64,000 nt of DNA, from sequence record NC_028829.1; one strand, 5' to 3'. The position numbers and the translations under genes are program-made. The notes below the pieces were generated by a model. That model did not search any database. It was not told the origin of the DNA and was given only the letters and a program-made list of their open reading frames with translations. Every line of letters starts with the position of its first letter. Positions within the stretch are counted from its first letter, which is position 1. This document shows, piece after piece, positions 1 to 64,000 of the stretch.

Positions 1-539
1 CCATGAGCGTAATGAAATGAAACGTGCGTGTTTGCCCATGATGGCAAGTCAAAGCTCTCTGAAAGCTCTACAGTGACGTGTGTGACCGGATAGCCTTGTA
101 GTTTAAGCTGCTTCAGCAACATATTTTCAAGATACTCGGTTAGATAGTTCATGTACAGCGTATCCGACGGGATGTGAAGATCAGTATCGAATAGCGATAC
201 ATCGACGATCTCTTGATACCAGTCATTGACAGACGAAACAGCAGTGAATAACGGAGAGTCGATTTGTGTACGGTCACGATTTTCAATATCGCTTAACACA
301 TATTCACTGTATCCGTTGACAAGAACTAGACGGTGATCAATTGCGTGTTCAGATTCGTCTACTAACTGCTTGATCGCTTTCTTGCAACCGCTGAAGTCAA
401 TTACGACTTGCTCAGTTTCATCTACTTCGCCGGTGATTTCAACACATAGATTGTAACTCATACCGTTAATTTTACCGTTTTCATCAACGTATGCGTGATC
501 GATGCATGTGATGTTGTTTAAAAACATTGTACTTTTCAT
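1..539 (-). CDS. queD: QueD-like 6-carboxy-tetrahydropterin synthase, long type; 3' end runs off the window
   Basis: Not in the ORF track. Manual translation from the ATG at 539 is open to position 1: MKSTMFLNNITCIDHAY...VVIDFSGCKKAIKQLVD...IDHRLVL...SFHYAHG, matching the long gammaproteobacterial QueD pattern; AG-rich RBS upstream. Confidence 0.75.
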   Translation of the reverse strand, partial: MKSTMFLNNITCIDHAYVDENGKINGMSYNLCVEITGEVDETEQVVIDFSGCKKAIKQLVDESEHAIDHRLVLVNGYSEYVLSDIENRDRTQIDSPLFTAVSSVNDWYQEIVDVSLFDTDLHIPSDTLYMNYLTEYLENMLLKQLKLQGYPVTHVTVELSESFDLPSWANTHVSFHYAH

Positions 540-563
540 ATGTTTCTCTCTTGTTAAAGCTCT

Positions 564-592
564 ATTATAAGTCCGAATTACTTATATTAAAC
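564..592 (-). promoter_or_regulatory. Early promoter for the queD-like gene
   Basis: GTTTAA-17 bp-TATAAT on the minus strand. Confidence 0.55.
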
Positions 593-593
593 A

Positions 594-1046
594 TTATTCG
601 TCTTCGAACATAATAACTTTCACACCACGAGCATCTAGCCAATGCCACCAATCGGGTTGTGAACCGCTGTAAATCGAACCTACAATGAGAATTTTGATAC
701 CAGCCGCGACTATCAGCTTGGCACAGTTATGACACGGCGACGTTGTAACATACATAGTCGCGCCTTCAGTAGAAATGCCAGCGCGTGCAGCGTAGCAAAT
801 CGCGTTTTGTTCCGCATGTATCTCGTGAATTTCTGACCATTCGCGATGTGATAAATCGCCATAGTCTTCGATTTTGTTACAGTGTGTCACACCCGCAGGA
901 ACACCATTGTAACCGTGTGAGATAATACGATCATTCTTGACGATGACAGCACCTACTTGCTTCTGCTTGCAGGTGCTTTTCTTAGCAAATGACTTGGCGA
1001 TGTCAAGATACACCAAGTCATAATAGCTTTTATTCTTCGGGTACAT
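594..1046 (-). CDS. cd: dCMP deaminase
   Basis: HAEQNAI and PCHNC zinc-deaminase motifs, GYNG motif. Confidence 0.95.
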   Translation of the reverse strand: MYPKNKSYYDLVYLDIAKSFAKKSTCKQKQVGAVIVKNDRIISHGYNGVPAGVTHCNKIEDYGDLSHREWSEIHEIHAEQNAICYAARAGISTEGATMYVTTSPCHNCAKLIVAAGIKILIVGSIYSGSQPDWWHWLDARGVKVIMFEDE

Positions 1047-1363
1047 TACGATAACAGAGCAGATTTAACTAGTTCATCAAACTGCGCATCAGCTTTTTTT
1101 ACGTAAACTGGTGCGTTGATTGTGTTGAAGTCAGCAAGAGCAACAGCAGATAGGTTACGAATGTGATATACTGCGTTGCGCGTCTCTGCGTATACTTTGT
1201 TGTCGATTACTTTGAATGATTCAATCGGCGCAGTTAATGCGTGCTCGCCTTGCTCATGACCAACCATTGAATTGAAGAAACGACCTTTGATGCGATTCGT
1301 CTCAACGAATTCTTTAGAAGTAAGTTCGATTGCAGCAGTGAAGTTAACGTTGAATGTAGTCAT
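1046..1363 (-). CDS. Hypothetical protein, weakly paralogous to 1425..1724
   Basis: ORF with RBS; C-terminal VYAETRNAVYHI pattern. Confidence 0.6.
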   Translation of the reverse strand: MTTFNVNFTAAIELTSKEFVETNRIKGRFFNSMVGHEQGEHALTAPIESFKVIDNKVYAETRNAVYHIRNLSAVALADFNTINAPVYVKKADAQFDELVKSALLS

Positions 1364-1424
1364 AATATATTTCTCTCAAAAAGTAATCAAAAATAGTGAA
1401 TTCGTTTGTATTAAAGCAGAATTT

Positions 1425-1724
1425 CTAGTTGTTGTAAAGCGGAATGTTAATACCGCGTTCAGCAGCGTCTTTAATCATTTGCGTAATCTCGTCAAAAGAC
1501 ACGTTGGTTAGTTGATAACGACTCTTAGAGTGCGTCACAGCATACACAATACCGCCATTGATTTCAACATACATGACATTAGAAGTCATGATTTCGCCTG
1601 CGTCATTGAATCGCTCGATTGAGTGACCGCTTGCTTGACCAACTAGAATGTGAGTTTTATTCGGGTTGAACCCTGTGTTCACAAACTGCTTAATTGATAG
1701 TTCTAGCTTACCAGTAATATCCAT
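1425..1724 (-). CDS. Hypothetical protein
   Basis: ORF with GAGG RBS; GH..F....I.TS.V.....VYAVTHSKSRYQL pattern common in small phage proteins. Confidence 0.6.
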   Translation of the reverse strand: MDITGKLELSIKQFVNTGFNPNKTHILVGQASGHSIERFNDAGEIMTSNVMYVEINGGIVYAVTHSKSRYQLTNVSFDEITQMIKDAAERGINIPLYNN

Positions 1725-1736
1725 GTTTGTTACCTC

Positions 1737-1928
1737 TTAAAATTCGATGTTTGATGCTTGAACTGTCTGAACAGCACCGATTTTAGCAGGTTTGCCGAAA
1801 CAGTCAACACCGCCTGTGATTCTAACAGTGTAGTTGTCTTTGTTACCAAGACGGTTTACTGAGTTTTCGTCGTGTGAAACGATTTCAACTTCAGTGTATT
1901 TGCCAAAACCTTGATTGATGCGTGCTTT
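1737..1928 (-). CDS. Small early hypothetical protein (start MKARINQG)
   Basis: Follows the early promoter-leader cassette; ORF-track start is probably too far upstream. Confidence 0.6.
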   Translation of the reverse strand, partial: KARINQGFGKYTEVEIVSHDENSVNRLGNKDNYTVRITGGVDCFGKPAKIGAVQTVQASNIEF

Positions 1929-1952
1929 CATAATGTTCTCTCTCTTTGTTAG

Positions 1953-2008
1953 TAGTCGATGTCGTTTCGATGTAGCTATAATAGGCGTTTCGTGAAATTC
2001 ATGCAACC
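1953..2008 (-). promoter_or_regulatory. Sigma70-like early promoter plus conserved leader
   Basis: TTGCAT-17 bp-TATTAT followed by AGCTACATCGAAACGACATCGACTA; 31 nt identical to 17126..17156. Confidence 0.8.
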
Positions 2009-2031
2009 GTTTTTTTGCTCTAAAACGAAAA

Positions 2032-2051
2032 AAGGTAGCCGAAGCTACCTT
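2032..2051 (-). terminator. Intrinsic terminator after the paralog triplet
   Basis: AAGGTAGC-TTCG-GCTACCTT followed by a T run on the minus strand. Confidence 0.85.
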
Positions 2052-2063
2052 TCTGTATTTAAT

Positions 2064-2939
2064 TTAAGCACCAATTCGTTCTAACGTTGTTTGACTCAAT
2101 TTCGAATCACTTTGGGCTTCAAGAGAACTAACATCACTCCAAACGGTGATCTCATTTCCATTGATTACCCAGATCTTACCAGAAATCATTGCTATACGTT
2201 GCTCATCATCGTAGAAAAGCTCGTCTTCAGGTTCATAATACCACTCTAACGTGTAAAATGATTTATACCAAGCAACATCATCATTGATGCTACCTGCCGA
2301 AAGTTCAACAATACCAGCTTCGATGTTTAACGAGTGACCGCCACGAAGATACCAAATACCATCACCACCCGTTACTTTAACAATAGCAGCGTCGTTGATT
2401 GTAGGTAAATCGAGCAATTCAGTTCCCATTTCTGTATCATATCCAGTCGGGTTATCAGTGTGAACAGGCTTTGGGTCTTCAATAGGAACGATTCTTTCCA
2501 TCACGAATGACGCACCTTCAGATTCATTTGATACTCTCAATTTGAAACCTAAATCTTTGGCAAATCGTTCAGCCATTCTTTTGTATAATCGAGTACGCTT
2601 ACGGGAATCAGAACGATTTGTGTCATCAAATGCTGCAAATGTGATTCGATTTACGATGTTGTTTTGCATCACGTGCTTAATTTCAGAAATAACCGTGGCG
2701 AAAACAGTCATCGCGTCTTTAGAATCACCTTTTGCTAGGCTGTAATTGTAAGACATTGCACCCGCTGGCTTATGCATAAAATCGACACCTAGAGCTTTGC
2801 GATCTTCTTCATAATACAGACCAATCATATACTCAGCGCCGTCTATTTCGAAGTAACTCTGATTACCACGTCGTGCTGTTATGGGTGCAGCGCGGTTAAA
2901 CGCTTCTGTTAGCTCGTTTTGATATTCGCTAAATTTCAT
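2064..2939 (-). CDS. Putative capsid-internal protein, shared-domain family, paralog 1
   Basis: N-terminus MKFSEYQNELTE resembles the T4 IP capsid-targeting sequence; shares a ~110 aa domain with 2941, 3865, 12076 and 39511. Confidence 0.65.
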   Translation of the reverse strand: MKFSEYQNELTEAFNRAAPITARRGNQSYFEIDGAEYMIGLYYEEDRKALGVDFMHKPAGAMSYNYSLAKGDSKDAMTVFATVISEIKHVMQNNIVNRITFAAFDDTNRSDSRKRTRLYKRMAERFAKDLGFKLRVSNESEGASFVMERIVPIEDPKPVHTDNPTGYDTEMGTELLDLPTINDAAIVKVTGGDGIWYLRGGHSLNIEAGIVELSAGSINDDVAWYKSFYTLEWYYEPEDELFYDDEQRIAMISGKIWVINGNEITVWSDVSSLEAQSDSKLSQTTLERIGA

Positions 2940-2940
2940 T

Positions 2941-3861
2941 TTAAGATTCCATTATTTCTGGGTTTAACCACGGCGCATCGAATGCATTCACATATTTGGT
3001 AAACGCTGCATCGTCGGTGTATATTTTTAGACTTGTTTGACTAGTCAAGACGATATAGAAGTTCTTGAATGCACCAACCAGATATGTTCTATCTTCTTCA
3101 GGACCCTCACCATAGTCGAAAATTGGGTGCTGTAGTGCTGCTAACCATCCCTCTCGGTCAGACATTTCATACACAACGCGATTTACACGTAACCTAGCTG
3201 CAATTTCGTCAGCCGCTTTTACAACTGCACGACCTTGCCCTAGAACACCACTAATCATCGAACCATCTTCAACTTCAAACGCTCTTACAAATGCATATGC
3301 ATTGGCGTGAGATAAATTAACTTCAACATGGTCGCTATGTTCTTCAAACCCGACTGGACGACGTGCTCGACGTGAAAAGTCATCTACACGTTGTTGATAA
3401 CCCACATCATACACAATGAATTCACGACCTACGTTTCTGTAATCATACTGAGGGAATTCTCTAAGTTTCGCCTTTGTCATGATCTTATACAGTCTGAGAC
3501 GTTTATCTGCATCACGCTGATCAGCGTCATTGAACGCGCTATATGTTATTTGAGCAGGTGAATTGTCTCTAACAAAACTGAAAATCGCATCGACAACCGT
3601 TGATAATACGACTCGTGCTGTTTTATCATCTTTCTTAGTTAGATTATAACCACTACCATCAAGAGCTTTGAACGACACATCAGCCTTCATAGACTTCATC
3701 CCGTTCGGTTCACGTATAATGCCTTTCTGAATGTCTATTTCATAATAAACACCATCAACTTGAAACTCATACACGTTTAAATTTGGTAACTCACGGACGA
3801 GATTATATTTCGCTGGTCGATCTAACGACTCGTTGAGTCTTTGATATTCGCTAAATTTCAT
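2941..3861 (-). CDS. Putative capsid-internal protein, shared-domain family, paralog 2
   Basis: MKFSEYQRLNE leader; shared domain; C-terminal GQGRAVVKAADEIAARL resembles GNAT motif A. Confidence 0.65.
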   Translation of the reverse strand: MKFSEYQRLNESLDRPAKYNLVRELPNLNVYEFQVDGVYYEIDIQKGIIREPNGMKSMKADVSFKALDGSGYNLTKKDDKTARVVLSTVVDAIFSFVRDNSPAQITYSAFNDADQRDADKRLRLYKIMTKAKLREFPQYDYRNVGREFIVYDVGYQQRVDDFSRRARRPVGFEEHSDHVEVNLSHANAYAFVRAFEVEDGSMISGVLGQGRAVVKAADEIAARLRVNRVVYEMSDREGWLAALQHPIFDYGEGPEEDRTYLVGAFKNFYIVLTSQTSLKIYTDDAAFTKYVNAFDAPWLNPEIMES

Positions 3862-3864
3862 TTT

Positions 3865-4314
3865 CTACCTTTTATCAAGTCTTTCAAGTGAAATAGAACC
3901 CATGTCATACACAACCTTAAACCCAAGTTCATCAGCAAATCGTTTTGCAATACGTTTGTATACACTAAGTCTCTTACGATAATCATCCGCGTTCGAATCG
4001 CTAAATGCGTTGAAATGTATATAATTTACATCTTTGCTACGCATTAATTCTTCAATTTCAGATATAACAGTTGCAAAAACTGTAATCGCGTCTCTAGCAT
4101 CGCCTTTCGCGAGATTATAGCTCCATGTTAGTGATTCTCTGGACATATACATAAACTCAACATTTATAGATTTATCGTATTCTTCATATGCGAGTTCGAC
4201 GATGTAACGTTTGTCACCGACGTTAAAAAAGCTCTTATTTCCACGACGTGCTGTGATCTGTGCTGGTCGGTCAAATGCTTCTGTTAGCTCGTTTTGATAT
4301 TCGCTAAATTTCAT
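3865..4314 (-). CDS. Putative capsid-internal protein, shared-domain family, paralog 3 (single domain)
   Basis: MKFSEYQNELTE leader; consists only of the shared domain. Confidence 0.65.
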   Translation of the reverse strand: MKFSEYQNELTEAFDRPAQITARRGNKSFFNVGDKRYIVELAYEEYDKSINVEFMYMSRESLTWSYNLAKGDARDAITVFATVISEIEELMRSKDVNYIHFNAFSDSNADDYRKRLSVYKRIAKRFADELGFKVVYDMGSISLERLDKR

Positions 4315-4604
4315 TCTAAAAATTCCCCGTCGGGTATCGTGTCTTTGTCGATATTACCATTCAATGGTAGATCGTCGTCAAGACCGACATCTATTGATTT
4401 TAAATGTATTTCTAAGTCGTCGATTGATTGTTCAGTATAGAGGTACTTGCTTCTGTAATCGAAAAATGAGTAGCAATCTTCAGTGTATTCTACTTTCAAA
4501 ATCGTTTCATGACCTGCATGAACATATACTACGGGGTCGCCGAATGCGCTAATGTCCGTATAACTCATCTTCGTGTTTTTCAATAATGCAATTGCTTCTC
4601 TCAT
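4311..4604 (-). CDS. Hypothetical acidic protein
   Basis: ORF coupled to its neighbours. Confidence 0.6.
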   Translation of the reverse strand: MREAIALLKNTKMSYTDISAFGDPVVYVHAGHETILKVEYTEDCYSFFDYRSKYLYTEQSIDDLEIHLKSIDVGLDDDLPLNGNIDKDTIPDGEFLE

Positions 4605-4607
4605 AGA

Positions 4608-4892
4608 TTAACCTATAAAATTGTTTAATGGGCTGCTCAATCTATCAAGTTCTTCTAATATTACATCACCATGACACGCTTTAGGCTTACAATGACAGCC
4701 GAGAATCTTTCCTTTTAGTTGCATAAACTGCTTTTTAAATTCGTCGTCTTGTAATTGAATGCGTAACCACTCGCGATAAAGCTCAATAACTTCGCTTCGA
4801 GTACCGTCAATCCCTGATTTAAATGGGTTCCCAAACGGGGTGCCGCGACCAATGTACACATCAAAAGAATGATGAGCAATGTTAACTATCAT
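4608..4892 (-). CDS. DUF4326-like protein
   Basis: DVYIGRG..FGNPF and GKILGCHCKPKACHGDV motifs. Confidence 0.8.
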   Translation of the reverse strand: MIVNIAHHSFDVYIGRGTPFGNPFKSGIDGTRSEVIELYREWLRIQLQDDEFKKQFMQLKGKILGCHCKPKACHGDVILEELDRLSSPLNNFIG

Positions 4893-5187
4893 TATTTAGC
4901 ACCACTCTAAACCCAACACCGTGAATGACATTAACACAATCAACAAGACTACCGACAATCGGCACTGCTTTAACTTCAGCACGCTCGTAACCTGCGTATC
5001 GTACAAGCTGAAGAACAACCTTTTCATCACAATCTTTGTACATCGTGTAAGAACCGACTAAGAAGATGTCATTGTCATCGGCTATATTGTTGATGATCTC
5101 TCTTCGAGCGTATCTAGCTGCTTGCGTGCGCATATAACGCTCGAAATCACCATTATCGTTTTTCATTCTATTGATTTGTCGTCTCAT
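4882..5187 (-). CDS. Hypothetical protein (start MRRQIN)
   Basis: GAGGTTATTATG RBS and start. Confidence 0.6.
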   Translation of the reverse strand: MRRQINRMKNDNGDFERYMRTQAARYARREIINNIADDNDIFLVGSYTMYKDCDEKVVLQLVRYAGYERAEVKAVPIVGSLVDCVNVIHGVGFRVVLNNDS

Positions 5188-5216
5188 AATAACCTCAAAA
5201 AGCGCCATAAAGGCGC

Positions 5217-5396
5217 TTACTGTTCTGAATATCTAACACCTTTGAGAAATGCCTCAAGGCAATATTCATTATACGATTCGTAAACAACTTGACCGTTGTC
5301 TTTTATCTGCCAGAGTGATTGATTGTGTTCGTCAATTTCTTCGTTCAGAATGAACCCTTGACGTTCAACCATATCTCGTATTTCATGCTTTCTCAT
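5217..5396 (-). CDS. 59-aa hypothetical protein missed by the ORF track
   Basis: GAGGTTATTATG start, MRKHEIRDMVERQGF...LKGVRYSEQ; same RBS/start string as at 5187. Confidence 0.65.
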   Translation of the reverse strand: MRKHEIRDMVERQGFILNEEIDEHNQSLWQIKDNGQVVYESYNEYCLEAFLKGVRYSEQ

Positions 5397-5440
5397 AATA
5401 ACCTCGTTTTAGAGTGGCGACAATCGCCGCCACTAAATCA

Positions 5441-6817
5441 TTAAAGTACGCGCCCACCGCAATGTTCGCCCTTATCAATCTTAGAGCGTACGTACGGAAC
5501 ACGCTCTTCGCTCAAATCTTTCCAGTATTGATCTGTGTTCGGTGTTGAGTTATGACCGTAGCCGTAGTTATGACCGATTTCGTGTAAGAATACGCGAGTG
5601 TTGTGGTCGTAGTTTGCAAGATCGTACATCTTCGACTCAGACTTGGTGTTTGCCGCCCATGCGAAAATCGCAAAGGTTGTGTGTTCGTCGTATGACGGTG
5701 CAACACCGTAAATTGAAGTGACGCCACCTGAATAACCAGGTGCAGGTAAGTAACCTTCATCGCCTGTCATGATCATGTTCGCACGGCACGACTCGAAGTT
5801 GTTATTGAACCCTGCATATGCTTTCATCGACGCGCCGATCAATGCGTTTTCACGCTGCATCTTCAAAATCTCAATTGCACGCACTGAACTGTATTCATAC
5901 AGTGGAATACGACCTTCCAAGTGAGGGAAGTTTCTCAGGTCATCAGTCTGCGGTGAGTAAGTCTGATATAGACCAGAACTGTTACCAGTCAGAATCGGTT
6001 CAATTAAGCCTAGTTTGTAACCAACTTGTACTGAGTTCGAGTTCACTTGTTTTTGCCATGTTTCCCACCACTTCGGGTCTGCCATGTGGAAGTATGATAG
6101 ATTACCATCACCACCCATCCCGGGGATTAATGTCGCGTTCACCATCAAGTACGGACGGTCAAACGTCTTATTCGCTTGATCAATCGATGTCTTGATGCTT
6201 GATAGATCTTCAGTTGTGTGTAACCAGTTCAACGCTTTAATCCAGAAGCCTGCCAGATCACCACCGTAGTTCATGTCGTTAACTGTGTAACATACACGTT
6301 TACCGAGCTGATAACGACAGCTCTCGCGGCGTAAGTTTGCCCAACCCACATCAAGCGAGCCGTTTACATCAAACTTGCTTGAGTCTGCATTCATGCGAAG
6401 CGTGTATTCAAAGCCGTTATCAAAACATGCGCTACCTGATACAGAACATGCCCACTTCAATGGTGCCATAGCAAGTGTACTAAGAGCACGCATATCATCA
6501 CTTGGTGACATTGTACGCATGTCTGTTGAATCTTTCCAGAACCCGTAACCGTTACTGTCCATCGAAATGTAAGTGCTATTGACGGTCTGACTGATTTCAC
6601 CGGTTTTCTTATACTCAGCGTCAGCTTCTTGCATCGCGCTGTTTAACCAGGTACGTAACACTGAGTTGTGATAACCGTTCGTCATATGAGGGAACGTGAA
6701 CTCAGTTGTGAAAGGACTCGGTGTTTCGACACCTTCAGCCGGTAGTCCCGTGAATGTAGCCGCTGTCGTTGACGCAGTAGAACATAACAATGCTAATGAA
6801 AGCCAAAGTTTTTTCAT
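5441..6817 (-). CDS. Secreted metzincin-type zinc metallopeptidase
   Basis: Sec signal peptide MKKLWLSLALLCSTASTTAA; HEIGHNYGYGH fits HExxHxxGxxH. Confidence 0.7.
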   Translation of the reverse strand: MKKLWLSLALLCSTASTTAATFTGLPAEGVETPSPFTTEFTFPHMTNGYHNSVLRTWLNSAMQEADAEYKKTGEISQTVNSTYISMDSNGYGFWKDSTDMRTMSPSDDMRALSTLAMAPLKWACSVSGSACFDNGFEYTLRMNADSSKFDVNGSLDVGWANLRRESCRYQLGKRVCYTVNDMNYGGDLAGFWIKALNWLHTTEDLSSIKTSIDQANKTFDRPYLMVNATLIPGMGGDGNLSYFHMADPKWWETWQKQVNSNSVQVGYKLGLIEPILTGNSSGLYQTYSPQTDDLRNFPHLEGRIPLYEYSSVRAIEILKMQRENALIGASMKAYAGFNNNFESCRANMIMTGDEGYLPAPGYSGGVTSIYGVAPSYDEHTTFAIFAWAANTKSESKMYDLANYDHNTRVFLHEIGHNYGYGHNSTPNTDQYWKDLSEERVPYVRSKIDKGEHCGGRVL

Positions 6818-6892
6818 TTTATACCTATATTTTTAAGTTTTATTTTTATCTGTACAACCTAACCAGACGTGAATTGCAGTACATCGCTGCAA

Positions 6893-6940
6893 TGTGAAAC
6901 TAGTATAGCATCATGTCGTTGATATTAAACTAGTTTCACA
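6893..6940 (-). promoter_or_regulatory. Promoter enclosed by a perfect 12-bp inverted repeat
   Basis: TGTGAAACTAGT (6893..6904) and ACTAGTTTCACA (6929..6940) bracket GTTTAA-17 bp-TATACT on the minus strand. Confidence 0.6.
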
Positions 6941-6946
6941 ATCTTT

Positions 6947-8894
6947 TTAAATTCGTTTACCCCATTCAGAGAAGTCACGACCAGTCCAAATGAACTCGCG
7001 GTTGGTCAACTCTTCGATAGCTTTTTGAGTTGGTTCGAATGTAAATACGTCACCGATATATTCATAGCCGTACTTCGCTTTTGCTGCAATTTCTCGCATT
7101 TCAGCACCTTTTTTCAGCACTTCAGCTTCGCTTTTCGCGATGATGTAACCATCTGGTCGAGTGCCCCAACCATGCTCAACTTCAGTTACAAGTGCACCGT
7201 AACAGACAATCTTTGTTTCAAAACTCATGATAAACCTCTTACTTTGATGTTTTCATACACAGGCGCGACTTTTTCAAACACGACTGATTTAATCGTTGGT
7301 TGATTGTTGTCGATGTTAATCGCATTGATGAACGCAACTATACCGTCAATCGTGTTGAATTCCATTGATTCGAACCCAATCACATAACGACATTTCACTA
7401 GACGCCATTTGCCTTGCTTTTCAAGTGCAATGTAGTTCGATTGGCATGCTTTAGACAACCCCATACCCGATAGATCATAATCTTCGTCTCTCAACGTAGT
7501 ATCAGCTACGATTGCAGTGCGTGGGTTTTGATAATCAACATATAATACAATTTGTTGCATTAAATTTCTCTCATTTTAGAAATGTTTTGCCAGAATTTCG
7601 TTTGCTCGATCTTACATATGATAAACAGAATAAACATAACAATTGACACTAGTAGTGTACCGATAAACCCATATAACATGACCATAATCATGGGTATATT
7701 GTATGTTCGTTCGAATATTATATGCAGACCCATGAAAATCGCGATGATGTTTGAAATTACAAACGTGATAATGAACATAAGAAATAAAAATTCGCCCATG
7801 AGATTAACCCTCGTACTTGTATGTGTAATCTGGTGTTGGTCGAATGAAATCACGACCTTGACGTTGACCTACTAACCAAATTTCTTGAGCACAAGACTCG
7901 CAGTAATACGCTCTCATTGCAACGTTATACGAGCTTGCACCGGGCTTTTGACACTGAGTTACGTTACAGTCGCCGCCTTTCTTACCTTTACGAACATTGC
8001 GTTTAGCAAGGTCAATCATTGCTTCATGACGCTCACGAGAACCTAGACGTTCAATGCGCTCACGTTCATGAATGCGATCCATGATTTCTGCTTGCTTCTT
8101 GGCAGTTTCGTGCATCTTTGACCACTCTTTATCATAGTCGCGTGGCTTGTTTTTCTTTACTTTACGCAATTTGCCGTTGATTACTTGATATGCCATGATT
8201 AAGCTCCGTATGCTTCAATTAGTTGTTGGCGTTTTGCTTGGCGACGTTTCTCTTCTTTCGCTCGCTTCTTAGCAAGAATATCGTTGATTCGAGAACTCAC
8301 GAGATTTGAAATTGCACTGCAAAGTGCTTTCTCTTCGTTATTGGTAAACACGTTTGCAGGCGTCGCGAGACGCATCAATTCGCCAGTATAGCGAAAATCT
8401 TGATACTTCACAACGAATTTCACATCAGTATCACGATCAATTAGCACAATTGAATCATTATTCTCACTAACACACATTTCATTGTTGACGTACTTTGCAA
8501 CGTGAAAACGCTTCGGTTTATTCAGCATCTTGTCGATGATTGCAAGGGTCGGCTCTTCAACACCATAGTCGTAATCAAGATACGTCTTAGTCACGTAATT
8601 TGCGTATTCAGCTTTGCGCTTTATAATTTCTTTCGCTACGCTCGACCAAGTACCTTCGATTTTGTCACAATCATCACGAACATCATGAGACCAATAAGAA
8701 CGTCCGTACTCGGATGCATGTCGCTTACTCACGAACATAACAAATCGTAGTTTGCGTAGATGTGTGTCAGTCAGATAACCGAGAAGTGGTTTACCATTTG
8801 AACCTTTAATTTTAAAGCCGTCTAGATTCACAGACGGCTTTTGAAGCTCATCATGGAAGATGTCGTACACATATTTGCGAGCTGCATTAGTCAT
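6947..8894 (-). other. Early operon of five hypothetical ORFs (8199..8894, 7804..8196, 7560..7853 membrane, 7225..7560, 6947..7228)
   Basis: Translationally coupled ORFs downstream of the early promoter near 8926..8954; 7804..8196 has CxxxC and CxxC motifs. Confidence 0.65.
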
Positions 8895-8925
8895 AGTGTT
8901 CTCTCTTTCGTTTCGATGCGATAGA

Positions 8926-8954
8926 TATTAACCTAAATAAGTAATACAGTCAAC
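8926..8954. promoter_or_regulatory. Overlapping divergent promoters: early (-) and candidate late (+)
   Basis: Minus strand TTGACT-17 bp-TAATAT; plus strand CCTAAATA at 8932..8939 inside its spacer. Confidence 0.55.
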
Positions 8955-8971
8955 CGAATTCGAGAAAAAAG

Positions 8972-10027
8972 ATGATTATTTTTGAAAGCGTTCAATCGCA
9001 GCGTGCATTAGAGTACGCATCTAAGTTTATCGTCGATAAGCTTGAAACACAATTAGAAGCTGCTCTGAGTAGCCCACCATTCGACCCGAACAAACTCGCA
9101 CTTAATACCAAGAATCTGAACATCAAAACTGGTGAAACTGAGTTCGATGCGCTTCTTGCGCGTGGTATCGTTGCTTATCTTAAACTTGATAACCAAAACC
9201 CGACGGAAATGGGTGTTTGGCGTGGTGCTTTACATGACCCTGAAGCTAGCGAAGCGGGAAATCTGCAAATCACCGTTGATATCACTGGTGTTACCGCGGT
9301 AAGTCAAATCATGGCTAAGTTCAGAGTCAAGAAAGAGCAAATGTACAGCACTGCATTGCATGAACTGCAACATGCTTATGATAACTGGCGTTCTGGTGAT
9401 ATAGAAGACTTCGAGACACGCGACGAAGAGGGTGTGTATCAACACTCAGGGCGCAATAGAGCTTACATCGACAAAGAGTTCATCCGTCACGCTAAAAGCG
9501 GACACAAAGCGACTCACGACGAATATCAGAACTATTCGCATGAGATAAACGCTCGTTATGCTCAAGCTATCGCCGATACTAAAGCAGATTTTAAAAATTC
9601 ACCAGCTACTGCTCAGGCATGGATTAATCGATTTAAACACAACTTTGATGGGTGGGAAAATATACCAAGTGATGCTAAGAAACGATTGATCTCACGTGCG
9701 GGTGCTGAACACAGCGAGTCGAGACAGCCGTTCAAAGGTAAAGAAAGTAGTTTGAAGTATTCGTTGAAAGGATTTGATGTAAGATACACCAGAGATCAGA
9801 AATTTAGTAAGATTGGTTATTGGTTTAGTCAGTTTAAATACGACGGTCGCAACTCTAGTGATTTACTAGATAAACTTGAGCTACTAGCACATAAAACTGA
9901 AGGTGTCGTTGCACTACCACTCGATGACATACGAGCAAACCCAGCATTATTCGCTGAAATGCGCAATCGCATGAATCTAGGTACGTGGGAGAGAATGGGG
10001 TCGAATCACATGATTTACCGACCATAA
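8972..10027 (+). CDS. Zincin-like metallopeptidase-domain protein, possibly virion-internal
   Basis: ALHELQHAYD plus a downstream Y...HEINAR motif; opposite orientation to its neighbours; MIIFE start shared with 39511. Confidence 0.65.
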   Translation: MIIFESVQSQRALEYASKFIVDKLETQLEAALSSPPFDPNKLALNTKNLNIKTGETEFDALLARGIVAYLKLDNQNPTEMGVWRGALHDPEASEAGNLQITVDITGVTAVSQIMAKFRVKKEQMYSTALHELQHAYDNWRSGDIEDFETRDEEGVYQHSGRNRAYIDKEFIRHAKSGHKATHDEYQNYSHEINARYAQAIADTKADFKNSPATAQAWINRFKHNFDGWENIPSDAKKRLISRAGAEHSESRQPFKGKESSLKYSLKGFDVRYTRDQKFSKIGYWFSQFKYDGRNSSDLLDKLELLAHKTEGVVALPLDDIRANPALFAEMRNRMNLGTWERMGSNHMIYRP

Positions 10028-10049
10028 AAAGGGGCTTTCGCCCCTTTTT
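10027..10049. terminator. Bidirectional terminator between convergent genes
   Basis: AAAAGGGGC-TTTC-GCCCCTTTTT. Confidence 0.9.
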
Positions 10050-12001
10050 CATTCTCCATCGCAAATCGTATATGCTTCATCTTCGACGATAGTGTGATAT
10101 GTCCATCGGATTTCTCGTTCAGCGTATAGCAAGTTATCCACAAGAAATCCACAGCCATGTGATGAACGCATCCAGCCGTTATATGGCTTGTCAGGTCGAA
10201 CGTCTTCCCAATAAGATTCTAGCTTGAATACTAACGAATCATCGCGAAGATCTTCATAACCGAATTTCCAATCGTGTTCTCGAAGCGTATCAAGACCTTC
10301 AACTTCCCAATCACGATGATCCCCGAAACTATAACCCTCGCGCTTCACACCACATGATTCAACACACTTACAGAGCGGGATATCACCAGTCTCTTTGTTG
10401 ATGATCGCGACAACTATTGCACGGTCAAAGCACGATACTACGTTTTTGATGATTAGTACGTCGTGTTCTTCTCGGTATTTCACATATGCAGGCTCGATTG
10501 ACACATATACGTCAGCATCACCATACCAGATTTCTTTATTGTAGCCAATTTTCGATTTCATATACTCGTAAATTGAAAGAATATTCGGTTTTATTGCCTC
10601 ATTTATAATTCGCGTGTAAACCTTGTTGTTGACTTGATTCAATTCACGTAGGGTCTGTTCAACGTTCATGTTTTCTCTCTATCAGCTATTATAAAAGAAT
10701 AGCCCATCTAATGTTTTCACTGACTCTTCATTGAAGAACCATGCGATTGCGTCTTCACGACGCTTAAAGCGTTTCATATATGATGAATTGTCTGTACCGT
10801 AAAGAACAATTAACCACTCATAACCTTTATTGATTCGCTTCTGCTCTCGTTCTTCTTCATCTGAACGAGTCGCTTGTTGTTCAGAGTCAAATAAATGGAC
10901 AGCGCACCAGCGATGGTCACTCTCAGGTACGTACATTCCCCAAGAATCGCTAGGCGCTGTAATCGGCATGAATCCCAAGAATATCGTACCTTGCACGAAT
11001 TGAGAACTCATGTAATTAACCATGTTCATAAAACGATTGGTCGAATATTTGTGTAACATAACATGATTACTCTATTATAAGAAAAACACAGCAAAGATAA
11101 ACATCATTTGCGAAGTTTTTTAATGATTTTGTCGATTTCGCCGACGTTTTCTTTCCACGACAGAACTCCACGAGCGTAGAATTTTTCTGTGTCTGAGGAA
11201 TCTTCAGTGAGTTCATATGGGGTCGCATTGACAATGCAATCTCTAAAGTACTCAAGTTGCTCGATTGTGTCATCGTACTTCGAGTTCTCGAAATCATACA
11301 TTGGGATATAGCGACGCTCACCACCCCATGCATACACCTCAAGTCGTGTTAAATCGGGTTGAATTTTGTATGCTTCGTCAATGTTGCACAGACGTTCGAT
11401 TGTTCGCTCGTCTTCTGCCATATGAGATTCTAAACGCTTCTTCAACTTTTCTGTTGCTTCGGGGTACTCATCACCGATTTCTTTAATCACACGAGCACAC
11501 CACCCAAGTCTATAATCTGAAGAGTCTTTCACATGTTGAATAATCTCTTCACGCGATAAACGTGTAGGCTCTTTGACTTGCCGAGTCTCGAAATCCATGA
11601 TATAACCATCTTTGAGAGTAATCCCATTACCGTTCGTAGCGAAAAGATGATCTAGTACTGAAAATCGAGTAGGGAAAATCGTGTGATATTCTTGCATCAC
11701 GTGTTTAATGTAGTCAGCTAATAACATCTTACTTCTCTCTAAGTTCAAATTCAATTTCACCAATTTCGTCACCGAACTCGTGTTGTAGTTTCTCGATGAC
11801 GAATTCTTGATACTTTTCTAATTCAAGAGTTGCATCGTCAAACTTCTCAAAAAAGATGCTCACACCTTGTTTAAAAGGCATAAACATACCATGTACGTCG
11901 TCACGGTCAATCGATGCTTCGATTCGATCTAATGTATCATCAACGTCATAATGCTCGTCGTGAATGTTGATGAATATTTCTGTTAAGTCATTAATGTTCA
12001 T
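10049..12001 (-). other. Four hypothetical early ORFs (11729..12001, 11104..11772, 10682..11059, 10049..10669)
   Basis: ORFs with AG-rich RBS; promoters at 12031..12060 and about 11074..11102. Confidence 0.65.
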
Positions 12002-12030
12002 ATTATTCTCTTTTCGTTTTCGATACACAC

Positions 12031-12070
12031 ATGATACAAAAAAGGGCTGACATCTGTCAACCCTTTTTTT
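12031..12070 (-). promoter_or_regulatory. Early promoter fused with a terminator hairpin (PeSL-like)
   Basis: TTGACA-18 bp-TATCAT; the -35 box lies in the stem GGGTTGAC...GTCAGCCC, which is followed by T6. Confidence 0.8.
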
Positions 12071-12075
12071 AAATA

Positions 12076-13527
12076 TTATTCTTCGTCTTCGTCGTCTTTG
12101 TACTCAGATACATCAACGCCGTTTTCTTCAGCAAGCTCAATAAGTGCTTCATCAAATGACGGACCGAAGTTACCATTTATAGCGTATTCAAACACTTCTT
12201 CTTGATATGGATCTGAGTTATTCATCAAGAACTCAGCAGCTTCGCGACCCTCTAACCCCAGTACGTTAAATACCGCACCAATTGCAGATTCGCGAACATC
12301 TTCGTCATGGTCTGCTAGAAGTTCATCAACTCGATAACCTTGCTCGGCTACGTATTGGCGTTCTTCGTAATCATCTGTATCATCGACCATTCTATCCCAG
12401 ATATCTTCTGCCATATCACGACCGAATTCACTTTCGTAGCGTTTCGCATATGTGATACGTGTATCTGCGTCGTCGTTCTCGAAAGACCATTCCCATGCCG
12501 CTTCGCGCACGTCCTCGTCCGAGTCAAGAACAAGATCCCAGATAGCAAAACCATTTTCAGCAGCTTGCTTACGATGTTCCCCTTCATCAGATGTTGCAAG
12601 TTTCTCACCCATTTCGTAATCAGAGGCAATAACTGCATTACGAACGTCTTCGTCATCATGGAAAATCAGCTCTTCGTGCATCAGACCCCAACTAGCAATA
12701 CGAACTAGAGTTTGCCAATCTGCGTGTTCAATGATTTCATCTTCACGACCTTCATTGATCCATGCTTCGATTTGGTATTGATCTGCTTCATCGACGTAAT
12801 CTTCAAGAGACGGACCGCCACCGAATGCAGTGTCGTAGCTGCTAGGACGTTCGTGTTCATTGGTAAGAGTAAACGAAACTGAACCGCTCATACTCATCAA
12901 CGCTTGGTTAACGTCGTTGTCGCTCATTGAAAGAATGCTGCGCGTCACGTTCTTACGAACAGAACGGAAATCGTTTGCACCACCTGCTAGACGTGCAAGC
13001 CAGCGGTCGCTAATCTCAGTCGAATAGCCATATTCTTTACCGAAAGTCAGTGACAGTGCGTAGTACAGCATTGGACGGGAAATCAAGTCTTTCAATAGCT
13101 TTTTCTTACTTTCTTCGTCTAAGCGAGTTGCTTCGCGTCGATTGTTATTCAGTGCGTAGTACTCATGATTTGCTGGTAGCTCGTACGCTGCGCTGAAGTC
13201 ATATTCATACGGCTTCATGCCCATTTCTTCTTCATACGTCTCGGTGAACTCACGTAGAGTCGTCAATACACCAGAGAATACCGCAGCCGCAGAGTGTCCC
13301 GCTTTACCAGTCTGAGCATAACCACCAGAGTTCTGGAATGTGATTGAGAAATAACCAGGGTTGCTTTCGTCTACGCTAACCGAGAATCCTTCCCCCGCTG
13401 CGTTGAATCGCGCTGAAGTCTCGCCCGTCCCGTTCTCATGACCCCAATCCCAATCAATGTCGATATTCGCACGATCAGAAATCTCATCAAGGCGAACTTC
13501 TTGATAAAATTCGTTAAATTGTTTCAT
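12076..13527 (-). CDS. Putative capsid-internal protein: shared domain plus acidic HEAT/LRV-like repeats
   Basis: MKQFNEFYQEVRLDE leader; repeats LIFHDDEDVRNAV, LVLDSDEDVREAA, LLADHDEDVRESA; TCTAAATA box at 13556..13563. Confidence 0.65.
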   Translation of the reverse strand: MKQFNEFYQEVRLDEISDRANIDIDWDWGHENGTGETSARFNAAGEGFSVSVDESNPGYFSITFQNSGGYAQTGKAGHSAAAVFSGVLTTLREFTETYEEEMGMKPYEYDFSAAYELPANHEYYALNNNRREATRLDEESKKKLLKDLISRPMLYYALSLTFGKEYGYSTEISDRWLARLAGGANDFRSVRKNVTRSILSMSDNDVNQALMSMSGSVSFTLTNEHERPSSYDTAFGGGPSLEDYVDEADQYQIEAWINEGREDEIIEHADWQTLVRIASWGLMHEELIFHDDEDVRNAVIASDYEMGEKLATSDEGEHRKQAAENGFAIWDLVLDSDEDVREAAWEWSFENDDADTRITYAKRYESEFGRDMAEDIWDRMVDDTDDYEERQYVAEQGYRVDELLADHDEDVRESAIGAVFNVLGLEGREAAEFLMNNSDPYQEEVFEYAINGNFGPSFDEALIELAEENGVDVSEYKDDEDEE

Positions 13528-13575
13528 TTAATTAACCTTTTAATGTTGTTTCTTCTATTTAGACAAAACAAAAAA

Positions 13576-13601
13576 ATCCCGTCGGTTAAGACGGGATTTA
13601 A
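13576..13601 (-). terminator. Intrinsic terminator
   Basis: AATCCCGTC...GACGGGATT stem with a T run on the minus strand. Confidence 0.8.
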
Positions 13602-14036
13602 CTAGATTTGATTGTCAATTTCGAATTCTAATTCATCATCATCGAAGAACTCTCGCGCTTTTCGCTTGTACCATTCAATAAACTCGTATGTGTGTTGAAT
13701 GAATGCATCATCAAGCTCGATTGTTAGATTCGCAATGTCTTCTTCAGACATACGCGCTTCGAAGTGGTGACGTTCTTCAGCTACGTTCAATACTAGTAAG
13801 TCGCCGTAGAAGTGACCAACATACGGGTGCTCACGTTCTTGTGTTTCAGCTTCAACGATGAAATCAATAAAGTTATCAACGTCGTCGCCAGAAATATTAT
13901 CACTTACAATTTCAATGACCTGAACACCGAAGTTATGACCAGCGATTTCAGTTGACTTGATGATATTTGGGTTGAGTAGTACTACATCTAAATCAAGCAT
14001 CTGATACCACCTTAATATTTTCAAATCGACGGTCAA
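13602..14036 (-). CDS. Hypothetical acidic protein
   Basis: ORF; start codon uncertain. Confidence 0.55.
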   Translation of the reverse strand: MTVDLKILRWYQMLDLDVVLLNPNIIKSTEIAGHNFGVQVIEIVSDNISGDDVDNFIDFIVEAETQEREHPYVGHFYGDLLVLNVAEERHHFEARMSEEDIANLTIELDDAFIQHTYEFIEWYKRKAREFFDDDELEFEIDNQI

Positions 14037-14184
14037 ACGCAGCTAGACATGCATCAGCATAGTTTGTTGCAGTTGATGTTTCTTTACAGTCATTTGCGTT
14101 CGCAGTATGACACCATGCTTTCAACCACACGTCGCGTCGTTGCATTTCATGTTCAACTTCGTGTGCGTAAAGTAATTTAGCCAT
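13993..14184 (-). CDS. Hypothetical protein (start MAKLLYAHEV)
   Basis: GGA RBS before the ATG at 14184. Confidence 0.6.
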   Translation of the reverse strand: MAKLLYAHEVEHEMQRRDVWLKAWCHTANANDCKETSTATNYADACLAAFDRRFENIKVVSDA

Positions 14185-14407
14185 TTGTTTTTCCTTTTCC
14201 AGAATTTGTGTATAAACCGAATATCGCTGCACCTGCACCGACAATAGTCGATACAAATGCAGATTGTGTTGCTGAAGGGTCAGGCAGTGCCATGAACCAT
14301 ATTGCTGTAGTATAAAGCAAGTAGCAATACATTGCAACTAAAATTCGAGGGACAATGCGCCACGAGTCGAAAGCTTCAGCAAGTTTTTTATTTGTTTCAA
14401 AACTCAT
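14177..14407 (-). CDS. Two-TM membrane protein (WRIVPR family, holin-like)
   Basis: Two hydrophobic segments, basic C-terminus. Confidence 0.55.
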   Translation of the reverse strand: MSFETNKKLAEAFDSWRIVPRILVAMYCYLLYTTAIWFMALPDPSATQSAFVSTIVGAGAAIFGLYTNSGKGKTNG

Positions 14408-14574
14408 TTAGGTAATCTCTTTCTAGCTCGTTGCCTTATGATCTTATGACGTAGTTTAACACGTTTAGCCTCACTCTTGTCAATCATTTTCGTAATAAAA
14501 TATACAAATAATGCAATCAATGACAGAATAAGCAATAAAATCAATGCATTAAACGCAAGTTCGGAAGGGAACAT
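14404..14574 (-). CDS. 56-aa single-TM protein missed by the ORF track
   Basis: MFPSELAFNALILLLILSLIALFVYFITKM...basic tail; its stop overlaps the next ATG (ATGA coupling). Confidence 0.6.
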   Translation of the reverse strand: MFPSELAFNALILLLILSLIALFVYFITKMIDKSEAKRVKLRHKIIRQRARKRLPK

Positions 14575-14577
14575 ACA

Positions 14578-15090
14578 TCACCAGTCGATTAATTTATCTT
14601 CTTCAAAATGAACAATAACGATTTCTTTACTACCGCTTGCACGGTCGATGATATCACGAATAATTTCCCAATCACCACCCGCTAGACCCGCACCAATAAG
14701 AGGTAAGTAGATTTTATCGTCATTGCCTTCAAGATAGCGAACGATACCACGCACAGATTCAGCAATTGCAGAGTATTCAGCGTGTCTCTCTTTCGTACCC
14801 ATGCTGAACTGTGTGTACATGTTAAACACAACAGCTTGAGGGACAGTTCCGTGGTCATCAAACAACGCAACCGAGTATTCACCTAGCTTCAGTGGGTCAC
14901 CGCTACGACCGAAGTCGATATCAGCTTGGTAAACTTCAGGAAAACGTCGTAATTGACCTGCAATACCTGCACCTTGTCTGATAAAACAGTTACAACCTTG
15001 TCCCATGATAAAAGTGCGTTGATGATTAGGGTTTTCAATCGCGTGAGCGAGAGTGGCGACTAAATCGCCACGAATCTCAGATACAATCAT
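14578..15090 (-). CDS. Macrodomain ADP-ribose hydrolase (T4 Tk.4-like)
   Basis: GDL...QGCNCF...GAGIA and PLIGAGLAGGDW macrodomain motifs. Confidence 0.85.
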   Translation of the reverse strand: MIVSEIRGDLVATLAHAIENPNHQRTFIMGQGCNCFIRQGAGIAGQLRRFPEVYQADIDFGRSGDPLKLGEYSVALFDDHGTVPQAVVFNMYTQFSMGTKERHAEYSAIAESVRGIVRYLEGNDDKIYLPLIGAGLAGGDWEIIRDIIDRASGSKEIVIVHFEEDKLIDW

Positions 15091-15641
15091 TAGTCAAAGC
15101 TCCCACCACCAGAACTGATATCGCTGCTTGAATAGCTTGAACCACTATCACTCGAACTTGAGTAGCTTGAGCTGCTATCAGAACTACCACCGAATGAGTA
15201 ACTACCCGGGCTAGACACGCGCTCTGGTTCGCTGTAACTCGGCTCAGGTGCAGAGTAGCTTGGTTCAGGGCGTGAGCGTGTTGGCTCGTCTTCAGAATAC
15301 AGACCTACAGGGTCAGTAATCGGGTTTAGAGGATGCAGCGGATTTGTCACGATGTCATCATCTTCACGACGCTTACGAGAAGTACGCGACAGTGATTGAG
15401 TTTTTGGTACATTATGACGCACTGAATGAGTCACGCGAGATTTTGCATTGCTTGATGTACCATTCAACGAACGAAGTTCTTTTGCATCGCGGTCACGCAG
15501 ACGGTCGAGAATGTCAGGGTTTGCTTGTTCACGCATCGACTTCGCGTTTTCTGCTTTTTGCTTGTCTGCCGCACGTTTGTACATGTAAATTACAAACAAT
15601 ACAAACAAGATTGCCGCTACTGTTACTGATAATTCAATCAT
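15090..15641 (-). CDS. N-anchored membrane protein with a Ser/Gly-rich tail
   Basis: N-terminal TM MIELSVTVAAILFVLFVIYMY; PEPSYS repeats; SSDSSSSYSSSSDSGSS tail. Confidence 0.65.
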   Translation of the reverse strand: MIELSVTVAAILFVLFVIYMYKRAADKQKAENAKSMREQANPDILDRLRDRDAKELRSLNGTSSNAKSRVTHSVRHNVPKTQSLSRTSRKRREDDDIVTNPLHPLNPITDPVGLYSEDEPTRSRPEPSYSAPEPSYSEPERVSSPGSYSFGGSSDSSSSYSSSSDSGSSYSSSDISSGGGSFD

Positions 15642-15651
15642 ATTTTTACCT

Positions 15652-16569
15652 TTAAAAGTTACCTGGTTGTACTTGGAACACTTCAACACCTACTTCACGT
15701 AGAGTATTGACTACTTGGTCACGATCATCGAACATCACAATAGGACGACGGAAACCGCGTTCTGCTAATTCTAGCAGCAATTCTAGTTTGATTACCCAAT
15801 CCGGGCGAGAATCGCCTTTCTTGCGCATTACCAAATCAAAACCACTTGAGTGTGTGAATGGCATGTGCTTAGATAACCAACGGCGCGTATGCTCTTCACA
15901 AATACCATCACGACCGCTCATGAAGATGATTGGGTAGTGGGCGCTTAGAAGATCTAGCATTTCGATTACAGTATCACGCGGCGAATCTTCTTCAACACGT
16001 AGCCATTCAAATGGGCTACGACGACCTTTGATACCTTTATGCATTTCAGCAACCGTACCGTCGATGTCTGACAATACACACAAATCAGTACCTGCTTCCC
16101 ACAGAGGTTCAAGCAGTGATTTGAAATGCGCGATAATCAAATCGCGATTGTGTTTGTGATAGTTCTGGAACATAGTTGTTAGAACTTTACCACCGACTGA
16201 CATTTCACGAGCCTTATCGCGTGCAAATGCTTCATCGAAAGAGATATGAAATAACTTCTCTTCGTATTCAGCACCTAGCTCTTGTGCGATGTTTCGCCAC
16301 ACTTCGCGACGTTCAGGCACAAGGTTTGTATCAGAGATAACAACACTCTTACCTTGACGAAGTGCAAGCATAGCTTTGTCTTTGTTGACTTTAGTTACAA
16401 GTTCTTCGTTTTGCTTCGTGAATTTGTATTCGCCCCACTTGAAGGGACCGAACAGTTCTTGACGAGTATCGTCGCGATTGACATTTACTGCTTTTCCGTT
16501 TGCACAGAATTTCTCAGCCCACGTAGTTTTGCCGGACGCAGGCACACCGACTGTTACAATCAGTTTCAT
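15652..16569 (-). CDS. pseT: Polynucleotide 5'-kinase / 3'-phosphatase
   Basis: GVPASGKTT P-loop, NRDD, HAD motif DIDGT, FDDR. Confidence 0.95.
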   Translation of the reverse strand: MKLIVTVGVPASGKTTWAEKFCANGKAVNVNRDDTRQELFGPFKWGEYKFTKQNEELVTKVNKDKAMLALRQGKSVVISDTNLVPERREVWRNIAQELGAEYEEKLFHISFDEAFARDKAREMSVGGKVLTTMFQNYHKHNRDLIIAHFKSLLEPLWEAGTDLCVLSDIDGTVAEMHKGIKGRRSPFEWLRVEEDSPRDTVIEMLDLLSAHYPIIFMSGRDGICEEHTRRWLSKHMPFTHSSGFDLVMRKKGDSRPDWVIKLELLLELAERGFRRPIVMFDDRDQVVNTLREVGVEVFQVQPGNF

Positions 16570-16577
16570 ATTTGTCC

Positions 16578-17109
16578 TTATTTCTTGTATCGAGTCACGA
16601 TAGACTCGGCAATTTCGAGAAGTTGTGTTGTACGAGTTCCAGATAGAGCACTGAATGAATCGAGTTCATTGCGTGCTGCTTTAACAAACACGTTACTCGG
16701 AACAGAAGATTCAAGCTCTTCGATTAAACTTTCAAGCTGAAATACACTACATACACCATATTGGTGAAACTGAGTATTCGCTTCGTTGTATGCATTTTCT
16801 AGATGCTTCATATTACAGCCCTTTTGTGTTTAAGTAAACGTCATTTACGTATTCAATTGCTTCTTTCTTCGTTTTGAAGCCTTCTGCAACTACTAACATT
16901 GTAGAGTCGTCTTTCGACGTAGCACGGAGAACCCAATTCTTGCCAAAGCGACCGCGACGAATACGCAGCTTTTTATGAGTTTCACCAGTTACGTTGTTAT
17001 AAAAGTTACGCTCATTTAAGTCGTCGCTTTTAAGCGAGTCAATAGAATCATAAACCCATATGGAATATTGATTGTCAGAGATAATTTTTCTGCCTTTGAA
17101 TTGAATCAT
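16578..17109 (-). other. Two hypothetical early ORFs (16813..17109, 16578..16811)
   Basis: Downstream of the promoter cassette at 17126..17186. Confidence 0.6.
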
Positions 17110-17125
17110 AATTTACTCTCTTTGT

Positions 17126-17190
17126 TAGTCGATGTCGTTTCGATGTAGCTATAATACGCAAAAAGGGTTGCCGAAGCAACCCTTTTCTTT
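17126..17190 (-). promoter_or_regulatory. Early promoter fused with a terminator hairpin (PeSL-like), plus leader
   Basis: TTGCTT-17 bp-TATTAT; stem GGGTTGC-TTCG-GCAACCC-T5; 40 bp identical to 32205..32244. Confidence 0.85.
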
Positions 17191-17518
17191 AATTATTTTC
17201 ATCTTTTTTCTGAATATTTGCATCTTGCTCTTTGTACAGTCGAATAACCTCAAGTAAATCAAAGTTATATGTCTTGTACGAATGCATCCACTTCGCGAAA
17301 TCTAACCATTCGTCGTATTCAAAACCCACATAAGCTGTATTAGCTTTGATTGTATCAGTCGTAATGACCAATATTTTGACACCGGGATTTGGCGGTGGTG
17401 TTGGAATATTGGGGTGGACGATTTCATTCTTTTGCGGCTCAGGTACTGGCTCTTTTGGTGTACCGATACAACCGACCAGCATGAAGCATAGAGCAATTGC
17501 TATGATTTTATTGACCAT
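17189..17518 (-). CDS. Outer-membrane lipoprotein spanin (Rz1-like, PseT.2)
   Basis: Lipobox LVGC after a hydrophobic signal; Pro-rich; overlaps the upstream i-spanin. Confidence 0.8.
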   Translation of the reverse strand: MVNKIIAIALCFMLVGCIGTPKEPVPEPQKNEIVHPNIPTPPPNPGVKILVITTDTIKANTAYVGFEYDEWLDFAKWMHSYKTYNFDLLEVIRLYKEQDANIQKKDENN

Positions 17519-17891
17519 TTCGCACCTCGTCGAAGAACTTGTCAAGAGCTTTTTGCTCTTTTATTTGAACTAGACCAGGTTTTTGAAATACGATATCTTG
17601 ACGTGATTTGTATGTGTCAATAGTCGCGGTTAACTTGTCCAATTCTGTTTGAAGAGTTTTGCGATATTGTTCCTGTTCACGGTAAACACTTCGCCATTGA
17701 TCTATTGTTAAGTTTTTGTTCTTGATAGTTGTTTGCAAACGCTCATTATCACCCGTTAGTCGCTCAACTTCAGCAGTTTGAGTAACTAAATCTTTCTCAA
17801 GACTTACATTCTCATACTTCAAGTAACCAATAGAACCAATGAAAACAGCAGCAACCGCCAAGAGCACGTAAATTTTATATTGTGAAAACAC
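17508..17891 (-). CDS. Inner-membrane spanin (Rz-like, PseT.3)
   Basis: N-terminal TM followed by a coiled coil; T4 synteny near pseT and rnlA; AATAAATA late-type box at 17925..17932. Confidence 0.8.
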   Translation of the reverse strand: MFSQYKIYVLLAVAAVFIGSIGYLKYENVSLEKDLVTQTAEVERLTGDNERLQTTIKNKNLTIDQWRSVYREQEQYRKTLQTELDKLTATIDTYKSRQDIVFQKPGLVQIKEQKALDKFFDEVRNGQ

Positions 17892-17933
17892 GATAGGTAC
17901 TCCCGTATTAGTTGTATACGAGAGTATTTATTA

Positions 17934-18203
17934 TTAAGAATAGAAGACTGGAGCGAACGTCTGTGTGAAGGGATTTAGATAAAACGTAGATACGACACCA
18001 TTCTTGTCTGATATTTGAACGTCAAGACCTTGAATAGTATCTGTTTTTGATGGGCCCACGTAGACGATTTTACCGCCTCGATTTTTTGGGTCTTCTTCGA
18101 GTTTCTTCTGCAACGCAGGTAAAAACTCTTCTTGTAACTTTTTAATGAATACATTCGGGTCACCGACTTGCATCGGCTCCCCGTCTTGAAATACAAAATG
18201 CAT
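17934..18203 (-). CDS. Hypothetical protein
   Basis: ORF coupled to the rnlA stop. Confidence 0.55.
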   Translation of the reverse strand: MHFVFQDGEPMQVGDPNVFIKKLQEEFLPALQKKLEEDPKNRGGKIVYVGPSKTDTIQGLDVQISDKNGVVSTFYLNPFTQTFAPVFYS

Positions 18204-19349
18204 TTACACCCCGTTTAGATATTTCTCTGGGATTGCTAGTTCTGGTCGCTTCAGATATGCAGTAACTAAAGATTCATAGACACCTTCGACTGTCTGCTTC
18301 TGATACGCGATCATAGCTACCCCGAATTCCCATGGTTTTAATACTTTCTGACCTGCAATTGCATAGTCTTTACGCGCTAGATGACGATTACGAGCATAGA
18401 ACTGACGAACTGCATTGAATGAATTCGTAAGAGTCTTCGTCACGTGAGAATCAAATTCACGAATACGCTCAATCGTCGGTTTGTCATCTGCGAATAGCGC
18501 ATAGAGATCATCGTGATTGCCGTTCAAGATAGTTGTTACCAACTTCTTCGGAACATTCACTGAGTCTTTTTGCGAGTGTAAATCAACATACCATTGAGTT
18601 TTGATTTTCACAGATTGACCGTTTGCAAGACGCAAGATCATGCCTTCAATACCTTTCGTATCTCGCAATTTCTCAACGAAATCTGGTTCATGTGCAGTCG
18701 CTGGGTCGTACTCGTCAACAAGCCACTGTTTAACACGCATCAACGCAGATTGTGGAATGTCGTCGAAACTTACATAATCACCTGTTTCGTTGTCACGAAT
18801 ATTCAAGATAACCAGTTTAGCTTCTGGGTACTCAAGAACGATGCGGTTGTTAGGCGCACACCATTCCATGTTGACAGTCAAACCCGCTTGAGTACAATCG
18901 TCACAGAATTCCCACAAGTCACGATTCTCTGGCTTTTTGATGTAGCGATTAGCCGCAACAGCTTGCTCCGAAAAGATGCTTGTTTTTGACTTCAGCGCGA
19001 AGTTCTCACCTGACAAATACGTGCTAATCAATGAACCATCAGCTTTGTCCATTAGTTGTACAGTGGTCGTCAAGTCAAGTTCCATCGTAAAGGGATTCTC
19101 GTTTAGATTGAAGAATTTCTCCATCGGGCGAGATACGATACGAATCATGTCATCATTATCATCTAATTGAAACATGATACCACGCGCTTCAAGAGCACCC
19201 GGCAAAAGCCAATCAGAATATGAAGCAATATGATAGCTAAACACGCGAAACTTTTCACCAAGCGGTGAAAGATGATCAGCAAAGAAGAACTTGCCTTCAG
19301 CGTCATCAGCTAGAGACATCAAATTTTTGTATAATTCTTGTACGTTCAT
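18204..19349 (-). CDS. rnlA: RNA ligase 1
   Basis: KADGSL adenylation motif, KFFNLNE, EGMIL, KIKTQWY. Confidence 0.95.
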   Translation of the reverse strand: MNVQELYKNLMSLADDAEGKFFFADHLSPLGEKFRVFSYHIASYSDWLLPGALEARGIMFQLDDNDDMIRIVSRPMEKFFNLNENPFTMELDLTTTVQLMDKADGSLISTYLSGENFALKSKTSIFSEQAVAANRYIKKPENRDLWEFCDDCTQAGLTVNMEWCAPNNRIVLEYPEAKLVILNIRDNETGDYVSFDDIPQSALMRVKQWLVDEYDPATAHEPDFVEKLRDTKGIEGMILRLANGQSVKIKTQWYVDLHSQKDSVNVPKKLVTTILNGNHDDLYALFADDKPTIERIREFDSHVTKTLTNSFNAVRQFYARNRHLARKDYAIAGQKVLKPWEFGVAMIAYQKQTVEGVYESLVTAYLKRPELAIPEKYLNGV

Positions 19350-19379
19350 GTTATTTTCCTCTCAAAATAGTCTTTTAAC

Positions 19380-19408
19380 AGTGTACATGAGTTCATGCAC
19401 ACTGTCAA
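19380..19408 (-). promoter_or_regulatory. Early promoter for rnlA
   Basis: TTGACA-17 bp-TACACT. Confidence 0.7.
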
Positions 19409-19412
19409 CAAC

Positions 19413-19715
19413 TTATTTCAAGATTTCTGTGATGATTTCTTTAACCTTTGATAGGTTAAGTTCGACTCGGGGCGGAATGACGATGCCATGAATCGACGGC
19501 TCTTCGTTTTTAAACGTCAACGATAATACATTATTATCATGATCAACATACCAAGATGAAATATCGAGTTGAATGTCACGCTCGTATTTGACGTATCTTA
19601 TTTCATCAATACCAAGTTCACGAGCAAAATCAGTGCGCATTTCTGCGCTACTGATTTCAATTTTATCTACATTAGCCAAAGAAGCTCTCCAATGTGATGG
19701 TTTTCTTGTAGTCAA
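19413..19715 (-). CDS. Hypothetical protein
   Basis: ORF overlapping the 3' end of gene 43; start uncertain. Confidence 0.45.
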
Positions 19716-22224
19716 ACTTGATTGCTTCAGAAATCGCAGTCAATGGTTTGATGAACTTATCTTCGTACAAACGATTGTAATCTACGTGGTCAATCAAGTA
19801 TGAGATTGGTTCAGGTAGTTTACCACCAGATGGGTAAGCAATACGGTCAATGCCGTGTTTGTTTCGAGTCAAGAACACAACAGCGATTTTATCACCTTCG
19901 TTGATCTTGTCGAACCCATGTTGTGCAGCTAGTTTGTTGTAGTACAACGCACCTTTTACATGACCTGGACAACCTTTACCTGGGTTACCTTGCTCGTCAG
20001 AGTATTTGTTCATGTTGTTCGCGCTAGACACAAACGACACTTCTTGATACGGAGCTACTTTGAACTCTTTCTCATACTCTTTAACGAATTCTTGAAGCTT
20101 CTCTTCGCCTTCTTGCAGAATCAAACGAATTGCTTCTTTAAGACCTTTTTGGCAAAGTGGTGGTGTTGAACTACGTTGAGTTTCAATACCCATGATTTTC
20201 AGCTTCGGTTTACGAATGCCTTCGTTATCTTGTACGTCAAGCGCGTAACGCTTTTTCGCGATAAAGAAGCCAGTACGTGCTAGAACTTCTCGGTCCATGA
20301 ACATTTGACGCTCATACGTGTTCATGTACTTGTGCAGTGCTTCGTATGACGGGTTGATAACTTTCGTTTCAACTGTCTCACAGACTTTAGAGAATTTATC
20401 TGTGTATTCATCACCTTCAAGTTTGTTAACGCCAGTAAGTTCAAGAAGCGGATCAAAGTTAACGTAGATTGAGTCGGTATCACCGTAAATCACGTAGTCT
20501 TTGTCAGTTGTCTTACAAACTTTGTTCAACCAGATGTTAACGTCACGCGCTACCCATTTGATTGCAAGCTGACCGTATGCGGTTACAGCTTCTGCATTAC
20601 GTAGATCGTAGAAGCGGAAGTATTCGTTACCTAACGCACCATAGAGTGAGTTGATCAAGATCTTACGTGCCATTTGCTGTACGTCGTAGATCTTCGCTTC
20701 ATGTTTCGCGTGCTCGTATGCTTCACGAAGTTCAGGTGTTTCACCTTCTTCGTCCATTTTTTTCTTGATGTCGATTGCTTGCTGTTCGTATTCGAACGCT
20801 TTCTTCTTATTAGCTTTACGCTGGAAGAAGACTTTCTCAATCTCAATCGGGATTACACCACGCACGTCTTTGCGATATTGCATACCGTTCGCGCTGTTTG
20901 AAATGTCATCAGCAGGGAACGTAATAGCCATGTCAACAATCTTGTCGATACGATCTTCAAGTGTACCTTCATAGTCAAGCTGACCAACGATTGTTTCTGG
21001 TGAAATGTTACACTCACGAATAATCGACGGGTACAGTGATGTTAAGTCGAAAGAGCCAATGCCGCGATGATAACCCACTTGAGGTGCTTTTACAAACGCG
21101 CCCATGAATCGACCACCTTCGTGGGATGTCATCATAGGTACTACTTTCTTCTCAGCTTTCAAACTGTTGAAGATGATTGCATCCCACGGTTTAATCGTAC
21201 CAAGTACCGTCTGATAGTTGATACCCGCATAGTACGCTAGAGAAACAGTCAAAAGCATCAACTGAAGTTTCTCATCAAGTCGTTTAACCAAGTTAACGTC
21301 TTGAATCTGATAGTCAATGAAGTTCTGATAATCTTGCTCATAGAACTCTAGGTAGTTCGCTTGTGTAAACTCAACTTTTTTCTCATCAAGTTCAACTTCA
21401 CCGATGTAATCAAGACGATAAGATGGTCGAGTCACGTAAGTGAATTTCTTGTAAAGCTGAAGATAATCGAGTTCAGATACGCCGACGATATTCACTTTAC
21501 AGATTTCTTGACCGTAATCGTTAGTCATCGTCGAAATGTGAACTTTACCCCACGGTGACAAGCTATTCATCACCTTCTCACCAAACAGATTTTTGTATCG
21601 ATTGACAATGTATGGCATATCGAACGATTCAATGTTCCAACCTGTTACGATTGCTGGGGTCTTTTCGCGCCAGAATTGCAGATACTTAACAAGTAACTCT
21701 TTTTCAGTTGCACAGCGAATATACACTGTTTTTTCTAGAAGTTCTGGCTTAACGATGCTGCTTTCACGCGACCATTCTTCATTTGATGGAATACCGTAAA
21801 CGTAGAATTTATCGTCGATGTTGTCATAGTGACCGATTGAAGTAATAGGCACTGGAGCGTGCGCTGCTTCAGGGAACTCAACAGACGGGGTTTCGATATC
21901 GATATTTGCAATTCGAATACGATTGATGTCGAAGTTACGTTCTTTGTAAGTATCAGAGATATAAGTTACAACGAAGTCGTCCATACCGAGTACTTCATGA
22001 TGCTGCTTAGTGTCTTTGATGTACTTACTAGCTTCGCCCATTGTGTCAAACATCTTTGGGCGACAGTTGCGACCGTAGATGTCGTTGTAACCAGTTTCTT
22101 CGTTACAGTGAATGAACAGAGTCGGTTCATATTTGACTTTGCGCATATGCTCAAACCCGTCATCATCTAAATAACGTTCACAAAGATTAGAGCCGATTCG
22201 TTCAATTGATGTATAGATTGCCAT
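19672..22224 (-). CDS. 43: Family B DNA polymerase (gp43), unsplit
   Basis: DIET exonuclease motif, [24 protein letters not shown]. Confidence 0.98.
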
Positions 22225-22258
22225 GATATTCCTTCACAAGTTGTTACGTGTTGTTATA

Positions 22259-22870
22259 TTAAAGTGCAATACACTTCTTATAAACATTCTTTATGTATTT
22301 TTTCAAATATTCTTTAGTGATTTTCTCATTTGTATACTTTTCAACTGAGCGATTAATTGCGTATCTGGCGTCTTTATTAAATCGAACAATTGGCTTGTGT
22401 TTAGATAAATCCCATGCAATATGTAAGTTCTCAGGGTTTTTCCCGTGCGTATTGAATTCACTAGATGAAATATAGAGATTGGTATAATCAGGTAAATCAC
22501 TGATAAGATAGATGTCATATGTTGAGCGATCAACGAATAGAAAATAAAACTTTATATTATCTCGACCCTCGTCGTTGACAATACCAATATAGTCATGATA
22601 TTTGAATTGATCGATATAAAGTATTTTCACACCGTCGATGCTTGGGTGATAAGATACGTATGACTTGACTTTGGCATCAAGCCCGTAAATGATGTCTCCG
22701 CCGAAACGATGAGCACCTTCGAAAACAACATCATAATCATAATTGCAACGACCATGTTGATCTCGATATTTGTCAGTACGAGCGACAAGAGTACATCCGA
22801 GATAGTCAGGTAAGATTGCTTCAGCTAGATATTCACCAACTAAACCAATTTCAAATCTTGCGTCTGCCAT
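22259..22870 (-). CDS. Putative PD-(D/E)XK nuclease, possible free-standing homing endonuclease
   Basis: G.VGEYLA, YDYD and DAKVK motifs; visibly AT-rich; sits between regA and 43. Confidence 0.45.
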   Translation of the reverse strand: MADARFEIGLVGEYLAEAILPDYLGCTLVARTDKYRDQHGRCNYDYDVVFEGAHRFGGDIIYGLDAKVKSYVSYHPSIDGVKILYIDQFKYHDYIGIVNDEGRDNIKFYFLFVDRSTYDIYLISDLPDYTNLYISSSEFNTHGKNPENLHIAWDLSKHKPIVRFNKDARYAINRSVEKYTNEKITKEYLKKYIKNVYKKCIAL

Positions 22871-22887
22871 AATACATTCCTCAAAAT

Positions 22888-22908
22888 AAAGGGGCTTAAT
22901 TGCCCCTT
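22888..22908 (-). terminator. Terminator after regA
   Basis: AAGGGGC-TTAATT-GCCCCTT stem. Confidence 0.75.
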
Positions 22909-22941
22909 ATTAATTAAAACCAGTCTTCTTCCCGTCTCATA

Positions 22942-23322
22942 TTAACCGCCAATTTTATATTTGTAACGTAAATTCCAGTTTTTAGAATCACGGAACGAAA
23001 TAACTCGAAACTTATTATCGCCAGTAAATTCGTGCGACTCAGGGTGCGCGATCTTACATAGATTCCAATCTTCAAGTAATTTAGCAATGTTATTACGACG
23101 CTCAATATCTTCGTCTGTTATTTCAACGCAACGACCGTCAAGTGCTAAAAGCTCTTTAAAATGTACGAGGAAATAAACGCCACGTTTCTGAAGAATATGG
23201 CACGATTGATATAGAGTATTTGTTTTGTTGTTCGCGATGCCGATTCGCGTTAATGTCTCGCGAATCTTTAGAAATGCATCGTCGTCTGGTAATTGAATTT
23301 CAAGTTTGTTAATAATGTCCAT
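22942..23322 (-). CDS. regA: Translational repressor RegA
   Basis: FLKIRETLTRIGIAN, LYQSCHILQK, HFKEL. Confidence 0.95.
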   Translation of the reverse strand: MDIINKLEIQLPDDDAFLKIRETLTRIGIANNKTNTLYQSCHILQKRGVYFLVHFKELLALDGRCVEITDEDIERRNNIAKLLEDWNLCKIAHPESHEFTGDNKFRVISFRDSKNWNLRYKYKIGG

Positions 23323-23356
23323 GATTAATCTCAACAGCATAATAAAAATATATTTA

Positions 23357-23851
23357 TTAGCGTGTTAAGCCCCCCGTTCGTGAGTCGTACCATTCTTGTA
23401 ATTGATTCAACTCTTCGGGCGTTAGACGATTTGAAATACTAATTGCATGTGATTTATTGACGTTGTATACATCAACAATTAGATCAACATAGTCATATTT
23501 CGGTTCTTTTGCCCATGAATTGAATCGCTTACCTTTACGAACTGCATGATACAAATAATCATATTGCATTTCATTCGGTAACTTACTACCAACCGAATCC
23601 ATGATATACGCATGAAGAACTGTATCGATGCCGTTGCTCAATGCGCGATTCACCATAAATGGTAGATATTGCTCATCAACAACCGCATCTGGTAAACGTT
23701 TCTTCATGTAGATACTGTCAACGAAATCAAACGGTGAATATTTCTCTGCTTTCTTCGCTTTCTTCAGCTCTTCTTCGTATTCTTTTTCTTCTTCAGCGAT
23801 TCTCGCTTCAGTTTCTTCGCCTTTCGCTAGGAATTCAAAGATGTCCATCAA
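23357..23851 (-). CDS. 62: Clamp loader small subunit gp62
   Basis: FMVNRALS...YDYL...V.KGKRF..WAK; synteny. Confidence 0.9.
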   Translation of the reverse strand: MMDIFEFLAKGEETEARIAEEEKEYEEELKKAKKAEKYSPFDFVDSIYMKKRLPDAVVDEQYLPFMVNRALSNGIDTVLHAYIMDSVGSKLPNEMQYDYLYHAVRKGKRFNSWAKEPKYDYVDLIVDVYNVNKSHAISISNRLTPEELNQLQEWYDSRTGGLTR

Positions 23852-23857
23852 ACCCCC

Positions 23858-24808
23858 TTATACGAAAGTACACTCAAGCATGATTTGAACAAGCGTGTAC
23901 GCTAGTAGAATTTCAGTATCGACACAAGTTGTAGCGTTGTTGTTTGCTTCGCCTACAATTTGAATGAATGTCGGGATGCTATTACCGTCTAAGTCAGTAT
24001 ATGCCGCTTTGTAAAGATTATGTAGAAACGACGCAAGATCTCCAGAGTATTTCGGAATCAGACCGCGAATCGTTTTGAAGTCTTTCGATTTCAAAGCCGC
24101 AATCATTTCAGAAATATCATCGTTTGCTGTGATCTCTGAAAGAATACCTTCGTCGATAACACCTTTACGAGAATAATTCTGCAACGCAACAACAGTTTTA
24201 CGATTGTCTGGGTAATTGCGTTTTACAAGCTCTTTCAACACCGCTGCATTGGTCACAGAAATGCCTTCTTGCTTACAAATACTCATCGAACGCAGAATCA
24301 TTTGCTTGATACACGATAGTCGCTCGTCTTTGTCGTATACAAACTCGAATGTCTGTAGACGTGAACGAATCGGTGTTAAGATTTTCTGAGAATAGTTACA
24401 TGTCAGAATAAAGCGAACGTTTTTGCTGTATTGCTCAATCAAACCACGTAGTGCTTTCTGAGCATCTGGTGTTAAGTTGTCTGCCTCATCAAGAATGATT
24501 GCTTTTGGCTTACCAGAGAATGATACAGTCGAACAGAATGCAGGTAAATCGTTCTGTACAAGCTTGATGCCGCGACTAGATGATGCGTTAATGAAAAGCA
24601 CTTCATAACCCATATCTGCAAGCACAGCACGCGCAACAGTCGTTTTACCAGTACCAGGTGAAGAACTTGCTAACAGCATGTTTGGGATTTCACCCGAATC
24701 AATCATCGCTTGAAAGTGTTCACGCACGCGCTCGGGTAATACACAGTCGTTGATTGTTTGTGGACGGTAGCGTTGTTCCCATAGAAGTTCTTTCGGATCA
24801 AAATTCAT
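23858..24808 (-). CDS. 44: Clamp loader ATPase gp44
   Basis: WEQRYRP, SPGTGKTT, DEAD, SRL. Confidence 0.97.
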   Translation of the reverse strand: MNFDPKELLWEQRYRPQTINDCVLPERVREHFQAMIDSGEIPNMLLASSSPGTGKTTVARAVLADMGYEVLFINASSSRGIKLVQNDLPAFCSTVSFSGKPKAIILDEADNLTPDAQKALRGLIEQYSKNVRFILTCNYSQKILTPIRSRLQTFEFVYDKDERLSCIKQMILRSMSICKQEGISVTNAAVLKELVKRNYPDNRKTVVALQNYSRKGVIDEGILSEITANDDISEMIAALKSKDFKTIRGLIPKYSGDLASFLHNLYKAAYTDLDGNSIPTFIQIVGEANNNATTCVDTEILLAYTLVQIMLECTFV

Positions 24809-24838
24809 TTAGTCGTTTCCCATAATAAAATTTTCAAA

Positions 24839-24858
24839 AAAGGGGCTTTGCAGCCCCG
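24839..24858 (-). terminator. Terminator after gene 45
   Basis: GGGGC-TTTGCA-GCCCC with an A/T run. Confidence 0.7.
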
Positions 24859-24874
24859 ATAACTTACAAATAAC

Positions 24875-25540
24875 TTAAAGTGCTTCGGTTGCAATGAAGT
24901 ACTCAAGTGATAGACCCAAGAAGCGAGAAATACCCGCTGGGTGAATCGAAACTTTGTAGTCTTGGTCAACGATGTTCAAACGCTCTGCTTTGAAGAAGAA
25001 CTTGAATTCAACGTCTGATTCAACTTCACCAACGTTGATTTCAAACGTGTGTTTGCTTGAACCTTGTGCATCAGTAGCTGATAGCGTGATTGCAGTGCTA
25101 CCCGCTTCAGTTCGAACACAAATGTCAGAAAGACCTAGTGTCGCAGACGCTTTTTTAACGCGCTGTAGATCTTCACCTTTGAGATCAAACTCAGCACCGC
25201 CGTCTAGTTCAGTAGGGAAGTTTACCTTTTCGGGTGCTTCAGTTACAAACTCAGCGTTTGCATATTGGAACGTAAGCTTCGTACCACCATCACCAGTAAC
25301 GACAACGTATTTTTCTTGGAAATCAAGTTCAGCATTGTCAAGCAAGTTCAACGCGCTTAGAAACTCACCCAGATCGTACACTGCAAACTCTACAGGGAAC
25401 GAATCTTCGATGTCAGCGTAAGCGATTTGCTTGTTCAAGTTGTCTTGAGTACGTAGTCGAGAACCTTGATGGATAACCATGCCGTTGTTGATGCCTGCAA
25501 AGTTTTTCAGTACTTCGATTGTAGATTTAGATAGTTTCAT
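24875..25540 (-). CDS. 45: Sliding clamp gp45
   Basis: MKLSKSTIEVLKNFAGIN, FAVYDLGEFL. Confidence 0.95.
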   Translation of the reverse strand: MKLSKSTIEVLKNFAGINNGMVIHQGSRLRTQDNLNKQIAYADIEDSFPVEFAVYDLGEFLSALNLLDNAELDFQEKYVVVTGDGGTKLTFQYANAEFVTEAPEKVNFPTELDGGAEFDLKGEDLQRVKKASATLGLSDICVRTEAGSTAITLSATDAQGSSKHTFEINVGEVESDVEFKFFFKAERLNIVDQDYKVSIHPAGISRFLGLSLEYFIATEAL

Positions 25541-25574
25541 TCTTTTACCTTCAAGATTATGATATTTTATTCAA

Positions 25575-25841
25575 TTAAAGTTTAAAGCCACGTTCAGTAT
25601 ATTCAAAGTTATACTCGTAAGCAGTAAAGTAGTCGTCTAGACCAGATGTGATTTTCAACCAACGCTCTTTACCGAACGCTTCTAGTAGTTGAGCCTCAGG
25701 GATGATTTTTTCTTCGCCAGTGAATGCATCAATGATAACCCAATGTTTTATCTCTGGCATAGATTGATAATTGTCTAAGTTCATTTGCATTTCCTCAATA
25801 GCTGCGCTTATATTAGCACGGCTATTTACCGGTCTAAACAC
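25575..25841 (-). CDS. rpbA: RNA polymerase-binding protein RpbA-like
   Basis: Position upstream of gene 45; HWVI...AFG.ERW.KI pattern. Confidence 0.7.
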   Translation of the reverse strand: MFRPVNSRANISAAIEEMQMNLDNYQSMPEIKHWVIIDAFTGEEKIIPEAQLLEAFGKERWLKITSGLDDYFTAYEYNFEYTERGFKL

Positions 25842-26305
25842 TATTGAATGAAGAAAAACGCAGTTTTCTTGTTAAACTCACGATGCAAAATATGCATCAA
25901 TTCATCTACTTTCGTAGATACACCGCGAATGCGTTGTTCAGCAAACGAATATGTGTCAAACAAGATGATGTCTGGCATATTTGCATTGCCACGACCTACG
26001 AATGCGTTGTGATAAACCCCATCACGAACGATCTTGTCATAAGTCGTTGCCATGTCATGATTACAACCACGGCGATTCATCGAACGATTTAATTCGTTGT
26101 AATAGACTTCAAGCACATTGAAACCTTCGCGTCGTAGACGCTCTGCGGCTTTTACCATCGAAGTTGTATGACCAGTCGCACGACCGAGCATAAAGCGCCC
26201 GATCTTCGTTTCTGGACATTCTGTGTGTGTGTCGTTAAGTAAAAGATACTTACACATCGTGTAAATATCTTCACTGTAATCGACCGTCATCGGTACGAGT
26301 TTCAT
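25841..26305 (-). CDS. Hypothetical protein with a Walker-A-like remnant
   Basis: GRATGHTT segment; position equivalent to T4 45.2. Confidence 0.55.
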   Translation of the reverse strand: MKLVPMTVDYSEDIYTMCKYLLLNDTHTECPETKIGRFMLGRATGHTTSMVKAAERLRREGFNVLEVYYNELNRSMNRRGCNHDMATTYDKIVRDGVYHNAFVGRGNANMPDIILFDTYSFAEQRIRGVSTKVDELMHILHREFNKKTAFFFIQ

Positions 26306-28539
26306 TTGACCTCTCTTGTGAAATTACCTTTCTTGGCAAATTTAATATGCTTATCAAACATGCTTTGTTCATGCTTCTCACTGTGTGAGATGATAAACAC
26401 GTTATCTTGAATACTGCTCAAGATTTGATTGATAGAATCAACACCATCAGTATCAGCAGCCGAATCAAATACTTCATCGAGTACTAATAGGTTGGTCATC
26501 GAACCTGTACGAGCACTTACTAAGTCACGGAACGCGAATAGCAATGCCAAGTCAATACGACAACGTTCACCTTGAGAGAATGACGTGTAACTAAAGTCGT
26601 CACGACCACGAGATTTAATCGTCTCGTTGAATTCTTCATCAAGAACAAAGTTGTAGTTTGCATTCATAGTCTTCAAGTAGTCATTGATATACTTGTTGAT
26701 CATCGGAATGTACTGGCGAACGATCATCGACTTCACGCCGTCATCTTTCAATAATGTACCAACGATGGTACGACAGTGCTTAGTCTGCAAATCATTTTGC
26801 AAGCCTGCTTTCACTTCACGAACTTCAGCAGTCAGTTTCTTGATCAGCGCCGAGCGGTCTTCCGTTGCAGCTTTCGCTTTTACGTCTTCAATGTCTGCAT
26901 TGATAGTCGCAATCTTGGACGTCAAGTTCTGCTCGTTAGTTATTGCTTTCGCTAATTCAGCTTTGTCTTTAGCGATGTTATTCGCTAATTCTTCGCGTTC
27001 ACTCGCACCCTTATCGGTCAATGACGCTTTGATGTCAGCAAACTGCGCAACTGATTCTGCACGAGCTTTAGATTGTTCTTCACGTAACAACGTCAGTGTA
27101 TCGTTGAAAATACTGGTTTTCTTCGACATTTCTTCACGCTGCGCTTCGATTACTTCAGCACGCTTCTCTGATTGCTTCTTAACGAGCACAGAACGCTCTG
27201 TACGCTGTTTCTCATCTAAAGCTGAACGTTCACTCGCACGAGTGCTAATATACTCACTACGAGCTTTAGACTGCGCTTGAGCAGCACGAATCTTTTCAGC
27301 AAGTGCTTTGCTTTCTTCAGTAAGAGTTGCGATCTGCGAATCAGCCATATCAATGACACTTTGCGCGAAATCAGACGAAATTGTTTGCTTACACGTCGAA
27401 CATTCACAGTCACCGTTCTTCTCAAAGAATTCTTTATTCTCTTTGAGCTTCGCGATTTCTTTCTTGTTGCTCAACACCGTCGAAGTATCAGCAGCAATAG
27501 CATCAGCATCGGGTGCTTCTGGTGTGTTTTTCTCGGTCTCTTTATCGAAATCAATCAATTCTTGTGAGTGTTCTTTGTCGAGGTCGAGAACTTCTTGTTC
27601 ATTCAGCTCGTCGATTACGTTCTGTTCGCTTGTTTGCTTAGCCTTGAGTTCATCAAGTTCTTCTTTCTGTTTAGATTCGATCTCGTTGATATTGGCACGA
27701 TGCTCAGAATCTAACGCAGCAAGTTCAGTTTCGTGCTCTTCTTCTGCCGCTGACAGCTCAAAATCAAGCTTCTGTTTCAGATCACGTAGAATCTTACTAT
27801 CGCCGCTGATTTGATTTTCAAGCTCTGCGATTTCACTACCAAGTGGTACCAATTCAGCTTCTGCTTCAGCTTTACGCTTTTCAAGTTGTGCAAGGTCACC
27901 ATCACGATTTTCTTGCTGCTCTTTTTGAAACTCAACGTGCAGTTTAAGCTCGCCCATGCGACGCTCAATTTCAGCTTCAGTTTCTTTGATCTTGTCGTTT
28001 AGATTTTTCAACTCGACTTTGTTCAATGATGCCATATCACTGAAAATACCAATGTCTAGTAAATCTTCTACGATTTCACGACGCTTACCCGCAGGTAGCA
28101 ACATAAACGGCGTATAACCCGCGGTACCAAGAACTGCAATCTGCTTAAACGTGCTCAAACTCATCTTCAAAATGTTCTTTTCGAGCATGTCTTGATAATC
28201 AGCGACCGCAGCTTCTTGAGGGATCAACTCATCATCTTTGTAGATTTCAAACTTGTTTGGTTTGATACCGCGAATAACTTTGTAAATGTGCTTGTTGTCT
28301 TGAAATACAATTTCAACCAACAGCTTTTTCTTATTCACTGCGTTGACAATCTGAGTTTTCTTGATATTACGGAATGGTTTACCGTACAATGCAAAACAGA
28401 CTGCTTCAATGAACGTCGATTTACCTGCACCGTTTGTGCCTGTAATCAAAGTCTTGTTAAATTCGTCTAGTTCAATCGTAATCGGCGTATTACCAACCGA
28501 CATGATATTACTATACGTTACTGTATCAAATTTAATCAT
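26302..28539 (-). CDS. 46: Rad50-like recombination ATPase gp46 with extended coiled coil
   Basis: GTNGAGKST, CSTC zinc hook, FSQGE signature, LDEVFD. Confidence 0.97.
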   Translation of the reverse strand: MIKFDTVTYSNIMSVGNTPITIELDEFNKTLITGTNGAGKSTFIEAVCFALYGKPFRNIKKTQIVNAVNKKKLLVEIVFQDNKHIYKVIRGIKPNKFEIYKDDELIPQEAAVADYQDMLEKNILKMSLSTFKQIAVLGTAGYTPFMLLPAGKRREIVEDLLDIGIFSDMASLNKVELKNLNDKIKETEAEIERRMGELKLHVEFQKEQQENRDGDLAQLEKRKAEAEAELVPLGSEIAELENQISGDSKILRDLKQKLDFELSAAEEEHETELAALDSEHRANINEIESKQKEELDELKAKQTSEQNVIDELNEQEVLDLDKEHSQELIDFDKETEKNTPEAPDADAIAADTSTVLSNKKEIAKLKENKEFFEKNGDCECSTCKQTISSDFAQSVIDMADSQIATLTEESKALAEKIRAAQAQSKARSEYISTRASERSALDEKQRTERSVLVKKQSEKRAEVIEAQREEMSKKTSIFNDTLTLLREEQSKARAESVAQFADIKASLTDKGASEREELANNIAKDKAELAKAITNEQNLTSKIATINADIEDVKAKAATEDRSALIKKLTAEVREVKAGLQNDLQTKHCRTIVGTLLKDDGVKSMIVRQYIPMINKYINDYLKTMNANYNFVLDEEFNETIKSRGRDDFSYTSFSQGERCRIDLALLFAFRDLVSARTGSMTNLLVLDEVFDSAADTDGVDSINQILSSIQDNVFIISHSEKHEQSMFDKHIKFAKKGNFTREVK

Positions 28540-28828
28540 TTCTTTTATTCCTATGTCGCATAAACGATTTAACGAACACGTAAATGAATATTAAAAAGCT
28601 CAAAAACAGTGATACCAGCGACGAACAAAAAAAACCGATTAAAAACAGCAGCAATGTAACTACAAACATTGATGTTATTTGTTTGTGCTGTGCAGTTAGA
28701 CCACGCATAGAGTCCATTCTATCGGGTTCAATTGAAACCACTGTTCCTATCTCGCTTCGTTGAATTGTCTTAATTTTGCGTTTGCTTATCGGTAAAGCAG
28801 TCCTAAACCACTGATTGAATTTAATCAT
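28532..28828 (-). CDS. Two-TM membrane protein
   Basis: Hydrophobic C-terminal half. Confidence 0.5.
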   Translation of the reverse strand: MIKFNQWFRTALPISKRKIKTIQRSEIGTVVSIEPDRMDSMRGLTAQHKQITSMFVVTLLLFLIGFFCSSLVSLFLSFLIFIYVFVKSFMRHRNKRND

Positions 28829-29051
28829 TTGCTATTTCATCCCATCGGTCGATTGCTTCTTCTTTCGTTGCACCATAGACAACTAGGTTATGCTCAACGA
28901 ACGGCGGCGTGCGCTGATCATCGTCATCATTATCACACTCAACAATCCACGCTGTGAACGAACAACCATTCGCCATTACGGGTGACTTATGAATAAACGG
29001 AAGCTTACCGCAAATTTTACAAGGACTCACTAATTCACGTTCTGACATCAC
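28821..29051 (-). CDS. Lar-like (restriction alleviation family) small protein
   Basis: ELVSPCKICG ... IVEC ... TKEEAIDRW pattern. Confidence 0.5.
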   Translation of the reverse strand: MMSERELVSPCKICGKLPFIHKSPVMANGCSFTAWIVECDNDDDDQRTPPFVEHNLVVYGATKEEAIDRWDEIAND

Positions 29052-30091
29052 GAATTCTCCAAAGCTTCAGCCCGAAGCGCCGAGAATATTGCTTTGACTT
29101 TCGTCTTGACTTCAGTCGATTCGTCTAACGTATCTGCATACTCTGCAACATAATCGTCGATGTCTTTAATCGATTTGATGTCATCAGCAACGTCTTTCTT
29201 GATGTCAAGTTCATCGAGCGTCTGGCACGCATGTGCAATTTGCGCAATACGGTCTTCAACAACGTCAAATGAAATCTCTCTCTTATCGCTTGAACGTCGC
29301 TCAACGATGATTTTAACGTTTTTATCTTCGTAAGACGGGATTGATTTTGCATCAAACGTTTCTGCATCAAAGTACAGTTTAGTGTGCCAACAATCAGGAT
29401 TTTCGATGAACTCAAGTTCATGTGTTTCAGTGTCAAACAAGAAGAACCCGCGCTTATCGTCAGCATCTGCAAGTGTCAAAGTATAAGGCGTACCTAGATA
29501 CTTGATATTACCTGCTTCAGATTGCGTATGGAAGTGACCTGACCAAACTTGCTTGTATTTCTTCAAGAACCCAGAATCAAGACATCCCGTTGCTTTTTGA
29601 CCGCGGTGAAACTCGAAGCCGTTTAGCTCAAAGTGACCTACACAGTACTCAGATGTACTATTTTTAATGAATTCATCAATTTCAACAGCGTTTTCTTTAC
29701 AAATCCACGGGATAATGTCAATTTTAACACCATCAAACTCAACAGTCGTCGGTTTCTCGTAGATTGTAACATCAGGTACGATGCTTAGTACTTCATACGG
29801 AGTATTCGGTACAATGCATTCGCGCAAGTGCATGTCATGGTTTCCCACAAGAACGTGAGTGTCATATCCCTTTAACATGCCGTTTAGATATGTTCGCTGA
29901 AACATCAATGTTTCTTGAGTTGCGCCACGACGAACATCAAACCAGTCACCTAGTTGAATAATCTGTTTGACGCCGCGCTTTTCAAGTTCAGCAAACATGA
30001 AGTCGAAGAATTTTCGTTGGTAGTTTTGCACCCACAAATCGTCATCTTTAATGCCGATGTGCAAGTCACCCAACAATGCTATTTTGCTCAT
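29048..30091 (-). CDS. 47: Mre11-like nuclease gp47
   Basis: GDLH, GDWFD, GNHD, SGHFH. Confidence 0.97.
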   Translation of the reverse strand: MSKIALLGDLHIGIKDDDLWVQNYQRKFFDFMFAELEKRGVKQIIQLGDWFDVRRGATQETLMFQRTYLNGMLKGYDTHVLVGNHDMHLRECIVPNTPYEVLSIVPDVTIYEKPTTVEFDGVKIDIIPWICKENAVEIDEFIKNSTSEYCVGHFELNGFEFHRGQKATGCLDSGFLKKYKQVWSGHFHTQSEAGNIKYLGTPYTLTLADADDKRGFFLFDTETHELEFIENPDCWHTKLYFDAETFDAKSIPSYEDKNVKIIVERRSSDKREISFDVVEDRIAQIAHACQTLDELDIKKDVADDIKSIKDIDDYVAEYADTLDESTEVKTKVKAIFSALRAEALENS

Positions 30092-30600
30092 TTTTTCTCA
30101 CTCGTAAGGTAAGTCACAACCGAAACCCAATCAGGGAATTCGTCTGTGCCAAAGTGAATGTGTTCGCCCATAAACTCACCTGCACCATTTTTAGTGCGAT
30201 CATCGATGAGATAATGACCGAAGTTCAATTGCTTATTATGCGACAAGATCAGTCGTTTGTAAGCGGCTTTACCTAAGTAACGCTCAACCCACAATCGTTT
30301 ATCTTGCCACGCACCGGGATTATCCCACGGCGCAGTAGACAGTATATAGCAATCGAAGTGCTTGTTCAACATTTCAAATGCTGCAACCGCACCTGATAAC
30401 GGCTTCATATGAGAGAATATACCCGGGCATTCGTCATAACGCCCCTCGTATTGATTCTTTTCCCACAACGAAAGCGAATTAATACCGCTTTGAAAATCGA
30501 CAAGAACATTGTCCATGTCAATGTATACAATCGGCTTGTCCACTTTCTTCGCACGACGAATCGCACGAATCATCAATTTAACTACGTTCATTAGATTCAT
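30088..30600 (-). CDS. 5'(3')-deoxyribonucleotidase (HAD/NT5C family)
   Basis: YIDMDNVLVDF, YLIDDR. Confidence 0.9.
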   Translation of the reverse strand: MNLMNVVKLMIRAIRRAKKVDKPIVYIDMDNVLVDFQSGINSLSLWEKNQYEGRYDECPGIFSHMKPLSGAVAAFEMLNKHFDCYILSTAPWDNPGAWQDKRLWVERYLGKAAYKRLILSHNKQLNFGHYLIDDRTKNGAGEFMGEHIHFGTDEFPDWVSVVTYLTSEKK

Positions 30601-31042
30601 TCTGCAAATGGTCCCGTATCTCTGTCAATCGGCTACAGAATTCTTGTACAGTTAAAACCGTCTCTGCCTGCTTCTTACGCCCGATTGAATGAGTAAGGGT
30701 AGCTTTACCAGTAGCAAGCAGTGCCTTTTGAAATTTGACGTTCTGAGCCAACGCAGCGTACGCATCATCGAGTAACGATTGATAACCAACCGAACCTCTC
30801 TGAATCGGCTCACCTTGCCAATAAAGTGTCTGAGTGCGCTGCCAGTTCTTCTTTGCACCGCGTGCTTTAGCAACTTTACCTACAAGCTTGCAGACTTCAC
30901 GTTGCATATCAGGGTTTTTAAACTTCAGTGACTGAAGAAACCCTTCCATTGAAGCACATTCAACGCCACGCACAGTGAATGCGTGTGGCGCAAAGTTCGA
31001 CAGCGCACTGGCTGGGTAACCAGCGCCTGATTTGATGTCCAT
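30578..31042 (-). CDS. NADAR-family ADP-ribose hydrolase (T4 gp30.3-like)
   Basis: ALSNF...SMEGFLQSLKF...LYWQG. Confidence 0.85.
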   Translation of the reverse strand: MDIKSGAGYPASALSNFAPHAFTVRGVECASMEGFLQSLKFKNPDMQREVCKLVGKVAKARGAKKNWQRTQTLYWQGEPIQRGSVGYQSLLDDAYAALAQNVKFQKALLATGKATLTHSIGRKKQAETVLTVQEFCSRLTEIRDHLQNESNERS

Positions 31043-31392
31043 TACTGACCCGCTTTCGCTTCTGCGAAAGAGCGTACGATAGTCAATACTTGTTCACGAC
31101 TTGTTTCCCAAAGCGTCTCAAGCACATCGTCACCGACAGTTTGACCAGTAATAGAACGCAGCTTACGAATTGCGTAGATATAACCCGCTTTGTTCTCTTC
31201 AATTAAACACTTTTCAGCGTGCTTACGCAGACGTTTAATCTCACGCGAGTTCTTTTTGATGCGTCGTTTAGCTTCTTTCTCAATCAAAGCACGGCGTTGA
31301 GCGTTAATCTGTTCGAGATATTCTTGTACCTCTTGATCATCGACTACATCAACAATTTCGTCGTCTTTAAGTAAATCTGGCTTTTCTTGCAT
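31042..31392 (-). CDS. T4 a-gt.4-like conserved protein
   Basis: EAKRRIKKN.REIKRL..HAE, YIYAI.KLR; position near gene 55. Confidence 0.8.
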   Translation of the reverse strand: MQEKPDLLKDDEIVDVVDDQEVQEYLEQINAQRRALIEKEAKRRIKKNSREIKRLRKHAEKCLIEENKAGYIYAIRKLRSITGQTVGDDVLETLWETSREQVLTIVRSFAEAKAGQ

Positions 31393-32167
31393 TACTGCTC
31401 CTTAGTATCGACCTGAATCTTTAAATGGTCGATGATGAATTGAAATTGTGTATGTGTTGAAAATGGAAGAATCTTACCATCTTTCTGAGCGTGAAGCTTC
31501 AGTTCATGACGATCTTCAGCAATCAATAGTGTATCGCGAGTATGCTCGACTTCTTGAAAGTCAGTGTACATTACATCAACGTTTAATTGCTTACCGAGCG
31601 TATCAAACCAAGCGCGTTGTTGTTCAGCAATAACCGAAACTTTGCTCAAAACGGCAATGAATGAAATCTTTTGATTTAAGAGAAAATCAAGGACAGCAGT
31701 TGACGGTAGACGCTCATAAAGCTTGACTTCAATTGCTTTATTGAGTACGTTGTCACGCTCTTTTTTCTCAAGCTGGTCGATTTGAGGCGCACCTGCAATT
31801 GCAAACCCAAGAGTGTCATCAGATAGAATGTTGCTCGTTTCAATATAAATCATAATGTTTCCTTCAATGTTTGAGTATTATATCTAACAAATACGAGCAG
31901 TTAAACTATTCGTTTTGCTCGTTTTGCTCGTTCTGTAAGTGCATCTGAGAATTCCGCTTCTAATGTTTCTAATGTATCGTCTAATGTTACAGTAACAACA
32001 CACATAGAGTCAAGAAGAATAAATGTCACTTTTTCTTCGTCTGTCTTGATTGTTAAATCTTCGTCAGGCATAATCATGAATTCTCGCGACCAGAATGCGA
32101 AAGACGTAGCAGGGCAGTCTAGCATATCACGTACAGTAGTAAGACGAATTGATTCAGTAATCATCAT
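31392..32167 (-). other. Two hypothetical ORFs (31901..32167, 31392..31853)
   Basis: ORFs with RBS; TTTAAC-17 bp-TATAAT promoter at about 31877..31905. Confidence 0.6.
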
Positions 32168-32204
32168 AATGTACTCTCTTTGTTTTCGTATCTCGTTTCG
32201 ATAG

Positions 32205-32244
32205 AGCTATAATACGCAAAAAGGGTTGCCGAAGCAACCCTTTT
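32205..32244 (-). promoter_or_regulatory. PeSL-like promoter/terminator, identical to 17147..17186
   Basis: 40-bp perfect direct repeat; TTGCTT-17 bp-TATTAT. Confidence 0.85.
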
Positions 32245-32261
32245 ATTCAAATAATTTCAAA

Positions 32262-32909
32262 TTATTTTGTCCAAACTACCGAAGCACCTGAACCAGATTT
32301 CTTGTAACCGTACTTTGAAAGGTCTGGAATACGTTGAAAGCTGTCTTTCGCTGTAACTACACCGCGAGTAGCAATTTCTTTAGCCACGTCTCTTGTTGCA
32401 TTACCTGCTTCAATCTGCATAGACAGATCTGGATATTCTTGAGCAATGAATTGCATCATGATATCGTTTTTGCTTTTACCACTGATCACGTTCAACACAG
32501 TTTGAGTAATGTCAGTACCGCGAGTGATATGGAAAACTTTACCACGAGCACGAGACTCAACATCACGAATAATCTCTGCTTCGACTTCTTCAGGTACAAC
32601 GTTCAGTACGTAAGAAGTAAACGCCGTATCGAATGATTCCCCATTTGGGATAGTCAGACTGACATCAGTCCAACCATCAGAAGATGTACCATTGAATTTG
32701 TCATATGCATACGTTTTGATGCCTTCAGAGCGTAAAAATTCAGCGTTACGACCGTATTTACCAGCACCATAGTCAAGAGCAGTACCACCCGGTGTAAACA
32801 TACCTTTTTTGTATAGTTTAACTAGTGCTGCTACTTCTTTACCACGTATCGACGTTGCTGCGGAACTGTACTTTTGTACTTCAGTTAAAAATTCACCAAA
32901 TTGCTTCAT
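32262..32909 (-). CDS. Class I SAM-dependent methyltransferase with a capsid-targeting-like leader
   Basis: ALDYGAGKYG motif I, YAYD, FD..FTSYVLNVV; MKQFGEFLTE start at 32909. Confidence 0.8.
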   Translation of the reverse strand: MKQFGEFLTEVQKYSSAATSIRGKEVAALVKLYKKGMFTPGGTALDYGAGKYGRNAEFLRSEGIKTYAYDKFNGTSSDGWTDVSLTIPNGESFDTAFTSYVLNVVPEEVEAEIIRDVESRARGKVFHITRGTDITQTVLNVISGKSKNDIMMQFIAQEYPDLSMQIEAGNATRDVAKEIATRGVVTAKDSFQRIPDLSKYGYKKSGSGASVVWTK

Positions 32910-32916
32910 TGCACAC

Positions 32917-34362
32917 CTACTTAATATCAATATCAATCAGATAGTTCGTTGCGTTAACGCTGAACTCAATCAAAGTACCGTCAACCGAAACGTCAACGCC
33001 GTTTTCAACGATGTTTTCCATCATCGAGTAAAGTGTTTCTTGATCAAGCATCGCTTCAGAGAAAGATTGACCAACCTTGAATGAACTGAACTGATCATTT
33101 GCAAGAGCACGAATCAGTGAATCAACATCATCAACCATTTCAGTCACTGGACGTAGACTAGACATGATATTCGGGTGGAATACACGATTCGACTCAGCCA
33201 TTGTTGAAAATGCAGTCACTGTTTGACGCTCAGGGGTAACACAACCATCGAACGATAGCATAGCTTCAGCAAATGCTTTACAGTCAAAACGTTTCACGCC
33301 TTTACGTTCCATCATCGCAATCATATCAAGAAGCGGGTAACCTGCTTCAGATAATTCAACGCGATATTCTTCACACACACGACCTGCACGCATAGCATGT
33401 TCCGCGTTTGTTAGAACAATACTTGTGTTGTTGTGTTTCAGCTTCCAACCGTTGTCAAAATACGCTTCTTTCACATCAACAAGATTTTGCCATGCAGTCG
33501 ATGTCAGTGGCGCAGTCGCGATTTCTTTCGTGAAAACGTTCTGAGCATGTTCAATCATGGTGATGTTCTGTTTCAGATCGTATGCTTTGAAGCCTTCTAG
33601 CATCGGCAAGCCAGTATCGTCTTTACGTTCACGAGCGTATGATACGTCTTTCGCTTCTTTTACAATGAACAAGTCCATGATTTTACGGTTCAGTGCAGCC
33701 AATGTCAGTGCATTTTTACCAGACTTGATTTTCATCTCAGTGATGTCAGACAGTTCAGCTTTTGAGTCAACCGATTCAACAGTCACATAAACGTCACCAA
33801 GCTCGATGTTTTCAGCCATTGACAGTACTTCGGAGGCTGAATTGTCGTCGATTGATAGCGATTCAATTACAAGCTTATCAGAATCAGCAAGATTAATTTT
33901 CATTTCACGCATAGGGAAAACAACGTGAATGTCATTTTTCTTATAACCAAGCTTAGTCGCTTCAGCAACAACTTGATCTAAGTAACCGCCTTTAATCACG
34001 ATGCTAGGAAGACGCGCTTCAGTACACATGATCATAGACTTAACTTGCTGTAGCTCATGTGCTGGCAATGATAAGAATTCGTTTTCCATAAGCAAGTTGA
34101 TTGTGCTTACGTTCTCGCTCAGATTGATATCGAAGTTTTTCTCATCGACGTTTTTATCTTCAGCAAGTTTAGTACTCATGATAGATTTAAGCTCATTTGC
34201 CTTTTCCATCATGCCGATAGTTGTTTCAACGCCTTTGCCTTTGCTGAACTCAGTAGATGCAGTGCCTAGCTCAACAATAACTTGACCAAACTTAGGGTAG
34301 ATTTTACCACCCTGAGTTTGACGGCGATTTTCACTCAGAAATGAGTCAAAGTTACCTAACAT
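32917..34362 (-). CDS. Putative capsid-internal protein, possibly a degenerate P-loop kinase
   Basis: MLGNFDSFLSE leader; IYPKFGQVIV followed by a non-canonical Gly loop. Confidence 0.5.
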   Translation of the reverse strand: MLGNFDSFLSENRRQTQGGKIYPKFGQVIVELGTASTEFSKGKGVETTIGMMEKANELKSIMSTKLAEDKNVDEKNFDINLSENVSTINLLMENEFLSLPAHELQQVKSMIMCTEARLPSIVIKGGYLDQVVAEATKLGYKKNDIHVVFPMREMKINLADSDKLVIESLSIDDNSASEVLSMAENIELGDVYVTVESVDSKAELSDITEMKIKSGKNALTLAALNRKIMDLFIVKEAKDVSYARERKDDTGLPMLEGFKAYDLKQNITMIEHAQNVFTKEIATAPLTSTAWQNLVDVKEAYFDNGWKLKHNNTSIVLTNAEHAMRAGRVCEEYRVELSEAGYPLLDMIAMMERKGVKRFDCKAFAEAMLSFDGCVTPERQTVTAFSTMAESNRVFHPNIMSSLRPVTEMVDDVDSLIRALANDQFSSFKVGQSFSEAMLDQETLYSMMENIVENGVDVSVDGTLIEFSVNATNYLIDIDIK

Positions 34363-34371
34363 GTTAATTCC

Positions 34372-34884
34372 TTAATCGTAAAATTTCTGTAAGTTAAGTG
34401 GTTCTTTCTGTTCATCTGGTTGAGCTTTAGCAGTCTTGCCAGATTCGTAAGAATTGACACGTTCTAACATCTGTTGAAGAAAATCGAAATCAGTTTCTTC
34501 ACCATCAATCGAGTAGTTAGACGAATCACATAAGAATACTTTATATTTAATCGCTGTATCTTTTCTTTCTTTCTTAATACGTTGTACAAACGCATTGAAG
34601 CAAATACGAGTGATATAAGCGTGTGGGTTGTTATACTTGTCAGTGTCGAAGTTCTTGATATAGCGCAAGCAATGTTCGATTGCGTCACCAATCATCTCTT
34701 CTTTCCAGGTTGCAGTATACCCACTAAAATTGTAACGGCGAGATAAATTCTCGCTGATCTTCATGATACTGATTGCTACCACGTCAGGGACGGGAATTGC
34801 AGCATCAGGGTGTTTCTTCATTTCGCTTTTCCATTCGCATAAAGATGCGTACAGGGCTTTATTATCTACATAATGATTTTTCAT
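34372..34884 (-). CDS. 55: Late sigma factor gp55
   Basis: HYVDNK.LY, FSGYT.TWKEEMIGDAIE, NPHAYITRICFNAFVQRIKKE. Confidence 0.97.
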   Translation of the reverse strand: MKNHYVDNKALYASLCEWKSEMKKHPDAAIPVPDVVAISIMKISENLSRRYNFSGYTATWKEEMIGDAIEHCLRYIKNFDTDKYNNPHAYITRICFNAFVQRIKKERKDTAIKYKVFLCDSSNYSIDGEETDFDFLQQMLERVNSYESGKTAKAQPDEQKEPLNLQKFYD

Positions 34885-34892
34885 GTCACACC

Positions 34893-35792
34893 TTATACCG
34901 TTACTGCGTGAGTGTATGACAGCTTAGAACTGTTCGCAAGAACACCAAGATTATCCCAATCGATTTCAACTGCACCCGTTTGATTATCTTCTAATGGTGC
35001 AACGGTCAATGCGTATCGAGCAATCACACCGTAAATTGGGTGGAATGATTTTGAGTCTTGTGTTTTATATTGATATGCAATACCAGCGTCTGTTGCTTTG
35101 TCAAAGTTGTATGGGCTGAATACTAAACTTGAGATTTCATAATCACCAAGTTCTTTCTTAACACCAATTGTTACGTAGTCAGTCGTTGCATACTTGTCAT
35201 GAACTAGATATAACCCAGAGTCACATTTATACATGCTAGTATCACCAATCTGTGTAGCCATACCAGTGCCCGTCAATAGACCAAATGCTTCACCACCTGC
35301 TACGATATATGTACCTGTACAACCCGTTGACTTTTCAATCTCAGCAGCAGATGCATGGACGAACGAGTATAATTCTCGACCTTTATCAAAACGGTTAGTA
35401 ATAGCAGATAGCGTAATTGCACTACCAACAGTTGAAATACTGTTTAGTGCATCGATGATATTAGTGTTGATGTCATCTGCGATTTGATCAGCAATAGAAT
35501 CTGTGATAATCGATTCATTGACACCAAGTGCTTGCATGTCTTGAATTGTTTCAAGTGAGATTTCAGTTTTTAGCTTTGATGATTGAACTTGTGCATACCA
35601 GCGATCAAGTCTAAAACCATGTGGCAGCCACCCACTCGCGTCATCAGCTTCAGCTACAGATTTGAAACCGAACGCAGTCGCAACCGGTTGAGTTGTTGGC
35701 TGTTCTGAAACGATTTGCGTAAATATTAACGGGTATAGTCGTTTTTGAACAGAAACAATGTCTGGTAAACCGTTACTATTAGATACAGTCAT
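34893..35792 (-). CDS. Truncated gp23/gp24-like capsid protein paralog
   Basis: KRLYPLIFTQIVSEQPTTQPVATAFG and FSPY...FHPIYGVIARYAL resemble T4 MCP motifs; TATAAATA at 35849..35856. Confidence 0.7.
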   Translation of the reverse strand: MTVSNSNGLPDIVSVQKRLYPLIFTQIVSEQPTTQPVATAFGFKSVAEADDASGWLPHGFRLDRWYAQVQSSKLKTEISLETIQDMQALGVNESIITDSIADQIADDINTNIIDALNSISTVGSAITLSAITNRFDKGRELYSFVHASAAEIEKSTGCTGTYIVAGGEAFGLLTGTGMATQIGDTSMYKCDSGLYLVHDKYATTDYVTIGVKKELGDYEISSLVFSPYNFDKATDAGIAYQYKTQDSKSFHPIYGVIARYALTVAPLEDNQTGAVEIDWDNLGVLANSSKLSYTHAVTV

Positions 35793-35847
35793 TGTATGAT
35801 TCCTTTAATTTATTGCCGCATTTCAGCGGAGAGAATGTTATTTTCTT

Positions 35848-36087
35848 TTATTTATATGTCTGGTTATCAACCCATTGCTTGAGTTCTGGAAGATGACCTA
35901 TGTATGTATCACCATGCATAGCAAGAGGCACGCGAATGTTGCGCACCCCACCAAGTTTCTCATGCAATTTATCGATATCAGATTGAGACTGTAACTCTAT
36001 TACAGTGTACGGGACGTTTTTGAACTTACAGAGGGAAATTGCGTGACGACAGCCGTCACAGTTGGGAATTGTGTATATCGTTATCAT
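35848..36087 (-). CDS. Glutaredoxin (NrdC/NrdH-like)
   Basis: CDGC active site, VP, IG. Confidence 0.9.
   Translation of the reverse strand: MITIYTIPNCDGCRHAISLCKFKNVPYTVIELQSQSDIDKLHEKLGGVRNIRVPLAMHGDTYIGHLPELKQWVDNQTYK
35849..35856 (-). promoter_or_regulatory. Consensus T4 late promoter
   Basis: TATAAATA upstream of the capsid-like gene. Confidence 0.8.
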
Positions 36088-36141
36088 TTCTTCACCTCGA
36101 CCTATATTATACGTCTGCCAAGGTGGTTATTAAACAAATCT

Positions 36142-36186
36142 TACTAATACTTCTAATATTACTAAAAGCACTAATACTACTAAGAT
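36142..36186. repeat. Five tandem 9-bp imperfect repeats (iteron-like)
   Basis: TACTAATAC TTCTAATAT TACTAAAAG CACTAATAC TACTAAGAT, intergenic. Confidence 0.85.
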
Positions 36187-36211
36187 GAGACGGAATTTTT
36201 CCGCTCAAACC

Positions 36212-36237
36212 AAAAAAAAAAGCCCCTTTCGGGGCTA
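36212..36237 (-). terminator. Intrinsic terminator
   Basis: AGCCCC-GAAA-GGGGCT then T10 on the minus strand. Confidence 0.85.
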
Positions 36238-36254
36238 TAAAGAGAACAACAATG

Positions 36255-37082
36255 TTATAAACCGTGAGATTTTTTGAAAGTGTCTAGACGCTTTTCGATT
36301 GTGTGAGCTTCTAGTTCAATAATGATGTACCAATCTTTGTATTTACCACGCTGTTCAAATGACACTGACTTACAACCTTTGTGAGTAGTATTCATTACGA
36401 TTTCTGCGATTGCGTCACGAGCAGCTTGACCACGTGCGTTTACTTTCTTAGCAGGCTTAGGCGCTTCAGCTTTCTTTTCAGCTTTCGGTGCAGGTGCTGC
36501 TACAGGTTCAACTGCTTTAGTATTTTCAGCTTTCTTAGCTTCGTGATCTGCTTTGATAGCGTTGAATGTTGATGTTGCAACGCAACGAAGTTGACCTTCA
36601 GTTTCAGCTTTACGACCTTTCACGTATAGAGACTTGATGTGTACTGGTTGAAAACGCTTAGTCAAACGATCTGTTTTCTGAACTACTTCAATTTCACCTT
36701 GAGCGTTTTCGAAGAAAACAACGTACTTGCTATCTACAGCATCAGGGTTAGATACAGTTGAGCAACGCTTTGCATCGCCACCTAGTTGACGGTGTACACG
36801 CTTCCAGATAGCACCGTGACCACGTTCGTTGTAATCAGTGTAAGCAATCGCGTGAGCCATTTCGTGAGTGATTGTGATGATTTGCTCTTCTTTAGTACGA
36901 GCGTTCAAGAATTTTTCAGAAAGACGTAGTGTTTTAGTACGGTAGTTACAATCACCTAGTGCAGCTTTACGTTTTGAAAATTCGAATGACCAACCTTCTG
37001 CAATCAGATCGCGCTTCATCAAGTTGTTACCAGACATAAGGTCGATTGCGATAGCTTTCATTTCTGCTTTAGTGATTGTCAT
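36255..37082 (-). CDS. SprT-like zincin protein with a Lys/Ala/Pro-rich linker
   Basis: LGDCNY, THEMAH, GHGAIWK. Confidence 0.8.
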   Translation of the reverse strand: MTITKAEMKAIAIDLMSGNNLMKRDLIAEGWSFEFSKRKAALGDCNYRTKTLRLSEKFLNARTKEEQIITITHEMAHAIAYTDYNERGHGAIWKRVHRQLGGDAKRCSTVSNPDAVDSKYVVFFENAQGEIEVVQKTDRLTKRFQPVHIKSLYVKGRKAETEGQLRCVATSTFNAIKADHEAKKAENTKAVEPVAAPAPKAEKKAEAPKPAKKVNARGQAARDAIAEIVMNTTHKGCKSVSFEQRGKYKDWYIIIELEAHTIEKRLDTFKKSHGL

Positions 37083-37127
37083 AATGTTCTCTCTTTAAGT
37101 AGTTCGTATCTCGTCTTGATGTGTTTA

Positions 37128-37159
37128 TTATCGGGGATTGACGTGTTATTGTCAATCCC
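37128..37159 (-). promoter_or_regulatory. Early promoter with the -35 box inside a hairpin
   Basis: TTGACA-17 bp-GATAAT; stem GGGATTGAC/GTCAATCCC. Confidence 0.7.
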
Positions 37160-37190
37160 TAAAACTACTTTTTTCGTGAATTATTTCAAA

Positions 37191-37694
37191 TTATTCACTA
37201 ATTGACTTCACTTTTTCGATAATTTCAACGATTTCTTTCGCTGAACGATTCGAAAATATGATTGTCGATTTTTTGCGTCGCTGTACTTCTTTATGCTTTG
37301 CTGGGTTTAGATGTCCAAGTTCGCGATCAAGTTCCTTATTTGATAATACACTAGAACGAATCATTACGCGATGACTATCAGGCAGTCCAGTAGTCACGTA
37401 TACATTTAGACCGTGCTCTTCAGAGTCCATACCAGGCTGAGATTCTCGAATCTCCCAAAAATCTGAAGACTCGCTTTGTAGTTCTGCAAGTAGTTCTTCA
37501 GCAGTTGCTTTAGGCTGTGCTTCAGCGCGTACTTTACGTGCTTTCTTCGTCTTAGCAGCTTTCATTGCTTTCTGACGAAGGTCTGTTAAATAATGACGAC
37601 GACCTTTCTCATCAACAGCTTGAAAACCGTTTGAGTCTACTGTCATGTTGAAGTAAGCAGCAAGTTGTTCGTTAGTCAGTGATTGTACATTCAT
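37191..37694 (-). CDS. Hypothetical early protein
   Basis: Follows the promoter TTGCAC-17 bp-TAATAT and the conserved leader. Confidence 0.65.
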   Translation of the reverse strand: MNVQSLTNEQLAAYFNMTVDSNGFQAVDEKGRRHYLTDLRQKAMKAAKTKKARKVRAEAQPKATAEELLAELQSESSDFWEIRESQPGMDSEEHGLNVYVTTGLPDSHRVMIRSSVLSNKELDRELGHLNPAKHKEVQRRKKSTIIFSNRSAKEIVEIIEKVKSISE

Positions 37695-37852
37695 AATTAT
37701 TCTCTCTGTTCGTTAATTCGTTTCGATGAAGCTATATTAGGTCTATATTGTTTTTCGTGCAACCTTTTTCTTACAAAAAGTTTAAAATAATTTCAACGGG
37801 TGTTATGAGCAATCATAAATACACATATATTTCTAAAGGGTGAGTCTATAAA

Positions 37853-39481
37853 ATGATTGGATTTCAACAATTAAATGAAAACATGAGCGCAACGTACGAC
37901 TATTATCCGGCTCGCTCGACCAAAGAAAACAAATTCTTTGTGATCGACATGAAAGGCGAAGCCAGAGACATCGTTGTTTCGTTCACAACTAAAACAAAAT
38001 CAGATATCGGAAATCGCGGTAAACGTGCGTGGTTCTGTACTGTATCAGCAATGCGCGGCAAAAAAGGCGGTGTTACTATTCGTGAAATGGGAGATGAACA
38101 AAAGCTTCAACAAACTATTGTTAAAGTGGTTCAAGATTTCATGATCAAACGTCGTGCGAATGTCGTTTCAATGCGTGTGCAGAAACTAGGTACGGGTAAG
38201 ATGTTCGACTTGCGCGTTAAAACGTTGTTTAAAAAGCTACGTTACGGCTGTGATACAACTAAGATCATTGGCGTGGGTGGTGAAGAAATTTCGCAAGATT
38301 ACAGCTTCTTTATTGTAACCAAACCAGGGTATAATGCCGATAAGCTATTCGAAGCATCTGAAGAAACAATTAACGATATTGCGTTAAAAATGTCACTCGA
38401 AACTGATATTTCAAGCAAGAAAACGATTATCGTAACTGCCGATGCTGCGTATGACGACTATGAAGATGACGTACTAGGTAAATGGGTAGAAGAAAACCCC
38501 GCTGCACGTGTTCCAAATGATGTTCTTCAAATGCCTCAATATGAAGCGCGTGTAAGTTCGTCTGTTCGTTCTCAATTGAATGAAAGCAATGAACATGTTC
38601 TTGCTAATGCTGCGAAAGGTTTAATTGATATGAGTTTGAATCTTGAAACTGTGGCAGTTTCATTGAATTCATATATCGCCGAATCGAAGAAGCCTCAAAG
38701 CGTTCTGAATAGTATCATGGAATCTCGCTCACGTGCTCATGCAAGTCAGTATGAACGTCTTTCTTTGCAACTTATGCAGGAAGATTCATTTGCGGGTCTA
38801 TCGTCACTTACACAAGCTGCTATTGCTAGATACTCCGCGACTCGTTTTTCATGGAAGGTGAATGAAGAGTTATTACACGGAACGGGTGTTGATAAAGAAT
38901 CACAGATTGTCTCACGCATCGACCAAGCGTTTTCTGAAGCTGGTATGATTGCTGGTGGAATGACGTTATATCGTGGCTGTGAAATGTCAAGTAAACATGT
39001 GCGCTCTATTCTTGAATCTGGCTCGTTTGTTTCGACTGCGTTTATCTCAACGTCAATCGACCCTCTTGTTGCTTGTAAGTTCGTTGAATCAAGCTCTAAG
39101 AACATCATTGATTCAACTGCTAAGAATAGTAAATCAGATATGCGTTCTCTGCTTGAGTCAGATAAGAAAATGAATGTTGTATTCATCATAGAAGCGAGCG
39201 GCTTGCCTGTTTTAGCTTCAGGTAAACACGGTATGAAAGACTCAAAAGAGATTATCATCAACCGTAATACGATGTTTGAAGCTGACGTTGTTCAAATGTC
39301 TGAATACGACGCTGTAATTCGATTGAAAATCAAAGAAGATACGAAGCAAGGTGTATTGTCTGCTTTCAAAAAGCAAGAGCGTTTACACGAGCTTTCAGAA
39401 GTAGCCAATTTCATGCGTTCTGTTGATGTAGATATCGATGCAGATAGACTAACAAAAGAGCGTAGTCCTCTAACACCATGA
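37853..39481 (+). CDS. alt: Alt/Mod-like NAD:protein ADP-ribosyltransferase
   Basis: LYRG, FISTS and a catalytic E in DSKEIII; MIGFQQLNE leader; CATAAATA at 37814..37821. Confidence 0.75.
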   Translation: MIGFQQLNENMSATYDYYPARSTKENKFFVIDMKGEARDIVVSFTTKTKSDIGNRGKRAWFCTVSAMRGKKGGVTIREMGDEQKLQQTIVKVVQDFMIKRRANVVSMRVQKLGTGKMFDLRVKTLFKKLRYGCDTTKIIGVGGEEISQDYSFFIVTKPGYNADKLFEASEETINDIALKMSLETDISSKKTIIVTADAAYDDYEDDVLGKWVEENPAARVPNDVLQMPQYEARVSSSVRSQLNESNEHVLANAAKGLIDMSLNLETVAVSLNSYIAESKKPQSVLNSIMESRSRAHASQYERLSLQLMQEDSFAGLSSLTQAAIARYSATRFSWKVNEELLHGTGVDKESQIVSRIDQAFSEAGMIAGGMTLYRGCEMSSKHVRSILESGSFVSTAFISTSIDPLVACKFVESSSKNIIDSTAKNSKSDMRSLLESDKKMNVVFIIEASGLPVLASGKHGMKDSKEIIINRNTMFEADVVQMSEYDAVIRLKIKEDTKQGVLSAFKKQERLHELSEVANFMRSVDVDIDADRLTKERSPLTP

Positions 39482-39486
39482 TCGAA

Positions 39487-39512
39487 AAAGGGAGCAATTT
39501 GCTCCCTTTTTT
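39487..39512. terminator. Bidirectional terminator
   Basis: AAAAGGGAGCAA-T-TTGCTCCCTTTTT between convergent genes. Confidence 0.9.
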
Positions 39513-40398
39513 ATTCAACTCTAATAAGACTATGACCCCAAACTTCTTCAAAGTCGCTTACCTTTTCAACCATGTAAAGTGTGTTGTAGTCAAGAATCAG
39601 CATTTTACCATCTTCTAGAATCGCGCCCTTCTCTAGTAATTCAGCTTCTCCATCACCACCCCATGCAGGTTTAGCAATAATAGTACCTAGCAGACTTTCC
39701 CATATTTCAACCGTGTCTAAATTATCAAATTTATTACCATTGATTGATGCTTTAATTTGAACTGTTTTATCATTAACTCGTTTGATTGTAGCGAACCCAT
39801 TTGTCATACGAATCAATTCAAAATCACCAGGTCGTTCACACTCAAATAGCGTCGCCCATGTGAATGCGTTCACTCTAGGGAAATCAACATATGTGATCTC
39901 ATCTTCGACTTTAATACCATCATTTGGTAGTCGTCTAATTTCATTAGATGGGTTGTTGTTTTTTAATACAAACATACGCCCGTGCGTTTGTAAAGTATAG
40001 TCCATCTGCTTTGCGTATCGTTCAGCCATGCGCTTGTAAAGATTATAGCGTTTCTTTGCATCTCTGTCGTCATGGTCTGCAAATGCGCTGAATGTAATGT
40101 AATCTGGGTTTTCTCGTTTAGCCTTGTCAAACGTAGCTGCAAGCACCGTACTCATTACCATCAATGAATCTTTCGCGTTGCTCGATTTCTTTAATTCATA
40201 TGAATACTGACCATCTGGTCTTTTCCACATAAATGAAACGTCAATTATGCGTCCGCGTGCTTCATCTTTGCTAGTTATGATTGCTTTATACATAGTCCCG
40301 CCGATTTCAAAAAACGCTTCGTCGTCGGTCAGCCAGTCATAATTCGCTGCTCTATCAAACGCTTCAAATAGCGCGTCATATCCCTCGAATATAATCAT
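39511..40398 (-). CDS. Putative capsid-internal protein, shared-domain family, paralog 5
   Basis: LFE-AFDRAA leader; ITFSAFADHDDRDAKKRYNLYKRMAERYA; TATAAATA at 40422..40429. Confidence 0.7.
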   Translation of the reverse strand: MIIFEGYDALFEAFDRAANYDWLTDDEAFFEIGGTMYKAIITSKDEARGRIIDVSFMWKRPDGQYSYELKKSSNAKDSLMVMSTVLAATFDKAKRENPDYITFSAFADHDDRDAKKRYNLYKRMAERYAKQMDYTLQTHGRMFVLKNNNPSNEIRRLPNDGIKVEDEITYVDFPRVNAFTWATLFECERPGDFELIRMTNGFATIKRVNDKTVQIKASINGNKFDNLDTVEIWESLLGTIIAKPAWGGDGEAELLEKGAILEDGKMLILDYNTLYMVEKVSDFEEVWGHSLIRVE

Positions 40399-40440
40399 TT
40401 TATTGTCTCTCTAAATGAAAGTATTTATACGCACAAACGC

Positions 40441-40464
40441 AAAAAGGGGCATAAGCCCCCTTTA
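40441..40464 (-). terminator. Terminator after DNA ligase
   Basis: GGGGC-TTAT-GCCCC with a T run. Confidence 0.8.
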
Positions 40465-41802
40465 TTAACCTTTGAACCCGCTCATTTCTTCAAGCGCATT
40501 CGCAACATCTTTGTCATCACGGAATTGCACGAAAATAGGCAAGAAACAAGACCATGTTTCTTTATTACGTGCGCGTGTGATTGCGTTGTAGTTGATTTCA
40601 ACAATCATACCGATTACTTCATCACGACGTTCCCAAATTTCAGCACGCTGTTTATCACTGAAGCCACTACCGACTTTAGTAATCAACATACCGCAAGCTG
40701 AACGAAGAAGAAGAGCACCCATTTTGCCTTTGTTCTTCTTGTCGCCTTCGATTACTTCAATGATCTCTAAATCACCATCGTGAACTTCTTTGTATTTCAC
40801 AAGTGATTTGCTTCGCTTGTTTTCCCAGAGTGCATCTGGGTCTTTCAAGATGATACCTTCTAGACCTTGAGCAACGTACTGATTGTAGATTTCAGATGCT
40901 TGTTCTTTTGTAGAAACAGTCTGCCACGGAATCGGTTCGATGATACCACGTGCTTTAATAGCAACATCTGCAAGAATCTGTTTACGTTTACTGTACGGCA
41001 TGTTCAATTCATTCGAGTTACCGAAATAAACGTCTTCAGGGATGATATCCCATACTTGAAATACAATGTCAGCCTGTTCTTTCGGTGTGATTGTACCTTT
41101 ACTTGCTTTGTTGACAATGCCATTACCAGTCGAACGGTCTTCAACCTCATGTAAACCGTTTGGCGCGTACACAAGCTCACCGTCGATAACAAAGCCGTTT
41201 ACACCCATTTCAGTCAAGCCTTTCTCAACTTTGACTAGACCTTGATAGCGTTTACCGTTACGCGATGTAAGAGTAATGTTACCATCTAAGTCAACATGAG
41301 CGAAACAACGAGCACCATCAGCTTTTAATTCAGCGTATGCGATTTTAGTTAGAATCGCGTCGATTAGTTTGTCGTTCTTCGGGCTTGCAAGCATTTGAGG
41401 TTGTTCTGGAATCAGTTTCTTCCAAACTTTGTTTGCAGTACCACCCGTACAACCAGTTCGAAGATCTTTCAAGATAACACGACGAATCACTTCCGCGTCG
41501 TCTTCAGAAACTGAAGCGAGTATACGAGCAACAAAATCTTGTGCAGAATGACCGCGCACTTGATTCACAACCAACGCACTAAACACTTGCTCTAGTGCAT
41601 CTTCTAGTTCGGTATATTCATGCACATATGCTTCACCTGCATTCACTTCAGGCAGTTTCTTCATATTAAACTGATACGTAGGTGTGTATGCAAGCTCAAA
41701 TACACGCTTTAGCAATTCATTGTCTTTTTCAGACTTCAGGATTGCTTCTTTTTCAGTGCGTTTAGTCGTTGCTGCTAGTTTATTCAGGATTGGTAGAATC
41801 AT
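40465..41802 (-). CDS. 30: ATP-dependent DNA ligase gp30
   Basis: KADGAR, DGEL, EGIILK. Confidence 0.97.
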   Translation of the reverse strand: MILPILNKLAATTKRTEKEAILKSEKDNELLKRVFELAYTPTYQFNMKKLPEVNAGEAYVHEYTELEDALEQVFSALVVNQVRGHSAQDFVARILASVSEDDAEVIRRVILKDLRTGCTGGTANKVWKKLIPEQPQMLASPKNDKLIDAILTKIAYAELKADGARCFAHVDLDGNITLTSRNGKRYQGLVKVEKGLTEMGVNGFVIDGELVYAPNGLHEVEDRSTGNGIVNKASKGTITPKEQADIVFQVWDIIPEDVYFGNSNELNMPYSKRKQILADVAIKARGIIEPIPWQTVSTKEQASEIYNQYVAQGLEGIILKDPDALWENKRSKSLVKYKEVHDGDLEIIEVIEGDKKNKGKMGALLLRSACGMLITKVGSGFSDKQRAEIWERRDEVIGMIVEINYNAITRARNKETWSCFLPIFVQFRDDKDVANALEEMSGFKG

Positions 41803-42233
41803 CTGGACCCTCTATATAAATTTCAGGACGAACACGTGCAACAAAGCACTGTTCGTGTAAATCATTTTTGTACAACACTTTAAGTGCATCTTGCTCTTTC
41901 AGGTACAATGCAGGCATTGTAACATCACCGAGATCAATAATCGCCACTTCTTGGTTGCTTTTCATTAGTATAGCAAACATCATTTTCCTCAAAATATACG
42001 TTGCCGTTGTTGATTGTTACTAAGAATGGCTTACCTGCGATATGATCACCGTAAATGTGAACAATATAATCACAAGCTTCTTTGTTCCATTCTTGCCAAT
42101 CGGTTTGCAATTCAGCTTCCCATTCTTCTCGATTCGAAAAGAACGGCTTGCCTTTTGACTCTCGCTTATCTAACGCAACAGCACGTTTTGCAAGTGCGCT
42201 ATCAGCATGAATAATATAAGCTCGTTTAATCAT
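41780..42233 (-). other. Two hypothetical ORFs (41934..42233, 41780..41992)
   Basis: TTTAAC-17 bp-TATAAT promoter at 42266..42294. Confidence 0.55.
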
Positions 42234-42296
42234 AATTAACCCAAAAAAGCCCCGACAGGAGCTTTATTATATGATGAATGTAAGACGTGTTAAACT

Positions 42297-42890
42297 TTAT
42301 TCGTGAATAAAATCTAATAGCTTTGACATATGATGAACGTCTGCTCGTTCGTCATATCGATTGAGGTGTACCACTTTAAGGTCGTGAAAACACTTCTTGA
42401 TTTGCTCAGTATTTTCTAACTGATCATCAATGAAACCGATCACGTCGTGATCTGATACTAGCTGAGAGACATAACCGACTTTGCTCTCATCACCGCGAAT
42501 AGTAATCAATTCGCTGAAACAACCCGGGAAGAATGTTTCTAAGTTGAACTTGCGCACAAGCCAGTGATCAGTTGAATCACCGAATTTAGTCAGCGCAACA
42601 AGATTGTATTCTTTCGCGATTTTGTGAACGTTCTCTACCGCATCAGGGAACGCAGTCATGTACTTACCGTGCTCAAGATTATACTTCTCAAGTAAGTCAA
42701 ATGCTATTGAACGCTGCTCGACACCGAATAAATCACGTACGTCAACATGCTCTTTAGCAGTGAAGTGTTTTAATGCAAGAACGGGGTCGATACCACATCG
42801 CTTGCAGAATAGCGGTAGCTGGCTTGCCCAATCAATAAGCACACCATCAACGTCGAAAATTAGAGTAGGTTTTTGTTTCTTGTCTGTCAT
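42297..42890 (-). CDS. HAD-family phosphatase (T4 30.2-like)
   Basis: FDVDGVL, FIDD; upstream of gene 30. Confidence 0.85.
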   Translation of the reverse strand: MTDKKQKPTLIFDVDGVLIDWASQLPLFCKRCGIDPVLALKHFTAKEHVDVRDLFGVEQRSIAFDLLEKYNLEHGKYMTAFPDAVENVHKIAKEYNLVALTKFGDSTDHWLVRKFNLETFFPGCFSELITIRGDESKVGYVSQLVSDHDVIGFIDDQLENTEQIKKCFHDLKVVHLNRYDERADVHHMSKLLDFIHE

Positions 42891-42903
42891 AATATATTTC
42901 TCG

Positions 42904-43101
42904 TTACATATATTCAGCGCCCGTGAAGGCAATGAACATAAAAGTAAAACAAAACACAGCAACAGCTACTAACAATGCAGTTACACTAGCTATCATTGAA
43001 TCGAATTCGTCTTCAATAATCTTATTGACTACATATACTAATGGCGTTGCTGATACGAATACTAGAATAACACCTAGTGTTGCTAATAAAATTTGAATCA
43101 T
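42904..43101 (-). CDS. Two-TM membrane protein
   Basis: Two hydrophobic helices. Confidence 0.55.
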   Translation of the reverse strand: MIQILLATLGVILVFVSATPLVYVVNKIIEDEFDSMIASVTALLVAVAVFCFTFMFIAFTGAEYM

Positions 43102-43127
43102 ATTGTGCTCCTTTATTTGAAGCATCT

Positions 43128-43164
43128 ATGATAATGAAAAGGGCTGCAAATTGCAACCCTTTTG
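43128..43164 (-). promoter_or_regulatory. PeSL-like promoter/terminator
   Basis: TTGCAA-17 bp-TATCAT; stem GGGTTGCAA/TTGCAGCCC plus T4. Confidence 0.75.
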
Positions 43165-43165
43165 T

Positions 43166-44209
43166 TTATTTCATCCACTGTTTGCGCTTTTTAGAGCGTT
43201 TCCACCCGCGCTGTGGAGATTTGTAAGACGATAGACCATCCCAATCTAGAAGACAGCGAACTGTATGAGCACGTTTTTTGCGAACTACTTTACCGTATTC
43301 GGCTTCAATCTCGTCTTCACAGAACTTGTTATGATGCATTTCAGACATCAAACCGTTACCGCGTCGAGCATGAATCCAGTTCTTGTAGCAACCAGTATGT
43401 GGCACTGGCGTGTAACGAAACACGTAGTTACCTTTGTAACGTGCTAGACATTCACCATTCCGAATTAGGTCAATCATACGTCTTGCGCTAGTTGACATGT
43501 AAAACCCAACACGTTCTGGGCTCCAGAAGCTCTGATAACGAACGTATGTTCTAGCCCACTCTGGTACCCATTCACCATCCCATAATTCGAAAACATGATG
43601 AGGTCCCATTTCGCGTGAGTTGTATAGTGGTAGATCTTTTTCTTTTACGCCTTTGTATTTTTTGACTTCAGTCATCGTTGTTTCTCCAAGTTAAATTACT
43701 TAGTGAAACAACTCCTTACGATGAAATTTCTTCATTATTCAATTACCTCATACGCTTCGTTAAGGAAGTCATCAACATCATCTACGTTGATTTTGTCTTC
43801 ATCTATTGCTAGTAAATCACATAGCAATTCTAAAATATCATGTTTACGAATTGTCCCATGACTGAATACAGTCTGACCAATCCATTCGGCTACCGACCAG
43901 TAATAGTCTTCAAAATCACCATCGCATTCGTAATTTGCTAGGTTGTACTGCTCTAGAAGCATATTCAAATCGTGCGTCATTGTATTACCTTTTATTGTTT
44001 TATTTGACGCACGTATTTAATCATTTAATTTTGAACAATTTCATCACGATTAGAGCAATCATTAGTACTGGCGTGATGACTGTTGATAATAAATTCACCA
44101 CGCCTTTACTCGATTGACCACCGTTTTGGCGGTACGTTTCGTGTAATGTATCTTGAATCGCAACTGTCAAAAGTGCACCAATCAATAAGTAAACAAAAAT
44201 AAAAGTCAT
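43166..44209 (-). other. Three hypothetical ORFs (44021..44209 membrane, 43735..43980, 43166..43675 basic)
   Basis: ORFs with RBS. Confidence 0.55.
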
Positions 44210-44934
44210 ATGTCGAAAATCCTAAGCCCATATTCTGGGTTTTCTGAGCCGTATGCACGTGGGTTACACAGTACATTACAGCCATTTACGTGATAGTCAA
44301 ATTCTTGATGAACATGACCGTGAATTGCAAAACTGAACCCTTCAAGTAAATGGTCAAGGTCAGTGCAATAAAAACTATTCGTACTTGAATACGCATAGTA
44401 AGATGAAATGCTCTTCAGAGAAGGGGCGTGATGTGTGATTAACACTTTCTTACCTTCAATCTCGCGACATTTCTCAATAAATTTGACTGATTTACAATGA
44501 AGTGCATGTACATCTTCACCGTACAAAGGTCGCCATTGCGGACCGCGAATCTTACGACGGTCATTCATGTTGTCTTTCCAACGTTGACCCTCAAACCAGT
44601 CATTGACTTCGTGCCACAGCGTAGTTCCGCAGAATGTCACGTCGTCAATCTGAACTGTATTTTCAAGCAAGACGTGAACATTGTCAACCGAAGTTTCAAA
44701 TTTATGTCGCTCGTGAATCGCAAGACCCCACCAATCGTGATTTCCCGGCACTGCGATAACAGCGCGCCAACGGTCGGCTACAGCTTCTAAATCGCGCACT
44801 GTGCGCCCTTTGCTGTTAATGTCACCCGCTACTACCAATACAGCGTCTTTGTCGCCTGTAATCGATTCTAGCGCGTTCTCTGCGTGATAGTCGTTGTGAA
44901 TATCACTACAGTAATAAACTTTTAAATTTGCCAT
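44206..44934 (-). CDS. Calcineurin-like metallophosphoesterase
   Basis: SDIH, AGD, GNHD, THHAP, HGHVH. Confidence 0.92.
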   Translation of the reverse strand: MANLKVYYCSDIHNDYHAENALESITGDKDAVLVVAGDINSKGRTVRDLEAVADRWRAVIAVPGNHDWWGLAIHERHKFETSVDNVHVLLENTVQIDDVTFCGTTLWHEVNDWFEGQRWKDNMNDRRKIRGPQWRPLYGEDVHALHCKSVKFIEKCREIEGKKVLITHHAPSLKSISSYYAYSSTNSFYCTDLDHLLEGFSFAIHGHVHQEFDYHVNGCNVLCNPRAYGSENPEYGLRIFDI

Positions 44935-46333
44935 CGAATCTCCAAAATGTTATCGACATAAAATGCGTTGTAGTTGTGTAAACGCAGATATTCAATCAAT
45001 AGACGTTTCATGCTATGACTTTCAATACCTGGCAATTCGTCTTGCATTCTGATATTAATACCAAAGCGCATTTCATCAGTTGCTTGTGCAATGCGCTCAT
45101 CTAGATGTTCTAGATCATCAACGGGAAACTTCTCTTCCATTACTTTGATGCTGCGTGCGCGTGCTTCTTCTGCTTTCATAATCATGCTCATGACTTTCGC
45201 CTCCAGTCAATTATAGTCAATATCATGCGTTCAGAACCGTGTTCCATCAACATACGATTCACATAAGCAAGTGCTAAACTGTGAGTCTCGTATTGCAAGT
45301 AGCCAATTTCTGACGGCTCGTGAGGGTTGATTCGATTTTTAATATCGAATGTATTCTTCACTGCTCTGATATTGTAACCTAATTTCTCGAACTCTGCAAC
45401 CGCTGATTCATAAAATTCAGCTTTTATACCGACTTTTATCTCAAGCTCTGTATCAGCTATTTTATCAATTGATTTCAAAGTGTTATACAGAAAATCTTGA
45501 AATTCTTCGATTTTCTTTAACTGACGGTCGGACGGTTGCTTCGGCTTATAGCGTGACCGCATACTAGCAGCATCAAACATAATATTTTCTCTCAGAAGTA
45601 GTCAGCGTACCTATCTAAGATTCGCTTCGGGATTTTTAAGTTTACAAATCTCTTACCTTTCAAACCACCATCATATGCGATTTCTGCAATCAGATCTTCG
45701 TACATGTCTGGTTCAAGTTCGTCGATAATGTCCTTGTACTCTTGTGGAAGCTGTCTCTTCAGCTTCTTAACGAGCGCGTGAATCTCATTTATCGTGAGAT
45801 CACGCAACTCTTGGTATGTCATTTCGTTTAGGGATATTTCAATAAAAGACTTTAGCATAATGCCACCTCCGTCTCTTATTTAATCCCTAGTAGCTTACCA
45901 ATTACGGTCATTGGTAGATAAAAAATGACATAAAACAAAATGTAAATCGCAATCTGTACGCCGAAACCTAGTGATAGCATAGCGACGTAAAGCTGCACGA
46001 GGTAATAATCTACCTCGGCTGTCGCTGCTTCGTTCAGTTCGCCGCGAAACTCGCGACACATATCTTCTAGAATTCGAATGAAATTGCTCATTACCACATC
46101 ACCTCAAGTTTCTCACCTGTAATGAACGCATCATAGCCGAGACTAATCAAAATACTACGAATAGTATCGCGCTCACTTTCAGTCAATTTTTCTGTTTTGA
46201 AGTCAACTCGCGACTTCGTGGGAGAAGCGACTTGAATTGCAAAATCTAGCTCTTCAAGTGACTTCTCAACAGCAGGCGAAAGTTTCTTCCGCTTTGCTCT
46301 TGCCTCTTTTGCTGTAATCATTGGGTCATCCAA
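44922..46333 (-). other. Small hypothetical ORFs 46091..46333, 45876..46097, 45592..45858, 45188..45580, 44922..45191
   Basis: Coupled ORFs; 45592..45858 has an MLKSFIEISLNE leader and ATTAAATA at 45877..45884; 46091, 45188 and 44922 share an (M)xAxxxRx(K/R) start pattern. Confidence 0.55.
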
Positions 46334-48123
46334 TCCTTACGTTTATCAGTGTCATTACCGAATAATAATTCAAAACAATTTGGGTCATCGATTACAATAT
46401 CATCAAAAACTGGCTCGTTAATAACTTTTTTGTATTCTTTTTCAGTCAGTGAACCCAAACCCTTAATGTAACGAATCTTCCACGTTTTACTCAGTTTCGC
46501 CTTGCGATACTCTTCAATAGAATAAAACCATTTCGTTTCTTTATTCTTCGATGCAATGACTACTGGTGTACGAACGAACTTGATTCGCTTCTGCTTGTAA
46601 AGCTCTGGCCAGTTGTAGAAAAACGCAAGCAACAACGGGAAAATCGAACCTTTACCATCAACGTCCGCATCAACTAAGATACCAATGTCTTTATAGTACA
46701 TGTCTCGAATGTCGTCATTACCGAGCTGAATGTTCAGCACTGACATGATATCGCATAGCTCTTTGTTTTTCATGATCTCGGCAGGGCGTTTACCCCATGT
46801 GCTCAGTACTTTACCGCGCAACGGAATACCACCATGCTTTTTACTGTCACGAACTTTAATCAAGTAACCAATCGCGGACTTACCCTCAGTCAAGAACAGC
46901 GTACCACCTGGCTGAGAAGCCTTGATATGCTCTGCAACTTTCGCTTGTTGAGCTTTCTTCTGCTTGCGTGCTAGTTCTCGCGCTTCGGCTGCTTGTTGTT
47001 TAGCAAGTAACGCTTCAATAATCGGCATGATGATATCATCTTCTGCCAGAATCTTCTTAGCGATTTTGTCATATGCTAAGTCTTTCAAGTATGGTGACAC
47101 TTCACCTTGGGAACTAGTTAGACGTTCTTTTGTCTGACTGTCAAACTTAGGGTCTGTGAAGTTACGAATGAACAACCCGAGTGTCAAACCATTCTTTAAT
47201 TGTGGTTTTGGTACATTGATTTTATGCTTGCGCTTAATCATCGGGATTAATTCATCTGAAAGTTTATTGATGAAGTAATCTACGTGTGTACCACCATTAG
47301 ATGTATTTACACCATTGATGAAGCTGTTATGTCTGAATTCATCAGACGGCGCGACAAACAGCGCAACGTTGTCAAATTCAAACGCAACTTCTGTGTTAAA
47401 CATCTTTGCGTATTGCTTCAGCGTAGGGGCGTGTTTCTTCCCGTTGTACTTGAACGTAATCTCAGGGAATGCGACTGACAACGACGCGAGACGGTCTTTG
47501 ATGATCTCTTCGTCTTGAGGGGAGATACCAAATACACCAAAGCGGTTAAAATCAGGGATGAATTCAACTGAAGTCCCTTTCGTACCGCCTTTCGAAGTTC
47601 TAACGAAAATACGATCTGCATTGTTAGAACAGCTTACTGTTACTGTGTTTTTACCGTCACACGTCTTACCAATGAATTGATGACTGAAGTAGTTGGTCAG
47701 TGCAGCGCCAACACCGTTCATACCAACAGTTGTTCGGTCATCTTCGAAGTTACTACCTGCTTTAGTACGTGTCCATGCAGCTTCAGGTCGAAGAAGCTCT
47801 TTACCATCTGGGTCTAGAACTTTGTCTTGCGGAATACCGCGACCGTTATCTGAGATAGTGATTCGATTACCTTCGATTTTCACTTCAATAACATTGGCAA
47901 ATTTGAACTTAGTTCGAATCGCTTCATCAAGAGAGTTATCAATAACTTCGTTGATAATCTTCACAAGACCCGGTACGTACTCGATTTTCTTGAAATCACC
48001 TAAGACAAAACGCTCATGTTCTTCTCGATCAACTGACCCGATGTACATACCCGGTCGTTTAAGAACGTGTTGTTTGTCTGATAAAATTTGAAAGTTGTCT
48101 TTTTTAGACATCATGTTCCTCAC
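46318..48123 (-). CDS. 39: DNA topoisomerase II large subunit (gp39 and gp60 in one ORF)
   Basis: RPGMYIGS, EVIDNS, DNGRGIP, GMNGVG, TEGKSA, PLRGK, DADVDG, YIKGLG. Confidence 0.97.
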   Translation of the reverse strand: MRNMMSKKDNFQILSDKQHVLKRPGMYIGSVDREEHERFVLGDFKKIEYVPGLVKIINEVIDNSLDEAIRTKFKFANVIEVKIEGNRITISDNGRGIPQDKVLDPDGKELLRPEAAWTRTKAGSNFEDDRTTVGMNGVGAALTNYFSHQFIGKTCDGKNTVTVSCSNNADRIFVRTSKGGTKGTSVEFIPDFNRFGVFGISPQDEEIIKDRLASLSVAFPEITFKYNGKKHAPTLKQYAKMFNTEVAFEFDNVALFVAPSDEFRHNSFINGVNTSNGGTHVDYFINKLSDELIPMIKRKHKINVPKPQLKNGLTLGLFIRNFTDPKFDSQTKERLTSSQGEVSPYLKDLAYDKIAKKILAEDDIIMPIIEALLAKQQAAEARELARKQKKAQQAKVAEHIKASQPGGTLFLTEGKSAIGYLIKVRDSKKHGGIPLRGKVLSTWGKRPAEIMKNKELCDIMSVLNIQLGNDDIRDMYYKDIGILVDADVDGKGSIFPLLLAFFYNWPELYKQKRIKFVRTPVVIASKNKETKWFYSIEEYRKAKLSKTWKIRYIKGLGSLTEKEYKKVINEPVFDDIVIDDPNCFELLFGNDTDKRKDWMTQ

Positions 48124-48373
48124 TCAATTTCACATAGCAGTACGTTAACAATGCACCTAGTATAGACGCACAACCTGCTAAAATATACAACTTATCTAGA
48201 ATGAGTAAAAAAGCTGCTATGAATGACATAACAGCCCCACTTCCACTAACGATTAACGCTATTCCCTCGATAGTCAAGTAGACCATTAGGAAAATTGCGT
48301 GAAATATGTTCTTCAATGTGCGTATCAATTTCATCGAATGCCTCAGTGGCTGGCTTATTGATGAATACGTCAC
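48104..48373 (-). CDS. Membrane protein
   Basis: Hydrophobic ORF; true start probably internal. Confidence 0.4.
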   Translation of the reverse strand: MTYSSISQPLRHSMKLIRTLKNIFHAIFLMVYLTIEGIALIVSGSGAVMSFIAAFLLILDKLYILAGCASILGALLTYCYVKLSEEHDV

Positions 48374-49007
48374 ACATACGAATCGCTTCGTTTAGTGCAG
48401 AATGTTTTTCAGTGTCAATGCCAGTCGGGTTAATCAGAATGAATTTACAGCCCGTCGCAGACAAATCCCAATGAATCGGGTTAATCTCAAGCGTCGAACC
48501 AACAACAATTGCAATGTCAGTCGGCAATAGAGTGTCAATATCACCCCAGAAATGGGTGTATAATGGTGCGCCTTCATTGAAGAACACAACACCCGGTTTA
48601 TCACGACGACCTGTACGCAACTCGTATTCATTGTACCCGATGTCAATAACTGTACTGTCTTTTGACGTGTAATCTTGCACGATCTTTGTCAACTCACCGT
48701 GAATATGCTTAACGTCTTTACAACCTGCACGCTCAAGTAAATCTGATACGTTCGCAGTGTAGTTGTCAACGTCGTATTTTTCACACAGTTCAGCAATTTT
48801 GTAGTGTGCTGAATTCGGGTGAACTTCAGCTAATTGTTTACGACGCTCATTGTAGAAACGATGTGTCACTTCATAATTGTTTGCAAATGTGTTGATGTTA
48901 CACACTTCCATGATGTCATGATTTTCCCACAGACCATTTGCGTCTCGAAACGTACTGATACCTGATTCTGCATCAAGACCAGCACCGCTAAAAATGAAAA
49001 TTCTCAA
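48246..49007 (-). CDS. Sir2-family NAD+-dependent protein
   Basis: SGAGL.AESGISTFRD, HIHGEL, KPGVVFF.E, VVGSTL. Confidence 0.93.
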   Translation of the reverse strand: MRIFIFSGAGLDAESGISTFRDANGLWENHDIMEVCNINTFANNYEVTHRFYNERRKQLAEVHPNSAHYKIAELCEKYDVDNYTANVSDLLERAGCKDVKHIHGELTKIVQDYTSKDSTVIDIGYNEYELRTGRRDKPGVVFFNEGAPLYTHFWGDIDTLLPTDIAIVVGSTLEINPIHWDLSATGCKFILINPTGIDTEKHSALNEAIRMCDVFINKPATEAFDEIDTHIEEHISRNFPNGLLDYRGNSVNR

Positions 49008-50364
49008 AATGATTCCTTAATTGTTGCCGAGGGACCTTGTTGCCACTCAGAGTATTGTTGCTTAACTAACTTGTCAGGAATATCATAACGCACGAAAAAC
49101 GTGTTATAAACTTTTTCATTTACAGTGTTCGATTCACCAAACCACGTTTCAACTTCTTGGTCTTTAAACCATTCCTTGGCTTCGTCTAGCGACATGCCAG
49201 TATAGCGCCGAATCTCATTATATACACCATACAATGCTTCTTTGATGTATATCGAATCCATTTCGCCGTCTTCTTGAACAGGGATAGCAAAAATATCACA
49301 GTGCAAATCAGGGTCATATACGTCTGATTTTCGATATTCATCAGCGAGACGTTCCATTAAATTACAACTCATGGGTATACCTCGATCAACGTTTCGACTG
49401 CTTCTTTCGTTGGGTTTGCAATAGTTGCCAAATGCCACTCTTCACCGTAAAGCTCATAACACGACCATGTCTGTTCTTCTTCGTCGAAGTACGGGCGGTC
49501 AGTCCAACCCATTACGTAACCGTTTCCATCAACAGTCACGTACTCAGTTTCGTGATCTACAACTAACGGTACACCACTCACGGTTACGACAGTTGAACAG
49601 CCTTTTTGCATTGATAGTAAATAGCTCATTTTATGCTCCAATCATACCTTGGCTTACTAGTGAACCTTTGAAACGTTTAAGAACGCCTTCCCATGCTTCG
49701 TCTGTGTAAGCATCAATATTGAACACTGCGCGAATCTTGTCAAAAAGTTCTCGACGCTGTTCGAGTGGCATTTCTTTGCAGAATATCATGATTGCACCTT
49801 GATATTCACGTGCTGTCTCATGCAAACCTTTGTACATAAGATGATGTAGATCTAGACCTTTATGGTCAATTTCATGTGAAATCTCGCGTGATAGATGCTC
49901 ACGCTTCATTTCAGTTTTGAAAATATACTTGCCTTCATCCCCAGCAGCAAGTTGACCCATGTCGTAGATTTTCTTGTGCATCTCTTCAAGACGCCCGATT
50001 TTCTTTTCCCACATTTGATAAAATTCTGACATGATTAACCCTCAAATGATTCGATAAGACGAAAGTTTTCGTAGTCTGCTTCTGAAGCAGCACGCCAATG
50101 TTTAAGTGAAACTTTACTCGCTGCTTTGATTTTGTCAATAAGCTGTGCTGACTCATAACCTGGCCATGCACATTTCTTTTCAACTGTAGTGCTCCACAGT
50201 TTGCGACTTTCACAATATGAACCTTTCGAATCCATGAAAAGCACTTCATGCAGCATGATTGTACCATCTTCAAGGCGCATTGCTACTTTTTGGTGTTCTG
50301 CACGCATAGAATAAACGACTTTGATTTCAGCAAATTTGATGTCGAATTTAGTTTGGTCAGTCAT
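49004..50364 (-). other. Four hypothetical early ORFs (50035..50364, 49631..50032, 49369..49629, 49004..49372)
   Basis: Operon downstream of the promoter at 50409..50438. Confidence 0.6.
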
Positions 50365-50408
50365 AATGTTCTCTCTTTGTTTTAGGTCAACATCGTGTTG
50401 ATGTAGCT

Positions 50409-50445
50409 ATAATACACAAAAGGGCTGACCGCAGTCAACCCTTTT
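50409..50445 (-). promoter_or_regulatory. PeSL-like promoter/terminator
   Basis: TTGACT-18 bp-TATTAT; stem GGGTTGAC/GTCAGCCC plus T4. Confidence 0.75.
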
Positions 50446-51196
50446 CTTCAAGAATATTCAAATTATATTTCGGCTTCATGTAATGACTCATGTTTGCACA
50501 AATGAAATCACATGCCCAATTCTTAGTAAGCCGTGTAATTGTCTTCTTCAACGCATGATTCCACGCATTCAACGGCATCATTCCGTGAACAATGTATCGT
50601 TCAATTGCGATTACCGAAATTTCTTCGTGGAATAAATTGATCTTGTCTTCGAACGACAATTGTTCGAACTTCTCTTTACTGACTAAAACATCACAGCCGT
50701 CTTTGAGAATTTTCTCATACAACGGGCGGTTAGGTGCTGCGACCATTCGATGAAGCTCATCATGTTCATACACGTATCGAACTTTGTCATTAAAGAAGTC
50801 GTCTGCGTCTTTGTTCAAACACAGATAATCTTTATTGCCAAGCTCTTTTCGCCAGTGATTCGTCAACGCCGCGTATAGCTCAGGCTTGATTTTGCAGAAT
50901 CGCGATAAAGCAATAACATCACGCTTATGCTTGTCCCACAACGTCGAACCACCAAACTGACTATACCCGACTTTATGTTCATCCCAACCAAGATGGCTGC
51001 ACTTAATCGTATATATTTCATCAGCAGTTGCTATATCACCGTCGAACATCTGCAATATCTCGACGGGCATGACAATGAAATCATCCCCGTCGTTAGCCGA
51101 GTCGGGAGAGTCTACGAATACATCTAGGTCTTTAATGGTATTACGCAGTCGAATACCATTATGATGCAACGCAGTTGACCCGACAACAATACGCAT
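50435..51196 (-). CDS. Putative Pol-beta-like nucleotidyltransferase-fold protein
   Basis: VVGSTAL...KDLDVFV; HDELH. Confidence 0.5.
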   Translation of the reverse strand: MRIVVGSTALHHNGIRLRNTIKDLDVFVDSPDSANDGDDFIVMPVEILQMFDGDIATADEIYTIKCSHLGWDEHKVGYSQFGGSTLWDKHKRDVIALSRFCKIKPELYAALTNHWRKELGNKDYLCLNKDADDFFNDKVRYVYEHDELHRMVAAPNRPLYEKILKDGCDVLVSKEKFEQLSFEDKINLFHEEISVIAIERYIVHGMMPLNAWNHALKKTITRLTKNWACDFICANMSHYMKPKYNLNILEEKG

Positions 51197-51198
51197 TA

Positions 51199-51492
51199 CT
51201 AAGGAGTGCTCGTGAATTGAGTTATCGTAACTTGCTTTGGGTATACTTCAACGAAGTGATCCCCGTAGTTATCGTAACCGTGGTAGCTGTAGTAGCTGTA
51301 TTCAGTCTTGAAATAGCGATCAGCTTTCTTCAAGATAGTGTAACAGTACTCAGAGCCGCCTTCACCCCCACCATCTTGTTCAACGAACTCGACACCCGGG
51401 TATTCACCATCACCGTCTAACAGAAAGTCAAGATAATCCGTATCGTCGTAGTCTTCACCAAGAATTTCTTCAAATGTATAACGATTTGTCAT
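51199..51492 (-). CDS. Acidic hypothetical protein
   Basis: D/E/Y-rich, GGGEGGSEY. Confidence 0.6.
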   Translation of the reverse strand: MTNRYTFEEILGEDYDDTDYLDFLLDGDGEYPGVEFVEQDGGGEGGSEYCYTILKKADRYFKTEYSYYSYHGYDNYGDHFVEVYPKQVTITQFTSTP

Positions 51493-51813
51493 TTATTTCA
51501 CCATTTTTTCAGTTTTTGCTTTGTGTTCGTTTTCTTTTCGCTCCCATTTGGCGAGCTTGTTTCGAACAACGTTCATGATTTCTGCTTCAGTGATGTTCGG
51601 GTTATCAACGTAAATCAGATCAACAAGACACAAAATCCCGTCTACTGCTTCACCTAGAATGCCGTCAACGTCAGCGTTTTTGTACGACGTACCGTACTTG
51701 ACGCGAACTTCAGTTGCTAGTTCGCCTACTTCTTCAACAACGCTCATGTGAACGTCTTTTACTGTTCGACCGTTGTCGATTCGCTTACTTGAAGCTAGAA
51801 TTTCATTGATCAT
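51493..51813 (-). CDS. MazG-like nucleotide pyrophosphohydrolase
   Basis: EEVGELA...GEAVD. Confidence 0.85.
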   Translation of the reverse strand: MINEILASSKRIDNGRTVKDVHMSVVEEVGELATEVRVKYGTSYKNADVDGILGEAVDGILCLVDLIYVDNPNITEAEIMNVVRNKLAKWERKENEHKAKTEKMVK

Positions 51814-52502
51814 AGAGTATTCAACACATCAACAATTTGAATTTTTTCAACAGTGTGAAATCCATATTCACAGTAAGGCATTTGTTCAGAAATGAACTGA
51901 ATATCATCTTCACTGAACTCAGGGTATACTTCTGAGTTCGGACGCTCTTGACATTCGCCTTCTGTCCAACTCGCCAGAGAATCACCAGAAAGATGTACGA
52001 GCGTTTCAAATCGCTCAACTTCTTCACTCGATGCCGGTTTCAAATCGCCAACGTAATCACCATCATTGGTGTCAACTTCTACGTAAATATGTAACGCCAT
52101 TACAAATTCCTCATTATTGTGCCTATTAAAGCGAAAACAATCGCCGAGATGATCAATACAACCCACCCAGCGACTGTATGACCCGAAATGATGAGCCATG
52201 CACCGAAGATAAGCCCGCCAACTGACAATCCGAGAATAACCAACATTGCGACGATACCGAACGCAATCAATGTCAACAACCCCGTTACGAACTCACCTAA
52301 GTTCATGTTACTCACCAATTTCAAAGTCAAAAAGATAGTGAATCTTGCCGTCAGTTAGCGAATCGCCGATGAGCGGGTCGTTAGCTGCAACAACTTTGCT
52401 GTACGGAAGTTTGATAAGCTCACCGTCGATTGTGTCAATTCGCTCAATTACAATGATTGGCGTACCTGTTTTCAGTTCAAAATAATCTGTTTTACTAATC
52501 AC
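51810..52502 (-). other. Three small ORFs (52308..52502, 52100..52306 membrane, 51810..52100 acidic)
   Basis: Coupled ORFs. Confidence 0.55.
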
Positions 52503-53401
52503 GACATTTTACCTTTTAGGGTTGGGTATGGGTCATAGTCATATACGCGAAAATCACTTGCGCGTTTAGTTAACAACTGTGACAACGTTTCAAATTCAGG
52601 AAGTTCAATCTGAGGTAGCGCACGCGGCGTACGTCTCATTTGCTTCATTACTTGTATTAGATGATCTTCATAAATGTGAACATCACCACCAGAGAAAATC
52701 AATTCACCGACACCTAAGCCAGTCAATCTAGCTAGTATATGCACTAGCAAAGCATACGATGCGATATTGAACGGTAGACCTAAGAATGTGTCAACTGAAC
52801 GCTGATTCCATTTCAAGCTGATCTTACCATTACGCACGAACACTTGAAAGCCGTAATGACATGGCGGTAGAGCTACGTCAACTGAGTTACTTTCAGTATG
52901 GAAGTACGGGTCCCATGCTTCAACAAGCATACGACGTTGCGCACTTTGCGTCGGGTCTTCATTAACCGCTGCAATATCGCACAGCAATTGATGAATCTGG
53001 TCAAACTCAACAATTTCTCGCTCTGCATTTACAGATAGACGTTTACGCCACACTTTGCCATAGACATAACCAAGGTCGTCTTCATTGCGAACAATACCTG
53101 CTTCTTTCGCACGCTCGTTCAGCTCGTCGAGATTTTGTTGCCAGATACAGAAATCTTCGTCTGATAATTCAGTGTATTTTCTCAGTTCAGAAATCGAACC
53201 TGAACCGCTCAAGAACCATAGCAACTCACCGAAAATAGCTCTTGTCGCCATTTTCTTAGTCGTTAGCAACGGGAAACCTTTTTCTAAGTCCCATCGAAGC
53301 TCACGCGAAACAACACTAACAGTATTCGTGCCTGTTCTATTCTCAAGAAAATCACCATTTTCTAGAATATCTTTACAAAGTTCCAAGTAGTTTTTCATCA
53401 A
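52499..53401 (-). CDS. td: Thymidylate synthase, intronless
   Basis: RTGT, LPPCH, QRSVDTFLGLPFNIASY, DVHIYEDH. Confidence 0.98.
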   Translation of the reverse strand: MMKNYLELCKDILENGDFLENRTGTNTVSVVSRELRWDLEKGFPLLTTKKMATRAIFGELLWFLSGSGSISELRKYTELSDEDFCIWQQNLDELNERAKEAGIVRNEDDLGYVYGKVWRKRLSVNAEREIVEFDQIHQLLCDIAAVNEDPTQSAQRRMLVEAWDPYFHTESNSVDVALPPCHYGFQVFVRNGKISLKWNQRSVDTFLGLPFNIASYALLVHILARLTGLGVGELIFSGGDVHIYEDHLIQVMKQMRRTPRALPQIELPEFETLSQLLTKRASDFRVYDYDPYPTLKGKMS

Positions 53402-53407
53402 TTACCT

Positions 53408-53611
53408 TTAAAAATCATCGTCCCATACTGCTTGCACGGGAGTACATTGCATCAACTGACCGTCAATTTCATAAGTCTCTGATTGCGGTTGAGTACTGTA
53501 AGATGTAGGTTGTTCAGCCTCAAACAACGTACCAGCAGCTACCGACGCTAGAATCCCTAGAATCGCAATCAAAACAATCAATTCGATCAGAGTAAAACCT
53601 TTAGATTTCAT
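53408..53611 (-). CDS. Prepilin-type N-terminal cleavage/methylation peptide
   Basis: MKSKG-FTLIELIVLIAILGILA class III signal. Confidence 0.8.
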   Translation of the reverse strand: MKSKGFTLIELIVLIAILGILASVAAGTLFEAEQPTSYSTQPQSETYEIDGQLMQCTPVQAVWDDDF

Positions 53612-53647
53612 AATATTACACTCACAAAGTTAGTTAATAAACAGTTT

Positions 53648-53878
53648 TTACGGCAGTTTGCTCGTTTTGCGTGCTTGCTTTGCCGTTTCAGGTAGTTTCA
53701 CTTCAAAGTGCTCTGCTTGTGAAACGTACAATACGCGCTCTGCAAGTAATTCACCGTTCTCGTAAACAGTCGTAATGAATTCAGGACCAGAAGAGCTATT
53801 TTTAACATCAACACCTGGTTTTGTCATTAGCTCTTCAAAGCGAGTCGCAGTAGTCAATTTAAGATTTAAGTTATCCAT
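53648..53878 (-). CDS. Hypothetical protein
   Basis: ORF overlapping the upstream stop. Confidence 0.55.
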   Translation of the reverse strand: MDNLNLKLTTATRFEELMTKPGVDVKNSSSGPEFITTVYENGELLAERVLYVSQAEHFEVKLPETAKQARKTSKLP

Positions 53879-54317
53879 GATGAGAATGAAACCCCTCTAA
53901 GTATTTTGCAAGTTCATATGTTCGACCGTATTTGTAGAACATATCTGAATCAAAGTCGCGACGCTTTAGACCTTCGCCGATCTTACGCAGTTCACGCCAT
54001 TCTTTCATTTCTGCTTGAACTTGCATTAGCGTGTCGTCGCCAATGAATGCTACACCTGTTAGTGAGTGATGTAAACCTTCTTCTTGAAAAAATGTAATGT
54101 CTTCAACAACACCCATTTCACGAATTGTCTCTTCGATTTCTTCAAGATGGTCATGACTAGCCGCTGACAGAATAACGATTGTTTCGTCTTCGTTCAACCA
54201 CTTGTCAAAGATCGGCTTTTCTGCTTTACGCGCAAGACGTAGCAGCGCATGTGCGCCTTGAATACCAGCTTGAATGCCTTTACAATAGCGATTCACGAAA
54301 ATATATGCTTTACTCAT
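53871..54317 (-). CDS. Peptidyl-tRNA hydrolase 2-like protein
   Basis: GIQAGIQGAHAL...W....ETIVIL...F.E.....LTGVAF. Confidence 0.55.
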   Translation of the reverse strand: MSKAYIFVNRYCKGIQAGIQGAHALLRLARKAEKPIFDKWLNEDETIVILSAASHDHLEEIEETIREMGVVEDITFFQEEGLHHSLTGVAFIGDDTLMQVQAEMKEWRELRKIGEGLKRRDFDSDMFYKYGRTYELAKYLEGFHSHHG

Positions 54318-54368
54318 TAAAAATTCCAAAATTATTCAAAAATTACACTAAAACATGACCTTTCATAT

Positions 54369-54376
54369 TATAAATA
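54369..54376 (+). promoter_or_regulatory. Consensus late promoter for the endonuclease
   Basis: TATAAATA then an AGGAG RBS. Confidence 0.85.
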
Positions 54377-54393
54377 AAATAAAAGGAGATTGC

Positions 54394-55044
54394 ATGTTTC
54401 ACATCATATACAAAATTACAAACGAAATCAACAAAAAAATTTACGTCGGTAAGCATAGCACACACAACATTGACGACTCTTACATGGGCTCTGGAGTTGC
54501 GCTGCAACGAGCATTCGACAAGTATGGTATAGAGAACTTCACAAAGGAAATTATTCACGTGTGCGATACTTGCGAAGATGCATTGATACTCGAATCAGAG
54601 ATCGTCGATCTCGATTTCGTCAATCGCAAAGACACATATAACCTAGTTGTTGGCGGTCTAAGCGGCTCAACCGGTACCATAGTCAGCGAAGAAACTCGCC
54701 AAAAACAGTCGGCGGCAAAGAAAGGTCGCAAGCTAACTCAAGAACACAAAGACAAAATTGCCGATTCATTGCGTGGTAAACCTAGTCGTGCAGCCGGTTC
54801 GGTCAAAAGCGAAGAGGCTAAACGAAAAACGTCGGAAGCATTAAAGGGTCGAACTTCACCGATGAAAGGCAAAACTCACTCAGAAGATACCAGACAGGCA
54901 TTATCTGAATTGAATAAAGGTCGACCAAAGCCCGTTGTTACATGCCCACATTGTGGCAAATCGGGCGGCGCTTCAGCAATGAAACGTTGGCATTTTGATA
55001 ATTGCAAACTTAAAGATCACAAATCTTTTCCTCACAATACATAA
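54394..55044 (+). mobile_element. Free-standing Seg-type GIY-YIG homing endonuclease with NUMOD3 repeats
   Basis: IIYKITN...IYVGKH...YMGSG; SEETRQKQS, SEEAKRKTS and HSEDTRQALS repeats; CPHC tail; inverted orientation. Confidence 0.9.
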
Positions 55045-55264
55045 AGCCATGAGCGTTTCTAGTTAATTCACTCACAACTGTGCCATTAATCATGTCGATG
55101 TTCACAGTGTTCAATTGAACTTCATTACCTGCGTCATCAACAAGTCGTAGAAAATCACCACGTGCCCATAGACACGGTGCAATATCAACCAACTGACCAA
55201 AAAAGCTCTCTTGGTCTAGTCTTTCAGTGACCTCGATATAGTCACCAAGTCTAATTTGCTTCAT
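55010..55264 (-). CDS. Hypothetical protein
   Basis: 3' end overlaps the endonuclease convergently. Confidence 0.55.
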   Translation of the reverse strand: MKQIRLGDYIEVTERLDQESFFGQLVDIAPCLWARGDFLRLVDDAGNEVQLNTVNIDMINGTVVSELTRNAHGFMYCEEKICDL

Positions 55265-55649
55265 TTTGCTTTCTGCTTATATCAATCAAAAAGAATTTAT
55301 CATGGTTTTGCTTATTTTCATTACGATATATCGTCGTAATCAAAATACAACCTTTAATTCCCTTCTCAAATATTATGTAAATATCTTCACGCTTGATAGC
55401 AAGCTCACGCTTTTCAGCACTGTAATACCAATACAGAACTTCACCTAAGTGCTTGTTTACTGTATGATACAGCATTCTACGCAATGTTGAATGTTCAGCA
55501 GCACAGAATCGGTCATATACTCGATGTGTGAAGTGTTTCTTCATAACAAAGTCAACAGTCCCGACTAAGCCACGCTGCTTCTCAATCGCGTAATTGTTGA
55601 ATTCAAATGAAAATCTTTTCCATTTGTACATGAACGAATGCAAATTCAT
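55251..55649 (-). CDS. Hypothetical protein, possible RelE/RegB-like RNase fold
   Basis: HFTHRVYDR and ILITTIY motifs. Confidence 0.35.
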   Translation of the reverse strand: MNLHSFMYKWKRFSFEFNNYAIEKQRGLVGTVDFVMKKHFTHRVYDRFCAAEHSTLRRMLYHTVNKHLGEVLYWYYSAEKRELAIKREDIYIIFEKGIKGCILITTIYRNENKQNHDKFFLIDISRKQNEAN

Positions 55650-56010
55650 AACGTTTTTTCAAACTCATTGATTTGCGAATTAAGCTCTTCGCGAGTACGA
55701 GCAACTAAAACAGTACCGTCTTTGTATGTCGCGATGAACTGAGCTTTCTTTTCGATTGTCCAATCTAAGCGATTCGTTGTCATAATATTGTTCTCTTTTC
55801 GTTGTCGATGTGAGTATATTACACAAGTCACATCGACAACGCAACCACTTTTTACATATTTTCTGTAATTCTGAAAATATTAATCAGTGGGTATTTGTAA
55901 ACCATACCGTCTTTCATCATCAAGCAGTAAAGACCGTCTTTGGTGTAAGCGTTCTTTACATTATCATGAACAACTGGCTTGGCTTGTGATAGTAAATGTA
56001 CAGCAATCAT
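55646..56010 (-). other. Small ORFs 55852..56010 (52 aa, not in the ORF track) and 55646..55783; early promoter at 55816..55844
   Basis: MIAVHLLSQAKPVVHDNVKNAYTKDGLYC...; TTGCGT-17 bp-TAATAT. Confidence 0.55.
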
Positions 56011-56702
56011 CATAGTAGCCCAAGTTCCTCTTTCTCTTCGTCAGTGAAATCAACCGATACTTCATGACATTCCATTTTCTCGGGTAGTTCTTCTAAATCA
56101 AGTGCGTAACGCGCTGCCATGATAAGCATCATTGCATCTTTCGCACAGTCGTGTACGCCGTTGTGGTGAATGAAACCTGGCATTGCGTCACGACGAATTG
56201 GCACTTTACACATGTCACGTTGTAACATCAATGCTTCAATACGAGTACGAACATCACGGAATTTCCAGAATCGTTCGATGACTGCATGACGCAAGCCGCT
56301 GTACTTGAAGCAATCTGCCATTAACGGGATATCGTAGTTATTACCGCGACAGTACAAGTGTGAACGACCGTCGTAGCGAGTGTTTTCTTCGATCCACTCA
56401 ATGAACAACTTGTGACCTTCTTCAACCGACACGTCTTCTGCGCTAGGTATTAGAATTTCTTTCGCTTCTTTTGATTGCTCAGACCACCATTGCACAGTAG
56501 CTTTGTTAATGCTTCGCTTACCTTTCTGAGTTTTGATCTCAAACTTGCAACGAAAAGAGTTTTTCACAAGCTCTTGGTAGTCAGGGACTTTCGTAAAATC
56601 GTGCTCGAATTCAACTGCACCTAGTTCAATAACCGCAGCGTCAGGGGTCACGTCGAACCCCTCATAGTCAATCAGTATGTCGTAAATGGGTTTATCATTC
56701 AT
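56010..56702 (-). CDS. dexA: DexA-like 3'-5' exonuclease
   Basis: DYEGFD, WWSEQ, RGNNYDIP, FRDVRT, HNGVHDCAKD. Confidence 0.9.
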   Translation of the reverse strand: MNDKPIYDILIDYEGFDVTPDAAVIELGAVEFEHDFTKVPDYQELVKNSFRCKFEIKTQKGKRSINKATVQWWSEQSKEAKEILIPSAEDVSVEEGHKLFIEWIEENTRYDGRSHLYCRGNNYDIPLMADCFKYSGLRHAVIERFWKFRDVRTRIEALMLQRDMCKVPIRRDAMPGFIHHNGVHDCAKDAMMLIMAARYALDLEELPEKMECHEVSVDFTDEEKEELGLL

Positions 56703-56941
56703 GATATTTCTCTCTTCACATTTAGTAAATCATGCAGCAATTCAAGCTTGCTTTCGATTTTGTGTTGTTGATCTTGAATCTGACCAAGAGTCGCTTTACG
56801 AGCATTGATCATCTTCTCTTTTTCTTCTTGATCGCGTGCAACATCGAGACGAAGCGCACTTTCTACGCGCTCGTCTGTCAGAATTATACGCATTGAATTT
56901 AGAATACGGTCAGTATCCAACAAATCATCTTCATTTGACAT
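56699..56941 (-). CDS. Hypothetical coiled-coil protein
   Basis: Coupled ORF. Confidence 0.55.
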   Translation of the reverse strand: MSNEDDLLDTDRILNSMRIILTDERVESALRLDVARDQEEKEKMINARKATLGQIQDQQHKIESKLELLHDLLNVKREIS

Positions 56942-57540
56942 TATTTCACCCCGCTACCGCCAAACCCACGAGCACCGCGGTCAGTTTTTTTGTCAAAAGT
57001 ATCAACTTCTTCAAACTGCACGTTTTTCACGTAAGTATGGAAAATCAATTGACAGATACGATCACCGCGCTCAATATGCAGCACATCGTCGCCTTCGTTG
57101 CGAATCTTGATCATGATTTCGCCTTGATAGTTCGCGTCGATAATCCCGATTGTGTTTGCTAGACGCAAGAAGTGCTTGAACCCAAGACCACTGCGCGGTG
57201 CAATCGCGCCGTATACACCAATCTCATCAGCATAATGAGGAAATCCAAACGAGTTTTTATGTGCGAAATAACGCATAATACGTCGAAATGCTTCAAATGT
57301 ATTGCTCAAATTCACATTATTTTGATGAATCGAGTGAGAACCAATATGAATCTTGACACCAGACGGGATAACGACTGAATCACCCGGTTGTAGCTCGATT
57401 GACTCTTCAATTGCAGCACGCAGATCAATACCCGCGTCATCTGGGTCTTTCACACCAATTGGCTCAATTGCTTTTAGACCAAGTTCTTTGTTTTCTTTGT
57501 AGTGAGGCAGGTAAATAATCTTCATTAAATTTTCTTCCAT
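56941..57540 (-). CDS. dut: Trimeric dUTPase with an internal insertion
   Basis: AGIDL, PRSGLG, GIIDANYQGEI, RICQL, RGARGFGGSG. Confidence 0.95.
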   Translation of the reverse strand: MEENLMKIIYLPHYKENKELGLKAIEPIGVKDPDDAGIDLRAAIEESIELQPGDSVVIPSGVKIHIGSHSIHQNNVNLSNTFEAFRRIMRYFAHKNSFGFPHYADEIGVYGAIAPRSGLGFKHFLRLANTIGIIDANYQGEIMIKIRNEGDDVLHIERGDRICQLIFHTYVKNVQFEEVDTFDKKTDRGARGFGGSGVK

Positions 57541-58583
57541 CTGTTAAGTCGATTTGTAGCCATTAGACCGCTAACGGCATTTTCATAAATGTATTGCTGA
57601 ATGAACTCAGCAGACACACCAGCTTTGACAAAATCATTGATGTCTTTCTTATCAATAATTTGAGGTGGGAGCTTATCCCAAATAACAACACGCTCACCTG
57701 CTCTGATTAGAACTTGAAGACGCTTTACAACGTCTGGGTGCCGAGGCTCATTATCAAGCGCCCAAATGCGATTCCCCGCATAAGGTGCATTTTGTGGACT
57801 GACTTGTCCACCTACTATAGCACAGCAATTGTAGAGGAATAAACTATCAATCGGGCCCTCAACGAAAATAACAGGGTCATCTTCATTGATACGCTCTGTG
57901 CCGTATATCTTGTTGAAATCGTCGTCAATTTTAATGGTCATGTATCGTTGAGCATGTTTGTTTGTCAACGCACGACCTTGAACAGCAATCAAACCTTCTT
58001 TGTTATAGATAGGTATTACCAATCGAGGGTGGTCATTTCTAATCTCACCTTCGTACAAATCTGGGCGAAGCGTCTTAGCCATTTGAGACCAGCCACGAGT
58101 AAACCCAAGCAAATGCCACTTGTCTTTAGGGATTTTTCTAGATTCGAGGTATTTGTGCATCACATGACCATCTTTAAGGGCAGTGATATTATAGAAAAGT
58201 TGCTCTTCTTGTTCTTTCTCAACGACAGTCGCTTCTTTCTTTTCAACGACTGGTTCAGGTTCGCGTTCTTTACGCTCACGAGAATTGCGCTCTTTGAATA
58301 ACTCGACGCGATACTGAGAAAACAACGATGGTTCGTGATCTTTCAAAAAAGTATACAGAGATTCGTTATAGTCACAGTTCCAGCAACTACAACGTAAATG
58401 AATCTCACCAGAACGTGTCTTAACTTCATTAATCCAGAAACGTGTCTTGTACTTGTTCTTTTTCGAGTCACCACAAATCGGGCATCTTGCATTGATTTTG
58501 AATGGACGATGACTATGCACCGTAGGGAGTAGTAATCGATGCTGAAGCATCTTGGCGTATTGTATATCAATCAATATTTGCAT
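57525..58583 (-). CDS. 61: DNA primase gp61
   Basis: CPICGDS...CWNC zinc finger, EGPIDSLF, DNEPR, KDIND; promoter GTTTAT-17 bp-TATAAT near 58605..58633. Confidence 0.97.
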   Translation of the reverse strand: MQILIDIQYAKMLQHRLLLPTVHSHRPFKINARCPICGDSKKNKYKTRFWINEVKTRSGEIHLRCSCWNCDYNESLYTFLKDHEPSLFSQYRVELFKERNSRERKEREPEPVVEKKEATVVEKEQEEQLFYNITALKDGHVMHKYLESRKIPKDKWHLLGFTRGWSQMAKTLRPDLYEGEIRNDHPRLVIPIYNKEGLIAVQGRALTNKHAQRYMTIKIDDDFNKIYGTERINEDDPVIFVEGPIDSLFLYNCCAIVGGQVSPQNAPYAGNRIWALDNEPRHPDVVKRLQVLIRAGERVVIWDKLPPQIIDKKDINDFVKAGVSAEFIQQYIYENAVSGLMATNRLNRWKKI

Positions 58584-58636
58584 AATTCAACCTCCGTGTA
58601 GTGATTATACACGGCATCACGATACGATAAACATAA

Positions 58637-58661
58637 AAAAAGCCCCGTTTCCGAGGCGTTT
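58637..58661 (-). terminator. Terminator
   Basis: GCC(C)CG/CG(A)GGC stem with a T run on the minus strand. Confidence 0.65.
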
Positions 58662-58663
58662 TA

Positions 58664-59143
58664 TTATTCGAAATGTCTGAACTTCTTCAGCTTTTTCTTT
58701 TTCTTTTTCTTACCGATAGTTTCAGGACCTGCATTAGTTACAGCACCAGTCGTTTCACCAGAAGCAATCGACTCTGGTGAGCTACTACCGTCACCCGCAT
58801 CACCTGCAACAACAGCTTCTTCGACTCGAATACACTCTTTCGCGAAATCTTCAGATAACCCGTATTCTTTTGCAAGCTCAATCAGCAACAAATAAGACGC
58901 GCCATAATCAAGTGCTGTTTTACCACCTGGTAATGCACCAACCATGCGCTTGATATTTCTCACAGTAACATGAAACATCGTCCAGTTACTTTTCTCTTGT
59001 GCAGTTACAGGGTCACGCAACTTCTTACCATCTGCGTCGATGATACCCATTCGATATGCTTCCCAACGTTCAAAACGAAGATGAAGCAAACGAGACAGAC
59101 GAAGAGCATAAAAACCATCTGCACCACGTTTAGCTACACTCAT
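58664..59143 (-). CDS. T4 gp61.1-like conserved protein
   Basis: RLSRLL...FE.WEAY.MGIID..GK.L, NIKRM; position upstream of gene 61. Confidence 0.8.
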   Translation of the reverse strand: MSVAKRGADGFYALRLSRLLHLRFERWEAYRMGIIDADGKKLRDPVTAQEKSNWTMFHVTVRNIKRMVGALPGGKTALDYGASYLLLIELAKEYGLSEDFAKECIRVEEAVVAGDAGDGSSSPESIASGETTGAVTNAGPETIGKKKKKKKLKKFRHFE

Positions 59144-59967
59144 TATGCCCCCAAGATTTGCTCAAGTTGACGATCAAAGATCTTCTCTGCTTCATCAAGT
59201 GGTAATGGTACGCTGCGCATGAATTCGTGCAGATTATCTTCGCGAATCAGATTTTCAATAGTACTAGATGGTACTTTGTTCTTGACTTCAACGATCTCGA
59301 ATCGTGTTCCACCTACACGTAGGAAGTGACGACCTAGACGGCGATACTCAGCTACTTTGTTCGCTTCTACAAATGCAAACACGCGAGTGATACCTTTTTG
59401 AATCATAGTCTCTACTTCAGCAAACATCACGCCTTTCGGTGCAACATCGACATCAGAGAACGATTCAAATAATTCAACGCGCTCTTGAAGTGATAAAACC
59501 TTGTTCTGAGCTTCAGGTACAAACACTTTACCAACAGCACCAACGTGTTCACACGCTTCAGATAATGTTTTAGTCAATTCTTTATGACCAACTGAAGGAA
59601 TGCTTGAATCCACGTCCATGATACACGCAGCGTCAATCGCACACTCATTCACAACGGTTTCATGTTCGAAGAAATCTTTTTCCGAAACGACAAATAGACC
59701 CTCATCAAGTTTAGCTGCAATTGCTTCAGCTTCTTGTTGTTGTTTCTTCATCGTTGCTTCTTCTTTTTCAGCAGCAGATTCTTTGTCAAACATAGTGATT
59801 TTGCCGCGAATTGCGTCTCGAACACGAATGTCCATCATCGGTGTGATGTTCGCCCCGAGTTCTTTTTTCTTTTGCGTATATAGTTTCTCGATTTCAACTA
59901 CACCGTCTTTGGTAGTACATTGGTGAACCGACGCAATAAGTTCTTCCAATTTATCTTTGATAGCCAT
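59143..59967 (-). CDS. Degenerate HIGH-family cytidylyltransferase-like protein
   Basis: PSVGHKEL, LSLQERVEL, SSTIENLIREDNLHEFMRSVP. Confidence 0.45.
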   Translation of the reverse strand: MAIKDKLEELIASVHQCTTKDGVVEIEKLYTQKKKELGANITPMMDIRVRDAIRGKITMFDKESAAEKEEATMKKQQQEAEAIAAKLDEGLFVVSEKDFFEHETVVNECAIDAACIMDVDSSIPSVGHKELTKTLSEACEHVGAVGKVFVPEAQNKVLSLQERVELFESFSDVDVAPKGVMFAEVETMIQKGITRVFAFVEANKVAEYRRLGRHFLRVGGTRFEIVEVKNKVPSSTIENLIREDNLHEFMRSVPLPLDEAEKIFDRQLEQILGA

Positions 59968-59970
59968 TAG

Positions 59971-60816
59971 CTACTCCTCGTAAACAATCGTATTTTTAGT
60001 AATTCTTGATTCGAATACAACTTCAACACGTACACCATAAGGCAATGCCTTAGAACGGCGACATGCATCATTTCTAATCAACATATACGGGTGATATACA
60101 GTATCTTTAATATCTTTCGCGTTCAACAAAACATCACCGTTAATATGCAAGGTACCGCGTTTGAATACAAAATCATCTAGTGTAAAGCTATTGACTACAA
60201 CAAGACCGTTATTGAGAATGTCTGAACCAAATACAACATGATTTATTTCGTCGTCTCGTAGTCTGCGTGCGATTGGCTGGCTAAGTCTCTTCACTTTACC
60301 ATCGTCAGAATAGTCCGATAATGTAACCATTTTCTTGACTATCATTTGTGATAAAAGCTTACGAGCTTCAGTGCCGTGAATAACGTCAGTACTCGCCCAA
60401 CGTTCGGCATTTGATTTTTTAATTGAAATCGGAAAATCGCCGCTTACGGTCTTCAATACCATATCGGCTTTTTTGTTGTTTTTTGTGTCGTGACCAGTCA
60501 TTTCAATCGACTGAACACCTTTTATTACTCGTCGACCAATTTTAATCCGAGTACAGCCAGAATCAATGTGTTGCTTTACAATATTATAGAAATTGCGTTC
60601 ATTCTCGATGCCCGGATTAGATGTTGGTTTGACGTATACTCTGCATTTTTCCATCTGTATACAACCAATTGAACTGCCTGGGTCGCACTTCTTGTACGTC
60701 CCGTCAAGCTCTTTCGCAAGTTTAACAATTAGACCAAGTCGATTTTCATCTGTGTAGATAACGATCTTTCGGCTATTGATAATTCTCGCGTCATATCTTA
60801 ACAAAACATCTATCAT
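59971..60816 (-). CDS. Putative PD-(D/E)XK (Hef-like) nuclease
   Basis: ENE.NF, KKADMVL, PISIKK; TCTAAATA at 60850..60857. Confidence 0.5.
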   Translation of the reverse strand: MIDVLLRYDARIINSRKIVIYTDENRLGLIVKLAKELDGTYKKCDPGSSIGCIQMEKCRVYVKPTSNPGIENERNFYNIVKQHIDSGCTRIKIGRRVIKGVQSIEMTGHDTKNNKKADMVLKTVSGDFPISIKKSNAERWASTDVIHGTEARKLLSQMIVKKMVTLSDYSDDGKVKRLSQPIARRLRDDEINHVVFGSDILNNGLVVVNSFTLDDFVFKRGTLHINGDVLLNAKDIKDTVYHPYMLIRNDACRRSKALPYGVRVEVVFESRITKNTIVYEE

Positions 60817-60880
60817 AGTGCATGAACACCATCTTTAATACCATACCAGTATTTAGATGTTCATGCAGATAGACTACCAC

Positions 60881-61405
60881 TTAGAAGTCGTAACTTACCT
60901 CTTTGGACTCACGACGTTTGTCAAGAAGTTGTCGCAGATCAGTTAAACGAATCATCGGCTGACCGATGTTACGCTGCAAGTTATCACAACAAACGTTCAC
61001 GTAACGATAGTCATCAATCGTTGCGTAATGCACGTGCCCGTGAATGCTGAAATGACCACGCAGTTCATCGGGGTGTAATGGAAAATGACTCAACCAACCC
61101 AACTTTTTGTACTTTTCACAACCGCGAATCACGTCAAACGCACGCATGTAGCTTGAAACAGGAAGATCGTCATGATTCCCGCCATATTGTACTTTACGAC
61201 CCGGTAGACCAGCAAGAATGCCAACAGCTTCTTCAGTAAATGCAGTATCACCAAGCATAATCACAGTGTCACGCTTGCGAACGTTCTTCAACCAGAAGTC
61301 AACAATCCAGTCGGTGTTCGCTTGAGTGTCTTCAATGTCATCTCGAAACTTACCAATATTTTTGTGACCTAAATGCAGATCACTTGTAATCCAAACACAA
61401 CTCAT
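60881..61405 (-). CDS. Calcineurin-like metallophosphoesterase
   Basis: SDLHLGH, LGD, GNHD, SHFP, HGHVH. Confidence 0.9.
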   Translation of the reverse strand: MSCVWITSDLHLGHKNIGKFRDDIEDTQANTDWIVDFWLKNVRKRDTVIMLGDTAFTEEAVGILAGLPGRKVQYGGNHDDLPVSSYMRAFDVIRGCEKYKKLGWLSHFPLHPDELRGHFSIHGHVHYATIDDYRYVNVCCDNLQRNIGQPMIRLTDLRQLLDKRRESKEVSYDF

Positions 61406-61881
61406 TAATTTCTCTCTTTATCAATAACCATTTCATCATTTACCCGAACGTACAAGATTTGATTATCAGAGCCACGCCACGCTTTCTGCGTCGGTTGATG
61501 TCTCTTGTACCGACCATCAATGAAAACATCAATATAATTCATTATCTCTAAATGATAAACATGAGATAATTTGTAACCGCTCCACAACCAAATATCTTTA
61601 TCGGGATATCGATCTTTCACTGATTTACAAATACGCAATATTTCGTCGCGATTGCTCGGGTGCAACGGGTCTCCTCCCGAAAGACTCAACCCATCGTGCT
61701 GCTCTAAGCTCGTCAAAACGTCTCTAAGCGTTTCTTCAGTGAAATCGATACCATCGTTCGAGTCCCACGTAGATTCGTTGTAGCAGCCCTTACAGCGATG
61801 CTCACAACCAGAAACGAAGATGCTCAATCGAACACCTTCGCCGTTTGCAAAATCAAATTCGTTAATCTTCTGATACTTCAC
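61405..61881 (-). CDS. nrdG: Anaerobic ribonucleotide reductase activase
   Basis: GCEHRCKGCYN radical SAM motif, SGGDPL, DGRY. Confidence 0.97.
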   Translation of the reverse strand: MKYQKINEFDFANGEGVRLSIFVSGCEHRCKGCYNESTWDSNDGIDFTEETLRDVLTSLEQHDGLSLSGGDPLHPSNRDEILRICKSVKDRYPDKDIWLWSGYKLSHVYHLEIMNYIDVFIDGRYKRHQPTQKAWRGSDNQILYVRVNDEMVIDKERN

Positions 61882-62882
61882 TTACCTGCCATCCCGCAAA
61901 AACATCAATATTGAGGCGACAAGATTTTTTGATACCATCATTCGATACATGAACAATATTTTTGTTCATAGCTTCGCGTCGAGAAAATGTAAACGGTACA
62001 TCATCTGCAACAACTGTGATGAAATCATCATTACAAAACACAACTGTTGCTTCTTCTTGTCTCGGCTCGAATTGACAGTTCAAGTATACGTCAATCGTGT
62101 CACCTTCGTTGATACGAACATATTCCATCTTCGTTTCAATCGTTTCTTTATTGTATGACAGCACACCGTCGTGATTAAACAATTCTTGAAACGTTTCTCG
62201 TTCTTCAAAACGTGAAATGATACCAAAGCTAGAATTATCGCTGACTCGACTGCCTTGAACAATAAACGTCAAAGAACTCATATAATCATACAAAACACAG
62301 TCGCCAGTTTCGTCTTGATATATAAATCGAGCATCTATAGTATCACTCGCACTTAAACTCAAGCTGCTACTACTCATAGGTTCGACGTATACTCTAACAT
62401 CTTTACCAATTTCTAAAGCTGTCGGCGTGTATGTAGGTATTCTTCGTTCTTTTTGCGTAAACATTTTAAAACTCCCAATTTATTTTAGACGTGTGACCAT
62501 GTACTAACGTCCAACAGCCGCCCCGAACCCATTGACCAGACAACTTACGGCGATAGTATTTGCCACCCGTTGATGTCGTGATCATCTTCATTGTTTTTGA
62601 AATCTTCGTGATTACACCGTCGGGATGACTGTCACCATTGAAACAATAGCTAACTGCATCACCTACACGTGGCTTTTTGATAATATCAAAGCGCGGCAAG
62701 CAACCTGAACCTGCGTCCACAACCATGTATAGATCTTGGTCGAGCATGTTGCAGACTTCAGTAACTCGCTCTAATGTTTTCCAATCTCGTCGAGATTCAA
62801 CAGTGTGACCCTCTTGGCGGCACTTTTTAGCTACTGAGTGTTCGTCGATAACGCTGCAAGTTGTCAAGTTGATGTATAGCAT
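61862..62882 (-). other. Two hypothetical ORFs inserted between nrdD and nrdG (62466..62882, 61862..62464)
   Basis: They have their own early cassette, TTGCAA-17 bp-TAATAT at 62926..62954. Confidence 0.6.
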
Positions 62883-62978
62883 AATTTTTCTCTCTCTGTT
62901 AGTCGATATCGTCTCGATGAAGTTAATATTACGCACTTATGATTCGTGTTGCAACCTTTTTCTTCGTCAAAAACAAAA

Positions 62979-63000
62979 AAAGCGCCCGAAGGCGCTTTCT
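62979..63000 (-). terminator. Terminator after nrdD
   Basis: AAAGCGCC-TTCG-GGCGCTTTTTT. Confidence 0.9.
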
Positions 63001-64000
63001 CAACAGTGTTTAACTCGATTTTGCATTTCTACAGTCTTGCCGTGATTCCAACCACGAGCACCCGGGTTACCGAGATAGCCGCAGACACGTCTCGTTACAT
63101 TGAGCTTTTCAGGGTCGCGTTCACCGCAAACAGGACAAGAATAACCCAGTGAATCACCATGAGCTTCACCAGACCAACCACACGTACACTGATCAATCGG
63201 GGTATTCGTACCGAAGTAAGCTACTTTAGTGTAAGCATAATCCCATACGCGCTCTAGACCTTTGATGTTGTCTCGCATATTCGGGAACTCAGCATAACAG
63301 ATGAAACCACCGTTTGCATGAATTGGGTATGCAGCTTCAAAATCAATTTTCTCAAATGGGTTCACTTTCTTGAACACGTCTAAGTGAAACGAGTTTGTGT
63401 AATAGTCTTTGTCATTGATACCTGTAATAACACCGTATTTCTCTTGGTCGAGACGACAGAAACGATCACATAGCGATTCACTTGGTGTACTGTACAGACT
63501 GAAACCGTAGCCCGTCAGTTCTTTCCATGCATCGGTGTACGCTCTAAGAGTTTCCACAATCTTTTCAGCGAGGAATTGTTTGTGTTGTGACTCAAACGTA
63601 TGCATGTCTTTATCTGGCGAAAGCAACGTTACTGCTTCGTGTAACCCGATATAACCAAGCGAGATACTTGAACGACCGTGTTTGAAAACTTCACTGACTT
63701 TATCAGTTGGCTTCAAGCGTACGCCCATTGCACCTTCACAGTATAGAATTGGAGCAACTGATGCAGTTACATCATCAAAACGCTTAATACGCAACATCAA
63801 TGCTTCGTAAGCTAGTTTACAACGCTCGTGTAAGATCTCGAAGAAGCGTTCAGTATCACCCGATGCTTCAATAGCAATACGCGGGATATTGATTGAGACG
63901 ACGCCTAAGTTATTACGACCATCGAATACCGTTTCACCATCTTCGTTCTTCCAGTCACCCAAGAATGAGCGACAGCCCATTGGAGACTTAAACCCACCAG
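63000..64000 (-). CDS. nrdD: Anaerobic ribonucleotide reductase, 3' portion (5' end outside the window)
   Basis: PMGCRSFL, NLGVVS, STPSESLCDRF, YYTNSFH, RRVCGYLG. Confidence 0.97.
   Translation of the reverse strand, partial: GGFKSPMGCRSFLGDWKNEDGETVFDGRNNLGVVSINIPRIAIEASGDTERFFEILHERCKLAYEALMLRIKRFDDVTASVAPILYCEGAMGVRLKPTDKVSEVFKHGRSSISLGYIGLHEAVTLLSPDKDMHTFESQHKQFLAEKIVETLRAYTDAWKELTGYGFSLYSTPSESLCDRFCRLDQEKYGVITGINDKDYYTNSFHLDVFKKVNPFEKIDFEAAYPIHANGGFICYAEFPNMRDNIKGLERVWDYAYTKVAYFGTNTPIDQCTCGWSGEAHGDSLGYSCPVCGERDPEKLNVTRRVCGYLGNPGARGWNHGKTVEMQNRVKHC

Follow-up and report, generated by a model that had tools for sequence, protein, structure and literature searches.

The window analysed in this work is the whole stretch of 64,000 nucleotides taken from record NC_028829.1, the genome of Vibrio phage ValKK3, a T4-like phage of the KVP40-like Schizotequatrovirus group. 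On the minus strand at 32262..32909, with the stop codon included, lies ORF195, the ortholog of KVP40.0066 (phrog_14016), which is predicted to encode the 215-residue precursor of a packaged SAM-dependent methyltransferase. Codons 1-10 (32880..32909, minus strand) encode the leader MKQFGEFLTE, which is like a capsid targeting sequence and whose final residue, Glu10, precedes a putative cleavage site of the gp21 type (L8-T9-E10 / V11). Cleavage there would turn the full-length protein of 23.6 kDa into a predicted mature form of residues 11-215 (32265..32879, minus strand; 205 aa, 22.4 kDa, pI 8.9), the N-terminal tryptic peptide of which would have just 3 residues. The ATG at 32909 is the real start: it is preceded by the ribosome-binding site AGGTG (32914..32918, minus strand), which overlaps the TAG stop codon of ORF196, the reading frame of the KVP40 ortholog opens just one codon ahead of the same ATG, and the start is annotated identically in every record.

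ORF195 is the last gene of the operon 24-55-ORF196-ORF195, the upstream part of which (32917..35792, minus strand, with intergenic gaps of 7-9 nt) contains the genes of the gp24-like vertex protein (34893-35792), the late sigma factor gp55 (34372-34884) and ORF196 (32917-34362). A T4-type late promoter box, TATAAATA, precedes the gp24-like gene by 56 nt (35849..35856, minus strand), and it is the only one, with at most one mismatch, that is able to drive late transcription through the operon; the box shows no enrichment across the window (3 found, 2.8 expected), and no private late promoter for ORF195 was found inside ORF196 or gene 55. Since a sigma70-like promoter, too, lies in the operon ahead of ORF195, the timing of expression does not discriminate. 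Right after the methyltransferase gene the operon ends at a GC-rich hairpin with a T run (32219..32244, minus strand; dG -18 kcal/mol, z -4.2). Elsewhere in the window are ORF163 (12076..13527, minus strand), an acidic HEAT/armadillo-like protein and the window's second protein with the same leader (MKQFNEFYQE), and the Alt-like gene (37853-39481). PADLOC gave no match for ORF195, ORF196, ORF163, ORF203 or the fusion of a GNAT domain with a methyltransferase that is described below.

Predicted methyltransferase domain

The original prediction had seen a Rossmann SAM methyltransferase behind the leader, and the structural data bear this out. The AF2 model of ORF195 (pLDDT 91, pTM 0.87) has a Rossmann-like alpha/beta fold, for which Foldseek gave 204 matches in the PDB at E<=1e-3, the best 50 of the 204 being essentially all SAM methyltransferases with a probability of 0.98-1.0 each. 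Among the matches listed, the closest folds are those of small-molecule, protein and RNA methyltransferases, with TM-scores of 0.4-0.57, and in the PDB and BFVD together the generic methyltransferase core alone was matched, with no specific relative. A sequence comparison with the solved structures gave only insignificant matches (E ~0.4), in which motif I aligned with TehB and flavivirus NS5.

The motifs of the fold are well kept among 90 aligned homologs that share just 35-45% identity. In motif I, the SAM-binding glycine loop LDYGAGKYG (residues 45-53; 32751..32777, minus strand), D46, G48, A49 and G50 are invariant, and so is D70 in motif II, YAYD (residues 67-70; 32700..32711, minus strand), the acidic residue of which usually binds the SAM ribose. 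The segment FD..FTSYVLNVVPE, which comprises strand 4 and the post-strand motif (32589..32633, minus strand; FD..FTSYVLNVVP at residues 93-106; F93, N103 and V104 invariant), is of the Methyltransf_11/23 type and not a DPPY or PC motif. The family-specific motifs HITR..DI (32508..32531, minus strand; H127 and R130 invariant) and FQRIP (32325..32339, minus strand; Q192 invariant and R193 nearly so) are candidate substrate-binding sites. With PF13489 (Methyltransf_23) ORF195 reaches 15.5 bits, short of the cutoff of 27, and its relatives P0028, P0059, P0105 and P0121 pass the threshold with 28-32.5 bits. Judged by fold and motifs, ORF195 is a predicted class I SAM methyltransferase and a divergent member of the superfamily.

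Leader sequence

As read from the T4 record, the leaders of T4 IPII and IPIII are MKTYQEFIAE and that of IPI begins MKTFKEF. Targeting in T4 needs no more than the first 10 residues, with residues 4 and 7 serving the targeting and residues 8 and 10 the processing (PMC9026906). The ORF195 leader has M1, K2, F4, E6, F7, L8 and E10. When scored against the IPIII leader, it ranks second among the 1,817 Met starts of the whole ValKK3 genome, with a score of 28 versus a mean of -2.0 (sd 6.6), and a strict leader pattern is found in 3 of the 369 ValKK3 ORFs. The back-translated pattern MK.[FY].EF...E, with up to 2 mismatches, has 2 matches in the window versus 0.11 expected, both lying exactly at start codons. 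From these counts and the genome-wide rank, the leader is beyond chance. Moreover, the leaders of the orthologs keep positions 4 (F/L), 7 (F/Y), 8 (L) and 10 (E), which are those critical in T4, while positions 3, 5, 6 and 9 vary freely. The claim of a capsid-targeting-like leader is thus upheld, and the close resemblance to the T4 sequence is supported at the level of sequence.

The last four residues of the leader, FLTE, match the maturation site of T4 gp23 exactly (SFLTE/A, versus FLTE/V in ORF195), with the gp23 site placed by alignment and by the 65-residue propeptide given in PMC9958956; the P1' residue is Val in ORF195 versus Ala at the T4 IPII, IPIII and gp23 sites examined. The machinery that such a leader would call for is present in ValKK3, with the ORF283 protease being 49% identical to T4 gp21 (E 1e-62) and homologs of gp22, gp67 and gp68 being annotated. 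A hydrophobic-x-Glu site occurs in 90 of 102 family leaders versus 34% of the ValKK3 ORFs. Note also that FLSE occurs near the N-terminus of ORF196, yet ORF196 is undetected in the virions of the related phage 6E351A, so that hydrophobic-x-Glu alone is no predictor of packaging. Among the virion cargo proteins, BLAST found no common N-terminal packaging domain.

Presence in virions

The virion data used here are the published mass spectrometry of phage 6E351A (PMC12028318, Table S4), that is, of a related phage and not of ValKK3 particles. The ORF195 ortholog in that phage, VP6E351A_0103, is 79% identical, is named merely a hypothetical protein in the study, and gave 31 and 79 spectral counts in virions (PMC12028318). 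This amounts to about 4.6 counts per kDa (from PMC12028318, Table S4), to be compared with 5.6 for the Alt-like protein, 5.5 for the tail tube and 2.0 for the prohead protease; VP6E351A_0103 is present at the level of a structural protein. The ortholog of ORF163, too, was found in the 6E351A virions, with 58 and 109 counts (PMC12028318). By contrast, gp55 and ORF196, which belong to the same operon and are without such a leader, are absent from the 6E351A virion proteome. The packaging of ORF195 in the phage head, which the original prediction had proposed to check by virion proteomics, is well supported through this ortholog.

Family distribution and relation to TIGR04096

The family comprises 132 clusters (50% identity clusters) at E<=1e-30, and its members were found in phage contigs only, many of them of T4 type; a pattern-based scan of limited sensitivity over 185,579 bacterial and archaeal genomes found no member. 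T4-type core genes lie within 10 kb in 14 of about 28 metagenomic loci, and in three metagenomic loci gp20, gp21 and gp23 adjoin the methyltransferase. No conserved gene neighbours across the family are evident in the loci inspected. The ortholog in phage nt-1, the host of which is the non-pathogenic Vibrio natriegens, is 82% identical to ORF195. Most members have similar leaders, even where another domain stands between leader and methyltransferase, and GNAT-methyltransferase fusions occur. One syntenic natural ortholog is entirely without the leader, which implies that packaging may be dispensable for the function of the enzyme.

A resemblance to the methyltransferases found beside dnd clusters had also been suggested, and it holds for the family in part and not for ORF195 itself. 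The nearest named NCBIfam is TIGR04096, the dnd-associated putative methyltransferase, which is weakly matched by 45 of the 90 family members with a best E-value of 6.6e-8. The similarity is local, the matches being confined to the SAM-binding N-terminal part (75-90 residues) of the 478-position model; the model's cutoff of 150 bits is far above the one bit score recorded, 27 for P0059 (E 1.7e-6, model positions 14-86 only). ORF195 gave no match to TIGR04096 at E<=0.1, and there are no dnd genes among the ValKK3 products over about 94% of the record (all but positions 111001-126000). The link to TIGR04096 is therefore real but weak, and by its sequence ORF195 is not a member.

Proposed pathway and alternative explanations

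Based on the above data, we propose, with a probability of about 0.7, that ORF195 belongs to the internal head proteins of the T4 'IP' type and has a predicted active class I SAM methyltransferase as its cargo. In the proposed pathway, the 10-residue N-terminal leader, going by its sequence, quite probably guides the precursor to the prohead and into its scaffolding core. There the gp21-type prohead protease would cut the leader off after Glu10, a step that we infer with moderate confidence. The 22-kDa, mildly basic mature enzyme then very likely stays in the DNA-filled head, as the mass spectrometry of the 79%-identical ortholog indicates. By analogy with the T4 IPs and Alt, it would be ejected into the cell together with the DNA, where, with SAM taken from the host, it would methylate a target ahead of all phage gene expression.

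What that target may be bears on a rather unlikely alternative, the main idea of the original prediction, that a packaged DNA methyltransferase marks the phage genome, in the head or at entry, against restriction or Dnd-type defence. Such a role would fit with an enzyme that shares the head with the DNA and that, once mature, resembles the T4 IPs in being mildly basic (pI 8.9), with TIGR04096 as the nearest named family, and with the precedent of P1 DarB, a methylase-helicase that is packaged in the head and gives protection to DNA in cis (PMC5512222). However, the motif [DNS]PP[YFWH] is absent from ORF195 and from all of the 90 aligned homologs, the Pro-Cys plus ENV signature is absent, and ORF195 has no cysteine at all, making the mechanism of a C5-methyltransferase impossible. 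The 205 residues of the mature form leave no room for a target-recognition domain, the closest folds, at TM-scores of just 0.4-0.57, are the small-molecule, protein and RNA enzymes noted above, and the matches to TIGR04096 cover the SAM-binding part only. Moreover, we know of no supply of SAM in the capsid, which makes modification of the DNA inside the head unlikely, and ValKK3 has a DNA methyltransferase of its own, ORF124, which is not in virions. As the preQ0/preQ1 pathway is present in ValKK3, ORF195 was also considered as a dPreQ1 methylase; this was rejected, because in the sister phages VH7D, phi-Grn1 and phi-ST2 the dPreQ1 methylase, DpdM, belongs to the Cys-rich DUF3109/YkgJ-like proteins (PMC10516641), whereas ORF195 is a Rossmann protein without cysteine, and because the modified dG reported in 6E351A DNA is unmethylated dPreQ1. 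With no DNA-methyltransferase motif, no cysteine, no SAM known to us in the capsid, and a separate DNA methyltransferase and dPreQ1 methylase, a DNA target appears unlikely, and the suggestion that phage DNA is modified inside the head is not borne out. A host protein, RNA or small molecule is clearly favoured over phage DNA, and a host RNA or protein, which the original prediction had also offered, is the more likely target.

Another explanation, which we regard as improbable, is that ORF195 is an ordinary cytoplasmic enzyme, the N-terminus being part of the fold as an amphipathic helix and the presence in particles being due to contamination or accidental trapping. The 6E351A particles were only PEG-precipitated, and obvious contaminants, replication enzymes among them, are listed at low counts; these enzymes, however, have 0.04-0.9 counts per kDa, so that the ortholog of ORF195, equal to the Alt-like protein and the tail tube, has 5 to 100 times the counts per kDa of the evident contaminants. 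A cytoplasmic enzyme would be at home where the gene sits, downstream of gene 55 in the company of early and middle genes and with a sigma70-like promoter upstream, and yet the cotranscribed gp55 and ORF196 are absent from virions. A leaderless ortholog exists, and a third of N-termini have hydrophobic-x-Glu by chance; against this, the leader ranks second of 1,817 in comparison with an experimentally defined T4 signal, and the other protein of the window with a strong leader, ORF163, also has its ortholog in virions. The leader also reads as modular: in the multidomain relatives P0121, P0122 and P0124 it remains right at the N-terminus, separated from the methyltransferase by 100-200 unrelated residues, and AF2 gives residues 1-20 low confidence, compared with 91 overall, and leaves the leader undocked on the domain. 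It is less probable still that the protein is packaged but catalytically inert, with the methyltransferase fold reused in an internal protein that condenses DNA or helps ejection. T4 IPII and IPIII, to our knowledge, have no enzymatic role and are basic proteins of high abundance, and ORF195 resembles IPIII in size and charge. The SAM-binding residues D46, G48, G50, D70 and F93 as well as N103, H127, R130 and Q192 are, however, invariant in 90 sequences, and a dN/dS of 0.018 is given (Table S8, PMC12028318), which is the pattern expected of an active site and not of a packing protein.

Implications

The cargo known to be delivered by T4-type heads consists of small inhibitors (IPI*) and a single class of enzyme (Alt). 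For ORF195 the delivery route is thus a known one, with a new type of cargo, a predicted methyltransferase. If the packaged-enzyme reading of ORF195 is true, it would be a second enzymatic activity delivered by the route of the T4-type head, acting before the expression of phage genes. In a limited library of literature that was searched, no paper joins "methyltransferase" with "capsid targeting sequence".

A wider reading, which we put forward tentatively and at somewhat under even odds, is that a large family of methyltransferases, found here in phage contigs only, enters T4-type heads by means of leaders like the capsid targeting sequence, is injected together with the genome, and methylates a host target in the first seconds of infection. 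Host targets that come to mind under this reading are a component of RNA polymerase or of translation, tRNA or rRNA, and a small defence or signalling molecule. If it is true, the family would be the methylation counterpart of the ADP-ribosylation by Alt, and the GNAT-methyltransferase fusions hint at injected effectors with several enzymes. The delivery of a conserved and strongly constrained methyltransferase by the T4-type route would also give a handle on function for the many virion proteins that are called "hypothetical" in large marine myoviruses. As at least 130 clusters exist, many with the same type of leader, the leader rule offers a predictor of packaged cargo from sequence only in uncultured T4-like phages.

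Comparison with known systems

The family shares with PF13489 (Methyltransf_23) and PF08241 (Methyltransf_11) the fold, motif I, motif II and the FD...VL.h.p motif, and differs from them in the N-terminal TSI and the C-terminal HITR and FQRIP motifs, which are specific to it. P1 DarB is likewise a methyltransferase carried in the head, which acts at entry (PMC5512222). DarB, however, is very large, combines an EcoKI/TaqI-like DNA adenine methylase with an SF2 helicase and is loaded via DarA/Hdf, whereas ORF195 has a single Methyltransf_23-like domain, with no helicase and no adenine-methylase motif.

T4 Alt is an ADP-ribosyltransferase that modifies the host; it is packaged in the head, undergoes trimming by gp21 and is injected along with the DNA (PMC5512222, PMC9958956). 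Like Alt, ORF195 would be an enzyme loaded in the head, and the ortholog of the ValKK3 Alt-like gene is found in virions at similar abundance; the folds are unrelated, with Alt transferring ADP-ribose from NAD and ORF195 being predicted to transfer methyl from SAM.

T4 IPI, IPII and IPIII have in common with ORF195 the 10-residue leader M-K-x-aromatic-x-E-F-(I/L)-x-E that ends in a gp21-type site, a T4-like phage with gp21 and gp22, a small basic mature protein and presence in the virion (for ORF195, that of its ortholog). Where the ValKK3 genome is syntenic with the T4 ipI locus there are also small IP-like ORFs that bear this leader, whereas the ORF195 gene lies in the 24-55 operon and its processing and ejection are putative. 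Past the leader there is no sequence similarity: the T4 IPs are fast-evolving small inhibitors, while the cargo of ORF195 is a predicted enzyme of a conserved and widespread family.

Gene, fold and family

ORF195 (32262-32909, minus strand; 215 aa) is the ortholog of KVP40.0066 and lies in a window that is identical to positions 62001-126000 of NC_028829.1, the record of the KVP40-like phage ValKK3 (Schizotequatrovirus, Straboviridae). The record gives a hypothetical protein with the note "AdoMet_MTases", and the PHROGs entry is phrog_14016, function unknown. The translation contains the leader MKQFGEFLTE and the segments LDYGAGKYG, YAYD and FD..FTSYVLNVVP, as the original prediction had read them. 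By ORF calling the frame reaches back to an upstream TTG, but the true start is the ATG at 32909, which is the annotated start in all records and is preceded by an AGGTG ribosome-binding site overlapping the stop codon of the gene before it; the KVP40 frame extends just one codon ahead of the same ATG.

Despite a sub-threshold match to Pfam Methyltransf_23 (15.5 bits vs the cutoff of 27, which several relatives pass), ORF195 belongs, as judged from homology searches, to a well-defined protein family: a search of 1.84 billion representatives gave 132 clusters at E<=1e-30, rising to 208 at E<=1e-10, and the collection clustered at 90% contains 232 homologs. In an alignment of 90 sequences having 35-45% identity to ORF195, D46, G48, A49 and G50 of motif I and D70 of motif II are invariant, as are T19, F93, N103, V104, H127, R130, G183 and Q192. 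With this alignment as input, AlphaFold2 gave a model with pLDDT 91 and pTM 0.87, for which Foldseek returned 204 PDB matches at E<=1e-3, with TM-scores of just 0.4-0.57. Essentially all of the best 50 of the 204 are class I SAM methyltransferases, and they are scattered across small-molecule, protein and RNA enzymes (METTL6, toxoflavin N-MT, cap N7-MT, DhpI, ChlM), so that on the model the class I fold is certain while the substrate class is not. The methyltransferase identity proposed originally is thus borne out by the family motifs, the predicted fold and the structural matches. The dN/dS listed for this gene in the study of phage 6E351A, a related Schizotequatrovirus, is 0.018, with neighbours at 0.1-0.2 (PMC12028318, Table S8), in keeping with a strongly constrained enzyme.

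In a set of 50,697 phage records the family is confined to 49 Vibrio phages, namely Schizotequatrovirus plus a small number of relatives, and no bacterial or archaeal homolog was found in 185,579 species, one genome each. T4-type core genes lie within 10 kb of the methyltransferase gene in 14 of about 28 metagenomic loci, and in three loci it adjoins gp20, gp21 and gp23; the family therefore travels with head-maturation machinery of the gp21 type.

The leader and its putative cleavage

It is known that the first 10 residues of T4 internal protein IPIII are sufficient for incorporation into the head, with residues 4 and 7 of this capsid targeting sequence (CTS) chiefly governing targeting and residues 8 and 10 governing processing, and that CTS-like sequences occur on other proteins of related phages (PMC9026906, a review of Black laboratory work). 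As taken directly from the T4 record, IPII and IPIII begin MKTYQEFIAE/A and IPI begins MKTFKEFTST. The ORF195 leader has M1, K2, E6, F7 and E10 in common with IPIII, with F in place of Y at position 4 (as in IPI) and L in place of I at position 8. All Met starts with 60 or more codons after them, on either strand and across the entire ValKK3 genome (processed in pieces), were scored by BLOSUM62 against the IPIII decapeptide. Among the 1,817 starts (mean -2.0, sd 6.6) the ORF195 leader ranks second with a score of 28, the top scores being 33, 28 and 26, followed by 22. The first rank is ORF327, a basic protein of 98 aa at a locus syntenic with T4 ipI, directly after homologs of genes 3, 1, 57A and 57B, and the third is ORF163 (12076-13527); these three are the only ORFs among 369 that match the strict leader pattern.

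Leaders among the orthologs include MKQFGEFLTE, MKKFGEFLTE, MKQFCNFLAE, MKLFKTFLNE, MKLFKDFLLE, MKTLKTFLAE, MKSLTDYLEE and MAKSLNDFLTE, where F/L at position 4, F/Y at 7, L at 8 and E at 10 are kept and positions 3, 5, 6 and 9 are free. The kept positions are those important in T4.

The T4 prohead protease gp21 cuts 65 residues off gp23 and short N-terminal peptides off the internal proteins and Alt (PMC9958956). Aligning gp23 of the two phages places the T4 site at SFLTE/AEIGG and the ValKK3 site at AGLNE/AVVNG; FLTE is the exact end of the ORF195 leader, and LNE is the leader end in ORF330, ORF339 and the Alt-like protein. Since the leader ends as a gp23 site does and ValKK3 has a gp21 relative (49% identity), cleavage of ORF195 after Glu10 is plausible; the residue that would follow is Val, where T4 IPII, IPIII and gp23 have Ala at P1'.

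The leader is a module outside the fold. AlphaFold2 pLDDT is 49-62 for residues 1-20 and above 90 for the remainder. One metagenomic contig of 164 kb carries a syntenic ortholog that has no leader (locus L040, 8001-8615); its first residues are those of the conserved core, MSQKHSSAKTSI, with an ATG that overlaps the upstream stop and no other start available. This ortholog offers a natural control for the need of the leader in packaging. In longer relatives the leader stays at the extreme N-terminus, with 100-200 unrelated residues between it and the methyltransferase core: an unknown domain in P0121 (MKSTEFITE) and P0124 (MRIIEILTE), and a GNAT acetyltransferase in P0122 (MKITNLFE). The motif hydrophobic-x-Glu is present in 90 of 102 family leaders of 6-30 residues vs the first 14 residues of 127 of 369 ValKK3 ORFs (Fisher 2e-23, uncorrected for relatedness). 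The fusions (P0122, P0140, P0123, P0126, P0142) join GNAT acetyltransferase or DUF5661 to the methyltransferase, which in one protein of 1,110 aa is N-terminal.

Presence in virions and expression

The original prediction that the protein is packaged is supported, for a relative rather than for ValKK3 itself, by the published tandem MS of 6E351A particles, which were PEG-precipitated only (PMC12028318). The ortholog VP6E351A_0103 (QZI87378.1, phrog_14016, 24 kDa, 79% identity to ORF195) gave 31 counts in one replicate and 79 in the other. By our own arithmetic on the published table this gives 4.6 counts per kDa, vs 5.6 for the Alt-like protein, 5.5 for tail tube, 7.4 for portal, 3.2 for tail sheath and 2.0 for prohead protease, and vs 0.8 for DNA helicase, 0.9 for dUTPase, 0.2 for SSB, 0.1 for thymidylate synthase and 0.04 for ligase, which are sure contaminants. 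The operon 24-55-ORF196-ORF195 provides an internal control for packaging: the vertex protein and the methyltransferase were detected in 6E351A virions, while gp55 and the ORF196 ortholog were not.

The operon runs nrdH, gp24-like, gp55, ORF196 and ORF195, with intergenic gaps of 7-9 nt, a sigma70-like promoter upstream of nrdH and a strong hairpin just after ORF195. A late box of the T4 type, TATAAATA, precedes the gp24-like gene by 56 nt and overlaps the nrdH stop codon; no late-like box nearer ORF195 was found. With this box ORF195 can be made late, alongside a head protein, and it is probably made earlier too, so that the timing is uninformative. The gp24-like vertex protein (34893-35856 including the late box, minus strand) is short, with 299 aa; its gene adjoins gene 55, a long way from the main head cluster, and in KVP40 is annotated as possibly having an internal deletion. 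ORF196 (32917-34362, minus strand; 481 aa, phrog_14490), directly upstream of ORF195 and translationally close-coupled to it, begins MLGNFDSFLSE, and its ortholog was marked 'Defense?' by the 6E351A authors (PMC12028318).

Other leader-bearing and neighbouring genes

ORF163 (minus strand; 483 aa, very acidic with pI 4.2, HEAT/armadillo-like) has the leader MKQFNEFYQE. Its 6E351A ortholog starts MKLKLFENFYQE/VRLDE and gave 58 and 109 virion counts (PMC12028318); ORF163 is probably a further CTS-loaded cargo protein. The Alt-like ADP-ribosyltransferase (37853-39481, plus strand) starts MIGFQQLNE (ortholog, 122/233 virion counts), and the divergent ORF203 (39511-40398, minus strand) starts MIIFEGYDALFE (ortholog, 16/61), with the TATAAATA box at 40422-40429, 24 nt upstream. 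The ipI-syntenic locus (L004 19976-27117 and 31824-32195, at about 196-208 kb of the ValKK3 record, beyond the window) contains ORF327 (MKTFGEFLIE) and ORF330 (MSIKTFSEYLNE), small ORFs whose leaders are IP-like; with ORF339, whose N-terminus is MNDEKIKSFEEYLNE, these are candidate internal proteins. ORF358 (L005 654-1763, minus strand), a PARP-like ADP-ribosyltransferase, starts MKNLKSFMEE, and its probable 6E351A ortholog (0357, 43 kDa) was scarce in virions, at 18 and 4 counts. Genes of 7-deazaguanine (preQ0/preQ1) DNA modification (QueD, QueC, QueE, GTP cyclohydrolase) flank the window start (window 1-539; record 57-62.5 kb and 229 kb), and NAD/ADP-ribose-related genes in the window encode a macro domain (14578-15090), NADAR (30578-31042) and Sir2 (48246-49007).

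Target of the enzyme

It was suggested originally that the target might be DNA, which the protein adjoins inside the head, and for this there are a mildly basic pI, a weak relationship of the family to TIGR04096 and the precedent of P1 DarB. However, the [DNS]PP[YFWH] motif is absent from every family member examined, and the post-strand-4 motif is of the FD...VL.h.p type, as in Methyltransf_11/23 enzymes. ORF195 has no cysteine and is too small to hold a target-recognition domain, and there is no SAM inside the sealed capsid. Moreover, the phage encodes a separate DNA methyltransferase, which was not detected in virions; the enzyme that methylates dPreQ1 in sister phages VH7D, phi-Grn1 and phi-ST2 is DpdM, of the DUF3109 type (PMC10516641), and the reported modified dG of 6E351A DNA is unmethylated dPreQ1.

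As for other substrates, there are only hints: the invariant basic or polar residues beyond the SAM site (R54, H127, R130, Q192, R193) suggest an anionic substrate, and the GNAT fusions an amine-bearing or protein one. Based on these hints and the case against DNA, we tentatively favour an enzyme that would be injected into the host and would modify a host component or metabolite as infection starts.

Comparison with known systems

The proteomic support comes from one cultured representative of the family. T4 already provides the delivery route through its CTS, Alt the precedent for loading an enzyme that modifies the host, and P1 DarB that for a methylase carried in the head. The new element is how these come together: a compact, highly conserved and apparently phage-only family of SAM methyltransferases, the members of which commonly carry CTS-like leaders.

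Follow-up and report, generated by a model that had tools for sequence, protein, structure and literature searches.

Why does a virulent vibriophage carry, within its replication genes, a gene of only 67 codons whose product starts as a type IV pilin does and has no pilin head? The gene was met in a window of 64,000 nucleotides (sequence record NC_028829.1), the whole stretch of DNA analysed here, which matches the T4-type Schizotequatrovirus ValKK3, a Vibrio phage, at 100% identity, in keeping with the phage origin and the Vibrio host given in an earlier sequence-only reading of the same DNA. ValKK3 and the KVP40 group belong to the Straboviridae, and ValKK3 has been called virulent, no lysogeny gene having been found in it (PMC13142089). 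The gene, ORF231, hereafter the mini-prepilin gene, is the orthologue of KVP40.0030 and forms a PHROG family of its own (phrog_13280). Its likeness to pilins is already known: it was annotated in the KVP40 genome record (KVP40.0030, 2003), the ValKK3 record carries a 'PulG' note for ORF231, and the paper on ValKK3 mentions the likeness and reports a match of ORF231 in the authors' virulence/toxin-database screen (PMC13142089). Our literature searches found no functional, expression or processing data on the mini-prepilin family, no transcriptome data for KVP40-like phages and no paper naming KVP40 together with prepilin.

Genomic setting and family of the mini-prepilin gene

The mini-prepilin gene lies directly upstream of td in every KVP40-like lineage examined, with td starting 9 nt past its stop codon (Table 1), and this adjacency is kept in all T4-type relatives compared. 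On the other side, the counterpart of ORF232 overlaps the start of the mini-prepilin gene in two metagenomic relatives, the KVP40 orthologue of ORF232 has fewer than four hydrophobic windows in a hydropathy scan, and ORF233 opens a conserved three-gene run. The surrounding block holds td, dut, dexA and primase genes, i.e., genes of early replication and nucleotide metabolism, and a distant family member sits just upstream of a T7-type RNA polymerase gene. No pilus or T2SS assembly genes adjoin the mini-prepilin gene. A lysis regulator of the RI type was considered and set aside, given that no lysis genes are near, that the signal of the protein is a true class III site and no generic signal anchor, and that its td neighbour is fixed.

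Table 1. Position and strand of the mini-prepilin gene, its protein segments and its neighbours in the window
Feature	Coordinates	Strand	Basis or remark
td, thymidylate synthase	52499..53398	-	PF00303, E 4e-79; annotation
Mini-prepilin gene (ValKK3 ORF231, YP_009201334)	53408..53611	-	67 codons plus stop, ATG start; record annotation, profile scores
Acidic C-terminal end, residues 59-67	53411..53437	-	present in only some lineages
Conserved C-terminal module, predicted beta-hairpin, residues 45-58, single Cys	53438..53479	-	AF2 strands, invariant residues, dN/dS
Variable Ser/Thr/Gln/Pro-rich linker, residues 31-44	53480..53521	-	AF2 low confidence, relaxed dN/dS
Alpha1-N-like hydrophobic helix, residues 6-30, Phe+1/Glu+5/Gly+14	53522..53596	-	AF2, invariant residues, PDB matches
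Basic leader, residues 1-5, ending in Gly-1	53597..53611	-	sequence; predicted prepilin peptidase site after residue 5
Intergenic leader, 36 nt	53612..53647	-	strongly conserved among ValKK3, KVP40, nt-1 and QD01
76-aa hypothetical gene, ORF232, phrog_14360	53648..53878	-	always immediately upstream in all relatives compared
PTH2-like hydrolase, ORF233	53871..54317	-	PF01981 27.9 bits; phrog_3668; annotation

The 36-nt intergenic leader is conserved despite the near-saturated synonymous sites of the adjoining ORF, and a translation signal, an operator and an internal promoter are candidate roles for it. A sigma-70-like match within this leader is no better than chance, and a scan of positions 51000-57600 returned 19 promoter-like sites against 15.3 expected, from which no promoter was called; a promoter-like match overlapping the start codon of the mini-prepilin gene was not accepted as a promoter.

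A tblastn search located orthologues of ORF231 in 46 Vibrio phage records, and in 28 of these the match spans 80% or more of the query; the search of the phage collection gave Vibrio phages only, under a low-complexity filter that probably hides the N-terminus, and a plasmid tblastn, in which the N-terminus was probably masked likewise, gave no match. The ORF is intact in each relative whose sequence was read, with no broken gene at the locus, and it is syntenic and intact across at least three genera and several metagenomic lineages. Synonymous sites are near saturation between the phages compared, and the dN/dS of 0.06-0.26 indicates purifying selection on a real gene. The GC content of ORF231 is 0.412 versus 0.409 for the phage, the full-length family was absent from 185,579 bacterial species genomes in a scan seeded with the leader peptide, and the conserved tail motif was not found in bacterial genomes. 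A recent capture from the host is ruled out by this phage-equal composition together with the lack of any bacterial genome holding the full-length family.

A class III signal on a headless protein

The N-terminus of ORF231 consists of a five-residue leader of basic type up to Gly-1, followed by Phe+1 and Glu+5 in a cleavage region of the type Gly/Phe-Thr-Leu-Ile-Glu, and the 20 residues after Glu+5 include no charged residue, Asn or Gln. The strict cleavage-site motif is expected 0.43 times per shuffled window, so that the motif alone is weak evidence; ORF231 is the single ORF in the window that has it, and in the whole KVP40 genome it occurs at the N-terminus of one ORF only, again the mini-prepilin. 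Profile scores are above threshold, with 30.4 bits to PF07963 (Pfam N_methyl; cut-off 21.2) and 26.7 bits to TIGR02532 (NCBIfam; cut-off 16.3), to which orthologues score 23.5 and 37.4. Searches of Pfam, NCBIfam and PHROG with ORF231 returned prepilin-type families only. A Flp/Tad (type IVc) pilin was rejected as an assignment, since the Pfam scan at E <= 1 gave N_methyl and a sub-threshold DUF4330 only. Among eight diverged family members, which share just 44-76% overall identity, residues M1, K4, G5, F6, T7, L8, E10 and G19 are invariant, as are G51, C56 and T57 in the tail. It is thus confirmed at the sequence level that ORF231 is a class III (type IV prepilin-like) signal protein, with cleavage as a predicted step; the textbook signal that the sequence-only reading had recognized in this 67-aa ORF is genuine, and its Gly-1, Phe+1 and Glu+5 are conserved in 8/8 members of a headless protein family of lytic vibriophages.

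In prepilins, Gly-1 is the only residue critical for cleavage, and Glu+5 is required for assembly, not for cleavage. The KVP40 genome has no annotated prepilin peptidase and no candidate for one, its only ORF with at least four hydrophobic windows being PnuC; any processing of the mini-prepilin would therefore depend on the host PilD. Downstream of the predicted cleavage site, AF2 places a helix over residues 8-29/30 (mean pLDDT up to 91 in one 10-residue block), and this helix has a dN/dS of 0.05-0.13 in Schizotequatrovirus/Mylasvirus pairs. PDB sequences matching the N-terminal stretch are PilA-N, MshA, PilA and GspG, mostly over residues 6-30. Where the matched PDB pilins have the 'P' of their 'AIP'/'AAP' stretch, the aligned residue of ORF231 is Gly, and the helix may, judging from this substitution, differ in behaviour from a true alpha1.

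The closest N-termini among the Vibrionaceae are those of MshA-type pilins, in which the leader is identical and 20-21 of the 30 N-terminal residues are the same, and the leader-matched pilins score 79.8 bits to 9lab_B; the scan behind this likeness used the leader itself as its seed, and the likeness is biased to that extent. NCBIfam is unable to split T2SS from type IV pili here, as all its models match the N-terminus only, at 13-37 bits, a pattern that true MshA-type pilins show as well, and the best score to a named equivalog model (GspG, GspH, GspI, GspJ, PilA, ComGC and others) is 27.3 bits against cut-offs of 44-400. The target machine is consequently not readable from sequence, GspG/GspH, PilA and MshA matching at the N-terminus alone and with similar scores.

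The remainder of ORF231 is a tail of 37 residues, 8 of them acidic and none basic. Overall, AF2 predicts one helix, a low-confidence linker and one beta hairpin, with no globular head. The linker (mean pLDDT ~50 for residues 31-40, and segments below 50 in each of the two models) shows a relaxed dN/dS of 0.2-1.1, measured over residues 29-45. The hairpin strands are placed at residues 45-49 and 52-56 in both runs (pLDDT 59-71), a model of moderate confidence only (pLDDT about 60-70), and dN/dS over residues 46-59 is ~0-0.12. The acidic C-terminal end is missing in nt-1, CZ01, QD01, P0008, P0035 and P0032. Two modules are thus under constraint by these substitution rates, the signal with its helix and the C-terminal hairpin, and the linker between them evolves freely. 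A pilin head (alpha1-C plus beta-sheet) was not found in the 62 mature residues, on which PDB sequence matches end by residue 47, and C56 is the single Cys of ORF231, where type IVa pilins have a two-Cys disulfide region. The absence of a globular head, claimed from the sequence alone, accordingly stands, and so does the acidity of the tail; the claim that a short acidic tail is all that follows the helix does not, given the conserved hairpin under strong purifying selection. As regards the database match to virulence factors or toxins, ORF231 shows itself to be a headless stem, neither a functional adhesin nor a toxin.

Foldseek against PDB and BFVD returned nothing at E <= 0.001; the only matches in BFVD were the orthologue of nt-1 (E 0.1) and a 72-aa ORF of Aeromonas phage 31 (E 0.38), which we take as no more than a lead. 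Across Pfam, NCBIfam, PHROG and Foldseek, the tail has no family or structure match pointing to a target. Its conservation would nevertheless imply that the hairpin has a specific periplasmic partner.

Possible roles in the infected cell

The reading that we prefer, at a probability of about 45%, makes ORF231 a pilin mimic without a head that is matured by the host and, at an early stage of infection, docks where type IV pili or the T2SS are assembled. The phage would make the protein early, and it would enter the inner membrane with a cytoplasmic N-terminus; the host PilD (VcpD) would cut off the 5-residue leader and methylate Phe+1. The 62-residue mature protein would then act as a pilin stem, its Glu+5 and alpha1-N helix competing with host pilins for the assembly platform or the base of the growing filament. 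The targets would be PilD-dependent machines, i.e., MSHA-type or other type IVa pili and possibly the T2SS pseudopilus. Lacking a head, the stem could not make the normal subunit contacts, and assembly would be perturbed or capped, with the conserved hairpin supplying a specific periplasmic contact. The likely benefit would be takeover of the host surface or superinfection exclusion of pilus-dependent competitors. KVP40 itself adsorbs to OmpK, not to pili (PMC13609209), so that self-exclusion is not explained by pilus blocking, and the advantage of blocking pili within a short lytic cycle is putative. The sequence-only reading had proposed a dominant-negative pilin or a decoy for PilD, either of which might act on pili of the MSHA, ChiRP or TCP kind, on T2SS secretion or on competence. 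What favours a dominant-negative pilin, both over a decoy for PilD and over a plain membrane anchor, is the invariant Glu+5, a residue needed for assembly and not for cleavage.

The most serious competitor, though an unlikely one, takes the class III signal as a means of delivery and anchoring for a periplasmic ligand, the hairpin of which would bind an envelope target other than a pilus, for example an envelope-stress sensor, a cell-wall enzyme or a DNA-entry component, and bring about an Imm/Sp-like exclusion or a conditioning of the envelope. Selection holds the hairpin as tightly as the signal (dN/dS ~0-0.12; G51, C56 and T57 invariant), which mere filler would not need, and the hairpin is carried on a flexible, fast-evolving tether. 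Moreover, KVP40 has no annotated imm, sp or rI, leaving such a role open to a small early envelope protein, and mini-prepilins of other jumbo phages lie among small membrane proteins and Band_7 genes with no pilus-related gene near. However, a plain anchor has no need of invariant Gly-1, Phe+1 and Glu+5; a charged Glu in a membrane helix is costly unless used, and an invariant buried Glu is not expected in such an anchor. Nor does any family or structure match of the tail hint at the target.

A decoy, i.e., an abundant competing substrate or inhibitor of PilD that enters no filament and lowers the maturation of all host pilins and pseudopilins, would account for the perfectly conserved cleavage-site residues and for the reliance of the phage on a host enzyme, and in Pseudomonas a delay in prepilin processing alone gives resistance to a pilus-specific phage (PMC13170266). 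It does not explain why Glu+5 and the distal hairpin are invariant, and a substrate that is turned over would be required in large excess, whereas the ribosome-binding region of the mini-prepilin gene looks weak by inspection; we regard a decoy as improbable. Somewhat more improbable still is a regulatory mimic, in which the stem would be read in the inner membrane by host sensors of the pilin pool (cf. PilA/PilS of Pseudomonas) and pilin expression would be turned off. The phage protein does retain exactly the conserved N-terminal stem of pilins, and the build-up of unprocessed pilin in Pseudomonas inhibits PilSR, suppressing new prepilin expression (PMC13170266). Nevertheless, PilSR-type control of MSHA or other Vibrio pili is an assumption, shutting off transcription takes long compared with a lytic cycle and would duplicate the general host shut-off of T4-type phages, and the conserved hairpin is unaccounted for. 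Lastly, that ORF231 has no function, being either spurious or the decaying relic of a pilin gene captured from a host, might be suspected from its very short length, its missing head and its N-terminal-only similarity to pilins, but is scarcely credible for a gene that is intact and syntenic in all relatives read, from at least three genera and metagenomic lineages, with dN/dS well under 1 at near-saturated synonymous sites, a composition fully converged on that of the phage and a conserved tail motif absent from bacterial genomes.

The preferred reading, a headless pilin mimic, can be extended to the doubtful idea that mini-prepilins (at most 80 residues, with a class III signal and a short Cys-containing tail) form a broad early class of large lytic phages with several origins, each processed by PilD and each with a tail particular to its lineage that would block a periplasmic part common to all PilD-dependent machines, or turn it to another use, thereby shutting pili, competence and T2SS together. 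The td-linked Vibrio family and a two-Cys family of 224-258 kb jumbo-phage contigs would be instances of this class. The two-Cys family adjoins Band_7 genes.

If ORF231 is processed by PilD and interferes with assembly, its stem and 14-residue hairpin would make it a minimal natural probe for studying the selection of pilins and their docking at the platform, and it would be the first T4-type marine phage case of surface takeover by a pilin mimic. In Vibrio, MSHA and related pili control how cells attach, whether they are competent and which other phages can infect them; the mini-prepilin, if it acts as proposed, would therefore influence how phages compete with one another and how infected hosts behave, both in the sea and in aquaculture, where KVP40-like phages are candidates for phage therapy.

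Likeness to known pilins and phage inhibitors

Among pilins, the best PDB sequence matches are those to Geobacter PilA-N (2m7g, 7tgg and 9egp), which score as much as 50 bits against the family profile. With 61 residues, the chain of 2m7g is close in length to the predicted mature ORF231 (62 residues), and both have a class III N-terminus. The match is limited to residues 3-47 of ORF231, however, and Geobacter PilA-N has a long continuous alpha1, whereas the predicted helix of ORF231 ends near residue 30 and is followed by the linker and the hairpin. A PilA-C-type partner gene is also absent beside ORF231, whose neighbours are td and the 76-aa hypothetical gene. MshA (9lab) is likewise among the best PDB matches of the phage family profile, and Photobacterium pilins of the MshA type share the identical 5-residue leader and the 20-21 of 30 N-terminal residues; these pilins are 160-190 residues long and have a globular domain, and ORF231 shares only the leader and alpha1-N with them. 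GspG and GspH (EpsG and EpsH in Vibrio) are the top NCBIfam equivalogs at 27 bits, but the scores are far under the cut-offs (80-89 bits) and cover residues 3-36 only, and ORF231 does not have the pseudopilin globular domain. As to crosstalk between these machines, the authors of one study suggest that Vibrio pilins possibly compete for machine access, and minor pilins of the T2SS can support competence-pilus assembly (PMC13249403).

Pilus shut-off by ORF231 would be analogous to the action of other phage proteins that disable pili. Tip and Aqs1 are small phage inhibitors acting on PilB. To our knowledge, none of PfsE, Tip and Aqs1 has a prepilin signal, and they act directly on platform or motor proteins. 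PfsE of Pf4 is a small membrane protein that blocks pili via PilC, and it resembles the role proposed for ORF231 in being a short phage protein that turns off pili and excludes pilus-dependent phages (PMC8764522). No sequence relation of ORF231 to PfsE-like small pilus inhibitors was found. With Imm and Sp of T4, small early envelope proteins of a T4-type phage, the analogy is functional only; the two differ from ORF231 in their topology signals, and the KVP40 annotation lists no homologues of imm, sp or rI.

The nearest precedent is found in phages of Pseudomonas. Sztanko et al. (Cell Rep 2026, PMC12952977) report that FimU mimics encoded by prophages become part of the pilus and stop phages that bind its tip; for a group of truncated PilA-like proteins, ~60 residues long and encoded by virulent phages, they propose a pilus-blocking role, exerted either by joining the pilus yet presenting no binding site or by preventing its assembly. 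P-FimU is unlike ORF231 in being a full-size minor pilin with a head, encoded by prophages and shown in the pilus (PMC12952977). ORF231 is like the truncated P-PilA group, going by the description in that text, in that it is a phage gene product of 67 residues with a pilin N-terminus from a virulent phage; the idea of a headless phage pilin blocker is to that extent not new, being the same as the one proposed there. What sets the ORF231 family apart from the P-PilA groups so described is a single-Cys hairpin of its own and a fixed site upstream of td.

The prepilin signal and the conserved tail

The mini-prepilin encoded by ORF231 (an orthologue of KVP40.0030, family phrog_13280) carries a basic five-residue leader ending in Gly, followed by Phe+1 and Glu+5; the 20 residues after Glu+5 include no charged residue, Asn or Gln, and the 37-residue tail holds eight acidic and no basic residues. 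The protein scores 30.4 bits against Pfam N_methyl (curated cut-off 21.2) and 26.7 bits against NCBIfam TIGR02532 (curated cut-off 16.3). The bare six-residue motif is weak evidence by itself, since it is expected 0.43 times per shuffled window; ORF231 is the only ORF in the window that has it, and the single N-terminal occurrence in the whole KVP40 genome is the mini-prepilin. The class III signal proposed in the sequence-only reading (basic leader, cleavage before Phe, Glu+5 and a 20-residue hydrophobic stretch) is thus confirmed by the ORF, its residues and the profile scores, and by every sequence criterion the product belongs with the prepilin-type signal proteins.

AlphaFold2, run with alignments of three and of eight sequences, gave the same picture both times: a helix (residues 8-29/30), a low-confidence linker and a single beta hairpin (strands 45-49 and 52-56), with a mean pLDDT of about 66 (about 60-70 in the hairpin). 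Across eight aligned members, which share 44-76% identity with the ORF231 product, no variation is seen at M1, K4, G5, F6, T7, L8, E10, G19, G51, C56 and T57, so that the cleavage site, Glu+5, Gly+14, the hairpin-turn Gly and the Cys-Thr pair are all fixed, and the acidic C-terminal end occurs in some lineages only. The earlier statement that the protein lacks a pilin head therefore stands, as the model holds only helix, linker and hairpin, whereas the statement that it has only a short acidic tail does not, because the tail includes this constrained hairpin. In PDB alignments, position 22 is Gly in the mini-prepilin where the matched pilins have the P of AIP or AAP. Fold searches of the Foldseek type were uninformative. 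The second-best structural neighbour, BFVD entry Q56ER6 (Aeromonas phage 31 ORF097c, 72 aa, from a T4-type phage; 30% identity, E 0.38, not significant), may be a mini-prepilin from another T4-type lineage.

Pairwise Nei-Gojobori estimates, made with synonymous sites near saturation, give whole-gene dN/dS values of 0.06-0.26, with a single outlier of 0.44 (nt-1 vs 6E35.1a). Across Schizotequatrovirus and Mylasvirus phages, the values are 0.05-0.13 for the signal plus helix, 0.2-1.1 for the linker and about 0-0.12 for the C-terminal motif. The GC content of the gene is 0.412, against 0.409 for the phage. The mini-prepilin is a real, old phage gene.

Locus and family spread

Region 52000-55000 (window coordinates equal record coordinates minus 62000) matches Vibrio phage ValKK3 (NC_028829 / KP671755) at 100% identity; this T4-type myovirus (genus Schizotequatrovirus) has a genome of 248 kb and Vibrio alginolyticus as its isolation host; identity is 98-99% to XZ1, R10Z, VH7D and phi-ST2, and about 84% to KVP40. 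The gene order PTH2-like hydrolase, 75-77-aa hypothetical gene (phrog_14360 being its sole family annotation), mini-prepilin and thymidylate synthase (td) is kept in ValKK3, KVP40, phi-pp2, phi-Grn1, PG216, nt-1 and CZ01 (Mylasvirus), and the same td-linked order occurs in QD01, the 6E35.1a/D484 clade and three metagenomic lineages. Every gene of the locus is unbroken. The block is surrounded by dut, dexA, primase, Sir2 and topoisomerase genes, a T4-type replication/nucleotide region, and td starts 9 nt after the mini-prepilin stop, a placement that suggests co-expression early or middle in infection.

Features of the mini-prepilin locus and of related loci (window positions unless a contig is named)
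Feature	Position	Strand	Remark
Mini-prepilin ORF231 (YP_009201334)	53408-53611	-	ATG start, 67 codons
75-77-aa hypothetical gene	53648-53878	-	Constant upstream companion of the mini-prepilin
36-nt intergenic stretch	53612-53647	-	5' of the mini-prepilin start
Terminator-like hairpin	53421-53441	-	8 pairs then T run, within the last ORF codons, just before td
GIY-YIG homing endonuclease gene	54355-55044	+	Opposite strand, just past the PTH2-like hydrolase
75-77-aa gene, metagenomic relative L020	1909-2139		Overlaps mini-prepilin start
75-77-aa gene, metagenomic relative L022	3789-4016		Overlaps mini-prepilin start
Thymidylate synthase in two pieces, L022	4222-6099		Interrupted by I-TevI-like GIY-YIG endonuclease gene
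KVP40.0338 and KVP40.0339, L027 (KVP40)	44538-45827		Beside baseplate genes
Two-Cys mini-prepilin family, viral contigs L013-L016	about 3001-3195
Mini-prepilin, viral contig L017	6001-6177
Two-Cys mini-prepilin family, viral contigs L112, L169, L168, L105

The start overlap in two relatives suggests translational coupling of the upstream gene with the mini-prepilin, and possibly a shared function. The 36-nt stretch between them is near-identical in ValKK3, KVP40, nt-1 and QD01, despite the near-saturated synonymous sites of the mini-prepilin ORF, and is missing from the 6E35.1a clade, where the genes lie closer together; its role may be that of a translation signal or operator, or of an internal promoter driving td. 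A promoter scan around the locus found sites at chance level. The terminator-like hairpin may be due to chance, as nine such sites were found in 6.6 kb against 5.3 expected. The endonuclease gene looks like a ValKK3-specific insertion, since the similarity of XZ1, R10Z, VH7D, phi-ST2, others and KVP40 ends at query base 2301 (window 54300). The split thymidylate synthase of L022 recalls the phage T4 td intron.

By tblastn, the mini-prepilin occurs in 46 phage records, all of Vibrio phages, with at least 80% query coverage in 28. When 1.84 billion representative proteins were searched in full with HMMER, 15,591 proved to share the N-terminal domain (E <= 0.001); among the matches inspected, only six 50%-identity clusters also share the tail (P0002, P0007, P0008, P0011, P0035 and, more distantly, P0032). 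Clusters P0008, P0011 and P0035 have the td-linked context (on the short P0011 contig, the gene that follows is unannotated), the P0007 sequence is identical to that of the 6E35.1a gene, which lies directly upstream of thyA, and just downstream of P0032 is a gene for a T7-type RNA polymerase. No full-length relative was found in bacteria or archaea (one genome per species, 185,579 species), only pilins with the common N-terminus; a plasmid search gave no match, the N-terminus probably being masked as low complexity.

Mini-prepilins recur in phages. Among the viral contigs listed as matching a back-translation of residues 4-11 of ORF231, 69 complete ORFs carry the motif close to the N-terminus, and 25 of these have fewer than 80 residues. 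Two more short families that begin in this way, with profile lengths of 59 and 72, are present in PHROGs. A recurrent 64-75-aa family with two Cys residues is found on viral contigs of about 10-258 kb, several of which reach jumbo-phage size (224-258 kb). On L013 the neighbours of its gene are two small ORFs of strong hydrophobicity and one ORF of 270 aa, and the L017 counterpart of the latter is a Band_7 protein; P0005, an unrelated 58-aa mini-prepilin, also directly follows a Band_7 gene.

Possible action on host machines

Gly-1 is the key residue for prepilin cleavage, Glu+5 is needed for pilin assembly and not for processing, and assembly requires leader removal. Methylation is dispensable for assembly (PMC13170266). 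In the KVP40 record no gene is annotated as a prepilin peptidase, and in a hydropathy scan of all its ORFs of at least 40 residues (244,834 bases) the sole protein with at least four hydrophobic windows was the NMN transporter PnuC; thus, any cleavage or methylation must come from the host peptidase PilD/VcpD. In the same record, KVP40.0338 carries a PF04186 match and KVP40.0339 a TIGR01933 match, which we take to be FxsA-like and HflK/Band_7-like families, respectively; gp5 is without a lysozyme domain, and no homologues of imm, sp, rI or t are annotated by name.

The features at hand are a conserved class III site, an invariant Glu+5, a headless build, a constrained hairpin on a freely evolving tether, no candidate peptidase in KVP40 and an early-block position. 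Reading from these, we give somewhat less than an even chance (about 0.45) to a host-processed pilin stem that would compete at PilD-dependent machines. The mini-prepilin would insert into the inner membrane and be trimmed by PilD, the resulting stem would compete for the platform or filament base, and assembly would be perturbed or capped by this headless stem, with the hairpin giving specific contact. In V. cholerae, access to the competence-pilus machine is possibly contested between minor and major pilins, according to the authors, and ectopically expressed minor pilins of the type II secretion system promote assembly of that pilus (PMC13249403). Additionally, PfsE, a small protein of Pf, acts through PilC to block pili (PMC8764522). 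Against interference by a pilin stem counts the KVP40 receptor, which is OmpK and not pili (PMC13609209).

The strong constraint on the hairpin favours another reading, which we nevertheless consider unlikely: a membrane-anchored ligand whose periplasmic target has nothing to do with pili. A decoy that occupies PilD is improbable, and a mimic of a signal from the pilin pool more improbable still. That the gene has no function is contradicted by selection and synteny and is hardly credible.

Comparison with known pilins and pilin mimics

The pilin likeness was known before. ORF231 is annotated as a 'hypothetical protein' with a 'PulG' note, and its pilin hit is mentioned in the ValKK3 paper (PMC13142089); the KVP40 record notes a PF00114 match for the orthologue, the source names of the KVP40 and nt-1 proteins read 'prepilin-type N-terminal cleavage/methylation', and the 6E35.1a and QD01 proteins are annotated as PilE-like. 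New here are the signs of selection, the conserved hairpin, the lack of a candidate peptidase in KVP40, the fixed td link, the lack of any full-length relative in the bacterial genomes searched and the recurrence of mini-prepilins in phages.

Matches to solved pilins (Geobacter PilA-N, MshA, PilA and GspG among them) all end by residue 47, and for all named equivalog models of pilins and pseudopilins the score is far below the cut-off. Identity as a structural pilin or pseudopilin was rejected, because head, disulfide pair, equivalog scores and gene context all fail; a Geobacter-type PilA-N was likewise rejected, the helix being too short and the partner gene absent. Photobacterium pilins with the identical five-residue leader share 20-21 of 30 N-terminal residues with the mini-prepilin and are MshA-type (79.8 bits, over residues 2-99, against 9lab_B, the MSHA major pilin); because the leader itself served as the seed for this set, the likeness is a weak pointer to a possible MSHA-type origin or target.

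One study describes prophage FimU mimics that enter pili and block tip-binding phages, and proposes that PilA-like proteins of about 60 residues from virulent Pseudomonas phages act likewise (PMC12952977). The mini-prepilin fits this loosely defined kind, the phage-encoded pilin mimics, as one of the truncated sort.
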